Assembly: GCF_009914755.1 (NCBI RefSeq)
Contig: NC_060937.1
DNA: 64,000 nucleotides
Reading direction: 5' to 3' (one strand)
Origin: the human T2T-CHM13v2.0 reference genome, Homo sapiens
Positions 1 through 64,000 of the stretch are shown here, one piece after another. Made by a program: the position numbers and the translations under genes. Within the stretch, counting starts at the first letter, position 1, and each line of letters starts with the position of its first letter. Below the pieces are notes generated by a model that made no database searches, was not told the DNA's origin, and saw only the letters and a list, made by a program, of their open reading frames with translations.

Positions 1-575
1 TGGCTCTGAAGGTCTCTGTGTGACTATGGAGGTCGCGTCCCATGTGGCTGTGGAGGTCGCTGTGTGGCTATGGAGGTCGCGTCCCGTGTGGCTGTAGAGG
101 TCGCTGTGTGACTATGGAGGTCTCGTCTGTGTGGCTGTGGAGGTCGCTGTGTGACTATGGAGGTCGCGTCCCATGTGGCTGTGGAGGTCGCTGTGTGACT
201 ATGGAGGTCTCGTCCGTGTGGCTGTGGAGGTCGCGTGTGTGACTATGGAGGTCTCGTCCATGTGGCTGTGGCGGTCTCTGTGTGACTATGGAGGTCTCGT
301 CTGTGTGGCTGTGGAGGTCTTTGGGTGACTATGGTGGTCACGTCCCATGGTCCCATGTGGCTGTGGAGGTCGTGTGTGACTATGGAGGTCTCGTCCACGT
401 GGCTGTGGAGGTCTTTGTGTGACTATGGAGGTCACGTCCCATGTGGCTGTGGAGGTCGCTGTGTGACTATGGAGGTCTCATCTGTGTGGCTGTGGAGGTC
501 TTTGTGTGACTATGGAGGTCACGTCCCATGTGGCTGTGGAGGTCTCTGTGTGACTATGGAGGTCATGTCCCACAG
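1..575. repeat. Minisatellite/VNTR, ~43-44 bp unit (two related half-units TGTGACTATGGAGGTC.. / TGTGGCTGTGGAGGTC..), >=13 copies, runs off window start; CUL4A intron 2
   Basis: TG(A/G)CTATGG recurs at 21, 65, 109, 152, 196, 240 and onward. Confidence 0.95.
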
Positions 576-2301
576 CTCCATGGCCTTCCTTGTTCTGTCT
601 TCCACATCTGAGAGCAGGGATTGCCCTTATCCGCAGTGAGCATTTTGTTTAAGTAGCAGTGAGTTCACTCCAGGCAATGCTTTGACACTATAAATAGACG
701 TGTATTTGACATTCACACACGTGTCTGTTGAGCTAATACAGACAATCATTTGATGAACCTGCTAGTTAGGAAGTAGCTGTGATGTGAGAAGAGACAGTGC
801 TGGCTGTAGATATACACCAAATTTCCTCACTTGGCTGTTGATACAAGGAAAGCATCTTGATACTAATAGGAGTAGAATGCAAATGATACTTCTCTACCTC
901 CGATCATTGGATTACATTCCTTTTCTCTGGGGTGAATCTTTAAAATGCTAATGGCCTGAGTGCACCAACATGAAGCACACAGTACCATCTGATTAGTTGC
1001 TTTATGCATCCAGAGAGGGTATTTCTAAATCTCAAAGTATGATTGAGTGTCAAAAATCCATTTGGGGGAGGGGCAACTCCTGTGTTGTGCTGCTTCTATA
1101 ACAGCACAAAAAAGTCTTCCAGTATGTTCCTGCCAGCAAGGAGTTGGCAGGGCGGGGAGAAACAAAGGCTGTCGCCTTTCCAGTGATGAGTGCCTGTAAT
1201 ATGAAGCCGGGAGTCCTGACTCAGCACCTACAGCAAACCTGGGTTACCCAGGGCTTGCCACTTGTTTTGAGAGGTTCTTAAATTCTTAATTTTAAAAACA
1301 AAGTAAATTGCAGTATGACTCATATGAATAGTAAATGTGCACCAAATAGGACACATAGGAGGCAGAGTGGGTTATAAAATATTTAGTCATTTGCCACAAC
1401 CAGGAAAAGATGGTTTTAAGGATATTGGTTCTTGGTCTAGGAATTAAAACATCCAGAAAATGGTCCTAAGTTACTGTTGATTTTTGCTGAAGAAAATACA
1501 TTTTCTTCATGTGTTATATAAAAAACTTACTTTGTAATAATTATGTTTGTGGGATTCACTAATGTTTAACTACTGGAGCAAAACCTTTGTCGTAAAGTTC
1601 TCTTGGTTGTTTGAGGAGACAAAAGGATGGCAGATCTTTGACCAAATTATGAAGATATGGAATTCAAAGGGATGGAATTGAAGAGTTTGAGAAAGGAGTT
1701 AAAGTAAATACAGAATGTGGGTAGGAATTCCGTTTCTATAGTAAGACAAAATGTAGGGGGAAAGTTTGTATTTCTTTGTTATTATGCTGATAATAAGCTT
1801 GCTAGAAAACAGGATTATAATTAAAAACAGGATTATAATTATTCCACATCCTCTTTTGATCTTTGTAAATATGCATGTATTTTATATGGTAGTAATCACT
1901 GTATGTATTTAACTTTGGTTAATATGTAGCAGCTCTCCGATATTTAGTATTGGAATTATTAATACTTGTGTAAGTATTAGTAAAATGAATAGCTTTATAA
2001 CTTTAATTTACCTTTTTTCCTAGGGGTATATTGTATCCTAATTAAATTCAGATTATTTATCTAAAGTGTTTTTATTCTGTATATCCCCACATTTTTCGAA
2101 CCCCACATTGGTTCAAAACTTGTTAGAAAAACCATATTTCTGTTTATAATATTTCATATTGGAATTGAATGAGTTTAAGTTTTTGTACCTAAGATTGGAA
2201 AGGAAATTTTATTAGAACTGGTAAGAATGTACAAGCATTGTTTCTTTGAGGTGAGTAAAAATATTGTGAGAAAAAATTTTCTGCTTCAAAAAATGGTGTC
2301 A

Positions 2302-2645
<344 letters not shown>

Positions 2646-3290
2646 TTAAACAAACTGAAGTGAATTACACATCTAGCCTGCAGAAAAATAAATAGGAAAC
2701 AATACAGTCTGGCCTGTGTCACCCAGAAAAAGCTCAGTTTGGATTGAATCACTGCCCTGGGGAGTGTGAGGGGAAGGCCCAGCCTGTTGTTCTCCTTCCT
2801 GATGGGAAGGTGGTCACTGAGGGAAAAGATTTTCTTGGTTCTCTAGCCCTGATTTCACTTTGTAATCATCAAGGTGAACTTAAACACAAACACACTCCAG
2901 TGACCCCCATCTCAGACTGAGGAATCGGAGCACCCGGAAACAGGCCTGTGAGGATCAAACCTGTTGAGAAGTCCCAAGTGACTGGGCACCATAGATGCTC
3001 AGGAGTGGTGCAGGCCAGCTGCCTGGGACCCGAGGTCCAGCAGGTGCAATGTGCCCACATTAACTGTTGTTACCTCTACCCCCATGCCAACTATGACTGG
3101 ACTGCAGTGTTCCAACGAGAAGTGCCCTAAACTTAGCCATAATAAGTAATTTATTTGTAGATTCCTGAAGTACTGGGGTAGGGTGTGGGGTGCCTTTTTC
3201 TTATGATTACAGCTATGTTAACAATAGGGTTTTTTTATGAACCAATCTGTTGTTCATACTGAAGAATTGATGTAGCCCTTTTGTTTGCAG

Positions 3291-3394
3291 GCTGTGGAAA
3301 ATCTCTGTTCTCACAAAGTCTCCCCAATGCTCTACAAGCAACTGCGTCAGGCCTGTGAAGACCACGTCCAGGCACAGATCCTTCCGTTTAGAGA
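3291..3394 (+). CDS. CUL4A: Cullin-4A exon 3 ([35 protein letters not shown])
   Basis: tttgcag acceptor; 104 nt; translation matches CUL4A residues 89-123; ends at non-canonical U12 donor GA|ATATCCTTT. Confidence 0.97.
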
Positions 3395-3675
3395 ATATCC
3401 TTTTTTTGGTTCATAAAGTTTCTATTCATTATCTAAGTCTTTTAAAACTGAACATTATTATGATAAAGAGCTAATGAGTATCCTTAATATTAAAACAACA
3501 GCTTTTAAAGTTCTCTTTTATTTGATAGGTTTGTAAGCGAAATTTACCATTTAAATTATTTTGCTGATTTGAATTAAAGGGAAACCGTGTTCATTTATTG
3601 GGTATGGTTGAAGTATTTAGGAAATGTTCTGAAAAATGTCTTCAAGTTTGAGTATCCTTTATTCTAATAAACACC

Positions 3676-4183
3676 ATCTGCATTGGCTTTCTGTGATAGG
3701 CAACAAAGTCCCATCGACTTGGCGACTTATGGAGACACCCACTTATCAGCGCACAGTTGTGTCTGTCAGGAGGCCAGGCAGGATTCAGTGGATTCTATGC
3801 TCAGTCTCACGGGCAGAGTCAAGGTGTCAGCCAGGTTGGGGCCTCACCTGAGGTCTTTGCTAGCACGGGCAGGCAGTTGGCGGAAGCCAGTTCCTGTGGT
3901 AGTGGGACTGAGGGCCCTGCCTTCTGTCCCGTGTTGCTTGGTGTCACTCTCAGCTCCACATGCACAGGTCCTTGCCTCTCCTCTCACAGCACGACTCTTT
4001 TCTGCTTCTAGACCAGCAGGAGAATCTGCCTGTCTGACCTGCTGAGATAGGGCCTTATATGATGTAACCCGTAACCCAGTCAAGGAATGATGACCTTCGT
4101 ATTCACAGCCTCGTTCACAGTTGCGTGTGAGGCATCCTCCACGTGGGGACAGGGCAGGAGCATCTCAGAATTCTGCTGCCACA
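3676..4183 (-). mobile_element. MaLR LTR (MLT1-like), degenerate
   Basis: MLT1-like phrases (CACAGTTGTGTCTGTCAGGAGGCCAGGCA..GCTCAGTCTCAC..AGTCAAGGTGTCAGCCAGG; ends CATCTCAGAATTCTGCTGCCACA); by eye. Confidence 0.6.
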
Positions 4184-5900
4184 CCAGCTGTGACTCAGAC
4201 GTCTACAGGGGAGTCTCTGGGCTCCTTGGCATCCTATAGAAAATCCTTTAATCTGGACTCAATCTCATTCCCCAGCCTCCTCCCAGTACTGTAGCTGTCC
4301 ATGTGTCTCATTGGGTAGGAATTAGAAAGTAGAGTTTATAATTGCAGAAAATCTACTTGTGGCTGTACTTTTCTAGGCCTCCGTTTCTTCATGTGTAAAA
4401 TTAGGTGGTTTGTGTTTGCTTATTTCTAAGTGTTCTTCTAGTTCAAGGAAACTTCTGCTCCCCCATCTCCCTGATCTTGGGAAACTAAACCATTCTGAGT
4501 TCATTGGAAGGGTCCTCAGGGAATCTGCAGCAGTTGGTGCTGCTGAAGTTGAAGCACGTGACAGGGAAGCTGAAATGCAGGGTGAGAGGTCTCTGTTTAG
4601 ACAATCTCCACAGCACCCCGCACAGATGTGAGTGAAGTCGGTTCCAGCTCTGTTGTGCTGGCTTCTGTAAATACGCCTCTGCAGTGTTTTCCAGCAAAGC
4701 CCTTTCCTAAAGATCATGAGGTCGTTCAAGAGATCAGTGACCGCACACCACCTTTTGGAACCTGGCCAAAGTGCACCTTATCTCAGGAGGCGCCTGTGAG
4801 GGCGCACAGAAGCAGGCCCCGCCCCAGTGCCACGGCTCAGCAATGCGCTTCCAGGAACCTACGTTCCAGATGTTTCCATCCAAAAAGCGGCCTGACTCCT
4901 AGGCTTGGGGGAAGTCTTTAGCAGATGCCCAAGCCTTCTCCCAAAGACTTAGGCGTTTATGAGAGTCAGTAGGCGGTGATTGTTCCTACTCTAGTTGCTG
5001 TCCCAATTTACTTGAAAACGACTATCTGATTACCTGATCAAATGAATCTTTTGCCAGTTACTCCTACTCTGTGGGTTGACTAATGTGCCATCAGTTCACT
5101 CACTGCACAAGCACTTGCTTTCTACCTACTGCACTGGCACCGCAAAATGGAAAGTGACCCCCATGCCTGATTTCTACCCTCCAAGAAGTCGCAGGCTTAT
5201 GGGAGAGGCAGGGGAATTACTGTATTTCCCTGGTGCAGTGGCAAAACTGTGATTACAAAAATTATCATTTGGTTCATTAAAGGCAAAAGAAAAAAACACT
5301 ACCGTATTAAATGCCCTTATTAGTCATGAGACAAGATCTTGAGTTGAGAACTGCGCGTCAGGCCAGGAATGGTGGCATGTGAAGCATCTGGGGCAGAGCC
5401 TCCCAGAGGAGACCCTCCTGAAGGGATGGGGAGGATGCGCCCTCCTGTGGCTGTGGCACCAGAAGCAGAGCGTGGAGGGTGCTCTGGAAACCCCGAGCAG
5501 CGGGCACAACTAGAACTCCAGAGACCTGGTGGCCCTTAGGCTGTGATGCTAAGTTGCAGACTGAATTTGAATCTTTGTGGATACTACCAAGGAGTCAGAC
5601 TTCAGTCTGTGAGTATCCCAGAGTCCTCACAGGTTTTTTAAGCAAGAAACCAGAATTAGATTGTTCATGGAGGTCACTCTGGCAGAATGATGGGATAAGT
5701 TTACATATAGACCAGCACACCACAGCCTTCCATTGGGTCGGCACATGTTTTTAAGTATCTGTCATGTGCTAGGTATGATGCCAGGCCCTGGGAAAATAAA
5801 TCTGAGCAGAATGGGATTCTGTCCCTTTGGAGCTTAAACCCGAATGGCGGTGGCAAAAGCATCAGGATAAGCATTTATGCAGTGCTGTGATAAGGGTTTT

Positions 5901-6221
5901 TTTTGTTTTGTTTTTTTGTGTTATTTATTTATTTATTTTTGTGAGATGGAGTCTTGCTCTGTCACCCAGGCTAGAGTGCAGTGGCACGATCTCGGCTCAC
6001 TGCACCTCTCCCTCCTGGGTTCAAGCCATTCTCCTGCCTCGGCCTTTCCAGTAGCTGGGATTACAGGCGCCCACCACCATGCTCGGCTAATTTTTGTATT
6101 TTTAGTAGAGACGGGGTTTCACCACATTGGCCAGGCTGGTCTCGAACTCCTGACCTCGTGATCCACCTGCCTCAGCCTCCCAAAGTGCTGGGATTACAGG
6201 CGTGAGCCACCGCGTCTGGCC
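5901..6221 (-). mobile_element. Alu (AluS-like) with 15-bp TSD
   Basis: Reverse Alu; TSD TGTGATAAGGGTTTT at 5886-5900 and 6222-6236. Confidence 0.95.
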
Positions 6222-6778
6222 TGTGATAAGGGTTTTCAAAGGTTCAGATAAGCTCCTGGGACCTAAAGAAAGAGCAGCTAGCCCACCTGTGTAGGGGAGC
6301 ATTGCAGGGGCGAAGCGATGTCTGGGCCATGTCCTAAAGGATGGATGAGGAAGTGGCAGGCGCTGTGGGATGCCAAGGTGGCACAGGCCAGGGAGCAGCG
6401 TGGGCAGCCCTGGCGCTGAGGAAGCTTACTGGGCAGAAGAGCCAGGTATGCTGCTGGGTGTGGGAGAGTTGACCACTGACAGGATCCCTAAAGGGGAAAA
6501 TGAGAGGAAGGTGGATGCTGAATTGTGGAGGAGCCTTTGTTGAACCAAGAGGTTGAGGTTTATCTGAAGGTGGAGATTGAGCCAAGGTGTTCAGGCACAG
6601 CATGGCTGGGTTATGTTGGTAAGAAGTTAGTGTGCCTGTGTGTGTGCACTGTGGTGTGAGGGGTCACACCACAATGGTTTGACTGGGCAGCAAAACCACA
6701 GGGTGGAATGGCAGCATCCTGCCAGCAAACCTCTTATGGTTAGAGGGAAAGGATCTGACTGCTGTGGAAGGATGAACC

Positions 6779-6888
6779 AGACACGGATTGAGGCGGGGAG
6801 GGTCTGTCGTGGTCACGTTGATTTGGAAGGAGGAGACACGGATTGAGGCGGGGAGGGTCTGTCGTGGTCATGTTGATTTGGAAGGAGG
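6779..6888. repeat. 55-bp tandem duplication (2 copies)
   Basis: AGACACGGATTGAGGCGGGGAGGGTCTGTCGTGGTCA(C/T)GTTGATTTGGAAGGAGG twice. Confidence 0.9.
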
Positions 6889-6992
6889 TGAGGAGGCACT
6901 CAGGTAGAGATGCCTGTTGTGCATTTGGGGCTGGAGACACAGATCCAGTGGCTCCAGACATGGATGAGATGCCCAGGAAAAATGAGCAGAGT

Positions 6993-7295
<303 letters not shown>

Positions 7296-7735
7296 TCAGG
7301 AAGATGAGAGGAGAACCTGGAGAGTCATCTTGTGGGAATCGAGGGGCGAGTTTAATATGGCAGGCGGCTTAGTGACCAGTAAGTAGAGTCTGAGGGGATG
7401 ATGAGACCAGGAAGTGGCTGGTTACTGTGATGAAGGCTTTTAGGCTACATTCGTACGTTAACCTAGTAAACATGGGGTGTTTCTGTCCAACTCAGCACTG
7501 TGCGTTGGGGACCAGGGACAGGCATGAATGGCACGGGTCCTGCTCTCAAAAAGCTTGTTTTTGCTGGAAGAGAGTTCTGACCCAGCCCAGTCTCACATGG
7601 GGAAATGTTAATGTGATGGCAGATGCTGAGATACTGTGTGGCAGGGAGTATTCCAAGGTCTGCATATTCAGATTTCTTTTGCCTCTGGGATATTCCAGTA
7701 CTTCAAGTAACTCTACTTTCTAAGATTTAAGTAAT

Positions 7736-8042
7736 TTGTTGTTGTTGTTGTTGTTTTGAGACGGAGTTTCGCTCTTAATTGCCCAGGCTAGAGTGCAATG
7801 GCGCAATCTTGGCTCACCGCAACAACCTCCACTCCTGGGTTCAAGCGATTCTCTTGTCTCAGCCTCCCGAGTAGCTGGGATTACAGGAATGCGCCACCAC
7901 GCCTGGCTAATTTTGTATTTTTAGTAGAAACGGGGTTTCTCCACATTGGTCAGGCTGGTCTCGAATTTGCGATCTTGGATTATCTGCCTGCTTCGACCTC
8001 CCAAAGTGTTGGGATTACAGGCGTGAGCCACCATGCCCGGCC
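7736..8042 (-). mobile_element. Alu (AluS-like), (TTG)n tail
   Basis: Reverse Alu; TSD AGATTTAAGTAAT. Confidence 0.95.
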
Positions 8043-8416
8043 AGATTTAAGTAATGTTATGTACCGATTATATTTTGATTGTATGCTGATATTAGATTAT
8101 AGATGAAACCCATCAGATGTGCAGGTAGAAAAAGGGCTTTTGTGGAATTGAGTCATTCACTACCATCTTCTTCGTTTACCACATCCGTTTTCTTGTCTCA
8201 CATGTTTGATAAACTCTGCACTTAGCTGTCCGTTTCAAAATAGATAGCTGCTCTTGGTGACGTCCCTTCCTCAAAATAAAGGCCATTTGTACCCTTGCAC
8301 TCATACACATGCTCAGCCACAGGCAGCTGCTGCAGAACCCACACCACATGCTGCAGGACCACGTGCCACCCAGCCAAGCTACGTGGGCAACAGGAGCTCT
8401 TCAAAAATGTCAAGCC

Positions 8417-8763
<347 letters not shown>

Positions 8764-11088
8764 TCACATTTTCCTTCCCCTGGTTCACCTTGACAGCATT
8801 GCAGCTCTGGTCAGCCACAGAATGCCAGGCAGTGGTGGACACCATGATAGCCGTGTGGTCAGAAGGGAAGGGCACGGGAGTGAGCTGGGAACCTTGGCTG
8901 TTGGGGAAGTTGCAAAGCTCCAGTTTCCTCTAAGTGTGCCTTTATGATCCGCACTGGCGACAGCAGGCTTTGTCTTTCCTTAGAAAGACTTTGTGCCTGT
9001 TCTCACTTGACCAGATATCGTGTACGGAGCACTTGCTGGCAGTAGGCCAAGCTCTGCACATTCATGAATTGCTTTGTCTCACAACACCCTGAGCCGTAGG
9101 TATCTTTATTGACCATATTTTCCAGATGAAGAGACGAAAGCCCAAGAGAACCCTGTTAATGCTCGGCCAGATCAGAGGAGACAAAACAAGCACCCCTGCC
9201 TTCATGGGTTGTGTGGATGAATGAGGGTCGGCCTAGGGCTGTCCCCTCGCGGTCTGTCCGGTCTGTCGGTACAGGCAGCAGATGGGCCACTTGTTCCTGG
9301 AATTGCAGAAGCAGATAACCAAGTGTAGAAAATGTATGTATCCCTCTTCTACCCCAACAGAAGCACCGTCTTTTTGCTTTTTCTTTTTTTTTTTAGTTAC
9401 AGATATGATAGGTAGGTTTTTTTCTATGGTGTAAGCATTTCTGCTGTTGGATTTTGTTTGCTGTTTGAAGACCTGCCTAACTCGTCTCAGTAGGCTGTAT
9501 AAATCGTTTAATGAAGATTGGCCCTTTTCTGAAGTGAGAAAAAGGATGGTTGCTGAAGAACCTATCTCGAGAATACACTATTGACAGACTCACGGTGTCT
9601 GTGTGTCTCACATCCTGGAATTACTTGCACACCATTGTGGCTATGTGTTATATCCCAGAATATGGAATTGATTTTGATGTTTAGAAGGCCAAAGCTTACT
9701 TAGTAAATGCCACACTGATTTTAGCTTACCATTTTGTAGTTTTTTTCTGTGGGAAATAACAAAAAAATTATTGATTGAGGATCTATATTGATTTTACAGA
9801 GCTATTTTAGAGGAAGTATTTCTCATTTAATGAACACTTTACATTGGACTTTCCATCTTAACAAGACACTGCCCCAGGTGGAACTCTGTCTTCACAACAC
9901 CTGAGCTGCCCAGTGGTGTCAGATTGACTGGTGTCAGTTTAACCCCGTTAAGTTTAAAGGATCTGTGCACCCTCATCTGGAAGCAAAGCTCCGCCTTCGG
10001 CTGCTGTGGCCCGCCTGCCCGCAGAGAGGCTTGCTGGGAGGTCCAGGCCGCAGTTCCCGTCCAGCTCCTGGAGTCAGAGCTGCAGGATGGCTGTTGGGGG
10101 TCCTTGAAGCCTGTCCAGATGCACTTGGGATGGGTTTTTTTGTTTTGTCCAGACTGTTTCTGTAGATTCCTAATATAATGAGCCATTATAATTTTGAACA
10201 ATTTGTAAAGAGTACTTCCAGAGGAACCTGTTAACCATTCAACCATTAGGTCTTTGCTGTAAGTGTCTGTTTTTAATTTTCTGGCAGTGCTTCTGAGAAT
10301 TCTGCAAAGCCTCAAGAAAAAATAGAGTAAGCTGTCTTAGCCAGGCCCCTGTAGCTTTGGTCACAGCACTTCCTGGTGTGACAAGGACTCAGACCCCCCG
10401 GGAGCCCCTTGGCTATCCTCAGCACTGTTTATTCCTCCTCAGGCTCTGCCTGGCACCCTACCCTCCCTGGCACTCTTTCTTTGTCAGGCCACTCGTTGCC
10501 ACCCTGAGACTCCAGCTCATGTCTGATTTGTGCATCCTACTTAACTGATGTGTTTTTCCTCCTCTCTGTGTGTGAGGATGTTGTCACCACCTCACATTGG
10601 CTCTTGAGTGTGAAGTGTCTTGCTGCACGGCAGAAACAGACCTAGAGAAGTCCCTTGGTTTGGCCAGTATTGTGTTGCTGACAGGCGGTGGATCAAGAGT
10701 TAAAATGTAGGAAGTCCATGTTCTGTCCCCTTTGACAAGCCATTTTCTTAATCTGTACAAAGGGAACAATGTCTGCACCACGAGGTTGGGGAGATTTTCA
10801 GTGAGAGTGGATGTGAAGAGTGTTTCGTAAACCATAAAGCAGTTTATTGTCATTGATGATTCTCAGCTTTGCATGAACCTGAGGGACACCAGACCACTTG
10901 CTCTAGGAGCCCATATTCTGGGTTCTTTGTCCTAAACTACTTTTTGGGCCTTTTCCTAAAAATACACATTCTAAGAGTCAAGGTAAGAGTGTTCCTAATT
11001 TGGTGCATGGATGAGAGTTCATGTTAGTTTTCATTGAGGCTGGAAGTTAAACCTGAGCCATTTTCCTGTCCAGCTGCACTTTGCCACA

Positions 11089-11215
11089 GGCTGGGCACAC
11101 TGGCTCATACCTGTAATCCTAGCACTTTGGGAGACTGAGGAGGATTACTTAAGACCACGTGTTCAAGACCAGCCTAGGAGTATAGTGAGGTGCCATCTCT
11201 TTTAATTTTTAAAAA
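11089..11215 (+). mobile_element. Alu monomer (FLAM-like)
   Basis: Left-arm only: GGCTGGGCACACTGGCTCATACCTGTAATCC... Confidence 0.75.
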
Positions 11216-11529
11216 ATAGTCCTAGTGACTCTTACCAGGCCAGTCACCATCTCCAGGAGCCCCCCTGTGGGAGTATGTTCAGTGTCTGCCCTTTGTGAAG
11301 TGGGGCCTTTTGTCCCGCCACCTACCCCCAGGGCACTTAAGGCCTGGGTGTGTTTCTGCCGGCAGGGACTTGAAGGTGTCTGGCAGTGAAGGAAGGAGAG
11401 GATGAAGGGAGGCTGGAGAGGGAGTGGCGAGCGGCCAGAGGCAGGCGGGGCCGTGGGAAGGGAAAGCAGCACAGGCAAGCTGAGTGCACATTGGTGATGA
11501 GATACAGAGATCCATGATTGAACTTCTAG

Positions 11530-11884
11530 TGTATCTTAGCCCACTGGGGCTGCCATGACAAAACACCATAGAGTGTGGCTCATCAACAGCAGGAGTCTGT
11601 TGCTCACAGCTCTGGAGGCTGGAGGTCCAGGGTCAAGGCACTGGCAGATTGCATGTCTGGTGGGGCCCCGCTTCCTGGTCCATAGCCAGCACCTTCTCAC
11701 TGCATCCTTATGTGGTGGAAGAGGCAGGGGAGCTCTCTGGGGTCTCTTTTGTAACCCCATTCTTGAGGCTTGTCCACTCTCATGACCTAATCACCTCCCA
11801 GAGGCCCTGCCTCCTAACACCATTACCGTAGAGTGAGAGCTTCAGCCTATGAATTTTGGGGGGACATGAACATTCAAGACTAAT
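11530..11884 (-). mobile_element. MaLR LTR (MLT1A/B-like)
   Basis: GGCTGCCATGACAAAACACCATAGA..CTCACAGCTCTGGAGGCTGG..ATGACCTAATCACCTCCCA..GGGGGACATGAACATTCA. Confidence 0.8.
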
Positions 11885-11969
11885 ATTCTTTCAGTATTCC
11901 AGTTACTGAATGGTGTGTAGTATTCAGTGGAGAAGGTAGCTGAAATTAAGGGGTTAAAATTGTAATAAT

Positions 11970-12277
<308 letters not shown>

Positions 12278-12322
12278 TTAAATTGGCCAGCATTTTTAAA
12301 GTTTTCCTTAGCAGATCTGTAC

Positions 12323-12392
12323 AGACTCACTAGATAGTGTTTTATTTTTAAAGAAGATTAACACGTGCTGGCAGGACCACTGCAGACAAATG
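12323..12392 (+). CDS. CUL4A: Cullin-4A exon 4 ([23 protein letters not shown])
   Basis: AC acceptor, GTAAGC donor; 70 nt; frame continuous. Confidence 0.97.
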
Positions 12393-13185
12393 GTAAGCTT
12401 GTTCACTTTTTCATCAAAACACGACCTCATCCATCTTCCCTCACCCACATGATTGAGAGCTGAGACATAGAAGTTCTGTTGAGGATTCTGTCTGTGTTCA
12501 GTGCTGTGGTTGAACAGCACGATGAGAAAAGCAGGGAAGGTGAACTCCTCAGCTCCTGTGAGAGGGCACCACTGACCCTCTTGGCCTTCAGGTCCACAGT
12601 CACAGTCCGCAGTGGTGACAGGGTTCTTAGATGCCTGCATGGGTCTCTAAATGTCTCTTTAAGCACAGTTTACTCCTCAGAATCTAGCCTGAATCCCAGG
12701 TCTTTCCTGCAGCTGCACAACCAGCGTCTTAGGCTTTGTAGATGTCTTGGCTTTGACTTGACGTCATGTATACATTTTTAGTGTGACCTGGCCGTTAATT
12801 ACTTAAGTGAGAGAACAGACCGTATTAATAGCTTTCCTAAGTAGGTTGAAATCTTCCGTTTTCTAAATGATATCAGTAGGAGACGATGGGTGTATTTCTT
12901 TTCTGGGCCAGGTAGCTGGCAGCTGCTAGAGCTCGCTGAGGGTCTGTTGGGAAGGGTTTGGTGAGATGCGTTCACAAGTCTCCCCAGCCAGGTAGTGGGC
13001 TCGATGGTAGGAGCACAGGACAGGACCAGGGATCATCCTGCCTCCCTCACTCTGCTCGCAACGCAGAGTCAGAGACACACGTCCAAGAGCCTCATCATGT
13101 AACAGGAACTCAGGTTTTAAAAGCTAAGTGCATCTCCCTAATCTAGTAAGAAGTAGCACATCAGTCAAAAAAATGACCAAATTTA

Positions 13186-13479
13186 GGCCGGGCGCGGTGG
13201 CTCACGCCTGTAATCCCAGCTCTTTGGGAGGCCGAGGCGGGCGGATCACGAGGTCAGGAGATCGAGACCATCCTGGCTAACACGGTGAAACCACGTCTCT
13301 ACTGAAAATACAAAAAAAAAAAAAATTAACCGGGTGGGGTGGTGGGCACCTGTAGTCCCAGCTACTCGGGAGGCTGAGGCAGGAGAATGGTGTGAACCCA
13401 GGAGGCGGAGCTTGCACATCACGCCACCGCACTCCAGCCTGGGCGACAGAGCGAGACTCCGTCTCAAGACAAAAAAAAG
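13186..13479 (+). mobile_element. Alu (AluY-like) with 17-bp TSD
   Basis: TSD AAAAATGACCAAATTTA 13169-13185 / 13480-13496. Confidence 0.95.
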
Positions 13480-13768
13480 AAAAATGACCAAATTTAAAAG
13501 ATATCCTTTAGGCCTTGGCTGAACACAGGATCTCTTTAAAAAGAAAAAAAAGATACCATTTTAGGCTAAGTGCGTTAAAATTCCTACAGTCAGATTTACA
13601 ATATTAAAGAGATGGAAATCACATACCAAGGGGACAAAATTAACTTTAGAAAAAAAAAATAAAACATGAGGGCTGTGGTGGACAGGAAACAGCTGTTGGA
13701 TTTGAGACAGCTAGCATGGAGTTAAAAGGCCTGATCTTTCATATTTTGCTAGTAGAATTCATAAGTAA

Positions 13769-13867
<99 letters not shown>

Positions 13868-15054
13868 TGAGTGTCCTCACAGCGCAGAGCTGCGTCTTCC
13901 CTGCAGCTGATGCTTTTCGTCCCGTTTGTGTCTTCCGCAGGCTAAGATGGTAAAGTGTGTGTGATTACTTGTGCCTTCCTTTCTTCAGCCAAAATCATTA
14001 ACGTGAACGTAGGAGTCCAGGTGGGTCTTAGCCTTGAAACACCAGGTGTCTAGCCAGCAGCAAGGAGTGGAGCAGGAAGCTCGGACAGGCGGCTGACTTT
14101 GGTCATGAGGGTGAAGACAGAGGGTCTTGGTTTCTCTCTGACGACTGGAGGTTGAGCCTGGAGCGGCTCTTTCCAGCGCTGCAGTTGAAACTCGGAGAAA
14201 GACTGCCTGCTGCCCGTGGGGTCGCAGCCCTGAGGCTGTGCGTCCCCTGTGGAATGGCTTGCTCAGCCTCCCGGCCTCCTGAGCACATAGCACTCATCGT
14301 CCGTCATCTTTCGGGGACTGTATACACCAGGGGTTCTGGGGCCTTTCCTCAGCAGCGTTCGCGGCCACGGACCCCACATGTCCTCTGCTGACCCCTGTGT
14401 GTCCTCTGTGGCCACCCCATGGCGCTGAATCCTGCCGCCTCCTGCAAGCCGACTTTGGACAAAAGCTGTGTCCGGTCTCACCGTCTGATTTGTCTTGTTC
14501 TCTGTTAATGTAGTGTTTCATTCTTCTCACATTCATACATAAAAGTGATGTCGTGCCTTCTCATGAGCTTTAAACCCAAGTTCTTTAAAATGTGCCTGCT
14601 TTTCCTACCCCACCCACTGGGCACGCTGACCCAAGGCAATGTGATTTCTGCTTTCGCCATGTAGAGATTGCTCTTGTCTGAGATGTCGGTGACCTGCCAG
14701 TTACCAAATCCAGCAAGCATTTTTGTCCTTATTTTATACAACATCTATACAATTTTGGACACCCTGTCCTTGTTGAAGCTCCCATTAATGCCATTTGCCC
14801 TTCTAACTTCCTCATGGAACTCCCAAACATCTCCTAGTAGGCATCCATGTGGTCTACGAGAAGGCAAACGCTGCACAGAAAAGACAGCCTGTGTTCCAGG
14901 AAAGAATGGAGATGATAAAAGTGATCATAGCAGATTATTTAGCATTTGCTCTGTGCAAGGGACTGTTTCCTACTAATGTATTTAATCCCTAGAGCAGCTC
15001 TGTGGCGTGGCCATTGTCACTCCTATTTTATACAAACTAAGGCACATAAGTTAA

Positions 15055-15420
<366 letters not shown>

Positions 15421-16274
15421 TAAACTCTTAATTTATAAACATAGTTTATACCATAACTGTCATACAAACTATAAACATTGTTTATAAAATAGAATAAATG
15501 ATACCACCTCCAGTCTACCACAAGTGGCTAAAAACCTGAACGTGAGCATCATTACAAGAAGAATCCTGGTTGAGGTGTGTGTGGGCAATGCATGGTGAGG
15601 AGATACTTTGTCCATCTCTGGGATGGGGAGGAGGGCTGAGGGTGAACCTTGGCCTGTGCTTTGAAGAATGAGCAAAGGTGGTCAGGCAGCTAAGAAAGAA
15701 AGAGTAGAAGGAAGCAGTAAGTTCAAAGCCGAGTATCTCCTGCTAGTGATGGCTAGGACGGCAGCATGACCAGAAGAAGCCTGTGTGGGGAGTGGGAGGT
15801 GGGGAGGGATAGAGCTGATGAGGGCCCTGAAGGGTTTTTCAGCTGAGGTTGATGTTTTAAAGAGAAGATCCCAGTGGCAGGGTAGAGAGTCACACAAGTG
15901 GAGACCTAAGCCTTCCTAAGCACTGGCTACCTGCCTGGCACTGCCCCAAGGGCTTCAGAGGCAGGAACTAATAACATTTGATCCCCATTTTAACAGTTCA
16001 GGAAGGAAAGGCACAGAGACATTAAGCTTCTCACCCAGGGTCACACAGCTAGCAAGTAGTAGGGCCAGGATTCAAACCCAGGCAGCTGCCTCGAGCCCAC
16101 AAGTCTGGCCACTGCACCTTCCTGCTCCAACTGTGGTGAAGTGCACAGAAGACCTGGTGTGCAGCACACGCGGGAGCAACAGGAGAGGCCCATGGTGATG
16201 TGGGCAGTCAAGGGAGGTGCACGTCTCCACCATTGAGGTGGCTCCCAGGGCCCTCTGCACACCTGTGTGGCACC

Positions 16275-16890
16275 CACCACTGCGGCTGCTGCCACCACTG
16301 CCACCATAATATTATTAATAATACTACCACCACCACCCGCCTACCACTGTTACTACTGCCACCACCACCACTACCATTACTGCTGCCACCACTACCCGCC
16401 CACCACCATTACTGTCACCACCACCCGCCCACCACCATTACTGTCACCACTACCCGCCCACCACCATTACTGTCACCACTACCTGCCCACCACCATTACT
16501 GTCACCACTACCCGCCCACCACCATTACTGCTGCCACCACTACCCGCCCACCACCATTACTGTCACCACTACCTGCCCACCACCATTACTGCTGCCACCA
16601 CTACCCGCCCACCACTATTACTGCTGCTGCCACCACCAGTATTACTGTCACCGCCACCACCGCTATTACTACTGCCACCACCACCTGTCCACCACCATTA
16701 CTGTCACCACTACCTGCCCACCACCATTACTGCTGCCACCACTACCCGCCCACCACTATTACTGCTGCTGCCACCACCAGTATTACTGTCACCGCCACCA
16801 CCGCTATTACTACTGCCACCACCACCTGTCCACCACTATATTACTGCTGCCACCACCACCACTATTACTATTACTGCCACCACCAGCACC
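16275..16890. repeat. C/A-rich VNTR: 29/32-bp units (CACCACCATTACTG[T|CTGC]CACCACTACCCGCC) plus a 141-bp higher-order duplication; CUL4A intron 5
   Basis: Units read directly ~16370-16610; 141-bp period shown by TGTCC at 16686 and 16827. Confidence 0.95.
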
Positions 16891-17626
16891 ACTCCTGCCC
16901 TGATGTGCCAATTCCGGATTTCTGGCTGGAGCCCAGCATCTGTATTTTTGGCCCCTCCTTAATGGCGTACTTGGCCACTGGGGACAGTAGGAGTGTTGAA
17001 GCAAAGCACAGAGCCCACAAGATGGGTTTTGTGGACAGCCACTGGCAGCTGAACCATCTTCCTAACATTCCTCAGGCCATGAGCTGAGGACTGCGATGAA
17101 CTCTGAAAGCTGTGCATCACCTTCTCTTCTCAGGGGAAAGCAGCAAACATTTGGTAGGAGAGCTCCCGGGGCTTGGAGAAGGGAAGCTGCTGGGACGTGC
17201 TCAGCAGAGGACACTGGGAAGAGAGTGTACCCTGAGGGCTGTTGGAGACGGTGGCGGGAGGGGCAGGTGGGGCAGGCAGGGTCGTGGTGCCCAACTGCCT
17301 GAGTGTCTGCCGTCGCTCAGCAGGAAGGTGGCGAGGACCCCGGGCTTCTGCCAGCAGCTTGTGTGATACCAGTTTTACTGTCAGTGGCATGCATGACCTA
17401 GCAGCGTCTCCAGGAACGTGGAGCAGCTCTGTTTAAGGAAGGAAATACAAGGCGCGCTAGACTGGCTGAGAAACAGAAGTTTTTAAAAGGAATTCTTGGC
17501 ACCTAGATGTAGAGAATTAGCAACTTCACATTTTTGGGATGATATTGAATAGCATAGCTGGAGATTCACCCATAACTTCTAAAAAGCGAAACTAAAATGT
17601 AGTCCTGTTTCTTACTGTCTATACAG

Positions 17627-17789
17627 GGATATGGGATTAGAACTGTTTAGAACCCATATTATTAGTGATAAAATGGTTCAGAGTAAAACCATTGATGGAA
17701 TCCTACTGCTGATCGAGCGCGAGAGGAGCGGCGAGGCCGTGGACCGGAGCCTGTTGCGGAGCCTCCTGGGCATGCTGTCTGACCTGCAG
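17627..17789 (+). CDS. CUL4A: Cullin-4A exon 6 (DMGLELFR...LLGMLSDLQ)
   Basis: tacag acceptor, GTGAGT donor; 163 nt; overlaps ORF 17631. Confidence 0.98.
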
Positions 17790-17976
17790 GTGAGTGCTGC
17801 CTGTGCGGAAGATACCTGGGTACCTGCCCAGCTACTTGCACCAGAATAAATGGTTGTACCAAAGATGTTAAACAATGAAATCATAAAGGCATTTGTTGAA
17901 GATAGGAGAGTCTTTAAAATCCCTAGAAGGGGAATAGCGCTCAAGCTAACACCACACCAGGTGCCACAAAAGAGAA

Positions 17977-18038
17977 GATAGATCAATATCACTACATAAA
18001 ATGCACGGATAGATCAATATCACTACATAAAATGCACG
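17977..18038. repeat. 31-bp perfect tandem duplication
   Basis: GATAGATCAATATCACTACATAAAATGCACG x2. Confidence 0.9.
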
Positions 18039-18346
18039 TTTTTCATGGAAAATATAAACAGAGACAAAGCCAGATGACACGCTGGGGGAAAATATTAGCA
18101 ACACACACAAAAGACAAAGGGCGAAGTTCTTTAGAGCAATAGGACCCCAAGGCACTATAGGAAGAGAACAGAGGAGGGCCTGCCCGGCCGTTTTGGGAAG
18201 GACAGTGCAGCCGGCCGGCTGGGTGGCCACAGGCGCCTCCAAGTTCAGGTCATGGCAGCCTGCCCCGTCAGAAACTGGGATGTGTTAGCACTTGTGAAGA
18301 TAGTTTCCTTTACTGAAATTGGTCAGTAACTCTGCTCGTTTCTTAG

Positions 18347-18436
18347 GTGTATAAAGATTCATTTGAACTGAAATTTTTGGAAGAGACTAATTGCTTATAT
18401 GCTGCCGAAGGCCAAAGGTTAATGCAGGAAAGAGAG
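18347..18436 (+). CDS. CUL4A: Cullin-4A exon 7 ([30 protein letters not shown])
   Basis: ttag / GTGAGA; 90 nt. Confidence 0.98.
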
Positions 18437-19512
18437 GTGAGATGATGGGATGTTTCCGAATCCCCTGGCTTCGTTTCTGCAGATGAGCACCTAGGAGGAC
18501 TTTCCTCATGTTTGCCTTTTCACACACATGCAAATGTTTCATTGAAAATCTTCTGAAAGCTGCAATCTTGCCAGAATCCCCAGTAATGAGCTTCGTTCTT
18601 AGTATACTAAGAATTTAGTTTATGTGAACTTAGAAACTATTGCACTCCCCCCACAAGTAAAAAGCTGTAAGATCATTTCTGAAATAATTAAAATAACTCA
18701 AATTTAAGCAAGATGATAAAAACATACATGAAAACTTAAAAATATAAATGTAAATGATAAAATTTTTCATTTGTGTGAAGCACTGCAAAAAATTTTCCCA
18801 AAAAAAGCTGTGCGAAAAAACATGTAGTAGTAATAGGAACCCAAAAAACTTAATCACCTTTCCAGATACCAGAGCAAAATCATAAAGGAACCTGCCCCAT
18901 AGACTGTCACCCAAATGGTGCGTGCTACTGCCAGAATGGACCTTAGCCATTGGTTCCTTCATTCTGGCTTTGCAGAGGAAGTTTCATGTCAGATACTGAG
19001 CCCAGCTGCAGCTACCCCAGCAGAGCCTCAGGCCTTTCCCGCACTGTCTTGGGAAACATGGGCGTACTTTGAGGTCTCCTGCAACCGTGTTGTTTGGTGT
19101 CCCCCAAATGAACAACCACCTTGTTGACTTGCTTTTGCTGACCCAGCTGTGCGGGGCAGGGTTGCCATTTAGCACCTCATCCTCCTACCAAGTGAGGCTC
19201 AGCTCCCTGTGGGCCCTGGGGATGGGAGGAGGGTGTGCACAGACCCCGAAACTTGGTGGTGCACAGGGACGAAAGAGAAGTGCAGCCTGGGCCCTGTTGT
19301 AGGATGGATGTTAATATCAGCGTCCTTTCTCCATGTCCCCCACACACATTTCCGTCCTACCTCTCCCTCCCTGTTAATCTGTGTTAATATTTGGCTTGAA
19401 TATGTATTCTGCTTTTTAAAAAAATTACATGTAAGGAAAACAAAATCTCAATTTCTTGGATAGTGTCGACATTCTTTTTGTTACTGATACATTTAATTGT
19501 TTTGTTTGTAAG

Positions 19513-19595
19513 GTTCCAGAATATCTTAACCATGTAAGTAAACGCTTAGAGGAAGAGGGAGACAGAGTAATCACTTACTTGGACCACAGCACACA
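19513..19595 (+). CDS. CUL4A: Cullin-4A exon 8 ([28 protein letters not shown])
   Basis: taag / GTAAGT; 83 nt. Confidence 0.98.
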
Positions 19596-20139
19596 GTAAG
19601 TACCGTTTGTTCGCTGAGCGTTCGTATCTTCACCATGGCTGGAAGGTTCTCCTGGCTGGTTATTGAAATAAAGGGTGTCTTTGTCAATTCATTCAGTACT
19701 AAGAGTGTTTTTGCACCTAGCATATTTTACTTTGTTATTTGTCATTATTTGGCATTCACAAATTACAGTTTTTACCCAGTGCCTTGTCATGAGTTACGTC
19801 TAAAGAGAGTAAATCTTGCTGAGATACTTGGCATCTTTGAGTTTTGAGACGGTCTATTTATGTTAATGGAGTATCACTGAATATTAGGTTATTTTGATTG
19901 TGCATTCTCTGTTACACATTTTATATCGCTTTAATTTTATTTATGGTGCTGTCACACAATTTTCTCTTTTCATCTTATGTTTTTTTCCTGCAAACCTGAG
20001 GTTGATGAGTAGCTAGGGAAACAAAAAGGGAGAGATTATGTGAGCGTGTGTGTCAGGCACAGTGTGTCCATATGATGGGAGGCAAGGACAGAGGCAGAGG
20101 GGACAGCAAGGGAGAGAAATGAAAATGATACAGTGTGCA

Positions 20140-20857
<718 letters not shown>

Positions 20858-21272
20858 TCACACACAGCTTCCCTGAGCCCTTTCTGCCTGTGTAGGAAGC
20901 AGAAGGCGGAATGTCGGCTCTGCCCTTCTCCGTAAGATGGTGCATTAAAACGTTCCTTATAAACTGGAAATGAAGGCTTGGGAAGATGGCTAAAATCAGC
21001 AATCCTTGGAATAACGCAGAAGCATCCCTGCTTCCCTGGGCCCGCCCGTGGGCCTGCTTGTGCTGTTCAGTAGGTGGTTTTTAGAAAGGGCTTCCTTCAG
21101 CGTCATTAGCAACAGGAGTCGTCGTCCGTTTGCATGAGGAAATGTTCTTAACCTTCCGTTTCTGATTGCCTCTAGACTGCATCTGTCATAGACAAATGCC
21201 CCCATCTTTTACAGAGAACCAGTCTCTTCTTTAAACTTTACTTCTAACGCTTATTCTTTTTACCTTATATAG

Positions 21273-21340
21273 GAAACCACTGATTGCTTGTGTGGAGAAA
21301 CAGCTATTAGGAGAACATTTAACAGCAATTCTGCAGAAAG
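21273..21340 (+). CDS. CUL4A: Cullin-4A exon 9 (KPLIACVEKQLLGEHLTAILQK-G)
   Basis: atag / GTAGAT; 68 nt. Confidence 0.98.
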
Positions 21341-22603
21341 GTAGATTTCCTAACTCTTGTGCAAATTAAACTGAACAATTATCCTTAGTTCATTAGGAAA
21401 GTAAAGGGGGCATTACAAATAGCAGTGTTAGGACGTTTGTTATTTTCATAAGACAGTCATTAAAAATCTTTTCTAATGAACATGTTAGCCATCCGCGGGA
21501 GAAAAAAAAATCAGTAAGAGAAATAATGGAAGGCACCTAGTGGAACTACATTCACTGCTAAAACCCCAGTGGCAGGAAGGCCCGGCAGACCTTCTGTACC
21601 ACACTCATGCTGAAACATGGGTGCAGTGAGCCTGTTGCAGCTCTCTGAGCAGACTCATTTCCTGTGTCCGGCCGTTCTTCATGCACACTCGGATGTAGGG
21701 GACTCGGGGAGCTGTTCGGGCTGTTAGATTTTCGTGAGGCTTCCCTCACCTGCGGACTTCGTGCATCTTAGTGTCAGATGAACTACCGACTAGGTGGTCT
21801 GCTTAAGCAGAGTATACTTTTCTCCTGGTTTTCTGGAAGAGAAGAGCATGTGTTCTAGTGCTGACGGCGCGGCCTTCACGTCCGCTTCTCCCCAAGTGGT
21901 GGCAGTACCTGGCCATAGGAAGGTGGCTTCTAGCAGCCTGCACCTTTAAAATTGATGCTGATGTCTTACCTCGATCTTTGTTTATTGCTGTTTTTTCTAG
22001 GCTTCAAAGTGTGCTGAATTCTATGAAAATTACAATGAGCAGTCTAACCTTTGTAACACTTTAGTACTTACTGGCACATTTCACTGTTACCATTTGAAAC
22101 AATGTTACCTTCTGAAAGTCATTTTAAATGTATTTGGAAAATACGAGACTTTTTTCAAGCCATTGGAAACCTTAAAGTTTAATTTTGAGAAGGCCCTAAA
22201 TGGTATTCAAATATATTCTGCTTTGGGTTCTACATTGTCAGATAATAGTATTATGGCTAATGAGATACTTAAGTGAAACCAGAATAAAACCAAAAGGGAG
22301 GAGAATTAACATGATTGAGCATCTCCTGTTACAAACAACTCCACTTGATGTGAATATCTTTTCAAGCAATTCTGTGAAATCATTATCCCCATTCTACAAA
22401 TAAGAAAACCAGGGCTTAAAACAGCCAGATGTTGGTGCCTGGAATCACATTGCTTGTGAGCTGAGAGTCACGGGTCCAATCTGGTTATGATGTTTCTGCT
22501 TATTCCACACTGAAACCTACACATCACCTATCCACCTAAAAACAAATGCATTCAGAATTTGTGTCAGGTGTTTTTATGAAAGGAGTCACTTTATAAGAAA
22601 AAA

Positions 22604-22900
22604 GGCCAGGCATAGTGGCCCATACCTGTGACATCAGCACTTTGGGAGGCCAAAGTATCACTTTGGATCACTTGAGCCCAAGAATTCACGACCAGCCTGG
22701 GCAACAAAGAGAGACCCTGTCTCTACCAAAAAAATAAAAATAAAATTTTTTTTTAAAGCCACAGGTGGTGCATGCCTAGGGTACCAGCTACTCAGGAGGG
22801 TGAGGTGGGAGGATCACTTTGGCCCAGGGGGTTAAGGCTACAAAACTACAAAAACCTGGGTGACAAAGCAAGAGACCTGTCTCAAAAAAAAAAGAGAAAA
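22604..22900 (+). mobile_element. Alu (AluJ-like), diverged
   Basis: Dimer with partial right-arm loss. Confidence 0.85.
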
Positions 22901-23882
22901 AAGATTTCAAGTAAATAGTAGAAATTTGCATAAATTGTTCCAGTGCATACTTTGTTAAGCAAAATTATTTAAAGAAAATGGTAAATTATATATGTAAAAG
23001 CTTACCCTAAATTTTATTAGAAATATTTTAAAAATTAAAAAGATACTTTTGAATTCTTAAGACATGGGTTTTAGTAAAATAAAGTATAAAAAGTTTGTGT
23101 CAGTAGATCAGAATGTAATTGAGAGAAATAAACATTTGGAGCTCTAGGTGAGGATTGTAATTATAGCCCCACCATGTGTTTGCGCACAGCTTTAAACCTC
23201 CTCGTTTGTGTGAACATCGTGCCCAGTGTAGGCAGAATCTGAGACTTTGTGAATTGTATGACTGTTCACCATTTTATGCTTTAACCTGGCTGCCTCTCAG
23301 TAGTTATCATAAAGCAAGTATTTAGAAAATCTATGAGAGTTTTTCTCATTGAGGTATGGTTTCAGAAAACCGTTATAAATATTAAAAATCTAAAACACTG
23401 AAAGCTTTTTTAAATGCTGTGTTAAACACTTCAAAATATCCGATGATGTTTTTCTCTTATAGTTTACTATAGGTGTGAATAAATTTAATCCACTATAAAT
23501 TAGATTTGATAGCTTGTCCTTTTACATTGTCTGGCCGATGGACTAAATCAGAAGTAGATTGAGAACATGAACCTCCCAGGTTAAATAGTTGGTGTAAACT
23601 GGATTTTCTGACTTGCTAACTTAAGTGAAATAAGAGGGCTTCAATGACATAAAGAAGTAAATAATACATCTTCCAACATACTCAGAGAAAATGAGGTTCA
23701 CCTAATAGGATCCATCTCACATATTTAACCAGATCAACCTGCTCATGTAGAGGCAGCGATGTGGAGACCCGCCCAATTTCTAAGCGGTGTATTGACGTTC
23801 TTCTGGTGCACGCTGTATTCTAGTTGAGTTGTTGTTAATGCTGCCCATGCTGTACTCTGCTGACGTGTACTGCACATCTCAG

Positions 23883-24001
23883 GGCTCGACCACTTACTGG
23901 ATGAGAACAGAGTGCCGGACCTCGCACAGATGTACCAGCTGTTCAGCCGGGTGAGGGGCGGGCAGCAGGCGCTGCTGCAGCACTGGAGCGAGTACATCAA
24001 G
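23883..24001 (+). CDS. CUL4A: Cullin-4A exon 10 ([10 protein letters not shown]...QHWSEYIK)
   Basis: ctcag / GTACTG; 119 nt. Confidence 0.98.
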
Positions 24002-24609
24002 GTACTGGCGGGGTTTTGAGGCCGCGGGCGTGGGCATTCCCTGCAGGGAGCAGAGCCCCTCCTGAGAACGCCTAGTGTGCCCTGGCAAAGGGAACTGGGC
24101 TGCTGGAGGGCCCGTCTGCATTTTCATCACAGATGATAGGGTGGACAGTAGGCTTCCATCTGCTTCCCAATCACCAGTGTGAATTTGCTTTTTAGGATAA
24201 CACCAGCAGTGATTAGCACCATCAAGGTAGAAAGTATAACTTAAAGAACAACTGTTTTGCTCTTCTTCATCAGCATAAATATTGGTTTAATTCTAAATCA
24301 TGATTTTTCCTAAAGTAATCATTTTTGTAAATCTGCTTGTCAGACATGATCTCCTCATGCCCTTTCCTCAGGGAGAACTATTATATATTTGGCATATCAG
24401 TTTGCTTTATAAACTTTATTTCTTAACGGTCCAAATTTAGGATTTATTACTTAAACTTTCACTTTCATGTTTCGAAAGCATTTCTTTGGCATCCCTAACA
24501 AGCCCAGTCCAACCCGTCGTAGAGTGGCTTCTTGGGCAGTACCCTGAGTTTTCACATGTCCTGTGCAGGAGAACGGCCCTTTGGTGCTGACATAGGACCT
24601 CCCTGAAGA

Positions 24610-24810
24610 CTAGGGGCTCTCGGCCCAGGGCACCACCCCACCAAGGGGACATTTGTTGATGTCTGGAGACATTTGTGGCTGTCTGAACAGAGAGGGTGCG
24701 GCTTGCTTTGCTGGGCAGCACCAGGGGTGCTGCTGAATGCACAAGGCAGCCCTCACCACAAAGAATCACCTGCCCAGAGGGCCAGAGTTGCCCAGCCCAA
24801 GAAACCTGCT
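24610..24810. mobile_element. MER20-like hAT DNA transposon
   Basis: GGGGACATTTGTTGATGTCTGGAGACATTTG..GCAGCCCTCACCACAAAGAATCACCTGCCC. Confidence 0.75.
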
Positions 24811-25019
24811 GAAGACCCTCTAATGAGAAGCCATTCTCCAGATGCCCCTCACAGAAACAGGAGAACTGAGGCAGACATCAGGGCCCCTTCACAGATAGCT
24901 CGTGTTTTCAGGATGTGCCAGTTGCCTAGCATGAATTTTCCAGCTTAAATGGTGAACATTTAGCAAAAGTCTGTGTTTTTGCTTGCTGGTGACTATTCTT
25001 AAATCCCATAATGAAAAGA

Positions 25020-25455
25020 TAAACAAAATTTCCAGAGAATTACACTAAGAGGAAAAAAAGAAAAGCCAATCACAGATACTTAACGTGTTATTGCATAACA
25101 TTTTGGAAATGACAAAATTTAGAAATGGAGGATAGATGAAAAGTTACCAGGGTGTAGGGATGGGGCAGGGTGTGTGGTTATAAAAGGCCCCAGGAGGTAG
25201 CCTTCTGCGGGAACAGTCGGGGTTTCGGCCGAGGTCTAGATGTGCACACCCAGATGAGTTACGAGTAAACTGGGCCATGTGAAAAAGACGGGTGCGCTGC
25301 CATGTCAGTACCCCAGCTGAGACACTGTTGTGTAGTTTCGCAAACCGTTGCCATTGGAGGAAACTGTGGAAATAAAGACACTGGGATTGCTTTGCTATTT
25401 TTACTATTATGCAAATCTGTCATTATCTGAATAAAGATTTCCGTTAAATAAAAAA
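25020..25455 (+). mobile_element. Old L1 3' end fragment (L1M)
   Basis: GCATAACATTTTGGAAATGACAAAATT..AGTTACCAGGG..GTTGCCATTGGAGGAAACTG..A-rich end; by eye. Confidence 0.6.
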
Positions 25456-25961
25456 GATAAAGCTTACATGCTGCTTTATGGAATAATCAGACCTGAAGTC
25501 ATGTATCAGTCCAGCTGTGGAAAGCCAGCACTCACAGCACCCCTCCCCACAAGGTCTCGTACAATGATAGAATTGGAACTTATAACTGAGTCACACTAAA
25601 TTGGCCATAAAGCTACTGAAGATTTAGGTTTTTTGCCAGTGAGACAGTCTTCAGGGGATGGGAATGTGTGCTAAAAACTAGGAAAAGTTCACCTTTGCAG
25701 TTTCCAGTCTGGGTAATAAAAATCAGTGAGTGACCATCACCCCTGAGTGTCAGCAATAAGTAGTTATACTGTAACAAAATAGTAGTTTATATTCAACTCC
25801 ACATGCCGTTATCAAAATAAAGCTGGGCCTTGTAGTGTATGTGCATTATTTCAAAATGCAGTTAGCACCAAAGGGTGTAGAGTAAGAGGTAAGTCCCTCC
25901 CACACCTGCTAGCCACACACCGCCCCTCTCTGGGAGAGTCTGTGCCCTTTCTGTTGGCATC

Positions 25962-26262
25962 TTTTTTTTTTTTTTTTTTTTTGAGGTGGAGTCTCACTCT
26001 GTCATCCAGGCTGGAGTGTAGTGGCGTGATCTCAGCTCACTGCAACCTCTGCCTCCTGGGTTCAAGCAGTTCCCTGCCTCAGCCTCCTGAGTAGCTGGGA
26101 TTACAGGCTCCCGCCACCACACCTGGCCAATTTTTGTATTTTTAGTAGAGATGGGGTTTCACCATATTGTCCAAGCTGGTCTTGGAACTCCAGACCTTGT
26201 GATCCACCCGCCTTAGCCTCCCAAAGTGCTGGGATTACAAGCGTGAGCCACTGCGCCCAGCC
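25962..26262 (-). mobile_element. Alu (AluS-like)
   Basis: Poly-T then reverse Alu; TSD TTCT(G/C)TTGGCATCTTT. Confidence 0.95.
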
Positions 26263-26483
26263 TTCTCTTGGCATCTTTCCACCAGCCAGCTACCTCGCGT
26301 GTGTGTGTGATGTGTGAGTGCACATGTGCATTCTATTGAGACGAATTTTTTAAATCCAATCATTGTATTCAGTTCCTCTTCGGCATATATAGTTTATATC
26401 ATCAAATGTTAACTGTTTATTAGTGCCCTACACAGACTTTTAGGAATGTTTAATATAACAGTTTTAAATTAAAAATACAAACT

Positions 26484-26730
26484 AGGCTAGGCACAGTGGC
26501 TCACGCTTGTAATCCCACCACTTTGGGAGGCCAAGGCAGGCAGATCATGAAGTCAAGAGATCAAGACCATCCTGGCCAACATGGTGAAACCCCGTCTCTA
26601 GCTGGGCGTGGTGGTGTGCACCTGTAGTCCCAGCTACATGGGAGGCGGAGGTTGCAGTGAGCCGAGATCACGCCACTGCACTCCAGCCTGGTGACAAAGC
26701 GAGAGTCCATCTCAAAACAAAAAAAAAAAA
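26484..26730 (+). mobile_element. Alu (AluSc-like) with internal deletions
   Basis: Lacks middle A-rich linker; TSD-like TACAAACTA. Confidence 0.9.
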
Positions 26731-26959
26731 GTACAAACTAAAAAAGTGAGCTTTTCATGGTTAGAAGTGATGGAGAAGGAAAACTAGCCAAGAAGTCCCA
26801 AGAGGTATATTGAATTAATAGGAATTAACTTGTCTTGGAGGAACTTACACATAAACATTCTTTAAAAAGCAACGGACATTTTCCAGTCGTTTGTAAGTTC
26901 TCTCAGAAACAGAATCGTAAGACCAATGCATTAATTGTGTATTTAATTGTATATTCACA

Positions 26960-27243
26960 CCAAGCACAGGGGCTCATGCCTGTAAACCCAGCACTTTGGG
27001 AAATCACAGTGGGAGGATTGCTTGAGGCCAGGAGTTCGAGACCAGCCTGGGCAACATGACCCCGTCTCTACAAAACTTTAAAAAGATGGGCCAGATGTGG
27101 TGGCCTGAGCCTGTAGCACCAGCTACTCAGGAGGCTGAGGTGGGAGGATTGCTTGAGCTTGGGAGGTTGAGGCTGCAGTGAACCGTGATTGCACCACCGC
27201 ACTCCAGCCTCGGCCGCAGAGTGAGGGCCTGCCTCAAAAAAAA
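26960..27243 (+). mobile_element. Alu (AluJ-like)
   Basis: Dimer with GGAGGATTGCTTGAG motifs. Confidence 0.9.
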
Positions 27244-27417
27244 GTGTATTCACTTAATTTTTGAAATGTGAATTCAATTTGTGAAACTTTTAAAGTTATT
27301 GAGTATTTACTACTAAGAGTAATTTATGTTAAACTATCCTGATTATATGATAGCAGGAGAAGATACTGTTTGCTATTGTAAACATGTTGCTGAGTTGGTA
27401 TTGATTTGCTTTTGTAG

Positions 27418-27610
27418 ACTTTTGGAACAGCGATCGTAATCAATCCTGAGAAAGACAAAGACATGGTCCAAGACCTGTTGGACTTCAAGGACAAGGTGGA
27501 CCACGTGATCGAGGTCTGCTTCCAGAAGAATGAGCGGTTCGTCAACCTGATGAAGGAGTCCTTTGAGACGTTCATCAACAAGAGACCCAACAAGCCTGCA
27601 GAACTGATCG
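27418..27610 (+). CDS. CUL4A: Cullin-4A exon 11 ([17 protein letters not shown]...NKPAELI-A)
   Basis: tgtag / GTAGAA; 193 nt; ORF 27463. Confidence 0.98.
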
Positions 27611-28859
27611 GTAGAAAAATATTTGTTTTTTTTGTTTGTTTGTTTTTGAGACAGTCTCACCCATTTCTAGACAATTTTTTAATATGGGAAAATAAGGCAA
27701 AATCAACCAAAATGTTCAAGCTGCTCAAGGGGTGTGTGGAAAGCGTTTTTATCAAGTCTTATTAGGACACAAATTTAAAAACCGACACACCTGCATGCAT
27801 GGGTGGAGGAGGGCATTTCCATAAGGGAAGATGAGGTAAGAATTTAGAAAAGAAATGATGCTTGACTTCGCCAAAGAAGGGAGGGGTGATCACCATCTTT
27901 GTATCCTCTAATCCATATTAAAATAGGATAAAACCAGATGAGATCTCAAATGATAATACTATTTTTAAGCTGTACAATTTTTTCACAATAATATCAAAAT
28001 ATATTTCAGAATTCATAGGCTTTCTCTAGTCAGTAAAATTTTTTTTTTAATTCGAAGGAGAAAGGGGGCAAAGAGAGCTGAAATACGACGATACTAGATT
28101 GACTGTTGATTACTGCTGAAGATGTAAGATGGAACATGGAGCTCATTGTGCAATTGTCTGCTTTTCTGTGTGTTCAGAATATTCCATTACAAAATGTTTA
28201 AAAGAAAAAAACTAACAAAAACAGCAACAGAAGGAATTCAGGAGGCAGTTTACTTTGGCTTTTGTTCCTCTGTATCATTTGTGGTTTCTCTAAAGCAAAG
28301 GGATGTTGAGCTCTTGGGAGTTTGGGCTTCTGGAAGTCTTGGGTTCTCCCATCACATGGGGACTTTGGTCCTCCCTCCCAAGCCACCTGACGATGGCTTG
28401 TGCAGCCTCAGAAACAGGAAGCCCGAGTAGAAATGCTTTCACCCTGCGTTGCCACCTTGGATGCTCTGAGAAAGTCTTTCTCTTTGAGAATGTCTCCTCT
28501 GCATTCATGACACCAGATCCTAGAAATAGGCACTCCAGCGTCCGGGGCAGTCACGTCCTGAAACCTGAGCATGTATTTGCTGAAGTCATTTTATTTTGAA
28601 ATTCAGAGATTGCATTTAAAGATAAGAAAGATATTTAAACCTGCTTTAAACATTCAGTCCTGGCTTCATTAAAATTTTGGCAAGTATTTACTCTCACTTG
28701 ACTTGAGAAGTACTTACCTTAGAAAATCAGATATTTGTTTTTTTGTCATATAGTCATTTTGGGAAGGTTCCAGAATGTTCCTGTACAATGTTGCTAATAG
28801 AAATTGAAGATGCTCTCTTTTTCTAGTTTAGAGTATTTACTATATGTTTATGCTCACAG

Positions 28860-28964
28860 CAAAGCATGTGGATTCAAAGTTAAGAGCAGGCAACAAAGAA
28901 GCCACAGACGAGGAGCTGGAGCGGACGTTGGACAAGATCATGATCCTGTTCAGGTTTATCCACG
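28860..28964 (+). CDS. CUL4A: Cullin-4A exon 12 ([12 protein letters not shown]...ILFRFIH-G)
   Basis: cacag / GTGAGA; 105 nt. Confidence 0.98.
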
Positions 28965-29092
28965 GTGAGACTCGGGCACTCAGAAAATGCTGCATAATCA
29001 AGAGGTGTAAACAGGCCCTGCTTTCCCAGAGGAGGTTTAGCATGAGAATGTCAGTATCAGTAGAGCCAGTTTGCATTAGAATGAACACTTTT

Positions 29093-29302
29093 CATCCTTG
29101 CTAACATGGTGAAACCCCGTCTCTACTAAAAATACAAAAAATTAGCCAGGCGTGGTGGCAGGCGCCTGTAGTCCCACCTACTTGGGAGGCTGAGGCAGAG
29201 AATGGCGTGAACGCGGGAGGCGGAGCTTGCAGTGAGCCGAGATCGCGCCACTGCACTCCAGCCTGGGCAACAGAGCAAGACTCTGTCTCAAAAAAAAAAA
29301 AA
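29093..29302 (+). mobile_element. 5'-truncated Alu (AluY-like)
   Basis: Starts at CATCCTTGCTAACATGG; TSD AACACTTTT 29084-29092 / 29303-29311. Confidence 0.9.
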
Positions 29303-29394
29303 AACACTTTTAAGGGTTTTCAGCAGTTGAAGTTTGAAGTTTAACATTTGCTTATCAACTCTCTGATGTCTTGATTATTCTCGTCTGGTTATAA

Positions 29395-29702
<308 letters not shown>

Positions 29703-29734
29703 TAGGTAAAGCGGCTTTTTAAAAAGTATCTGTT

Positions 29735-30100
29735 AGTGTGGTGGCTCATGCCTGTAATCCCAGCACTTTGGGAGGCAGAGGCAAGAGACGTTCTTGAGGC
29801 CAGAAGTTCAAAACTACCCTGATCAACATAGCAAGACCCAGTCTCTACAAAAGAAAAATTTTTTTAATGAACAGGTAGTCCTAGCTACTGGGGTAGGGCT
29901 GAAGTGAGAAGATCACTTGAGCCCAGGAGTTTGAGGCTGCAGTGAGCCGTGACTGCACCACTGCGCTCCAGCCTGGGCAACAGAGTGAGACCTTGTCGTG
30001 GATGGGTGGATAGATAGATAATACATAGACAGAGATAGCAGTACCTTGTCATAGATAGATAAATAGATAAGGTAGGTAGATTCAATAGATTAGATAGAAT
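29735..30100 (+). mobile_element. Alu (AluJ-like) followed by degenerate (GATA)n microsatellite (~30000-30100)
   Basis: Alu body, then TAGATAGATA-type repeats in place of the A-tail. Confidence 0.85.
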
Positions 30101-30405
30101 GAATCTCACTCTATGTAAGAAGAAAATTACACTATTAACGTTTCACAAGTAAATTTTAAAAGAAGAAAAAGAAGATCTAAACGTGTGGCAAGAATTTTAT
30201 TTCAGTGAGTCTGGTGGTGACACCTGAAGAAGGGAAAAAGGCAGTCCTAGTGAGGCATTGGGTTTCATGGAATACATTCTGGGGACTGAGATAAATTCTA
30301 ACACAGATGAAACTTTATATTGAAAATTACACAGTTTATTTTGTTTTAGGTTAATTATGTTTTATTACTTTCTCAAAATGATTGTCTTGGATTTCTCTGT
30401 TTTAG

Positions 30406-30513
30406 CATATGCAGAATCAGAGTGACTCAGGCCCTATAGACCTCACAGTGAACATACTCACAATGGGCTACTGGCCAACATACACGCCCATGGAAGTGCA
30501 CTTAACCCCAGAA
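30406..30513 (+). CDS. CUL4A: Cullin-4A exon 15 ([36 protein letters not shown])
   Basis: ttag / GTAAGT; 108 nt. Confidence 0.98.
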
Positions 30514-31139
30514 GTAAGTGTGCAGAAAGCATGCTGTCCGCTCCCGCTGTCATGCCCTTACCAGGCACAGATATGTTGCCTTCAAGAATTGTTGAATGGG
30601 GAGTTTTTAAAAATAGCCCACTCAGTCCAAAATCAAAGTGCTCTTATGGTCTTTGGAAATGTGCTTGAGAAAGTGACCACTTTTGTCACCTTCTGTGGCT
30701 CCTCCCAGTGCAGCCTGTGTCCACCTGCTGACCTGCAGGGGGCCCATGAGCACAGGCACTTGTTTTGGAAGTTATGGCTTATTAAGCTGCGGTTCTTGTC
30801 TGGTTGTTCTTTCTTTCCATTGTAGACAGTGCTGAAGTCTTGGGAATGGCATTATTTAGGGCCTTCTTTGTCAGCCACTACTTTAGCTACACTAAACCCT
30901 TCAGTGGAGGGTTTGCATGCCGGAGGTAGAATTCTGTGCTCAATGAAGTTAACATCAGCAGGAGATACAATACATGCACCATTCATTTAATACCAGGCGA
31001 AGGGAAAGGGCTGAGACCAGCCTGCAATCATGGAAGACTTCCTGGAAAAGGCGTCCCTTAAGCCTGATCTCAAGTAAAGATGAATGATGATTTCGTCAGC
31101 TGAGAAGGGAAGAAAGACACACAGCTACAGTGGTAGGAC

Positions 31140-32105
31140 AGTGTGATTCCTTTTCTTATCCATCATGAGGGTCATGGCCAATGCTCCTTTAACAAAAGAC
31201 AAATTAGGAGGAGAAAACCTTAACAAATTTATTTAATCAAAGTTTTATTTAACACATCAGGCTTCAGAAACGAAGACCAAAGACCCAGGGAAGACTGTCC
31301 ATTGTTATGCTTAGGTTTGATAAAGAATGGGCAGCCATGTAGAAATAGGTGTGTTAGTCTGTTTTGCATTGCTGTAAAGGAATACCTGGGGCTGGGTAAT
31401 TTGTAAAGAAAAGAGTTTTCATTGGCTCATGGTTCTGCAGGCTATACAAGCATGGCACCTGTGTCTGTGCAACTTCTGATGAGGTCCCAGGAAGCTTTTA
31501 CTCAAGGTTGAAGGCAAAGGGGGAGTAGGCGAGAGAGAGGGCGCAACAGGTGGTGGGGGAAGGTCCCAGACTCCTTAACAATCAGATCTCGTGGTAACTC
31601 ATTACCACAGGGAGGGCGCCAGGCCATTCATGAGGGATCCACCCCCATGACCCAAACACCTCCCACCAGGCCCCACCTCCAGCACTGCAGATCACAGTTC
31701 ACCGTGAGATTTAGAGGGGACAGACCCCCAAACTCTTATCAATGTGACTGGACAGAAGGGTACCATCTAACAGTAGTAGAGTAGCGGGGAAACCAGTAAG
31801 GCCTGTCTGTTCAGATTCTTCTTGGCCTCACTGGGCAATGTTCTTTCCTCCCAGGTGTAGGGCAGGACACCTCTGGAACAAGAGTCTTATGACTTAACTA
31901 TCAGCAAGGTAGTTCAGAGAACTTCTTAATATCCAGATCCTACACAAAAGGGCATGGGAAGCATCGAGTAGTATCTCCAGGCTTTATGGCTGGCTTTGGG
32001 CAAGAGGGGTTTGAGTTTTCTCTGGCCTGCCTTGGGGAAGAAGAGTTCTCATTCCAGGAGAACTTTGGGGGAGAAGGTGAGTGAGAGAGCTTGCTTCTGA
32101 GGCGT
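31140..32105. mobile_element. ERV1-class LTR (MER4-group-like, subfamily not assigned) split by an MST LTR
   Basis: ACAAAAGACAAATTAGG..TTATGCTTAGGTTTGAT..GTAGAAATA | resumes TGACTGGACAGAAGGG..CCTGTCTGTTCAGATTCTTCTTGGCC. Confidence 0.55.
31350..31741 (-). mobile_element. MaLR solo LTR (MST-like)
   Basis: TGTGTTAGTCTGTTTTGCATTGCTGTAAAGGAATACCTG...CCCCCATGACCCAAACACCTCCCACCAGGCCCCACCTCC...TATCA. Confidence 0.9.
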
Positions 32106-33053
32106 CCTAGCCAGACTTAGAGAACATGTGCGGGATGCTCAAAGAAAGCCAGGCAGCCTGCTTTCCACGCTGGCCACGTGGTGCTGTCCCTTCCTGTCTC
32201 CACAGATGTTTGTGCTTCTGCACCATTCCCTTTCCCCTTAATATTCTAGTGGCTATTTCCCAAGAACATAAGCACCTGTCAAATGAGGGCATTCACTCTG
32301 ATGTAATACTTTCACCCCATTTCTGTTGGTTGTCTCAGATATGTCCTTTGTGGTGTTTTTCCGGTACCCAGCTGAGCCCAGGACCCAGGCGGCCTTCGAT
32401 GCTCCCTGTGAGTAGGTTCAGGTTGGGCAGGTCCAGCCAGATGCCCCGTGTCCCCATCAGGATCCTGGCGGGAGGTGCGCACTATCACGTGCCCCAGTGT
32501 CTTGGTGACATTCGATAGGATCCTCCTGTGAAGGTGCTGGCTGGTTTCTCCACCGTATCGTTAGTGTTTTTCCTTTTGTAATCACTAAGTAATCTGTGAG
32601 GAGACATTTCAAGACTACGTAAACCTCTTAATCCTCATCCAGCTGTCACCTGTGTGGCGATTCCTGGCTGAATTGATTTTTACCTGGTGAATGGGGATTT
32701 TTTTCCAGCTCTATCATTTCTCTATATTTAGAAGTTGGCATTCTAAGGAAGAGCCCTTCTTTCCACCCCCTTTATTTACTTATTTATTTCTCTCTCTTTA
32801 TATCATTATGAACTCAGGGATTCTTAATTTATGTACTTATTTTGATGCTTAAATTGTCCCATATGTGGTCTGTGAGCCACCCTTAACACTGGTTCCTTTG
32901 CTCTTTGATATGCCTACATCATTTTTTTAGTACTTTTTTGTTTTCTAGCAAAAGTTGTTTGAAGCTTACCATACTGTATTTTTTTATTGTGGTAAAATAT
33001 ACTTTAACATTCAAGTTACCTTTTTAAAGCGTGTGGTTCAGTAACATCCAGTG

Positions 33054-33430
33054 CAGTTGTTCCTCAGTATCCACGGGCTGTTGGTTCCAGGACTCCCACA
33101 GATACTAAAATTCACACTCAAGTCCGTTATTTTATATAAGTGTGAGATCTTAGATAACCTATGCATACTCTCCCATATACTGTAAATAATCTCTAGATGA
33201 TTTGTAATACCTAACAAATGCTGTGTAAATAGTTGTTACACTGTATTGTTAACAGTACAGTAACAGACCTGTCTGTTCAGATTCTTCCTGGCCTTTTAGG
33301 GGATCACTGACAAAAAAACTTAGTGCATGTTCAGTACAGACAACCATCCTTTTTTTGCTTTCGAATATTTTTGACCTGAGATTGGTTGAATCCATGGCTG
33401 TGGAACCCATGGACACAGAAGGCCAGTGGT
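33054..33430. mobile_element. MER2-like (Tigger-derived) DNA transposon
   Basis: TIR-like ends CAGTTGTTCCTCAGTATCCACGGG...CCCATGGACACAGAAGGCCAGTG; internal TTGGTTCCAGGAC. Confidence 0.8.
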
Positions 33431-33649
33431 ACATTTACAGTGTTACAGAGCTGTCACCCCTGTCGATTCCAGAATTTTTCCATCATTCCATTAGCAGCTC
33501 CTCCCCAGCCTGCTCTGCTCCGGACCCCGGCAGCCACTATCTGCTTCCTGTCTCTGTGGATTTGTCTACATTAGATAGTTCACAGAAATGGAATCACAAT
33601 ATGTGAGCTTTTGTGTCTGGCTTCTTTCACTTAGCGTGCTGTTTTCAAA

Positions 33650-33890
33650 GTCCATCCGTGCTGCACCATACATGAGCGCTTTATTCCATCCATGCTGTAC
33701 CATACATGAGCGCTTTATTCCATCCATGCTGTACCATACATGAGCGCTTTATTCCATCCATGCTGTGCCATACATCAGCGCTTTATTCCATCCATGCTGT
33801 GCCATACATCAGCGCTTTATTCCATCCATGCTGTACCATACATGAGCGCTTTATTCCATCCGTGCTGCACCATACATCAGTGCTTTATTC
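33650..33890. repeat. 34-bp minisatellite, ~7 copies, arisen within L1
   Basis: TTATTCCATCCATGCTGTACCATACATGAGCGCT at 33681, 33715, ... Confidence 0.95.
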
Positions 33891-34627
33891 CTTTTCTGGC
33901 TGAATAACATCACATTGTATCGATAGGTCACATCTGGTTTCTCCATTCACCAAACATTGGGCATTTGGGTTATTTCCACCTTTTGGCCGCTGTGAATAAT
34001 GCTGCTATGAACATGGGTGTACAAGTTTTAGTTTGAACACCTGCGGTCACTTATTTTGGGGTATATACCTGGGAGTGGAACTGCTGGGTCATGCAGTAAC
34101 TTGAAGTTTAAGTTACTGAGGAATTGCCGGACTGTTTCCCACAGTGGCTGCAGCAGCTTTTATTCCAGTTAGCAATCACGAGAGCTTCCCACCTTCTCAC
34201 CTACACCTGTGATCTGCCTCTTTCGTTGTAGCCATCCCTGTCCATATGAGCTGGTCTCTCATCTTGCCGTGATTTGCATTTCCCTGATGACTGTTGATGT
34301 TGAGCATCTTTTCATGTCCTGATTGACCATTTGCGTATCTTCTTTGGAGAAATGTCTGTTCACGTGCTTTGCCTAGTTTTTAACCGGGCTGTTTATCTTT
34401 TGTTATTAAGCTATAAGAGCTCTTTATATTCCAAATGCTAGACCCTTATCAGATCTGTGATTTGCAAGTATTTTCTCCCATTCTGTGGGCTATCTTTTTA
34501 CTTTCTTGATAGTGTGCTTCTACAAAAGTTTTTAATTATGGTAAAATCACATTTATTTTCTCTTTTGTAACTTTTGGTGTCATGTCTGAGAAACCATTGC
34601 CAAATCAAGATCACAAAAAATTGACGA

Positions 34628-34925
34628 GGCCAGGTGCAGTGCCTCACACCTGTAATCTCAGAACTTTGGGAAGCCAAAGATCACTTGAGCCCAGGAGTTA
34701 GGAACAGCCTAGACGACATGGTAAAGCCCCGTCTCTACAAAAAATAGACAGATTAGCCGCATGTCGTGGTGTCTGCCTACAGACCCAGCCACTCAGGAGG
34801 TTGAGGTGGCAGGATTGCCTGAGTCTGGGAGGTTAAGGCTGCAGTGAGCTGTGATGGAGCCGCTGTACTCCATCCTGGGCAACAGAGTGAGATCCGAGAC
34901 CGTGTCTCAAAAAAAGAAAATAAAA
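34628..34925 (+). mobile_element. Alu (AluJ-like) inside L1
   Basis: Dimer with A-rich tail. Confidence 0.9.
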
Positions 34926-35921
34926 TAGCACTATGTATTCTCCCAAAAGTTTTATAGTTTTAGCTCATATGTTTCAGTCTTTGACCCATTTTGGGCCTGG
35001 ACTGGTAGCTAGCACATAGTACCCAAACGATAGCATTATGATGATAATTATCCTCATTAATACCAATCCAGTCCTAGGAATGAATCCCAAGGAGATGGTT
35101 TTTAGGAAAGATATGCACTAAGAGGTTTATCACAAACCATGGTACTTCTCAAGGCAAAAAGAAAGAAGAGGCTTATCACATTATTGACTTTTATTTAGGT
35201 ATGGTAATGGCATAGTAGATACATTTCCTAAAAGAGTTCCTGTCCTTTAGAGATACAGAAATACCTACAAATGAAATGAAATCGATGATATCGCGCCTGG
35301 GATTTGGTGTCATTGAAGATGGGGAGTAGGTGCAGCAGGTGATTTATACATGTGGTTTCATAGAAAGGTGACTCTTGGGCTGAGTTTTGAAGCATGAAGA
35401 GGAGATTGCCAAGCAGATGTGAGGTCAGCAGGAATTTCTGACAGGGCACAGCTTAGACAGAAACACAGAGAAACTAAAAGGGCACGTCAAGTCTAGAGAG
35501 CAGCAGGCATTTATGCAGCACCTGCTGGTGCCATGTACAGTGCTGCAATGGGGAGTCAGAGAGCCAGAGGCCCTGCCCTGTGAGCCCCTGTCCGGAGTCC
35601 ACATTCACACTGTGCTATAGATGCTGGTAGAGCTAAGAGGGTGTCAGAGAAGACCTCTCTGAGGAGGCGGTTCTGGAAATGAGTAGGTTTCATGAGGGAG
35701 ATGGGATATGGGATCCAGCAGAAGAAACCACGTGTGTGAAAGTCTGAGGGGATGAGAATGTATGAAAGACAGTGGAATGATCGACTGAACTGGGCCTGGA
35801 GGATGGGAGGGGCACAGGCCAGGTCTGTGAGATCAGAGGTTAGAATTTCACGCTTTCTTTGTCCCAAGATCTTTAGAAGCCATCCAGAGACACAGGGAAT
35901 GGTGAGCTCGTGGGAGAGGAG

Positions 35922-36307
35922 GGATTGGTTTGGATTTGTGTTCCTGCCCAAATCTCATATTGAATTGTAATCACCACTGCTGGGGGAGGGCCCGGGTGGG
36001 AAGCGACCGGATCATGGGGGCAGATTTCCCCCTTGCTGTGCTCATGGTAGTGAGTGAGTTCTCATGAGATCTGGTTGTTTAAAAGTATGTAGCACCTCCC
36101 CCTTCTCTCTCTTCCCTGCTCCCGTCATGTGAAGACGTGCCTGCTTTTTTCCCCTTACCTTCTGCCATGATTAAAAGTTTCCTGAGGCCTCCACAGCCAA
36201 GCTACTTGTACAGCCTGCAGAACTGTGAGCCAATTAAACTTTCCTTCTTTATAAATTACCCAGTGTCAGGTATTTCTTTATAGCAGTGAAAGAATGGACC
36301 CATACAA
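35922..36307 (+). mobile_element. MaLR solo LTR (MST-like)
   Basis: TGGTTTGGATTTGTGTTCCTGCCCAAATCTCATATTGAATTGTAATC...AAATTACCCAGTGTCAGGTATTTCTTTATAGCAGTG. Confidence 0.9.
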
Positions 36308-36713
36308 GACGTATAGGTGGATGCTGAGTCCCGGAGCATTGGCATTTGTGGAGTGGACGAGAGCAGGGGGAGGCCACGCCCTGGGCTGTGCAGAGATGGT
36401 CTCCTGAGGCGAAACTGGTGAGCCCTTGCGTGCGCAGCACAGACGTGTCGGAGATCCCGGGTGCAGTGGACACCAGACAGGATCAAGCTGAAGAGTGGAG
36501 GGTATGACGGACCAGGAAGGGCATGCAGAAGTCAGGGAAAGCACCGCGCATGGGAGAGTCACACACAGCCTGCCCCTGAGAGGCATCCGGAAAACACGAG
36601 CAGGATCCGGGCGATGGGAAAGGCTGGTGCACTGAACGCTGGGAACTTGAAAATGCAGCAACCACAATTTTAAGGATCAGTAGAAAGTTTGGAAAATGTA
36701 AGAAATTCACTCA

Positions 36714-36997
36714 AGGCCAGGCACAGTCTAATTCCAGCGTTTTGGGAGGCCGAGGCAGGAGGAGCGCTTGGGCCCAGGATTTCAAGACCAGCCTGGGCAG
36801 CATGAGAAGACCCATCTCTACAACAACAACAACAACAAAAATCAACGGGCTTGGTGTCATGTACCTGTAGTCCCAGCTGCTCAGGACACTGAGGCAGGTG
36901 GATCACTTGCACCTGGGAGATCCAGCCTGCAGTAAGCTAGGATCACACCACAACCTGGCTGACAGAGCAAGCCTGTGTTCCAAAAAAGAAAAGAAAT
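36714..36997 (+). mobile_element. Alu (AluJ-like), (CAA)n linker
   Basis: Diverged dimer. Confidence 0.85.
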
Positions 36998-37531
36998 TCA
37001 CCCAGAAACTAATCATAGAAACAACTAACTCGTGCTGCACTTTCTGTGCAGGCCCAGATGGAGGTGTTTGCCATCAGCCCCTGCACAGTGCAACGCAAGG
37101 GGTTGTGGTGTCACCCTTCACAGATGAGGAAGCAGGAGCCCCGCTCATTGCCGGGAACACCAGCCGAGGCCAGGGCTGGGCATGGCCGGGCTGAGACACA
37201 GGATCTGGCCTCAGACACCTTTTTCTTGACGGGCTCCAGTCTTCACTCTGTGCCACTGGCCCCAGCAAGCCCTGGTATGTACAGAGACCACGGAATACAG
37301 CTGGTCTGTACCATGAAACACCAGTGCAGGCATTATCTCGTTGACACTGAGAAGCCCCAAAGTTCAAGGATTGAGGACGTTTTTACAAATAATGGAATCC
37401 AGAAAGTGTGAGAATATAGAGCTGACCTTTTAATTCAGCCGTGAGAAATTGTAAAACTCTGTGCATTGAATGGGGAGCTATTGAGATGGATGGTGTGTGG
37501 CATAATTTTGTTGTTCTCCTATGCTTAACAG

Positions 37532-37645
37532 ATGATTAAACTTCAGGAAGTATTTAAGGCATTTTATCTTGGAAAGCACAGTGGTCGAAAACTTCAGTGG
37601 CAAACTACTTTGGGACATGCTGTTTTAAAAGCGGAGTTTAAAGAA
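37532..37645 (+). CDS. CUL4A: Cullin-4A exon 16 ([38 protein letters not shown])
   Basis: acag / GTAAGT; 114 nt; cullin GRKL.W motif. Confidence 0.98.
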
Positions 37646-38788
37646 GTAAGTTGTCTGTTTCATTTATTTTTTATTATTTGTAAATATGTTAATATAATTT
37701 TTTTATTGTTACTGGACTTTAGTAGCAAAAAAGGAGTGTTTCACTTTAATTCACTAGCTTTTATAAGTCAATAAAATTTGTAACAGTTAAAGGGTTATTA
37801 TTCCAATCAATAAAAATTCTTAAGAAATCAATCCATAGAAAACCATTTACCTATTGAAAAAAAGAGCAGAGAATGTGAAGAGGCAACTCATAAAAGCAAA
37901 ATTGAAAAAAATATCTGTGAAGATGCATTACACTTCTCTGCTAAACAGAGGGCTTCAAAGTAAAATACAGTAAGATGCCACTTTTTGACTAAGAGATTTG
38001 ATGAAGCCTAAAAAATAAAAAAAAATTAAAAAAAACAGACTCTTGCCCACTACTGGAAGAAGCATAAACTGTAGTGAGCTTTTGGAAGGGCAGTTTGGCA
38101 TTGTGAACTTTGGCAACCCTGCTGCCGAGTTGTTGCCTTAGTTTCAACTCTAGGAACTCATCTTAATAAGACATTTTCACGGATTAATGAATGAGAATAG
38201 TGGTTGCAGTGCTGTTATTATGAGCGATTATTTAAGAGGGGAGAATGCATACAATGCACTGATCAATGAAAGGCGCTTATGAAACGGCAATTATATACAC
38301 TAAGCAAAAACATAAAATTCCTATTTTGTATAGCTGTTATATTAATAATAAACTTATCTGTACATTATCAAATAAGTTATACATACCTACTTTATTATTG
38401 TAGAGAGTCATATACATGAAACCATATATTCTCTTCCTTAAGGTATTAGGAAAGTTAATTTCTATTATCCCCAGTTTTTTACCTACTTGCTGACTTTAGT
38501 TGAACTTGACCTCCACAGGGTCTGTACCAGCACCACCAACTGCAGCTCTCTCCAGGTGTGCAGGAAGGGCTTGTTATGGGCTTGTGATGAGTCTGGGCTG
38601 GGTCCGCAGAGGGGGCCACCAACTGTCACCCAAACTCTCATGTGCCTCTCGTGGGTCTGACCTGGAGGCATGTGGCAAGTTGCTGCAGCACTAACTCCTG
38701 AATAGAAAAGGAGATCATCCTGGGATATATAAGGCCAAATTGCATTCACCCCTACGTTACAGTCAGTCCCGTATAAAAGAAAGCTGGA

Positions 38789-39112
<324 letters not shown>

Positions 39113-39142
39113 TCAGAGGTGTGATGAGGCCTTCTCTTCCAG

Positions 39143-39248
39143 GGGAAGAAGGAATTCCAGGTGTCCCTCTTCCAGACACTGGTGCTCCTCATGTTCAACG
39201 AGGGAGATGGCTTCAGCTTTGAGGAGATAAAAATGGCCACGGGGATAG
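39143..39248 (+). CDS. CUL4A: Cullin-4A exon 17 ([36 protein letters not shown])
   Basis: ccag / GTACGA; 106 nt. Confidence 0.98.
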
Positions 39249-39402
39249 GTACGAAAACTGCAGAGTGCATAGCTCCATGAGTTGTTCTTAAAGCATGTAT
39301 TTGTTTTAAGATAAGACATAGACTTGGTAGCATGATTGGTTTACTGTTGTTGAGTCTCATTCGTTTAACGCCAGCCTTTGCCTGCATTTGCTTCCCATTC
39401 AG

Positions 39403-39575
39403 AGGATAGTGAATTGCGCAGAACGCTGCAGTCCCTGGCCTGTGGCAAAGCACGTGTGCTGATTAAAAGTCCCAAAGGAAAGGAAGTGGAAGATGGAGAC
39501 AAGTTCATTTTTAATGGAGAGTTCAAGCACAAGTTGTTTAGAATAAAGATCAATCAAATTCAGATGAAGGAAACT
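39403..39575 (+). CDS. CUL4A: Cullin-4A exon 18 ([19 protein letters not shown]...IQMKET)
   Basis: ttcag / GTATGT; 173 nt. Confidence 0.98.
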
Positions 39576-39884
39576 GTATGTATAAACTTTCTCTTTTTAC
39601 TTATAGGGGGTTTAGCAGGGAATCATTTGTTTTTGTAGTAATGTTTTTGGCTGTTAGAGGCCTGAAGCACATTTCTACAATAATCCAATTTCACTATGTA
39701 ATGTTTATAAGAGTACTCATTTTCCTGTCGCTTTCATTAACTTCACATTCTCAGTAGGAAAGAAAATCAGAAAAAAAGCCACTTAATGTTATTCCTATTC
39801 ACAAAAAAGTTGTGTGCTAAGCCAGAACTCCCCATGGTCATAGGGTTTCGAAAATTATCCACACTTTCTATGGTAATAGAATCT

Positions 39885-40360
39885 GATATGGTTCACTCTT
39901 GGTGTTGTACATTCTGTGGGTCTGGGTAAATGTATAATGTTATGTATCCACCATTATAGGATCATACAGGACAGTTTCATTGCCCTAAAAATTCTCTTAT
40001 GTTCTGTCGCTGTATCCCTGTCTCCCTCCGAGCCCCTGGCAACCCCTGACCCTGTTACTGTCACCATAGTTTTGCCCTTTCCTGAATGCCGTACAGTTGG
40101 AGTCATAGTGTATATAGCCTTTTCAGATTGGCTTCTTTATTTATTAGAACGTATTTGAGGTTCACCGTGTCTTTTCATGACTGGGTAACTCTGCTTTTTG
40201 CACTGAAGGATTCTCCGTTGTCTGGATGCATCACAACTTATCCCTTCACCTACTGAAGGACATCTGGTTGTTTCCAAGTTTTGGTGATGATGACTAAAGC
40301 TGCTATAAACATTTCTGTGCAGGTTTTTATGTGGACTTAAGTTTTTAACTCCTTTGAGGG
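39885..40360 (-). mobile_element. Old L1 3' region, antisense
   Basis: GGTTCACTCTTGGTGTTGTACATTCTGTGGG..CCCTTCACCTACTGAAGGACATCTGGTTG..GCTGCTATAAACATT. Confidence 0.75.
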
Positions 40361-41362
40361 TGCACCTTTTATAGTGGGCAAAAGTGAGAAGGTCTATCAG
40401 TTCTTTCTCCCGAAGGTAACCACTACTGCCCTTTTTGTTTGTGGTCACAGCCTTTTTCTGTGGTGTGAGTGTATGTAAACTTTTTTTTTAGTGGGATCAC
40501 TAAGCCAGGCACAGTGACATGCACCCATAGTCTCAGCTACTCGGGAGGGTCGCTTGATCCCGGGAGTTTGAGGCCAGCCTGAGCAATGCAGTGAGACCCC
40601 AAACTCTACAAAAGAAAAAACACCTGGGATCACTGTACATATGGCACCTGTCAGGGCCTTCCTGTAGCCAGTTTTCGTTGCTGATCGCAGTCTTCTCCTG
40701 GCCAGGACTTGTTGCAGGAGCACAGTGCCGGTTGTGTAGACCCACCGGGGCTGGCAGTGCCCTCGGCCACAGGCACTAACATTCCTCCACTGCCCCTCCT
40801 GAAAATAAGATTACGTTCAACACCCTGGCACAGACATTTCTGTGCACTTGTTAGATTGTTTCTTTAGTGTGATTCTTGCTCTGGAGCTGCTGGGTAAAAT
40901 AATGTGTACTTGTCTTAGTTTGCTCTTTTCCAAGTTGAAGTCTGGCAGATTTCACCAGAGCACAGTGTCTGCCCCCACCTCCACCTGTCCTTTGCTCACC
41001 CTGTTCTGAGCAGCCCAAAGATAGTTTGTTGCAGTTTTCATTTTGATTTCTGATTCTTTACAGCATCTTTCTACCACTCAGTAGTTTATACAAATTATAT
41101 AATCTTTCTAATGCTCAGTTTCTCATATTTAAAATAGACATACTACTACCTCAAGTTGTGAGAATTAAATGAATCGTTTAGAAAGCTCTTTGCCACACAC
41201 CTGTAAGCACTTCATACATGTTGATGCTGCTCTTTTTATGCTTAGCCATTTGTATTTTTCTTTTTCTAATTGCTTTTCAAGTCATATGCATTCATTATAA
41301 TGTTTTTTCTCTTACTGATTAGTAGGTTTTCTTTATATATTAAGGATATTAATGCTTTGTCC

Positions 41363-41676
41363 CTTTTTTTTTTTCGTTTTTTTTTTTTTTTTTTTTTTTT
41401 TGCATTTCACTCTGTCGTCCAGGCTGGAGTGCAGTGGTACAATCTCGCTCACTGCAACCTCCGTCCTCCGGGTTCAAGCGATTCTCCTGTCTCAGCCTCT
41501 CGAGTAGCTGGGACTACAGGCATGTGCCACCACACTCAACTAAGTTTTCTATTTTTAGTAGAGACGGGGTTTCACCATGTTGGCCAGGCTGGTCTCAAAC
41601 TCCTGACCTCAGGTGAGTCACCCATCTCGGCCTCCCAAAATGCTGAGATTACAGGCGTGAGCCACCATGCCCAGCC
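41363..41676 (-). mobile_element. Alu (AluS-like), long T tract
   Basis: Reverse Alu dimer. Confidence 0.95.
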
Positions 41677-41798
41677 TGCTTTGTCATTTTTGACAGATAA
41701 TTTTGTTGTTTTTATTGGGTTTTTTTTCACATAACAGTTTTTAAGTTCTCAAATATAGTCTCCTTTTCTTTTATGGTTTCTGACTTAACGTGTAATGC

Positions 41799-42179
41799 TG
41801 TATTAGGCCATTCTTGTATTACTATAAGGAAATACCTGAAACTGGGTAATTTATAAAGAAGAGAAGTTTAATTGGCTCACGGTTCTGCAGGCTGTACAGG
41901 AAGCATGGTGCCAGCATCACCTCAGCTTCTGACGAGGCCTCAGGAAGTTTCCAGTCATGGTGGAAGGTGCAAGGGGAGCAGGTGTCTCACGTGGCAAAAG
42001 CATGAGCAAGAACAGGGAGGGAGGTGCCCCACATGTTTAAACGACCAGATCTCATCACCAAGGGGAGGGCCCAAGCCATTCATGAGGGACCTGCCCCCAC
42101 CCACCCGGTCCCATCTCCAACACTGGAGACCACATTTCAGCATGAGATTTTGAGGGGACACATATTCAAAACCATATCA
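41799..42179 (-). mobile_element. MaLR solo LTR (MST-like)
   Basis: TGTATTAGGCCATTCTTG...TTTGAGGGGACACATATTCAAAACCATATCA. Confidence 0.9.
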
Positions 42180-42457
42180 TTGGCCTAAGAGAGAAATTCC
42201 CTTAACCAGAGTTTTAAAAAACATTTATACTATGTTATTTTTCTAGAAGTTTTTACATTTAAATCTTTCTTTTCATGTTGCAGAAATTATTTTAGTATCT
42301 GAAAACAGTCTAACTGCCCCCATCCTTTCCAAAACCAAATTTAAAATATCATCCTTGAACAAGTTATTTGAATTATCACCTTATTATGTATCAAATTCAT
42401 ATAGGTCAGTTTCTCAATTCTCTTCTATAAATTCTGTGTCTATTTCATAGCCAGCCA

Positions 42458-42742
<285 letters not shown>

Positions 42743-44375
42743 CCAGGTTCTTTTAATTAATGTAGCTATTCCTATAACTTTATTCTTCCAATGAACTTGA
42801 CAATAATTGTATCACGCCTTTGCTCCCCCAAATAAGAACATTGACATTTTTAATCCATATTGCATTAATTTACAGAGCTTTTATCTTTATCATATTAAAT
42901 CTTGTGATTCATACATATGTGTATATATGTAAATACATACAAATCTTTTTCTCAGAGCTTTCTAGTTTTCTTCTGTAAGTCTTGCATATTTCTTGCTAGT
43001 CATAAATTTTCATTCATTCAACAAATACTTATTGAGCATCTGTGGTGGCCCAGGTCCTCTGTGAAGCACTGAGAATTCATCCATTAACAATAAAGAATAA
43101 GTCCTTGTTTCTAGGAGTGTTCAGTCTTTTCCAGCAGAGAGGTAGCAGAGGATCACACACATTGACTAACTTGTAAGAGTGGAGGAAAATGTTAGGATAG
43201 AGAAGTGCAGGAGAGTCTAATTAAATACTGTCGTCAGCCAACGCTTTCCTGAAGAAGTGACTAGCTTTGCTCAGGAACTGAAAGAAGGCCTCTGGCTGCA
43301 GCATCGTTGCCAAAAGGGGAAGCTGAGCCAGACAGGCCTGATCAGGGAGCCACAGCTGGACCCTCTGAAGATGGCTCAGATCCATGAAGCATTTGGAAAA
43401 CCACTAGAGTTTTAAGCAAGACAGGCTAATGAAATGCTGATATCTTATAAAGGGGACCTTTTTTCTTTACATTTCTGACGGTTTTTATCAGAATGTATGT
43501 ATTAATGCTATTTGTCTTTGTATATTTATTTTATTTCCAGCCACTTTACAAAACTCTTTAGCTTTGAAAGTTTTTCTGTTGATTTTCTTGGATTTTCCAG
43601 CTCATCTACAAATAATGACCGTTTTGTCTGCACCTTTTCAATATACCTCTTTAGTCTGTTCCTGTATTGCATAGTTAGAACCTCTAAAGTAATGTTTTTA
43701 AGGAATAGCAGTGCAGCTGAGCTTCCTAATTTTATCTCTAGTTCAGAGGATGTTAACTTTTTGGGGGTCATGGATCCTGTTGAAAATGTGATGAAAGCTT
43801 GGAGTCTCTCCCATCCTGAAGCATACTTGCCTCATATGTATGCACAGACCTTCCCCCAGCCCTCATTTCAACTGCAGATCCCCATCAGGTTCCTGTTGGA
43901 CTAAGGTTAAGTTGTCTCTAGTATTTGCTGTTTGTTTCTGATAACCATGTTTTATCATGTTCAGATTCTTTTTTATTCATCCTTGTATGCTAATGTTTGT
44001 TTTAAATCAAAAAATCAATTTTATCATGCCTTTTCAGCATCTATCAAGATGGTCATGTAATCTAACCTTTCAACTGCTACAGTGCTCTCACTTATATTCA
44101 CAGATTTCCTAATGTTGATCAACACTTAACATTTCTGGAATATATCCTGATGGTCATTATGTTTTGTTTACTGTGCTGCTAGTTTTAATCTACATCACAC
44201 ATAGAGTTGTTGCAGCTTTCTTATAAGGAAAATAACTTTTAAAAATATTTTTTAAGTTTTGGTTTTGGAGTTTTGCTATTCTGGGAAGGTACCTTTTACT
44301 ACAACAAGTAAACATGCATAATAAAGTAGGATTCATCCAATGTCTGACCTTTCTTTGCATCAAAAGAACATTTCC

Positions 44376-45258
<883 letters not shown>

Positions 45259-46139
45259 TAATTAAATTTGTAGTATTTGCTAAACAATTGACAAAGCATG
45301 TTTAATTCTATGTTCAGTCATATCATTTGACCTGCATTATTCATGGTGCTTTGTGTATACACTGAATGTAGAAAAACTGGCAAATGTGAAGCTCTTTATT
45401 CCAGGTGTTGCTCATCGCCACTGCAGAAATGATAGAGCCCTAAAACTCTCCTTCCCAGGGATGGTGCGCGCTTGTTCATATTTTCAGGAAGGGAAGAGGT
45501 AGATGGGACATGGAAAGCTGAACACTTTTCTCATAGTAGTAGCGGTCAAGGTTACATCACAAGATTTTAAGGAAATGATAACAATAACTAACTTACTCAG
45601 CGTTTACAGCCTACACCGCGTTTTCCACCACGGTAATAGTCTACTGTTGCTGTTGCTTATGAAAGTCAGCCCAGGCCTGTCAACCCGCGTTGTTTTCAGA
45701 ACTGAGATTTACTGTCCTGCCACGTGTGGGATGCAGGATAAGCCGGGAAAGTATTATGAAACGTTTTTTACATGTATTTATCAACCCAGGAAATACTGAA
45801 CTCTGATGACGCCTGGCCTCTCAGGGACAGGACCGGCCACACGTGCTTTGGAGGGAAAGTCCCCAGATTCCATGTTGTGCAGTTTGAGCCTCCCATTCCA
45901 TCAAGGGAATAAAGTTGAGATGCACTAAATAGTCGAACACTTAAGAGTCTGGTGGAAGTGCCACTGTCCATCAGCCCGCATTTGCCCCCTTCCCTGCAGA
46001 GGTGAGGTGCCGTCCTCAGGGCCCTGGGAAGCTCCAAAAGCACCATCAGGTTCACTGCCCCTTCCTCCCACCAGCTGGAGCAAGTCTCCTGTTGCCACTG
46101 CAAACAATCAGGCCCAGCGCGAAGCAGAGGTGAGCAAGA

Positions 46140-46560
<421 letters not shown>

Positions 46561-46755
46561 TCAGCCACATCTTGTAAAATGTGTGGCTTATCACTGAATA
46601 GAAGGTGAAGTTTGTTTGGAAAATAGAGGGTCTCCCTTGTATAGGGAGAGCCTTGCACGTAAGTGCTCACACAGATTTTCTTCCTAATACAGCAGAGCTG
46701 GAGTGGCTGTTCCCTCTGGGCAGAGACAGGCTGTGGCTGTGGATTCGTCTCCTCA

Positions 46756-48855
<2,100 letters not shown>

Positions 48856-49146
48856 ATGTATGTACATTTCACAAGTTTCACGTTTCCCTCAGGAAACCAC
48901 ACTCTGACCATAAACTCACATGGACGCTTTTTTTATCAAGAGATAACGTTAACTTTGTCTTTAAAATAGAAAGTTTTGTTCATTTCATAAATATGTGTAT
49001 AATTATAAATGATTTTCATATAAATATCTATTTGTATATATATTTCTATAAGTATAGTTACATACTTCATGCATATACCCCTTGTATGTAAATGTTTGTA
49101 AATTTAATGCCACTGTAATTAGGGGGGTTTTATTCTTCTTTTTTAG

Positions 49147-49242
49147 CCTGGAGATTTGAAAAAGAGAATTGAATCTCTGATAGACAGAGACTATATGGAG
49201 AGAGACAAAGACAATCCGAATCAGTACCACTACGTGGCCTGA
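49147..49242 (+). CDS. CUL4A: Cullin-4A exon 20 coding part ([31 protein letters not shown])
   Basis: tttag acceptor; TGA 49240-49242; typical cullin C-terminus [13 protein letters not shown]. Confidence 0.98.
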
Positions 49243-50056
49243 CGCATCTGCAGACGGTTCCCCTTCATGAAACACTAGAATGTACCCTCAGAGCAGGAAG
49301 CACACCTGTGCCATTTCTGGGACTCTGATTGATCCAGCTGTGGACATTGGAAGGCGAAGGAAGGGAGGTGGCTCCTGGGTCATCTTTCACAAGGCTCAAG
49401 ACTTCAACCTGCAGATGTATCTTTTTCCCTCCAGTTTTTCCTCTAGTTCTTTTAGGCATTTAAATTGTTTCTGTTACTCTGTGCAAAATAACTTTGAGAT
49501 TGGACAAGAAGATGTTACTAAAGAGAAGTTCCTTTAAAAGGTCTTGTTCTTGTGTCAAAAAGCTGCAAGTTTGGTTTGTTCTCGTGTGTGATCATGAGTG
49601 CACAATGAAGAAGACCCTAGATGCTGCATTTTTTAGCTCTGAAGATTCCTTAGGTATCCCTGAAGACAGCTCGCTCAGATGATCAGCATTTAGAGTGAAA
49701 ACAAGGGCCCTTCATGGGTGAACATTAGAAAGAGCCAGGGTTCAAAGCTGGCGAATGGATGACGCACCCTAGCCACTGGCCCCTCTCTGTTTCATGTATT
49801 TCCAAAAGTTGTAAACTTTGATGGCTGATTTTTCGTAAGTCAGGTTTCTAAGTGAGCTCCCTGAGGTGCCAAGGCCATGGTGTCCGCCCTGCTGCGTCTG
49901 TTCGTCAGCTGAGTTCCTTGTGAATCTCTGTTTTAGGGTTTGGGGCTAGTGTGTTTGTGTTTCCATTCTAAGATTGAGTCTGGCAGTCCCTGTTTTTTTG
50001 CATTGGGGTAACTGCTCTTTGATTTTTTTTAATTGCAGTATTTGTGTGATTGCAAT

Positions 50057-50062
50057 AATAAA
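50057..50062 (+). terminator. Proximal poly(A) signal AATAAA
   Basis: AATAAA followed by GTTTGGTTTGGTTTTT. Confidence 0.55.
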
Positions 50063-50676
50063 GTTTGGTTTGGTTTTTACAGTCATGCGCAGGGACGATC
50101 CTTGTTCTCTGCTGTAAACTGTAAAAAGTTTATGGAGACTTAAAGTCTTGATGTTGTGAAGCAGAGGTTATTTTGTGGAAAGATTAAAAGGATTTTGTTG
50201 GTACCTGGTTTTGTGTTGTGTATATATACATGAGGTTGAACAGTGAAAGGAAAGTTCAGTAGTGATGTTAGAAGGGTAACTATGACAAAGATACTTTTGA
50301 GATAACATTTAAAAGTACTTTATATTTTACATAATAGCATGTTTCATTTTGATTAAAAGCTACCAAAGGAATTTTGATCATGGCATAAGTGTTTAAAGCA
50401 ATATTTTCTGGAATATACCAAGTTTATATAATTTGATTTTGTGCTAAATTATTAAGAGTCTCTTTTTGAAACATGCGGGTTTGAAATATGACACCTTGTG
50501 GGTTTCCATATTAAAATCCTCACTCTTTAATTGTCATTTCTATCTTTGAAAATTTTCATTTATGAGTTCCATGATATGTGGTCTAAGAAAGACCAAACAG
50601 ATTTCTATTTTTTTTTCTTATAAGTTCGTTGTGTCTAGAGATTGTTAATATTGTAATTTAATGTAGACTTACTTTG

Positions 50677-50717
50677 AATAAAATTAGTTTAATTGGCCTT
50701 AAAATTACATTAATAAA
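50677..50717 (+). terminator. Distal poly(A) signals (AATAAA 50677-50682 and 50712-50717)
   Basis: Two AATAAA preceded by TGTA motifs at 50652 and 50662. Confidence 0.7.
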
Positions 50718-50931
50718 ACTTTGTGATATGCAAATGACACATTCTTCATAACTCTTTAGCAGCTTTGACTACTAGTGCACTAGACAGAAGTCAGAGCAGG
50801 GAGCACCTGTCCCCTCTCAAGTGATTATTCTTTCCTGGCCACCTCTACCACAAAATACCAGTGGGGCCAGGTAGTGACAAGTGGGTCTTTTTTACTTGGA
50901 CGATTCGTTGTGCTGTGCCTTTGTTTCATTT

Positions 50932-51454
<523 letters not shown>

Positions 51455-51676
51455 TAGAAGAAATCATTGAAAAAGAAACAGCACTTAGACAGAAATGCTG
51501 TAAAAGTGGAAAGGAGAAGGTGAAATTACTTGCAGGTTAGATGGTTGCATACCCAGGTCATCTAAGGAGCAAATGAAAATCTGTGACTGAAGAAAGAATT
51601 CACCAAGTTAACCAGACACAAAATTAACAAAAACATCAGTAGCTTTCCTATAAATATAGGCTATAATGGAGGGTCA

Positions 51677-51978
51677 TTTTTTATTTTTATTTAGAGACAG
51701 GGTCTTAACTGTCACCTGGACTGGAGTGCAGTGGCATGATCATGTTTCACGGCAGCCTCTACCTTCTGGGCTCAAGCGATCCTCTCTTCTCAGCCACCTG
51801 AGTAGCTGGGCCTACAGGTGTACATCACCACGCCCAGATAATTTTTATTGTATTTTTTATAGAGGCAGTGTCTTGCTGTGTTGCCAAGGCTGTTCTTGTA
51901 CTCCTGGCCTCAAGCGAACCTCCTACCTCAGCCTCCCCAAATGCTGGGATTACAGGCATGAGACACTGCACCTGACCA
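51677..51978 (-). mobile_element. Alu (AluJ-like) inside old L1 fragments
   Basis: Reverse diverged Alu. Confidence 0.85.
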
Positions 51979-52914
51979 GAAGTCATTTTTTCAATAGCAA
52001 CCCCCAAAAAAGATAAAATACCTAGTAACAAATAGGGAAACACCTATGTGAAAGGTATTATAACATTACTAAGGAACACAGGCCCTGAATAAGTGAAAGT
52101 TCTGTTGATTCTCACATTTTGCTATACAGTATCTTAAGATGTAAAACCTTCCTTTAAAACACAAGCGGATTCTAAAGTTAAAACAGAAAAGCAAATATGC
52201 CAGACTAGTCAAATTGTTTTAAATTCTGCTGTTTTTAGAACATTGTAATTGAAACAGCATGATGCTGGCCCTTTAAAAAGATTCCTGGAACAAGAAAGTC
52301 CACAAATAAGCCAAATACACAGGAACTCGGCGTGGCACAAAGGGGCCGTGTGTGATCAGGAACTGGAACTTTGCAACAACTACCCATGCTCAGAAGTTTG
52401 GGCCACCTTGAAAAGAGAAAAGTTGGATTAGACTCCTTTTTATACTAAGGGAAGTTCCAAGTGGTCAAGTATTTACGTGTAAAAAAATACATATATATGA
52501 AACCATAATCATAAGATACTTTTTTTGTAAATTGACTATTATTGTATAAATTTATAGAGTATAAAGTGATCTTATAAATTATGCATACATTGTGGACTAG
52601 TCAAGCTAGTTACATCCATCACCTCAAATACTTAACATTTTTGTAGTGAGAACATCTGAAATTTACTCTTAGCAATTTTGAAATGTACAATACTCAATTT
52701 TTGACTGTATTCACCATGCTGTACAATAGAACTCAGAAAAAGAAAAATATAGTCCTCCTTTCTAAGATTTTTGGACCCGTTGCCCCTTTATTTGTGTTTT
52801 TCCACTAAGTGATCTAGTGAATTCACATCGATTTTTTTAAAAAAGGATTGACATTAAATGACATCTTTTAAAGTCAACATGGGGGAAAACAAGGTTAAAA
52901 AAACTGGAACCCTT

Positions 52915-53254
<340 letters not shown>

Positions 53255-54928
53255 TTAATGTTAACAGAACTAGAAGTCAGCAAGAAGACCAGCAACAAGC
53301 CTTCGGATAAGTGAGTTCTTCATTAGCTTTAAGAGAGTGGGAGCAGAGGAAACGGGTACCGTGAGGGCAGACCTGCTTTCAAGAACAGATGAACAGCGGC
53401 TGAGAATGACTCCAAGAGGTCGCAGGAGCAGAGCTGCATTTCAGTGGCAGGTGACTGGGCATTGTCCTGCAGCAAGGCCCTAATATCCCAGGAGAGGGCA
53501 GGATCGAGGGCACAGGGAGTGGGGGCAGGTGAGGGCTGGCCATAGGTGTGGTGCCGGGGGAGACATTGGTTGTGACGGTGACCATGGCCCTAGGCTGGAG
53601 GGTGGGGGGGTCATGTAACATGAAGATTTAGGAGGTAAGCTTGGAGGGCGCAGCTGTTGGCAATGATGGTCTGGGTGAGGACAGACGGGGAACTGGGGCC
53701 AGAGCATGGGAGACAAGACCTGATGGTCGTCCAGCAGTCAGGGACGGTGACAGGAGCCAGTGATGGAGGCCCTGAGTGCAGGACAGCCCTGAGGCCTGGA
53801 GGTGGGCCAGCCAGTGAGAAGGGCGCACCCCCGCCGGGGTGTCCAGCAGCATGGAAGGAGCATGGCCTGGAAGCAGCAATGGGCAGAAGGGAGGGCCTCG
53901 CCCCAGATGCAGCCCCAGGGGGAGGGTCACGAAGTGAGCAGCGGGCCTCTGCCCCCTCCACGGAGGCATGGGCACCCTGTGGTGGGTTTGGAAGGAGAAA
54001 CCAGGCAGTGGCCAGGCCCAGGCCTTGTGCAGCAGCCCGGGAAGTTCAGGGGAAGAGGAGTGCAGGTGTTAGGACCGCCTAGTAAGAACGTTTAGGAGAT
54101 GGAGGTTTTGTCAACAGACTGAATTCAGAAAGGGCTGGAGGGGGCAGAGGTGACAGTTGGGCCATGTGAGAGTGAGAGGCCCAGCAGTGATGGGGGACAG
54201 GCTGGTGGGCTCTGGTGAGGGAGGTCAGCTCGAGGGATCTGAGACATTGTGAAATGATGGTCTCTCAGGTAAATTTGTGAGGGTATATTAAATTCGAAAA
54301 TGCCCACACCTTTGACCCAGTAAGTTCCTTTCACTCACGTAGAATGATTTCTAGTACTGTTCTCGCACACACAGAAAATACCTTAAATGTCCTTCAATAA
54401 GGAAACAGACCATGTGCTAAGTCCATGCATGTGTGATATTCTGACCATGCAGCTTGAACCAAGATCTAGATGTCCATTTGGAGTGAGTGTCAAGAAATAC
54501 CACGTAAGAAAAGAGAGCAGTGCCGTCCTGCCACCACTGTGTGTGCGGCCCGTGTACGTGTGAATAACGACGGCTCAACTCCAGAATGGAGTTCTGGAAG
54601 GCTGCGAGCAGGTATGCGAGAATCTTTTCTATGCATATACCATTTTGTATTTTTTTAATTTTGTGTCAAAAGAATGTTTAAAAGTAATGACAAATTATTA
54701 AGAAAACAAAATGGCCCCACCCACTGTGTTGTTTCTTTACCATAAAACACAAGGAATCAGCCAACCCAAAGTAATTGCACTTCCCCGCCCGCTCTCCTCC
54801 CAACCTAATCCACTGTTGTCATCAGTTATTTTATGGGTTACCTTTGTAATTGTAATGGACATATTGAAACCCTATTCTCTCGATCCATGAATATACTCAG
54901 TTTCTCATGAAAACCTCCTGTATTGGCA

Positions 54929-57566
<2,638 letters not shown>

Positions 57567-58259
57567 CATTAGGTAGATTCTTAAATGATCTTCTCAGAAA
57601 GAATGCCTGGGAGACAAATTTCCTGAATCCTGGCTGGACTGTTTTTATTTTACACTTGTGTTTGATTGTTGGTCTACATAAAAACTCTAGGCTCAAAATC
57701 ACTTTCCCTCAGAACTTTGAAGGGATTGCACTGCCATAGTCTTCTATTTTCTAGCTCTAAAGTCTGATGCCATTTTGTTAACTAACCTGTAGTTCTTTCA
57801 TGTCACTTTTGGAATCTTCTGTTCCTGGACTTTTGGTATCTCACAAGAGTGTCTCGGTGTGTGTCCACTTTCATTTGGCCTCTGCCAGCCACCCACTGAG
57901 CCTTCAGACTGGAAGACTCCGGACTTCTGTTCCAGGAAGTGTTCTTTTTTGACATTCTACATTGCCTCTTCCCCTTCAACTTCTTTGCTGTCACTTTCCT
58001 TAGCACTAATCTTTCTAAGTAAACCAACTGGAAGGTCTAATGAGAAGAAGGGCTGGCCTCACCCCTCCCCACTCATAGTTCACTGTCCATCTTTGTTTCT
58101 GGTTAGCTTTTCTCTTGGTGGCCTCTATTATCAGATTATTGTTTCTTGGTTTTCTTTTTAATAAAAGATTGTTTTATGTTTTTATATTATTTCTTATTTT
58201 TCTTTTTAATAAAAAATTGTTTTTATTTTATTTCTAGAATATCTTCTTGAACCTCAAAC

Positions 58260-59097
<838 letters not shown>

Positions 59098-60514
59098 GAA
59101 CTAGTGCCTCAGAGAGTTGTCAATTTTTTTTCTTTAAGACAGGTCTCAAGCTCAAGCACGTGTGTTGTGATCTGGGCCCCCATTCGTCAGGCTTCTGAAG
59201 TCGTGTTTTTAGGCACAAGCCTGTCCCCAAGTCTATAGCATCTGGTGCACAGTGCTCAGTAAACACTGAGGAGTGAATGAAGCAGGGCCAGTGGAAGGAA
59301 CAAAGACCAGCAAGATAAGAATGGGGAGAAGTACGAGTGTGACAGAACAAAAGAAGGGAGTTTTAAGGTATGGTGAGAATCAGAAACAGACCATCACGGT
59401 GGCATCTCGGGCCATTCAGTTTGTGTGCTGGGCCCGACGGGTAGTGGGTGCGGCGAGATGTAGCTGGAGGCAAGGCAGAGGCCAGGGAGAGCTGCTCTCG
59501 GGTAATGAGAATTGAGCAAGCATCAAACTGAGCAAGCAAGAGAGAAAAGGGGAGAATCTGAGCATACGGAAAGGAGAAATAACTGCGGGCAGGTTTCCCA
59601 AACAGCAGGGGAAACCACATCCCCGCGCAGCGTGCTCCTCCCAGGGAACAGAACAGGGAAACCACATCCCCGCGCAGTGTGCTCCCCCGGCAGAGGTCCT
59701 AAGGAAGCCGAGGGGCGGACAGCCGAGCAGAGGTAAGGCTTTCTGTGGTCCGTGATGGAGGAACCAAGGCCAACTGCAGCACAAGTTGAGGGAGCATTGT
59801 ACTGAGAAGTGGACGCCTGCCAGGAGTCCACTCTTCACAGAATGAACAGCACCTTCAAGGCACTGGGATCAGCAGAGAAGCTTTAACACTGGCCAGGTCC
59901 CCCCTCTGCCAGGTCCTCCATCTGTCACTCTCCAGGTGCCCCTGAGCAAATTCCTGCAATTCTTTAAACCTTGGTTTTCTTATAAGTGGAGATAATAATC
60001 CTACTTACCTCATGGGGTGGTTCCAAGTGAACACACACAAAGCTGCTTAGGACACGTACTACACACCAGCAAAGAGGAATGAGTCACAGTCACGCACAAG
60101 CACAGTGCCTCTTCATCAGGAAAACCCAGTTCCATACAAATCTAAGTGGCTTATCTTCAGAAACATTAGTGAAGAGCTGAAGCAAACACTGTCAGCTGGG
60201 AAGTCTGTATTCAGTGAACATACATTTCTGAATGGAGGCAAAGTATGCCTTTTCAGACAGAGACCTCTAGTAGGAGAAGTGCAGGAGGAAGGAGCTTCAG
60301 CTGCTGGAAAGCAAAGCCAGATAGAAGCCAGGGTCTGCCGAAGGCCTGGGGAGCGCCCGCACTTGCAAGCATTTGGGTAGACACTCACACAAATTAGCTA
60401 CACAATCATTATTTTCTTTAAAAACAACTGTTGAAAGCAAAAATAATATATGTTGGCATTAATACCATATGTAGAAGTAAAACGAATGACACGACACAAA
60501 GAATGGGGAAAGAA

Positions 60515-60681
60515 ATGGTCTGGTGAGTGTGATGAGCTAGAGATGCGTGTGACAGCCCTGGGGGAAAGGGGAGATGGTCTAGTGAGTGTGATGAGCCAGA
60601 GATGTGTGTGACAGCCCTGGGGGAAAGGGGAGATGGTCTAGTGAGTGTGATGAGCCAGAGATGTGTGTGGTAACCCTGGGG
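60515..60681. repeat. 59-bp tandem repeat, ~2.8 copies
   Basis: ATGGTCT at 60515, 60574, 60633. Confidence 0.9.
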
Positions 60682-60775
60682 CAGCCACTAACAATACCAG
60701 AGAGAGAGGCAAAGAGAGAAAGAACAAGCCAACAGAGGAGACAAAGTATAATTTGAAAGAACACTCAATCCAAAG

Positions 60776-61668
<893 letters not shown>

Positions 61669-61864
61669 GGAAATTCACTTTTAAAAGGGAATAAAGAACG
61701 GATAGGACAAATGGAAATGGAAAGAGGGTGGACTTGAACCTGACCATCTCATTAATTTATTGGTAACAATGACATAAACAACACTCCAGTTAAATGCCAA
61801 AGATTTTCAAGCTGTATAGAAAATTAAGACCAAAGTATATGCTGTCTACTACAAAGGCACTGTT

Positions 61865-62145
61865 ATTTCAAGAGAGAGGATCTCACTGTGTCACCCAGGC
61901 TGGAGTGCAGTGGCACAATCACGGCTCACTGCAGCTTCAATCTGCCAGGCTCCAGCAATCCTCCCACCTCAGCCTTCTGAGTAGCAAGTGTGCGCCACCA
62001 CAACTGGCCAATTGTTTATATTTTGTAGAGATGACATCTCACTGTGTTGCCCAGCCTGGTCTCAAATTCCTGGGCTCAAGTGGATCCTCTGCCTCAGCCT
62101 CCAGAACTGCTGGGACGACAGGCGTGCGTCACCATGCCCAGCCCA
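61865..62145 (-). mobile_element. Alu (AluJ-like) within an old L1 ORF2-start remnant (~61740-62190)
   Basis: Reverse Alu; flanks resemble degenerate L1 endonuclease-coding DNA (CACTCCAGTTAAA..AAGACCAAAGTATATGCTGTCTAC). Confidence 0.8.
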
Positions 62146-62198
62146 GAGAGTCATTTTAATAAAGACACAGATGAGTTAAAGGATGAAGAAAGACCACG

Positions 62199-63616
<1,418 letters not shown>

Positions 63617-64000
63617 GGCTGGGCGCGGTGGCTCACGCCTGCAGTCCCAGCACTTTGGGAGGCCGAGGCGGGCAGATTGCTTGAGCTCATGAGTATGAGA
63701 CCAGCCTGGACAACATGGCAAGACCCCATCTCTACAAAAAAATACAAGAATTAGCCAGGCATGGTGGTGCATACCTATCGTCCCAGCTACCTGGGAGGCT
63801 GAGGTAGGAGGATGGCTTGACCTGGAGACAGAGATTGATTGCTGTGAGCCAAGATCACGCCACTGCACTCCAGCCCGGGCAAGATAGAGCCTTTTTTTTT
63901 TCTTGAGATGGAATCTTGCTCTGTTGCCCAGGCTGGAGTGCAGTAGTGCGATCTTGGCCCACTGCAGCTCCCGCCTCCAGGGTTCAAGCAATTCTCCTGC
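63617..64000. mobile_element. Alu (+, ~63617-63890) directly abutting an inverted Alu (-, ~63892 to window end)
   Basis: ..GCAAGATAGAGCC|TTTTTTTTTTCTTGAGATGGAATCTTGCTC.. Confidence 0.9.

What the first reader, a model, noticed from the sequence alone, without database searches (positions are those of the whole stretch)
3395..3660. Cluster of U12 signals suggests a hidden U12-flanked poison exon or U11-binding sensor
Seen: besides the real donor ATATCCTTT (3395), two more U12 donor motifs follow within 270 nt, GTATCCTTA (3478) and a perfect GTATCCTTT (3652), both in the context TGA-GTATCCTT. The 3478 motif overlaps a U12 branch-like TCCTTAA (3481-3487) with AC/AC/AG ends at 3496, 3499 and 3501, i.e. 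at U12-typical spacing. This could define a ~100-nt U12 mini-intron, then a ~150-nt exon (~3497/3500/3502-3651), then a second U12 intron from 3652. All three entry points hit an in-frame TAA within about 13 codons. Established: tandem U12 5' splice-site motifs (USSE) in SNRNP48 and RNPC3 bind U11 and drive feedback splicing. Inference: CUL4A may carry an undescribed minor-spliceosome-responsive NMD switch or decoy-donor array. RTATCCTT is expected only about once per 33 kb at uniform base composition.
Basis: partly seen in the sequence, partly recalled or inferred. Interest (0 to 1): 0.8.

Follow-up and report, generated by a model that had tools for sequence, protein, structure and literature searches.

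The report
Extra minor-splice donor motifs in CUL4A
Just inside the known minor-spliceosome (U12-type) intron of CUL4A lie two more near-perfect copies of the minor donor signal; the cluster is real and unlikely by chance, but nothing yet shows that the cell uses it.

Summary
ATATCCTTT (3395, the annotated AT-AC donor), GTATCCTTA (3478) and GTATCCTTT (3652) are all there. So are the overlapping branch-like TCCTTAA (3481-3487) and the AC/AC/AG ends at 3496/3499/3501. Every proposed entry point meets an in-frame TAA within 2-13 codons.

Two extra motifs within 258 sites of a donor have P of about 0.6-1.1e-4. That gives 0.04-0.08 such cases expected among ~700 minor introns. Both extras share the 11-mer TGAGTATCCTT.

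The interpretation stays untested. The true USSEs of RNPC3 and SNRNP48, read from the same genome, have two motifs 15 and 18 nt apart, 44 and about 63 nt after a U2-type acceptor. The CUL4A spacings are 83 and 174 nt with no such acceptor, so it is not a USSE. The hub's RefSeq table has no exon boundary at 3477, 3497-3502 or 3651. No paper found describes the cluster.

Conservation, RNA-seq junctions and U11 binding could not be checked with these tools.

Most likely (about 0.5) these are cryptic pseudo-donors in a single-copy AT-rich block, possibly spread by a small local duplication and out-competed by the exon-defined authentic donor. A U11-binding regulatory array or a U12-flanked poison exon remains possible (about 0.3 together).

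The parts
3291..3394 (+). CUL4A exon 3 of the selected transcript (104 nt, ends in codon phase 2)
   Evidence: Hub annotation. One search translates it as [34 protein letters not shown] and joins it in frame to exon 4.
3395..3403 (+). Authentic AT-AC U12-type donor, ATATCCTTT
   Evidence: CUL4A is listed with a U12 intron/twintron in PMC3564746 (Table 1) and PMC8329584 (passage).
3400..3700 (+). AT-rich block (GC 24-30%) between flanks of 50-60% GC, single copy in the genome
   Evidence: composition; A 0.31, T 0.41; only the self match at E<=10.
3478..3486 (+). First extra U12 donor-like motif, GTATCCTTA (8 of 8 core, ninth base A)
3481..3487 (+). U12 branch-like TCCTTAA, overlapping the 3478 motif
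   Evidence: It is one of only 2 TCCTTRA sites on the + strand in 3300-13900.
3495..3501 (+). Candidate U12 acceptor ends: AC (ends 3496), AC (ends 3499), AG (ends 3501), at 9, 12 and 14 nt from A3487
   Evidence: The optimum of 11-13 nt is taken from PMC3584512 (passage).
3500..3651 (+).
   Evidence: No annotation or read support is available.
3652..3660 (+). Second extra U12 donor-like motif, GTATCCTTT (9 of 9)
3475..3493 (+). Copy 1 of a 19-nt direct repeat, TGAGTATCCTTAATATTAA
   Evidence: family D1.
3649..3667 (+). Copy 2 of the 19-nt direct repeat (16 of 19 identical), 174 nt downstream of copy 1
   Evidence: family D1.
3517..3529 (+). 13-nt repeat TTTATTTGATAGG. It also reads as a U2-type acceptor-like site (pyrimidine run, AG ending at 3528).
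   Evidence: (family D3).
3688..3700 (+). Second copy of the 13-nt repeat (11 of 13), 171 nt downstream, colinear with the 19-mer pair
   Evidence: family D3.
3489..3494 (+). ATTAAA poly(A)-signal-like hexamer, starting 11 nt after the start of the 3478 motif
3666..3671 (+). AATAAA poly(A)-signal-like hexamer, starting 14 nt after the start of the 3652 motif, followed by the T/GT-rich TTGGCTTTCTGTG
12304..12311 (+). Authentic U12 branch site TTCCTTAG (branch A 12310)
12321..12326 (+). Three adjacent acceptor dinucleotides, AC|AG|AC. They give exon starts at 12323 (selected transcript), 12325 and 12327 (other RefSeq transcripts).
   Evidence: and the hub table. One search shows that 12325 and 12327 give stops after 4 and 2 codons.

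Best explanation
The intron between CUL4A exons 3 and 4 (3395-12322) is a known AT-AC U12-type intron. The motifs at 3478 and 3652 are most likely cryptic pseudo-donors of the GT subtype. They lie in a 300-nt, single-copy, AT-rich block at the start of the intron. The second may have arisen from the first through a small local duplication, or both may be relics of an older ~172-nt duplication.

Inferred mechanism: the authentic donor wins because it closes a 104-nt exon behind a U2-type acceptor, which gives it exon definition. Using 3478 or 3652 would need exons of 187 or 361 nt.

Any occasional use of the extra motifs puts a stop codon into the message. This holds whether they act as alternative donors or through the mini-intron-plus-exon route. 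The products would be removed as nonsense transcripts, so the motifs cost little and can persist.

Shown here: the motifs, their geometry, the stop codons and the statistics. Inferred: that they are rarely or never used and carry no dedicated function.
For: - The hub's RefSeq table (11 transcripts) has no exon boundary at 3477, 3497/3500/3502 or 3651.
- The two extras share a 19-mer (16 of 19). A 13-mer pair (11 of 13) follows colinearly at nearly the same spacing, 174 and 171 nt. The 61-nt alignment that includes the motif beats 1000 of 1000 shuffles. This points to common descent of the two extras, which lowers the count of independent coincidences from two to one. P(at least 1 extra in 258 sites) is about 1.1-1.5%.
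- The block is 72% A+T with 41% T, which raises the local motif rate to about 1 per 17 kb.
- The geometry does not match the two true USSEs.
- The fold is no better than shuffles (z = +0.66), and 0 Rfam families match at E<=1.
- A review states that alternative splicing involving U12-type introns is 'almost entirely absent' apart from error-prone acceptor choice (PMC3584512, passage).
- The paralogue CUL4B has the same ATATCCTTT donor. Its only other RTATCCTT inside the ~515-nt intron is the one overlapping its branch site.
Against: - Two extra consensus motifs so close to a real minor donor are improbable: P about 0.6-1.1e-4, or 0.04-0.08 expected among ~700 minor introns.
- Outside the motif the two 'copies' do not align better than shuffles: 181 of 500 and 146 of 1000 shuffles score as well. 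If there was a duplication it is either tiny or old. In an old one, an 11 of 11 identical TGAGTATCCTT in both copies would itself suggest constraint.
- Consensus minor donors upstream of an intact branch site and acceptor would be expected to compete. Their persistence could therefore reflect selection.
- Each extra motif is followed within 11-14 nt by a poly(A)-signal hexamer, a pattern this explanation leaves as coincidence.
Confidence: 0.5

Rival explanations
1. The cluster is a U11-binding intronic array that acts without being spliced. U11/U12 di-snRNPs bind the two GT motifs and change the fate of the pre-mRNA. They could raise the local snRNP concentration for the authentic donor, compete with it as decoys, or hold unspliced RNA in the nucleus as USSE-bound U11 does for RNPC3. 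CUL4A output would then follow minor-spliceosome abundance.
For: - The cluster is statistically unusual, and both extras share an identical 11-mer.
- 3652 matches the consensus at 9 of 9 positions. Both carry the same TATCCTT core as the four true USSE half-sites and the CUL4A and CUL4B donors.
- There is precedent that U12 donor motifs can bind U11 without being used, and can cause nuclear retention (PMC5473595 and PMC8329584, passages).
Against: - Spacing of 83 and 174 nt contrasts with 15 and 18 nt in the true USSEs, and no U2-type acceptor lies 44-63 nt upstream.
- The 2021 review says SNRNP48 and RNPC3 are the only known cases (PMC8329584, passage).
- There are no binding or conservation data.
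- CUL4A is not a minor-spliceosome component, so there is no feedback logic.
Confidence: 0.2
2. The extra motifs are used as real splice sites and produce regulated nonsense isoforms. There are two routes. In the first reader's route, an AT-AC mini-intron 3395-3499 is removed, a ~152-nt exon 3500-3651 is included, and a GT-AG U12 intron runs from 3652 to 12324. In the simpler route, 3478 or 3652 serve as alternative donors that extend exon 3 by 83 or 257 nt. Both routes give a premature stop and decay of the message.
For: - The sequence geometry is complete. The branch-like TCCTTAA lies 12 nt from AC 3499, inside the 11-13 nt optimum (PMC3584512).
- In-frame stops follow within 2-13 codons, or at 3414 for exon extension.
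- An AG at 12323-12324 suits GT-subtype donors, and other RefSeq transcripts have an exon start at 12325 (hub table).
Against: - The hub's RefSeq table shows no exon with these boundaries.
- The 3478 donor-like motif and the branch-like site overlap, so the two roles exclude each other on one RNA.
- The AG at 12324 is 14 nt from the branch A, just past the optimum.
- Alternative splicing within U12 introns is reported as rare (PMC3584512, passage).
- No retrocopy or other genomic copy carries the putative exon.
- No literature was found.
Confidence: 0.12
3. The motifs guard intronic poly(A) signals. U11 bound at each GT motif suppresses cleavage and polyadenylation at the hexamer just downstream, by analogy with U1 snRNP. 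When U11 is scarce, transcripts would end early in the intron.
For: - ATTAAA starts 11 nt after the 3478 motif start, and AATAAA starts 14 nt after the 3652 motif start.
- P that both motifs have a hexamer starting at +8..+20 is about 0.002 under a local model. This is post hoc and partly tied to the shared 19-mer.
- The block holds 3 hexamers against 1.1 expected.
- A T/GT-rich stretch follows AATAAA.
Against: - AT-rich sequence makes such hexamers common.
- The hub's table lists no transcript end here.
- No paper found links U11 to suppression of polyadenylation.
- A good U1-type site (GTAAGC at 3533) could do that job.
Confidence: 0.05

Closest known systems
USSE (U11 snRNP-binding splicing enhancer) of SNRNP48 and RNPC3
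   Same: Both have more than one consensus U12-type donor motif (RTATCCTTT) in non-coding RNA on the sense strand, and use of the nearby signals would give unproductive mRNA. The core TATCCTT is identical in all sites compared.
   Different: - In the true USSEs the two motifs start 15 nt (RNPC3) and 18 nt (SNRNP48) apart and lie 44 and about 63 nt after a U2-type acceptor. Here the spacings are 83 and 174 nt with no comparable acceptor.
- The USSE is described as ultraconserved and lies in genes for U11/U12 proteins (PMC5473595, PMC8329584). Conservation here is unknown, and CUL4A is not such a gene.
- Here one of the three motifs is a working donor.
Cryptic (pseudo) splice sites inside introns
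   Same: These are consensus-like signals absent from annotated transcripts, lying near an authentic site, and any use of them would give nonsense transcripts.
   Different: U12-type donor consensus is long and rare, about 1 per 24 kb per strand. Two within 258 nt of a true minor donor is therefore far less expected than for the degenerate U2-type signals.
CUL4A twintron and error-prone U12 acceptor choice
   Same: It is the same intron. The 3' end carries AC|AG|AC, with RefSeq exon starts at 12323, 12325 and 12327. CUL4A is listed as a twintron with a 149-aa U2 variant (PMC3564746 Table 1; PMC8329584).
   Different: The published twintron concerns a U2-type intron enclosing the U12 intron. 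It does not concern extra U12 donor motifs inside it. The details in that paper's supplement could not be opened.

Membership tests
U12-type intron, AT-AC subtype (3395-12322) | Donor matching the consensus ATATCCTTT (consensus recalled; the logo figure of PMC3584512 could not be viewed) | tested here: met
   ATATCCTTT at 3395-3403.
U12-type intron, AT-AC subtype (3395-12322) | Branch site TCCTTRAY-like, 11-13 nt from the acceptor, intron ending in AC | tested here: met
   TTCCTTAG at 12304-12311. A12310 lies 12 nt from the C at 12322. The optimum is from PMC3584512.
U12-type intron, AT-AC subtype (3395-12322) | Listed as a minor intron in the literature | tested here: met
   PMC3564746 Table 1, PMC8329584 passage, and PMC12956336 passages (mouse Cul4a mis-spliced after U11 loss).
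USSE | Tandem repeat of two U12 donor motifs set close together | tested here: not met
   True USSEs: 15 nt (RNPC3, L033 562/577) and 18 nt (SNRNP48, L035 8782/8800) start to start. CUL4A: 83 and 174 nt.
USSE | A U2-type acceptor with a pyrimidine tract a few tens of nt upstream, which the element activates | tested here: not met
   44 nt (RNPC3) and about 63 nt (SNRNP48). Upstream of 3478 the only AGs lie behind A-rich sequence. The nearest good acceptor-like site before 3652 ends at 3528, 123 nt away. This was judged by eye, with no scoring matrix.
USSE | Deep evolutionary conservation of the element and its spacing | not testable with these tools
   No other vertebrate genome is held. states that the genome has no relatives here.
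USSE | U11 snRNP binding without use as a donor | not testable with these tools
   Duplex energies with the 5' end of U11 (from L038) do not discriminate. True sites score -4.9 to -8.5 kcal/mol, the extras -5.3 and -6.2, and 1,619 of 8,911 intron 17-mers score <= -8.
Functional U12-type donor (3478, 3652) | Consensus RTATCCTTT | tested here: met
   3652 matches 9 of 9. 3478 matches 8 of 9 (ninth base A).
Functional U12-type donor (3478, 3652) | A compatible branch site and AG acceptor downstream for the GT subtype | tested here: met
   The AG at 12323-12324 lies 14 nt from A12310. The exon start at 12325 is annotated (hub table).
Functional U12-type donor (3478, 3652) | Observed exon junctions | not testable with these tools
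   No RNA-seq is available. The hub's RefSeq table lists no such exon end.
Poison (NMD) cassette exon 3497/3500/3502-3651 | Flanking splice signals and an in-frame premature stop | tested here: met
   the signals are present, and stops follow after 13, 12 and 2 codons.
Poison (NMD) cassette exon 3497/3500/3502-3651 | Inclusion in transcripts, stabilised when NMD is blocked, and conservation | not testable with these tools
   No expression or comparative data are available. One search found 0 papers on CUL4A plus 'poison exon'.

The most novel reading that the evidence does not exclude
CUL4A carries a new kind of U11-responsive intronic module, distinct from the USSE. Two dispersed GT-type minor donor motifs share the 11-mer TGAGTATCCTT, and each is followed within 11-14 nt by a poly(A)-signal hexamer. 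The module would read out U11/U12 abundance. With ample U11, the motifs are occupied and either mask the intronic poly(A) signals or divert splicing to nonsense isoforms. With scarce U11, transcripts are cut short or retained. This would tie the level of a cullin-RING ligase scaffold to minor-spliceosome activity. It would be the third U11-binding regulatory element known in human, and the first outside genes for the snRNP's own proteins.
Probability: 0.12. Interest if true: 0.8.

Novelty: new member of a known kind. Interest (0 to 1): 0.35.

Why it matters
Minor introns are thought to act as rate-limiting switches. So far only two elements, the USSEs of SNRNP48 and RNPC3, are known to use unspliced U12 donor motifs as U11 sensors.

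A functional cluster in CUL4A would show that such sensing reaches ordinary target genes. It would link minor-spliceosome activity to CRL4 ubiquitin-ligase dosage, which matters for DNA-damage response and meiosis. Cul4a is among the genes mis-spliced, and lowered at the protein level, after U11 loss in mouse testis (PMC12956336, passages).

If the motifs are inert, the case still has value. It shows that even perfect 9-mer minor donors can sit unused a few hundred bases from a true one. That bears on how minor donors are chosen and on predictors of cryptic U12 splicing in disease variants.

Tried and rejected
- **Local duplication of the exon-3/donor junction as the source of the 3652 motif.** Smith-Waterman score 19 against a shuffle mean of 16.8; 58 of 300 shuffles did as well. 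Not supported.
- **Tandem duplication of a ~172-nt unit.** The alignment including the motif is significant (0 of 1000 shuffles for the 61-nt stretch, 1 of 1000 for the full 174 nt). Without the motif it is not (146 of 1000 and 470 of 1000; 181 of 500). The first comparison overlapped itself and was discarded.
- **Interspersed repeat origin.** The 318-nt block finds only itself in the genome at E<=10. The 410-nt query found itself and the CUL4B exon. The tool skips very common words, so an old diverged repeat is not excluded.
- **Structured RNA.** The fold gives z = +0.66, and 69 of 100 shuffles fold as well. Rfam gives 0 matches at E<=1 in 3000-4300. No inverted repeats were found.
- **U11 duplex energy as a test of binding.** Uninformative.
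- **Tight tandem pairs as a mark of USSE-like elements genome-wide.** There are 1,396 pairs with gaps of 0-30 nt against 1,524 for the reversed control. Many come from a repeated 20-mer, GTATCCTTTGTAATATCCTT. Pair counts alone say nothing.
- **A general test of whether true minor donors are followed by extra motifs more often than chance.** Not feasible, because no list of minor introns is held and pattern searches list only the first 100 places.
- **Literature.** CUL4A with 'U12-type' found 4 papers, with 'minor intron' 3, with 'minor spliceosome' 5 and with 'poison exon' 0. 'U12-type 5' + cryptic + decoy + U11 found 0. Telescripting + U11 + minor intron found 9; only the eLife paper's passages were read, and they held nothing relevant.
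- **Sources that could not be reached.**
The twintron table S1 and the event tables of PMC8034651 and PMC12956336 may name CUL4A junctions and could not be seen.
  - PMC4829294, on USSE distance constraints, is not held.

Full report
**What is in the sequence**

The annotated CUL4A exon 3 (3291-3394) is followed by ATATCCTTT at 3395. The intron ends ...TTCCTTAGcagatctgtAC at 12322, with branch A 12310 lying 12 nt from the end. This is a textbook AT-AC U12-type intron.

CUL4A appears as a minor-intron gene and twintron in PMC3564746 (Table 1, whole text read) and PMC8329584 (passage). Mouse Cul4a is among the genes mis-spliced after U11 loss (PMC12956336, passages).

Two more U12 donor-like motifs follow on the same strand: GTATCCTTA at 3478 and GTATCCTTT at 3652. 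Both are preceded by TGA. The 3478 motif overlaps TCCTTAA (3481-3487). Counting from A3487, AC ends at 3496 (9 nt), AC at 3499 (12 nt) and AG at 3501 (14 nt). The published optimum is 11-13 nt (PMC3584512).

- Entry at 3497 gives a stop after 13 codons.
- Entry at 3500 gives a stop after 12 codons.
- Entry at 3502 gives a stop after 2 codons.
- Plain read-through stops after 7 codons, at TAA 3414.

**Is it more than chance?**

At window level it is not. There are 7 matches on both strands against 3.4 expected, and 7 of 100 shuffles reach 7.

At cluster level it is. The genome holds 262,025 RTATCCTT, or 4.2e-5 per site per strand. Motif pairs with gaps of 60-90 nt number 479, against 1,009 for the reversed control. 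That gives a conditional rate of 5.9e-5 per site.

The probability of at least two further motifs in the next 258 sites is:
- 5.8e-5 at the genome rate
- 1.1e-4 at the empirical pair rate
- 1.1e-4 under a local Markov-1 model trained on the AT-rich block itself
- 1.6e-5 under a model trained on the whole intron

With about 700 minor introns (PMC3728624, passage), 0.04-0.08 such cases are expected by chance genome-wide.

The two extras also share the 11-mer TGAGTATCCTT. It accounts for 1,764 of the 262,025 motifs, 0.67%.

**Surroundings**

The motifs lie in a sharply bounded AT-rich block. GC is 24-30% across 3400-3700 and 50-60% on both sides. The block is single copy in the genome at the tool's sensitivity. 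It shows no RNA structure beyond shuffles and no Rfam match.

The repeat finder reports a 19-mer pair at 3475 and 3649 (16 of 19 identical). It also reports a 13-mer pair at 3517 and 3688 (11 of 13 identical). The spacings are nearly equal, 174 and 171 nt. This hints that the two GT motifs descend from one.

The evidence for that is thin. The alignment including the motif beats all 1000 shuffles. Without the motif it does not, with 146 of 1000 shuffles doing as well. If one motif was copied from the other, only one chance occurrence is needed, at P about 1.1-1.5%. If the duplication is old, the perfect 11-mer in both copies would itself suggest constraint. I cannot separate these two readings.

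Each GT motif is followed by a poly(A)-signal hexamer. ATTAAA starts at +11 from the first motif and AATAAA at +14 from the second. The block holds 3 such hexamers against 1.1 expected. This was noticed post hoc and may mean nothing in AT-rich DNA.

**Comparison with the USSE**

I read the two true USSEs from the same genome.

- The RNPC3 element is GTATCCTTTcttgtcGTATCCTTT. Its motifs start 15 nt apart, and the first lies 44 nt after the acceptor ...ctgttcttctttag. I confirmed the locus as RNPC3 through an upstream exon that matches PDB 3egn and 5obn, 'RNA-binding protein 40', at E = 5e-24.
- The SNRNP48 element is GTATCCTTTttgcaaatgATATCCTTT. Its motifs start 18 nt apart, about 63 nt after ttttcag. 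I found it by locating the zf-U11-48K exon on chromosome 6.

In CUL4A the spacings are 83 and 174 nt. No pyrimidine-rich acceptor lies a few tens of nt upstream of either extra motif. The nearest good one ends at 3528, 123 nt before 3652 (judged by eye). Two defining features of the USSE are therefore tested and not met. Conservation and U11 binding could not be tested.

The cluster may still work like a U11 sensor, but it is not a member of that family.

**The paralogue**

CUL4B (chrX, L002, minus strand of the locus) keeps the same ATATCCTTT donor. Its intron is only ~515 nt and ends in AG. Its branch site reads ATATCCTTAAC, 12 nt upstream of that AG. No further donor-like motif lies inside the intron. 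The paralogue therefore gives no support for an ancestral cluster. Introns this diverged say little either way.

**Use in transcripts**

The hub's RefSeq table lists no exon boundary at 3477, 3497/3500/3502 or 3651. It does list exon starts at 12325 and 12327. These correspond to the AG and second AC of the AC|AG|AC acceptor run. With the 3394 donor, both give stops after 4 and 2 codons. This fits the reported error-prone acceptor choice of U12 introns (PMC3584512, passage).

The AG at 12324 would be the natural partner of a GT-subtype donor, so the proposed 3652-to-12324 intron is possible in principle.

The U11-like motif at 3478 and the U12 branch-like site at 3481-3487 overlap, so they cannot both be engaged on the same RNA.

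**Literature**

Four CUL4A searches and two on cryptic or decoy U12 donors and on U11 with telescripting found no description of this cluster, of a CUL4A poison exon, or of U11-dependent control of polyadenylation.

Supplementary tables that may list CUL4A junctions could not be opened. These belong to PMC3564746, PMC8034651 and PMC12956336.

**Verdict**

The proposed functions are sequence-compatible but have no support from annotation or print, and the USSE analogy fails on geometry.

My best reading, at about 0.5, is that these are cryptic pseudo-donors, possibly related by a small duplication. The exon-defined authentic donor out-competes them, and they are harmless because any use yields nonsense transcripts.

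The alternatives I keep open are:
- a U11-binding array that is not spliced (0.2)
- U11-dependent masking of the adjacent poly(A) signals (0.05)

Cross-species conservation and junction reads under NMD block would settle most of this quickly.

Noticed in passing
window 12321-12326: The acceptor of the minor intron is a run AC|AG|AC. RefSeq exon starts at 12323, 12325 and 12327 use all three. With the 3394 donor, the 12325 and 12327 starts shift the frame and give stops after 4 and 2 codons.
   Followed up: partly
L002 (chrX, CUL4B), minus strand, about 993-1511: The CUL4B intron at the homologous position has an ATATCCTTT donor but ends in AG. AT-AG is a combination the review calls disfavoured. 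Its branch site reads ATATCCTTAAC, so it also scores as a donor-like motif.
   Followed up: partly
window 3489-3494, 3573-3578, 3666-3671: Three poly(A)-signal hexamers lie in the 300-nt AT-rich block against 1.1 expected. Two of them start 11 and 14 nt after the extra donor-like motifs, and the last is followed by a T/GT-rich stretch.
   Followed up: partly
window 3527-3538: An acceptor-like site (ttctcttttatttgatAG, ending at 3528) sits 4 nt upstream of a good U1-type donor (GTAAGC at 3533), between the two extra motifs.
   Followed up: no
window 13501-13509: A fourth sense-strand ATATCCTTT lies in the next intron, just after the repeat masked at 13178-13492. All 4 of the + strand matches in the 64-kb window fall within 10 kb around the minor intron. 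The other 3 of the 7 matches are on the minus strand.
   Followed up: no
genome-wide (one search list, chr1): Many tight pairs of donor-like motifs are copies of one 20-mer, GTATCCTTTGTAATATCCTT and close variants. This is evidently a dispersed repeat family. It makes USSE-like tandem pairs common in the genome: 1,396 against 1,524 for the reversed control.
   Followed up: no
L002 2056-2063 (minus strand): A further GTATCCTT lies on the CUL4B sense strand in the intron upstream of the homologous exon, inside what looks like an interspersed repeat. This makes 3 sense-strand matches in 3.1 kb against 0.21 expected for both strands.
   Followed up: no

What the first reader, a model, noticed from the sequence alone, without database searches (positions are those of the whole stretch)
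16275..16890. 29/32-bp VNTR in intron 5 as a likely length-dependent splicing rheostat
Seen: interspersed 29-bp and 32-bp units with extreme strand asymmetry (C/A-rich sense, GGT-rich antisense) and a 141-bp higher-order duplication. The array lies between the cryptic acceptor (13941) and the true exon 6 acceptor (17627). From memory, to be verified: a biobank VNTR study (Mukamel et al. 2023) linked an intronic ~29-32-bp CUL4A repeat to red-cell traits and to a truncating splice choice, which matches this array. Inference: expansion delays or blocks exon 6 recognition and favours the proximal acceptor. This allele looks short (~7-8 core units).
Basis: partly seen in the sequence, partly recalled or inferred. 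Interest (0 to 1): 0.7.

Follow-up and report, generated by a model that had tools for sequence, protein, structure and literature searches.

The report
Known CUL4A intron repeat lowering expression
This is an already published variable-length repeat in intron 5 of the human CUL4A gene: longer versions go with less CUL4A RNA, likely because the extra length lets an early end site in the same intron cut the message short.

Summary
The array is real: C-rich 29-, 32- and 24-bp units at about 16322-16899, with a 141-bp block duplicated at 140/141 identity. It is the catalogued VNTR chr13:113231973-113232447 (GRCh38): three of three published motifs match the window only here, and the coordinate maps to about 16325. 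Published tables show length associated with lower CUL4A expression in five GTEx tissues, fine-mapped at PIP 0.98 in fibroblasts; two papers report splicing and red-cell associations second-hand. Mukamel 2023 itself was not available. Best mechanism, inferred: added length delays exon 6 and lets proximal splicing plus polyadenylation win. The CHM13 allele is below the mean of 19 genomes (926 +/- 475 bp; 43). Already known. The open lead is whether inherited repeat length sets the truncated isoform proposed to affect lenalidomide response.

The parts
16322..16899 (+). VNTR in CUL4A intron 5 (union of TRF rows; degenerate triplet flank from about 16275)
   Evidence: published locus chr13:113231973-113232447 maps to about 16325 onward
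16377..16617 (+). Core run of 8 units of 29 or 32 bp: CCA/CTG/CTA/TTA triplets with one 5-base insert per unit
   Evidence: the three published motifs match at 16395-16565 only
16557..16838 (+). Two copies of a 141-bp higher-order block (29+32+24+24+32), 140/141 identical
13793..13866 (+). CUL4A exon 5 (residues 147-170 plus two bases) and its donor
   Evidence: hub annotation; (147-170 of 2HYE chain C)
13941..13953 (+).
   Evidence: score 10.3 bits on a small in-window matrix; branch-point-like CTGAT at -31; no transcript evidence seen
13989..14566 (+). Annotated alternative exon, read here as an alternative last exon; adds C-Q-N-H then stop (174 residues)
   Evidence: hub annotation; 1-174 aa isoform in PMC5928244
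14538..14566 (+). Variant poly(A) signal CATAAA and inferred cleavage site of the intronic poly(A) isoform
   Evidence: 3'-seq peak hg19 113884483-113884528 retaining 512 coding nt; not followed by an A-rich tract
17603..17626 (+). Alternative exon 6 acceptor adding 8 in-frame codons
   Evidence: hub annotation
17627..17789 (+). CUL4A exon 6 with canonical acceptor, 737 bases after 16890
   Evidence: hub annotation

Best explanation
This is the published length-variable repeat in CUL4A intron 5, and longer alleles likely lower full-length CUL4A by delaying exon 6 so that an upstream terminal exon and poly(A) site in the same intron are used more often. Steps: (1) shown: the repeat lies 1.7 kb after the poly(A) site at about 14566 and 0.74 kb before exon 6; (2) shown in published tables: that site is used (10-68% by cell type) and gives a 174-residue product; (3) shown in published tables: repeat length goes with lower CUL4A expression; (4) inferred: the transcripts lost are those diverted to 13989-14566; (5) inferred: the cause is mainly distance and time, each unit adding about 30 bases that carry no splice site, which widens the window in which cleavage can beat splicing to exon 6; (6) inferred: the red-cell effect follows from less full-length CRL4A, perhaps with the truncated protein competing for DDB1. 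Identity of the locus about 0.97; the stated confidence is for the length/timing mechanism.
For: Identity: 3 of 3 published motifs match the window only inside the array; GRCh38 113231973 maps to 16325 against a TRF start of 16322. Effect: negative slope in 5 of 5 listed GTEx rows (fibroblasts p 1.2e-16, slope -0.37); fibroblast PIP 0.9785 against best SNP 0.045; the motif test is not better than the length test in 3 of 3 fine-mapped rows; PIP above 0.8 with altered splicing and lower expression in Geuvadis (PMC11701250 passage). Poly(A) site: peak retains 512 coding nt = exons 1-5, and the 11,053-base spacing to a second peak puts ATTAAA 3489 and CATAAA 14538 at the expected places. Proximal acceptors rank in the top 6 of 258 AGs of the intron, level with exon 6; exon 6 has no yTnAy branch motif between -18 and -45. 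The array has 0 GTRAG and only 3 AG, none in the core units. General support: IPA genes have longer introns (PMC5928244 passage); splicing and 3' processing compete, cleavage half-lives under 1 min (PMC13322065 passages); 100 units would add about 65 s over CHM13 at an assumed 2.5 kb/min.
Against: No RNA data could be analysed here; no text I read names the junction that changes or links this VNTR to the 14566 site. Mukamel 2023 was not held. The locus is flagged 'not eQTL' in the earlier danbing-tk table; PIP is only 0.12 in tibial nerve. Cell type alone moves use of the site from 0.10 to 0.68, so trans factors matter at least as much. PMC13322065 argues the competition goes beyond speed and that intronic cleavage is actively repressed. 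The array RNA is unusually unstructured and rich in protein-binding motifs, which fits a sequence-specific mechanism equally. The splice-site matrix was built from only 17 acceptors.
Confidence: 0.55

Rival explanations
1. The repeat RNA binds proteins (C-patch binders such as PCBP or hnRNP K, or SRSF3, MBNL or NOVA-type factors) in proportion to its length, and these silence exon 6 or help define the proximal terminal exon.
For: Sense RNA folds far worse than shuffles (-23.4 against -55.4 +/- 6.0 kcal/mol, z +5.3, 20 of 20 shuffles fold at least as well). YCAY 90 (shuffle 42 +/- 4), YGCY 38 (24 +/- 3), CNNC 201 (136 +/- 6). Motif-to-protein names are recalled.
Against: CACA/ACAC 0 (hnRNP L excluded on motif); CCC 18, below shuffle expectation 51 +/- 4. 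Enrichment against shuffles is automatic in a repeat. Motif dosage did not beat length in 3 of 3 fine-mapped rows. No CLIP data seen.
Confidence: 0.2
2. The repeat slows or pauses RNA polymerase II at the DNA level (G-rich template strand, GC boxes, CpG methylation), acting as a pause element behind the weak poly(A) signal.
For: G4Hunter about 1.0 per core unit on the template strand and 19 two-tier matches; 7 GC boxes in the array against 0 in the other 3144 bases of the intron; 5 of 12 inserts carry TG in place of CG, consistent with past methylation (inference).
Against: 0 canonical G3-N1-7 quadruplexes; only 11% of 25-base windows pass 1.2; 0 MAZ-type sites; a C-rich transcript disfavours R-loops (general knowledge).
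Confidence: 0.17
3. The repeat only tags a nearby causal variant, or the short-read length estimate is confounded, and has no effect itself.
For: Short-read diploid estimates only (stated limitation); about 35 other loci carry 67-77% similar CCA-rich arrays that could attract reads (my count); 'not eQTL' in the 2021 table.
Against: Fine-mapping favours the repeat over SNPs in fibroblasts (0.98 against 0.045) and skin (0.79 against 0.00005) and in Geuvadis; the 5-base insert junction is absent from 3 of 3 foreign arrays checked.
Confidence: 0.08

Closest known systems
CUL4A intronic VNTR chr13:113231973-113232447 (Lu 2021 PMC8275641, Lu 2023 PMC10234305, Zhang 2024 PMC11701250; Mukamel 2023, seen only through PMC12776774 and PMC11701250)
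   Same: Same gene, same motifs, same place; length-associated lower expression, reported splicing and erythrocyte associations.
   Different: Nothing in kind. CHM13 allele is 578-616 bp by my limits, against 474 bp for the GRCh38 interval and 926 +/- 475 bp over 19 genomes; boundaries are not defined identically.
CUL4A-IpA intronic polyadenylation isoform, 1-174 aa (Singh 2018, PMC5928244)
   Same: Poly(A) site in the same intron, 1.7 kb upstream of the array; both proximal acceptors give 174 residues.
   Different: Described as cell-type regulated and lost in myeloma groups; the paper has no occurrence of 'tandem repeat'. Its qPCR forward primer (13917) lies upstream of both acceptors, so it reads unspliced or composite RNA rather than either junction.
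Degenerate (CAC/CCA)n triplet arrays elsewhere in the human genome
   Same: Same triplet backbone and strand skew; 67-77% identity.
   Different: The one run through TRF is period 3; 3 of 3 checked lack the 5-base insert that creates the 29/32-bp period.

Membership tests
Published CUL4A intronic VNTR | Published motif sequences occur in the array | tested here: met
   3 of 3 motifs from PMC10234305 supplements match only at 16395-16565
Published CUL4A intronic VNTR | GRCh38 coordinate maps to the array and not to another CUL4A repeat | tested here: met
   113231973 maps to 16325 via two poly(A) peaks and rs6046; the four other window VNTRs map more than 15 kb away
Published CUL4A intronic VNTR | Unit size 29-32 bp as in Mukamel 2023 | tested here: inconclusive
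   29 and 32 bp seen; the paper's own figure is recalled, paper not held
VNTR (minisatellite) | Tandem units over 6 bp | tested here: met
VNTR (minisatellite) | Length varies between people | not testable with these tools
   Only one haplotype on hand; published row gives 925.7 +/- 475.1 bp in 19 genomes
Splicing or poly(A) QTL repeat | Length correlates with a named junction or poly(A) site | not testable with these tools
   Reported in words only; sashimi figure not visible; no CUL4A row in 10 searched supplement files of the spl-TR catalogue PMC10078293, one file not searched
Intronic polyadenylation, skipped terminal exon type | New acceptor plus poly(A) signal upstream of a mapped 3' end | tested here: met
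   13989 acceptor, CATAAA 14538, peak mapped to about 14566; a composite form is not excluded
hnRNP L CA-repeat element | CA dinucleotide repeats | tested here: not met
   0 CACA/ACAC
Canonical G-quadruplex element | Four G3 tracts with loops of 1-7 | tested here: not met
   0 matches; G4Hunter about 1.0

The most novel reading that the evidence does not exclude
Inherited repeat length is a dial on the CUL4A-IpA isoform: a natural allelic series that tunes the race between splicing and intronic polyadenylation purely by distance, sets the ratio of a 174-residue DDB1-binding fragment to full-length CUL4A, and so shifts CRL4 output in blood cells, including the response of myeloma to lenalidomide-type drugs. 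I found no paper joining the repeat to that isoform or to drug response (8 listed of 10), but Mukamel 2023 was unread and may make the first link.
Probability: 0.15. Interest if true: 0.65.

Novelty: already known. Interest (0 to 1): 0.25.

Why it matters
The locus is known, so the finding itself is a rediscovery. What remains open is how a repeat 1.7 kb behind a weak poly(A) site and 0.7 kb before the next exon changes RNA processing. Because alleles differ by hundreds of bases or more with the splice sites unchanged, it offers a direct test of whether intron length alone drives intronic polyadenylation in people. If the repeat controls the 174-residue isoform, it would connect a common germline variant with an isoform already proposed as a dominant negative of CRL4A and as a factor in lenalidomide resistance (hypothesis in PMC5928244, untested there).

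Tried and rejected
Mukamel 2023 could not be read, so its unit size, copy range, junction and any mechanism are unseen; its supplements may settle which acceptor is used. Zhang 2024 prints two coordinates (113,231,793 in the text, 113231973 in three supplement legends); the second equals the danbing-tk start, so the first is taken as a transposition; both fall in intron 5. Zhang cites reference 9 (Mukamel 2021) for the splicing claim, probably meaning reference 10 (Mukamel 2023). The spl-TR catalogue gave no CUL4A row in 10 files searched, with file 1 unsearched. hnRNP L, canonical G4, MAZ, QKI/SF1 and RBFOX motifs: absent. RNA hairpin looping out exon 6: rejected, the array is less structured than shuffles; the only long-range inverted pair in 15800-17400 is 12 bases. 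Coding role: the sense strand has a stop-free frame over 253 codons, expected for C/A-rich sequence, with no annotated exon; antisense frames have 15-22 stops; not pursued. Nonsense-mediated decay of a cryptic internal exon: not favoured, because the exon ends at a mapped poly(A) site. The 17603 acceptor as the affected event: possible, but in frame and would not by itself lower expression. Whether CHM13 has one more 141-bp block than GRCh38 (616 minus 141 = 475 against 474) could not be decided, as the mapped start is 16325 and not 16275. No fold or complex of the 174-residue protein was predicted, so its stability is open; from recalled cullin structure it would keep helices H2 and H5 but lose the following helix of repeat 1.

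Full report
Observation. The array is present as described. TRF reports a 29-bp period at 16322-16765, a 141-bp period at 16354-16836, and 24-, 32- and 58-bp rows reaching 16899. Splitting at TTACT gives 20 units, in order 27, 32, 29, 29, 29, 29, 32, 29, 32, 24, 24, 32, 29, 32, 24, 24, 34, 24, 6, 30. The units are CCA, CTG, CTA, TTA and TCA triplets with one five-base insert, which is why 29 = 8x3+5 and 32 = 9x3+5 while the 24-bp units are pure triplets. The 141-bp block is duplicated at 140 of 141 bases, so the duplication is likely recent. GC skew is -0.68, the lowest in the window. A search of the whole assembly with the core gave 128 matches from 40 scored of 153 candidates: 4 at this locus, the rest at about 35 loci (my count) at 67-77% identity. 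One of these is a period-3 CAC array and 3 of 3 checked lack the insert. I infer that the repeat grew out of a common degenerate triplet tract.

Identity with the published repeat. Supplement rows of Lu 2023 (PMC10234305; I saw matching rows only) list a VNTR at chr13:113231973-113232447 as lead length-eVNTR for CUL4A, with motifs that match the window only inside this array. An independent coordinate chain agrees: two hg19 3'-seq peaks in CUL4A retain 512 and 368 coding bases, equal to exons 1-5 and 1-3, and their spacing fits poly(A) signals at 14538 and 3489; rs6046 in two papers' tables gives the hg19-to-GRCh38 shift (assumed constant over 110 kb); 113231973 then falls at 16325. Slopes are negative in all 5 listed tissues (fibroblasts, skin, breast, oesophagus mucosa, tibial nerve). 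Fine-mapping gives PIP 0.98 in fibroblasts, 0.79 in skin and 0.12 in nerve. Zhang 2024 (PMC11701250; passages and supplement 1 legends) reports PIP above 0.8, alternative splicing and lower expression in Geuvadis. A review (PMC12776774; passage) attributes to Mukamel 2023 effects on red-cell traits, mean corpuscular haemoglobin above all, and on splicing across tissues. The primary paper was not held, so nothing is taken from it directly. Against: the 2021 table marks the locus as not an eQTL (PMC8275641 supplement row). The same row gives 474 bp in GRCh38 and 925.7 +/- 475.1 bp in 19 genomes; CHM13 at 578-616 bp is 0.65-0.73 sd below the mean, so 'short' is fair though not extreme.

What the competing event is. 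The hub table lists an alternative exon 13989-14566. CATAAA lies at 14538, TGTA at 14509, T-rich sequence follows, and there is no A-tract after 14566. Singh 2018 (PMC5928244; passages and supplement rows) describes CUL4A-IpA as a 1-174 residue protein that keeps the N-terminal DDB1-binding region, proposes a dominant-negative role and a part in lenalidomide resistance as hypotheses, and gives use of the site as 0.10 in naive B cells, 0.26 in blood B, 0.57 in blood T, 0.68 in plasma cells and 0.06, 0.19 and 0.50 in three myeloma groups. Splicing to 13989 adds C-Q-N-H and to 13941 adds W-L-R-W; with exon 5 ending at residue 170 both give 174 residues, while read-through of the donor gives 171. 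On a matrix from 17 window acceptors, 13941 scores 10.3, 13989 9.1 and 17627 10.3 bits, all in the top 6 of 258 AGs; 13941 has a branch-like CTGAT at -31, whereas 13989 and 17627 have no yTnAy at the usual distance. Singh's qPCR primers map to 13917 and 14005-14024 and cannot tell these forms apart.

Mechanism. The array lies 1709 bases after the cleavage site and 737 before exon 6. It adds no donor motif and its core units hold no AG, so expansion does not create splice sites. The simplest reading is timing: at an assumed 2.5 kb/min, 100 units would delay exon 6 by about 65 s relative to CHM13 (the 100-unit figure is an illustration from recall), on the scale of reported cleavage half-lives under a minute (PMC13322065 passage). 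IPA genes have longer introns, weakening a 3' splice site raises IPA in reporters, and motif dosage did not outperform length in 3 of 3 fine-mapped rows. All of this is indirect. The RNA-binding rival has an unstructured transcript with many YCAY, YGCY and CNNC motifs, but no hnRNP L motif and fewer CCC than shuffles. The pausing rival has borderline quadruplex scores and 7 GC boxes; slow elongation favouring proximal sites is cited for Drosophila in PMC7338057 (passage). I put these at 0.55, 0.20 and 0.17, and tagging of another variant at 0.08. The route to red-cell traits is not tested; less full-length CUL4A is the default. [quoted passage not shown]

Novelty. The repeat, its expression effect and the truncated isoform are each in print. 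Searches for CUL4A with VNTR (7 papers), with Mukamel and tandem repeat, with intronic polyadenylation (6 listed of 9) and with lenalidomide, intronic, tandem repeat and polyadenylation (8 listed of 10) showed, in listings and the passages read, no paper tying repeat length to the IpA isoform or to drug response; subscription papers, including Mukamel 2023, are outside this library. Verdict: already known; interest 0.25.

Noticed in passing
window 3395-12322: CUL4A intron 3 has AT-AC ends with a U12-type donor; RefSeq lists acceptors 2 and 4 bases downstream. A review lists CUL4A among genes with nested U12/U2 introns.
   Followed up: partly
window about 3467-3513: A second published intronic poly(A) peak (usage 0.01-0.12) maps just inside that minor intron, with ATTAAA at 3489.
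   Followed up: partly
window 47249-48855: Large 43-bp tandem array (about 37 copies, 98-99% matches) in the last intron, 290 bases before the last exon; MIR8075 is annotated inside it. Likely the main part of a 1.3-kb excess of CHM13 over GRCh38 between 14566 and the gene end.
   Followed up: no
window 1-572, 33651-33891, 46143-46264, 6779-6888, 60515-60681: Further tandem arrays of 44, 34, 41, 55 and 59 bp; the 55-bp pair lies in an annotated enhancer.
   Followed up: no
G000:C2:60472896-60474068 (L007) and about 34 other loci: Degenerate CCA/CAC triplet arrays 67-77% similar to this one; the chromosome 2 array may lie in BCL11A by recalled position, unverified.
   Followed up: no
window 13917-14024: The published qPCR amplicon for CUL4A-IpA starts upstream of both proximal acceptors, so it measures unspliced or composite RNA (171-residue product) and not the 174-residue spliced form.
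   Followed up: partly
window 15419-15498: Cluster of poly(A)-like hexamers, including the only AATAAA of intron 5 (15493), just after an Alu-like stretch and 0.8 kb before the array; no mapped peak seen there.
   Followed up: no
window 17977-18038: Perfect two-copy 31-bp repeat in intron 6.
   Followed up: no
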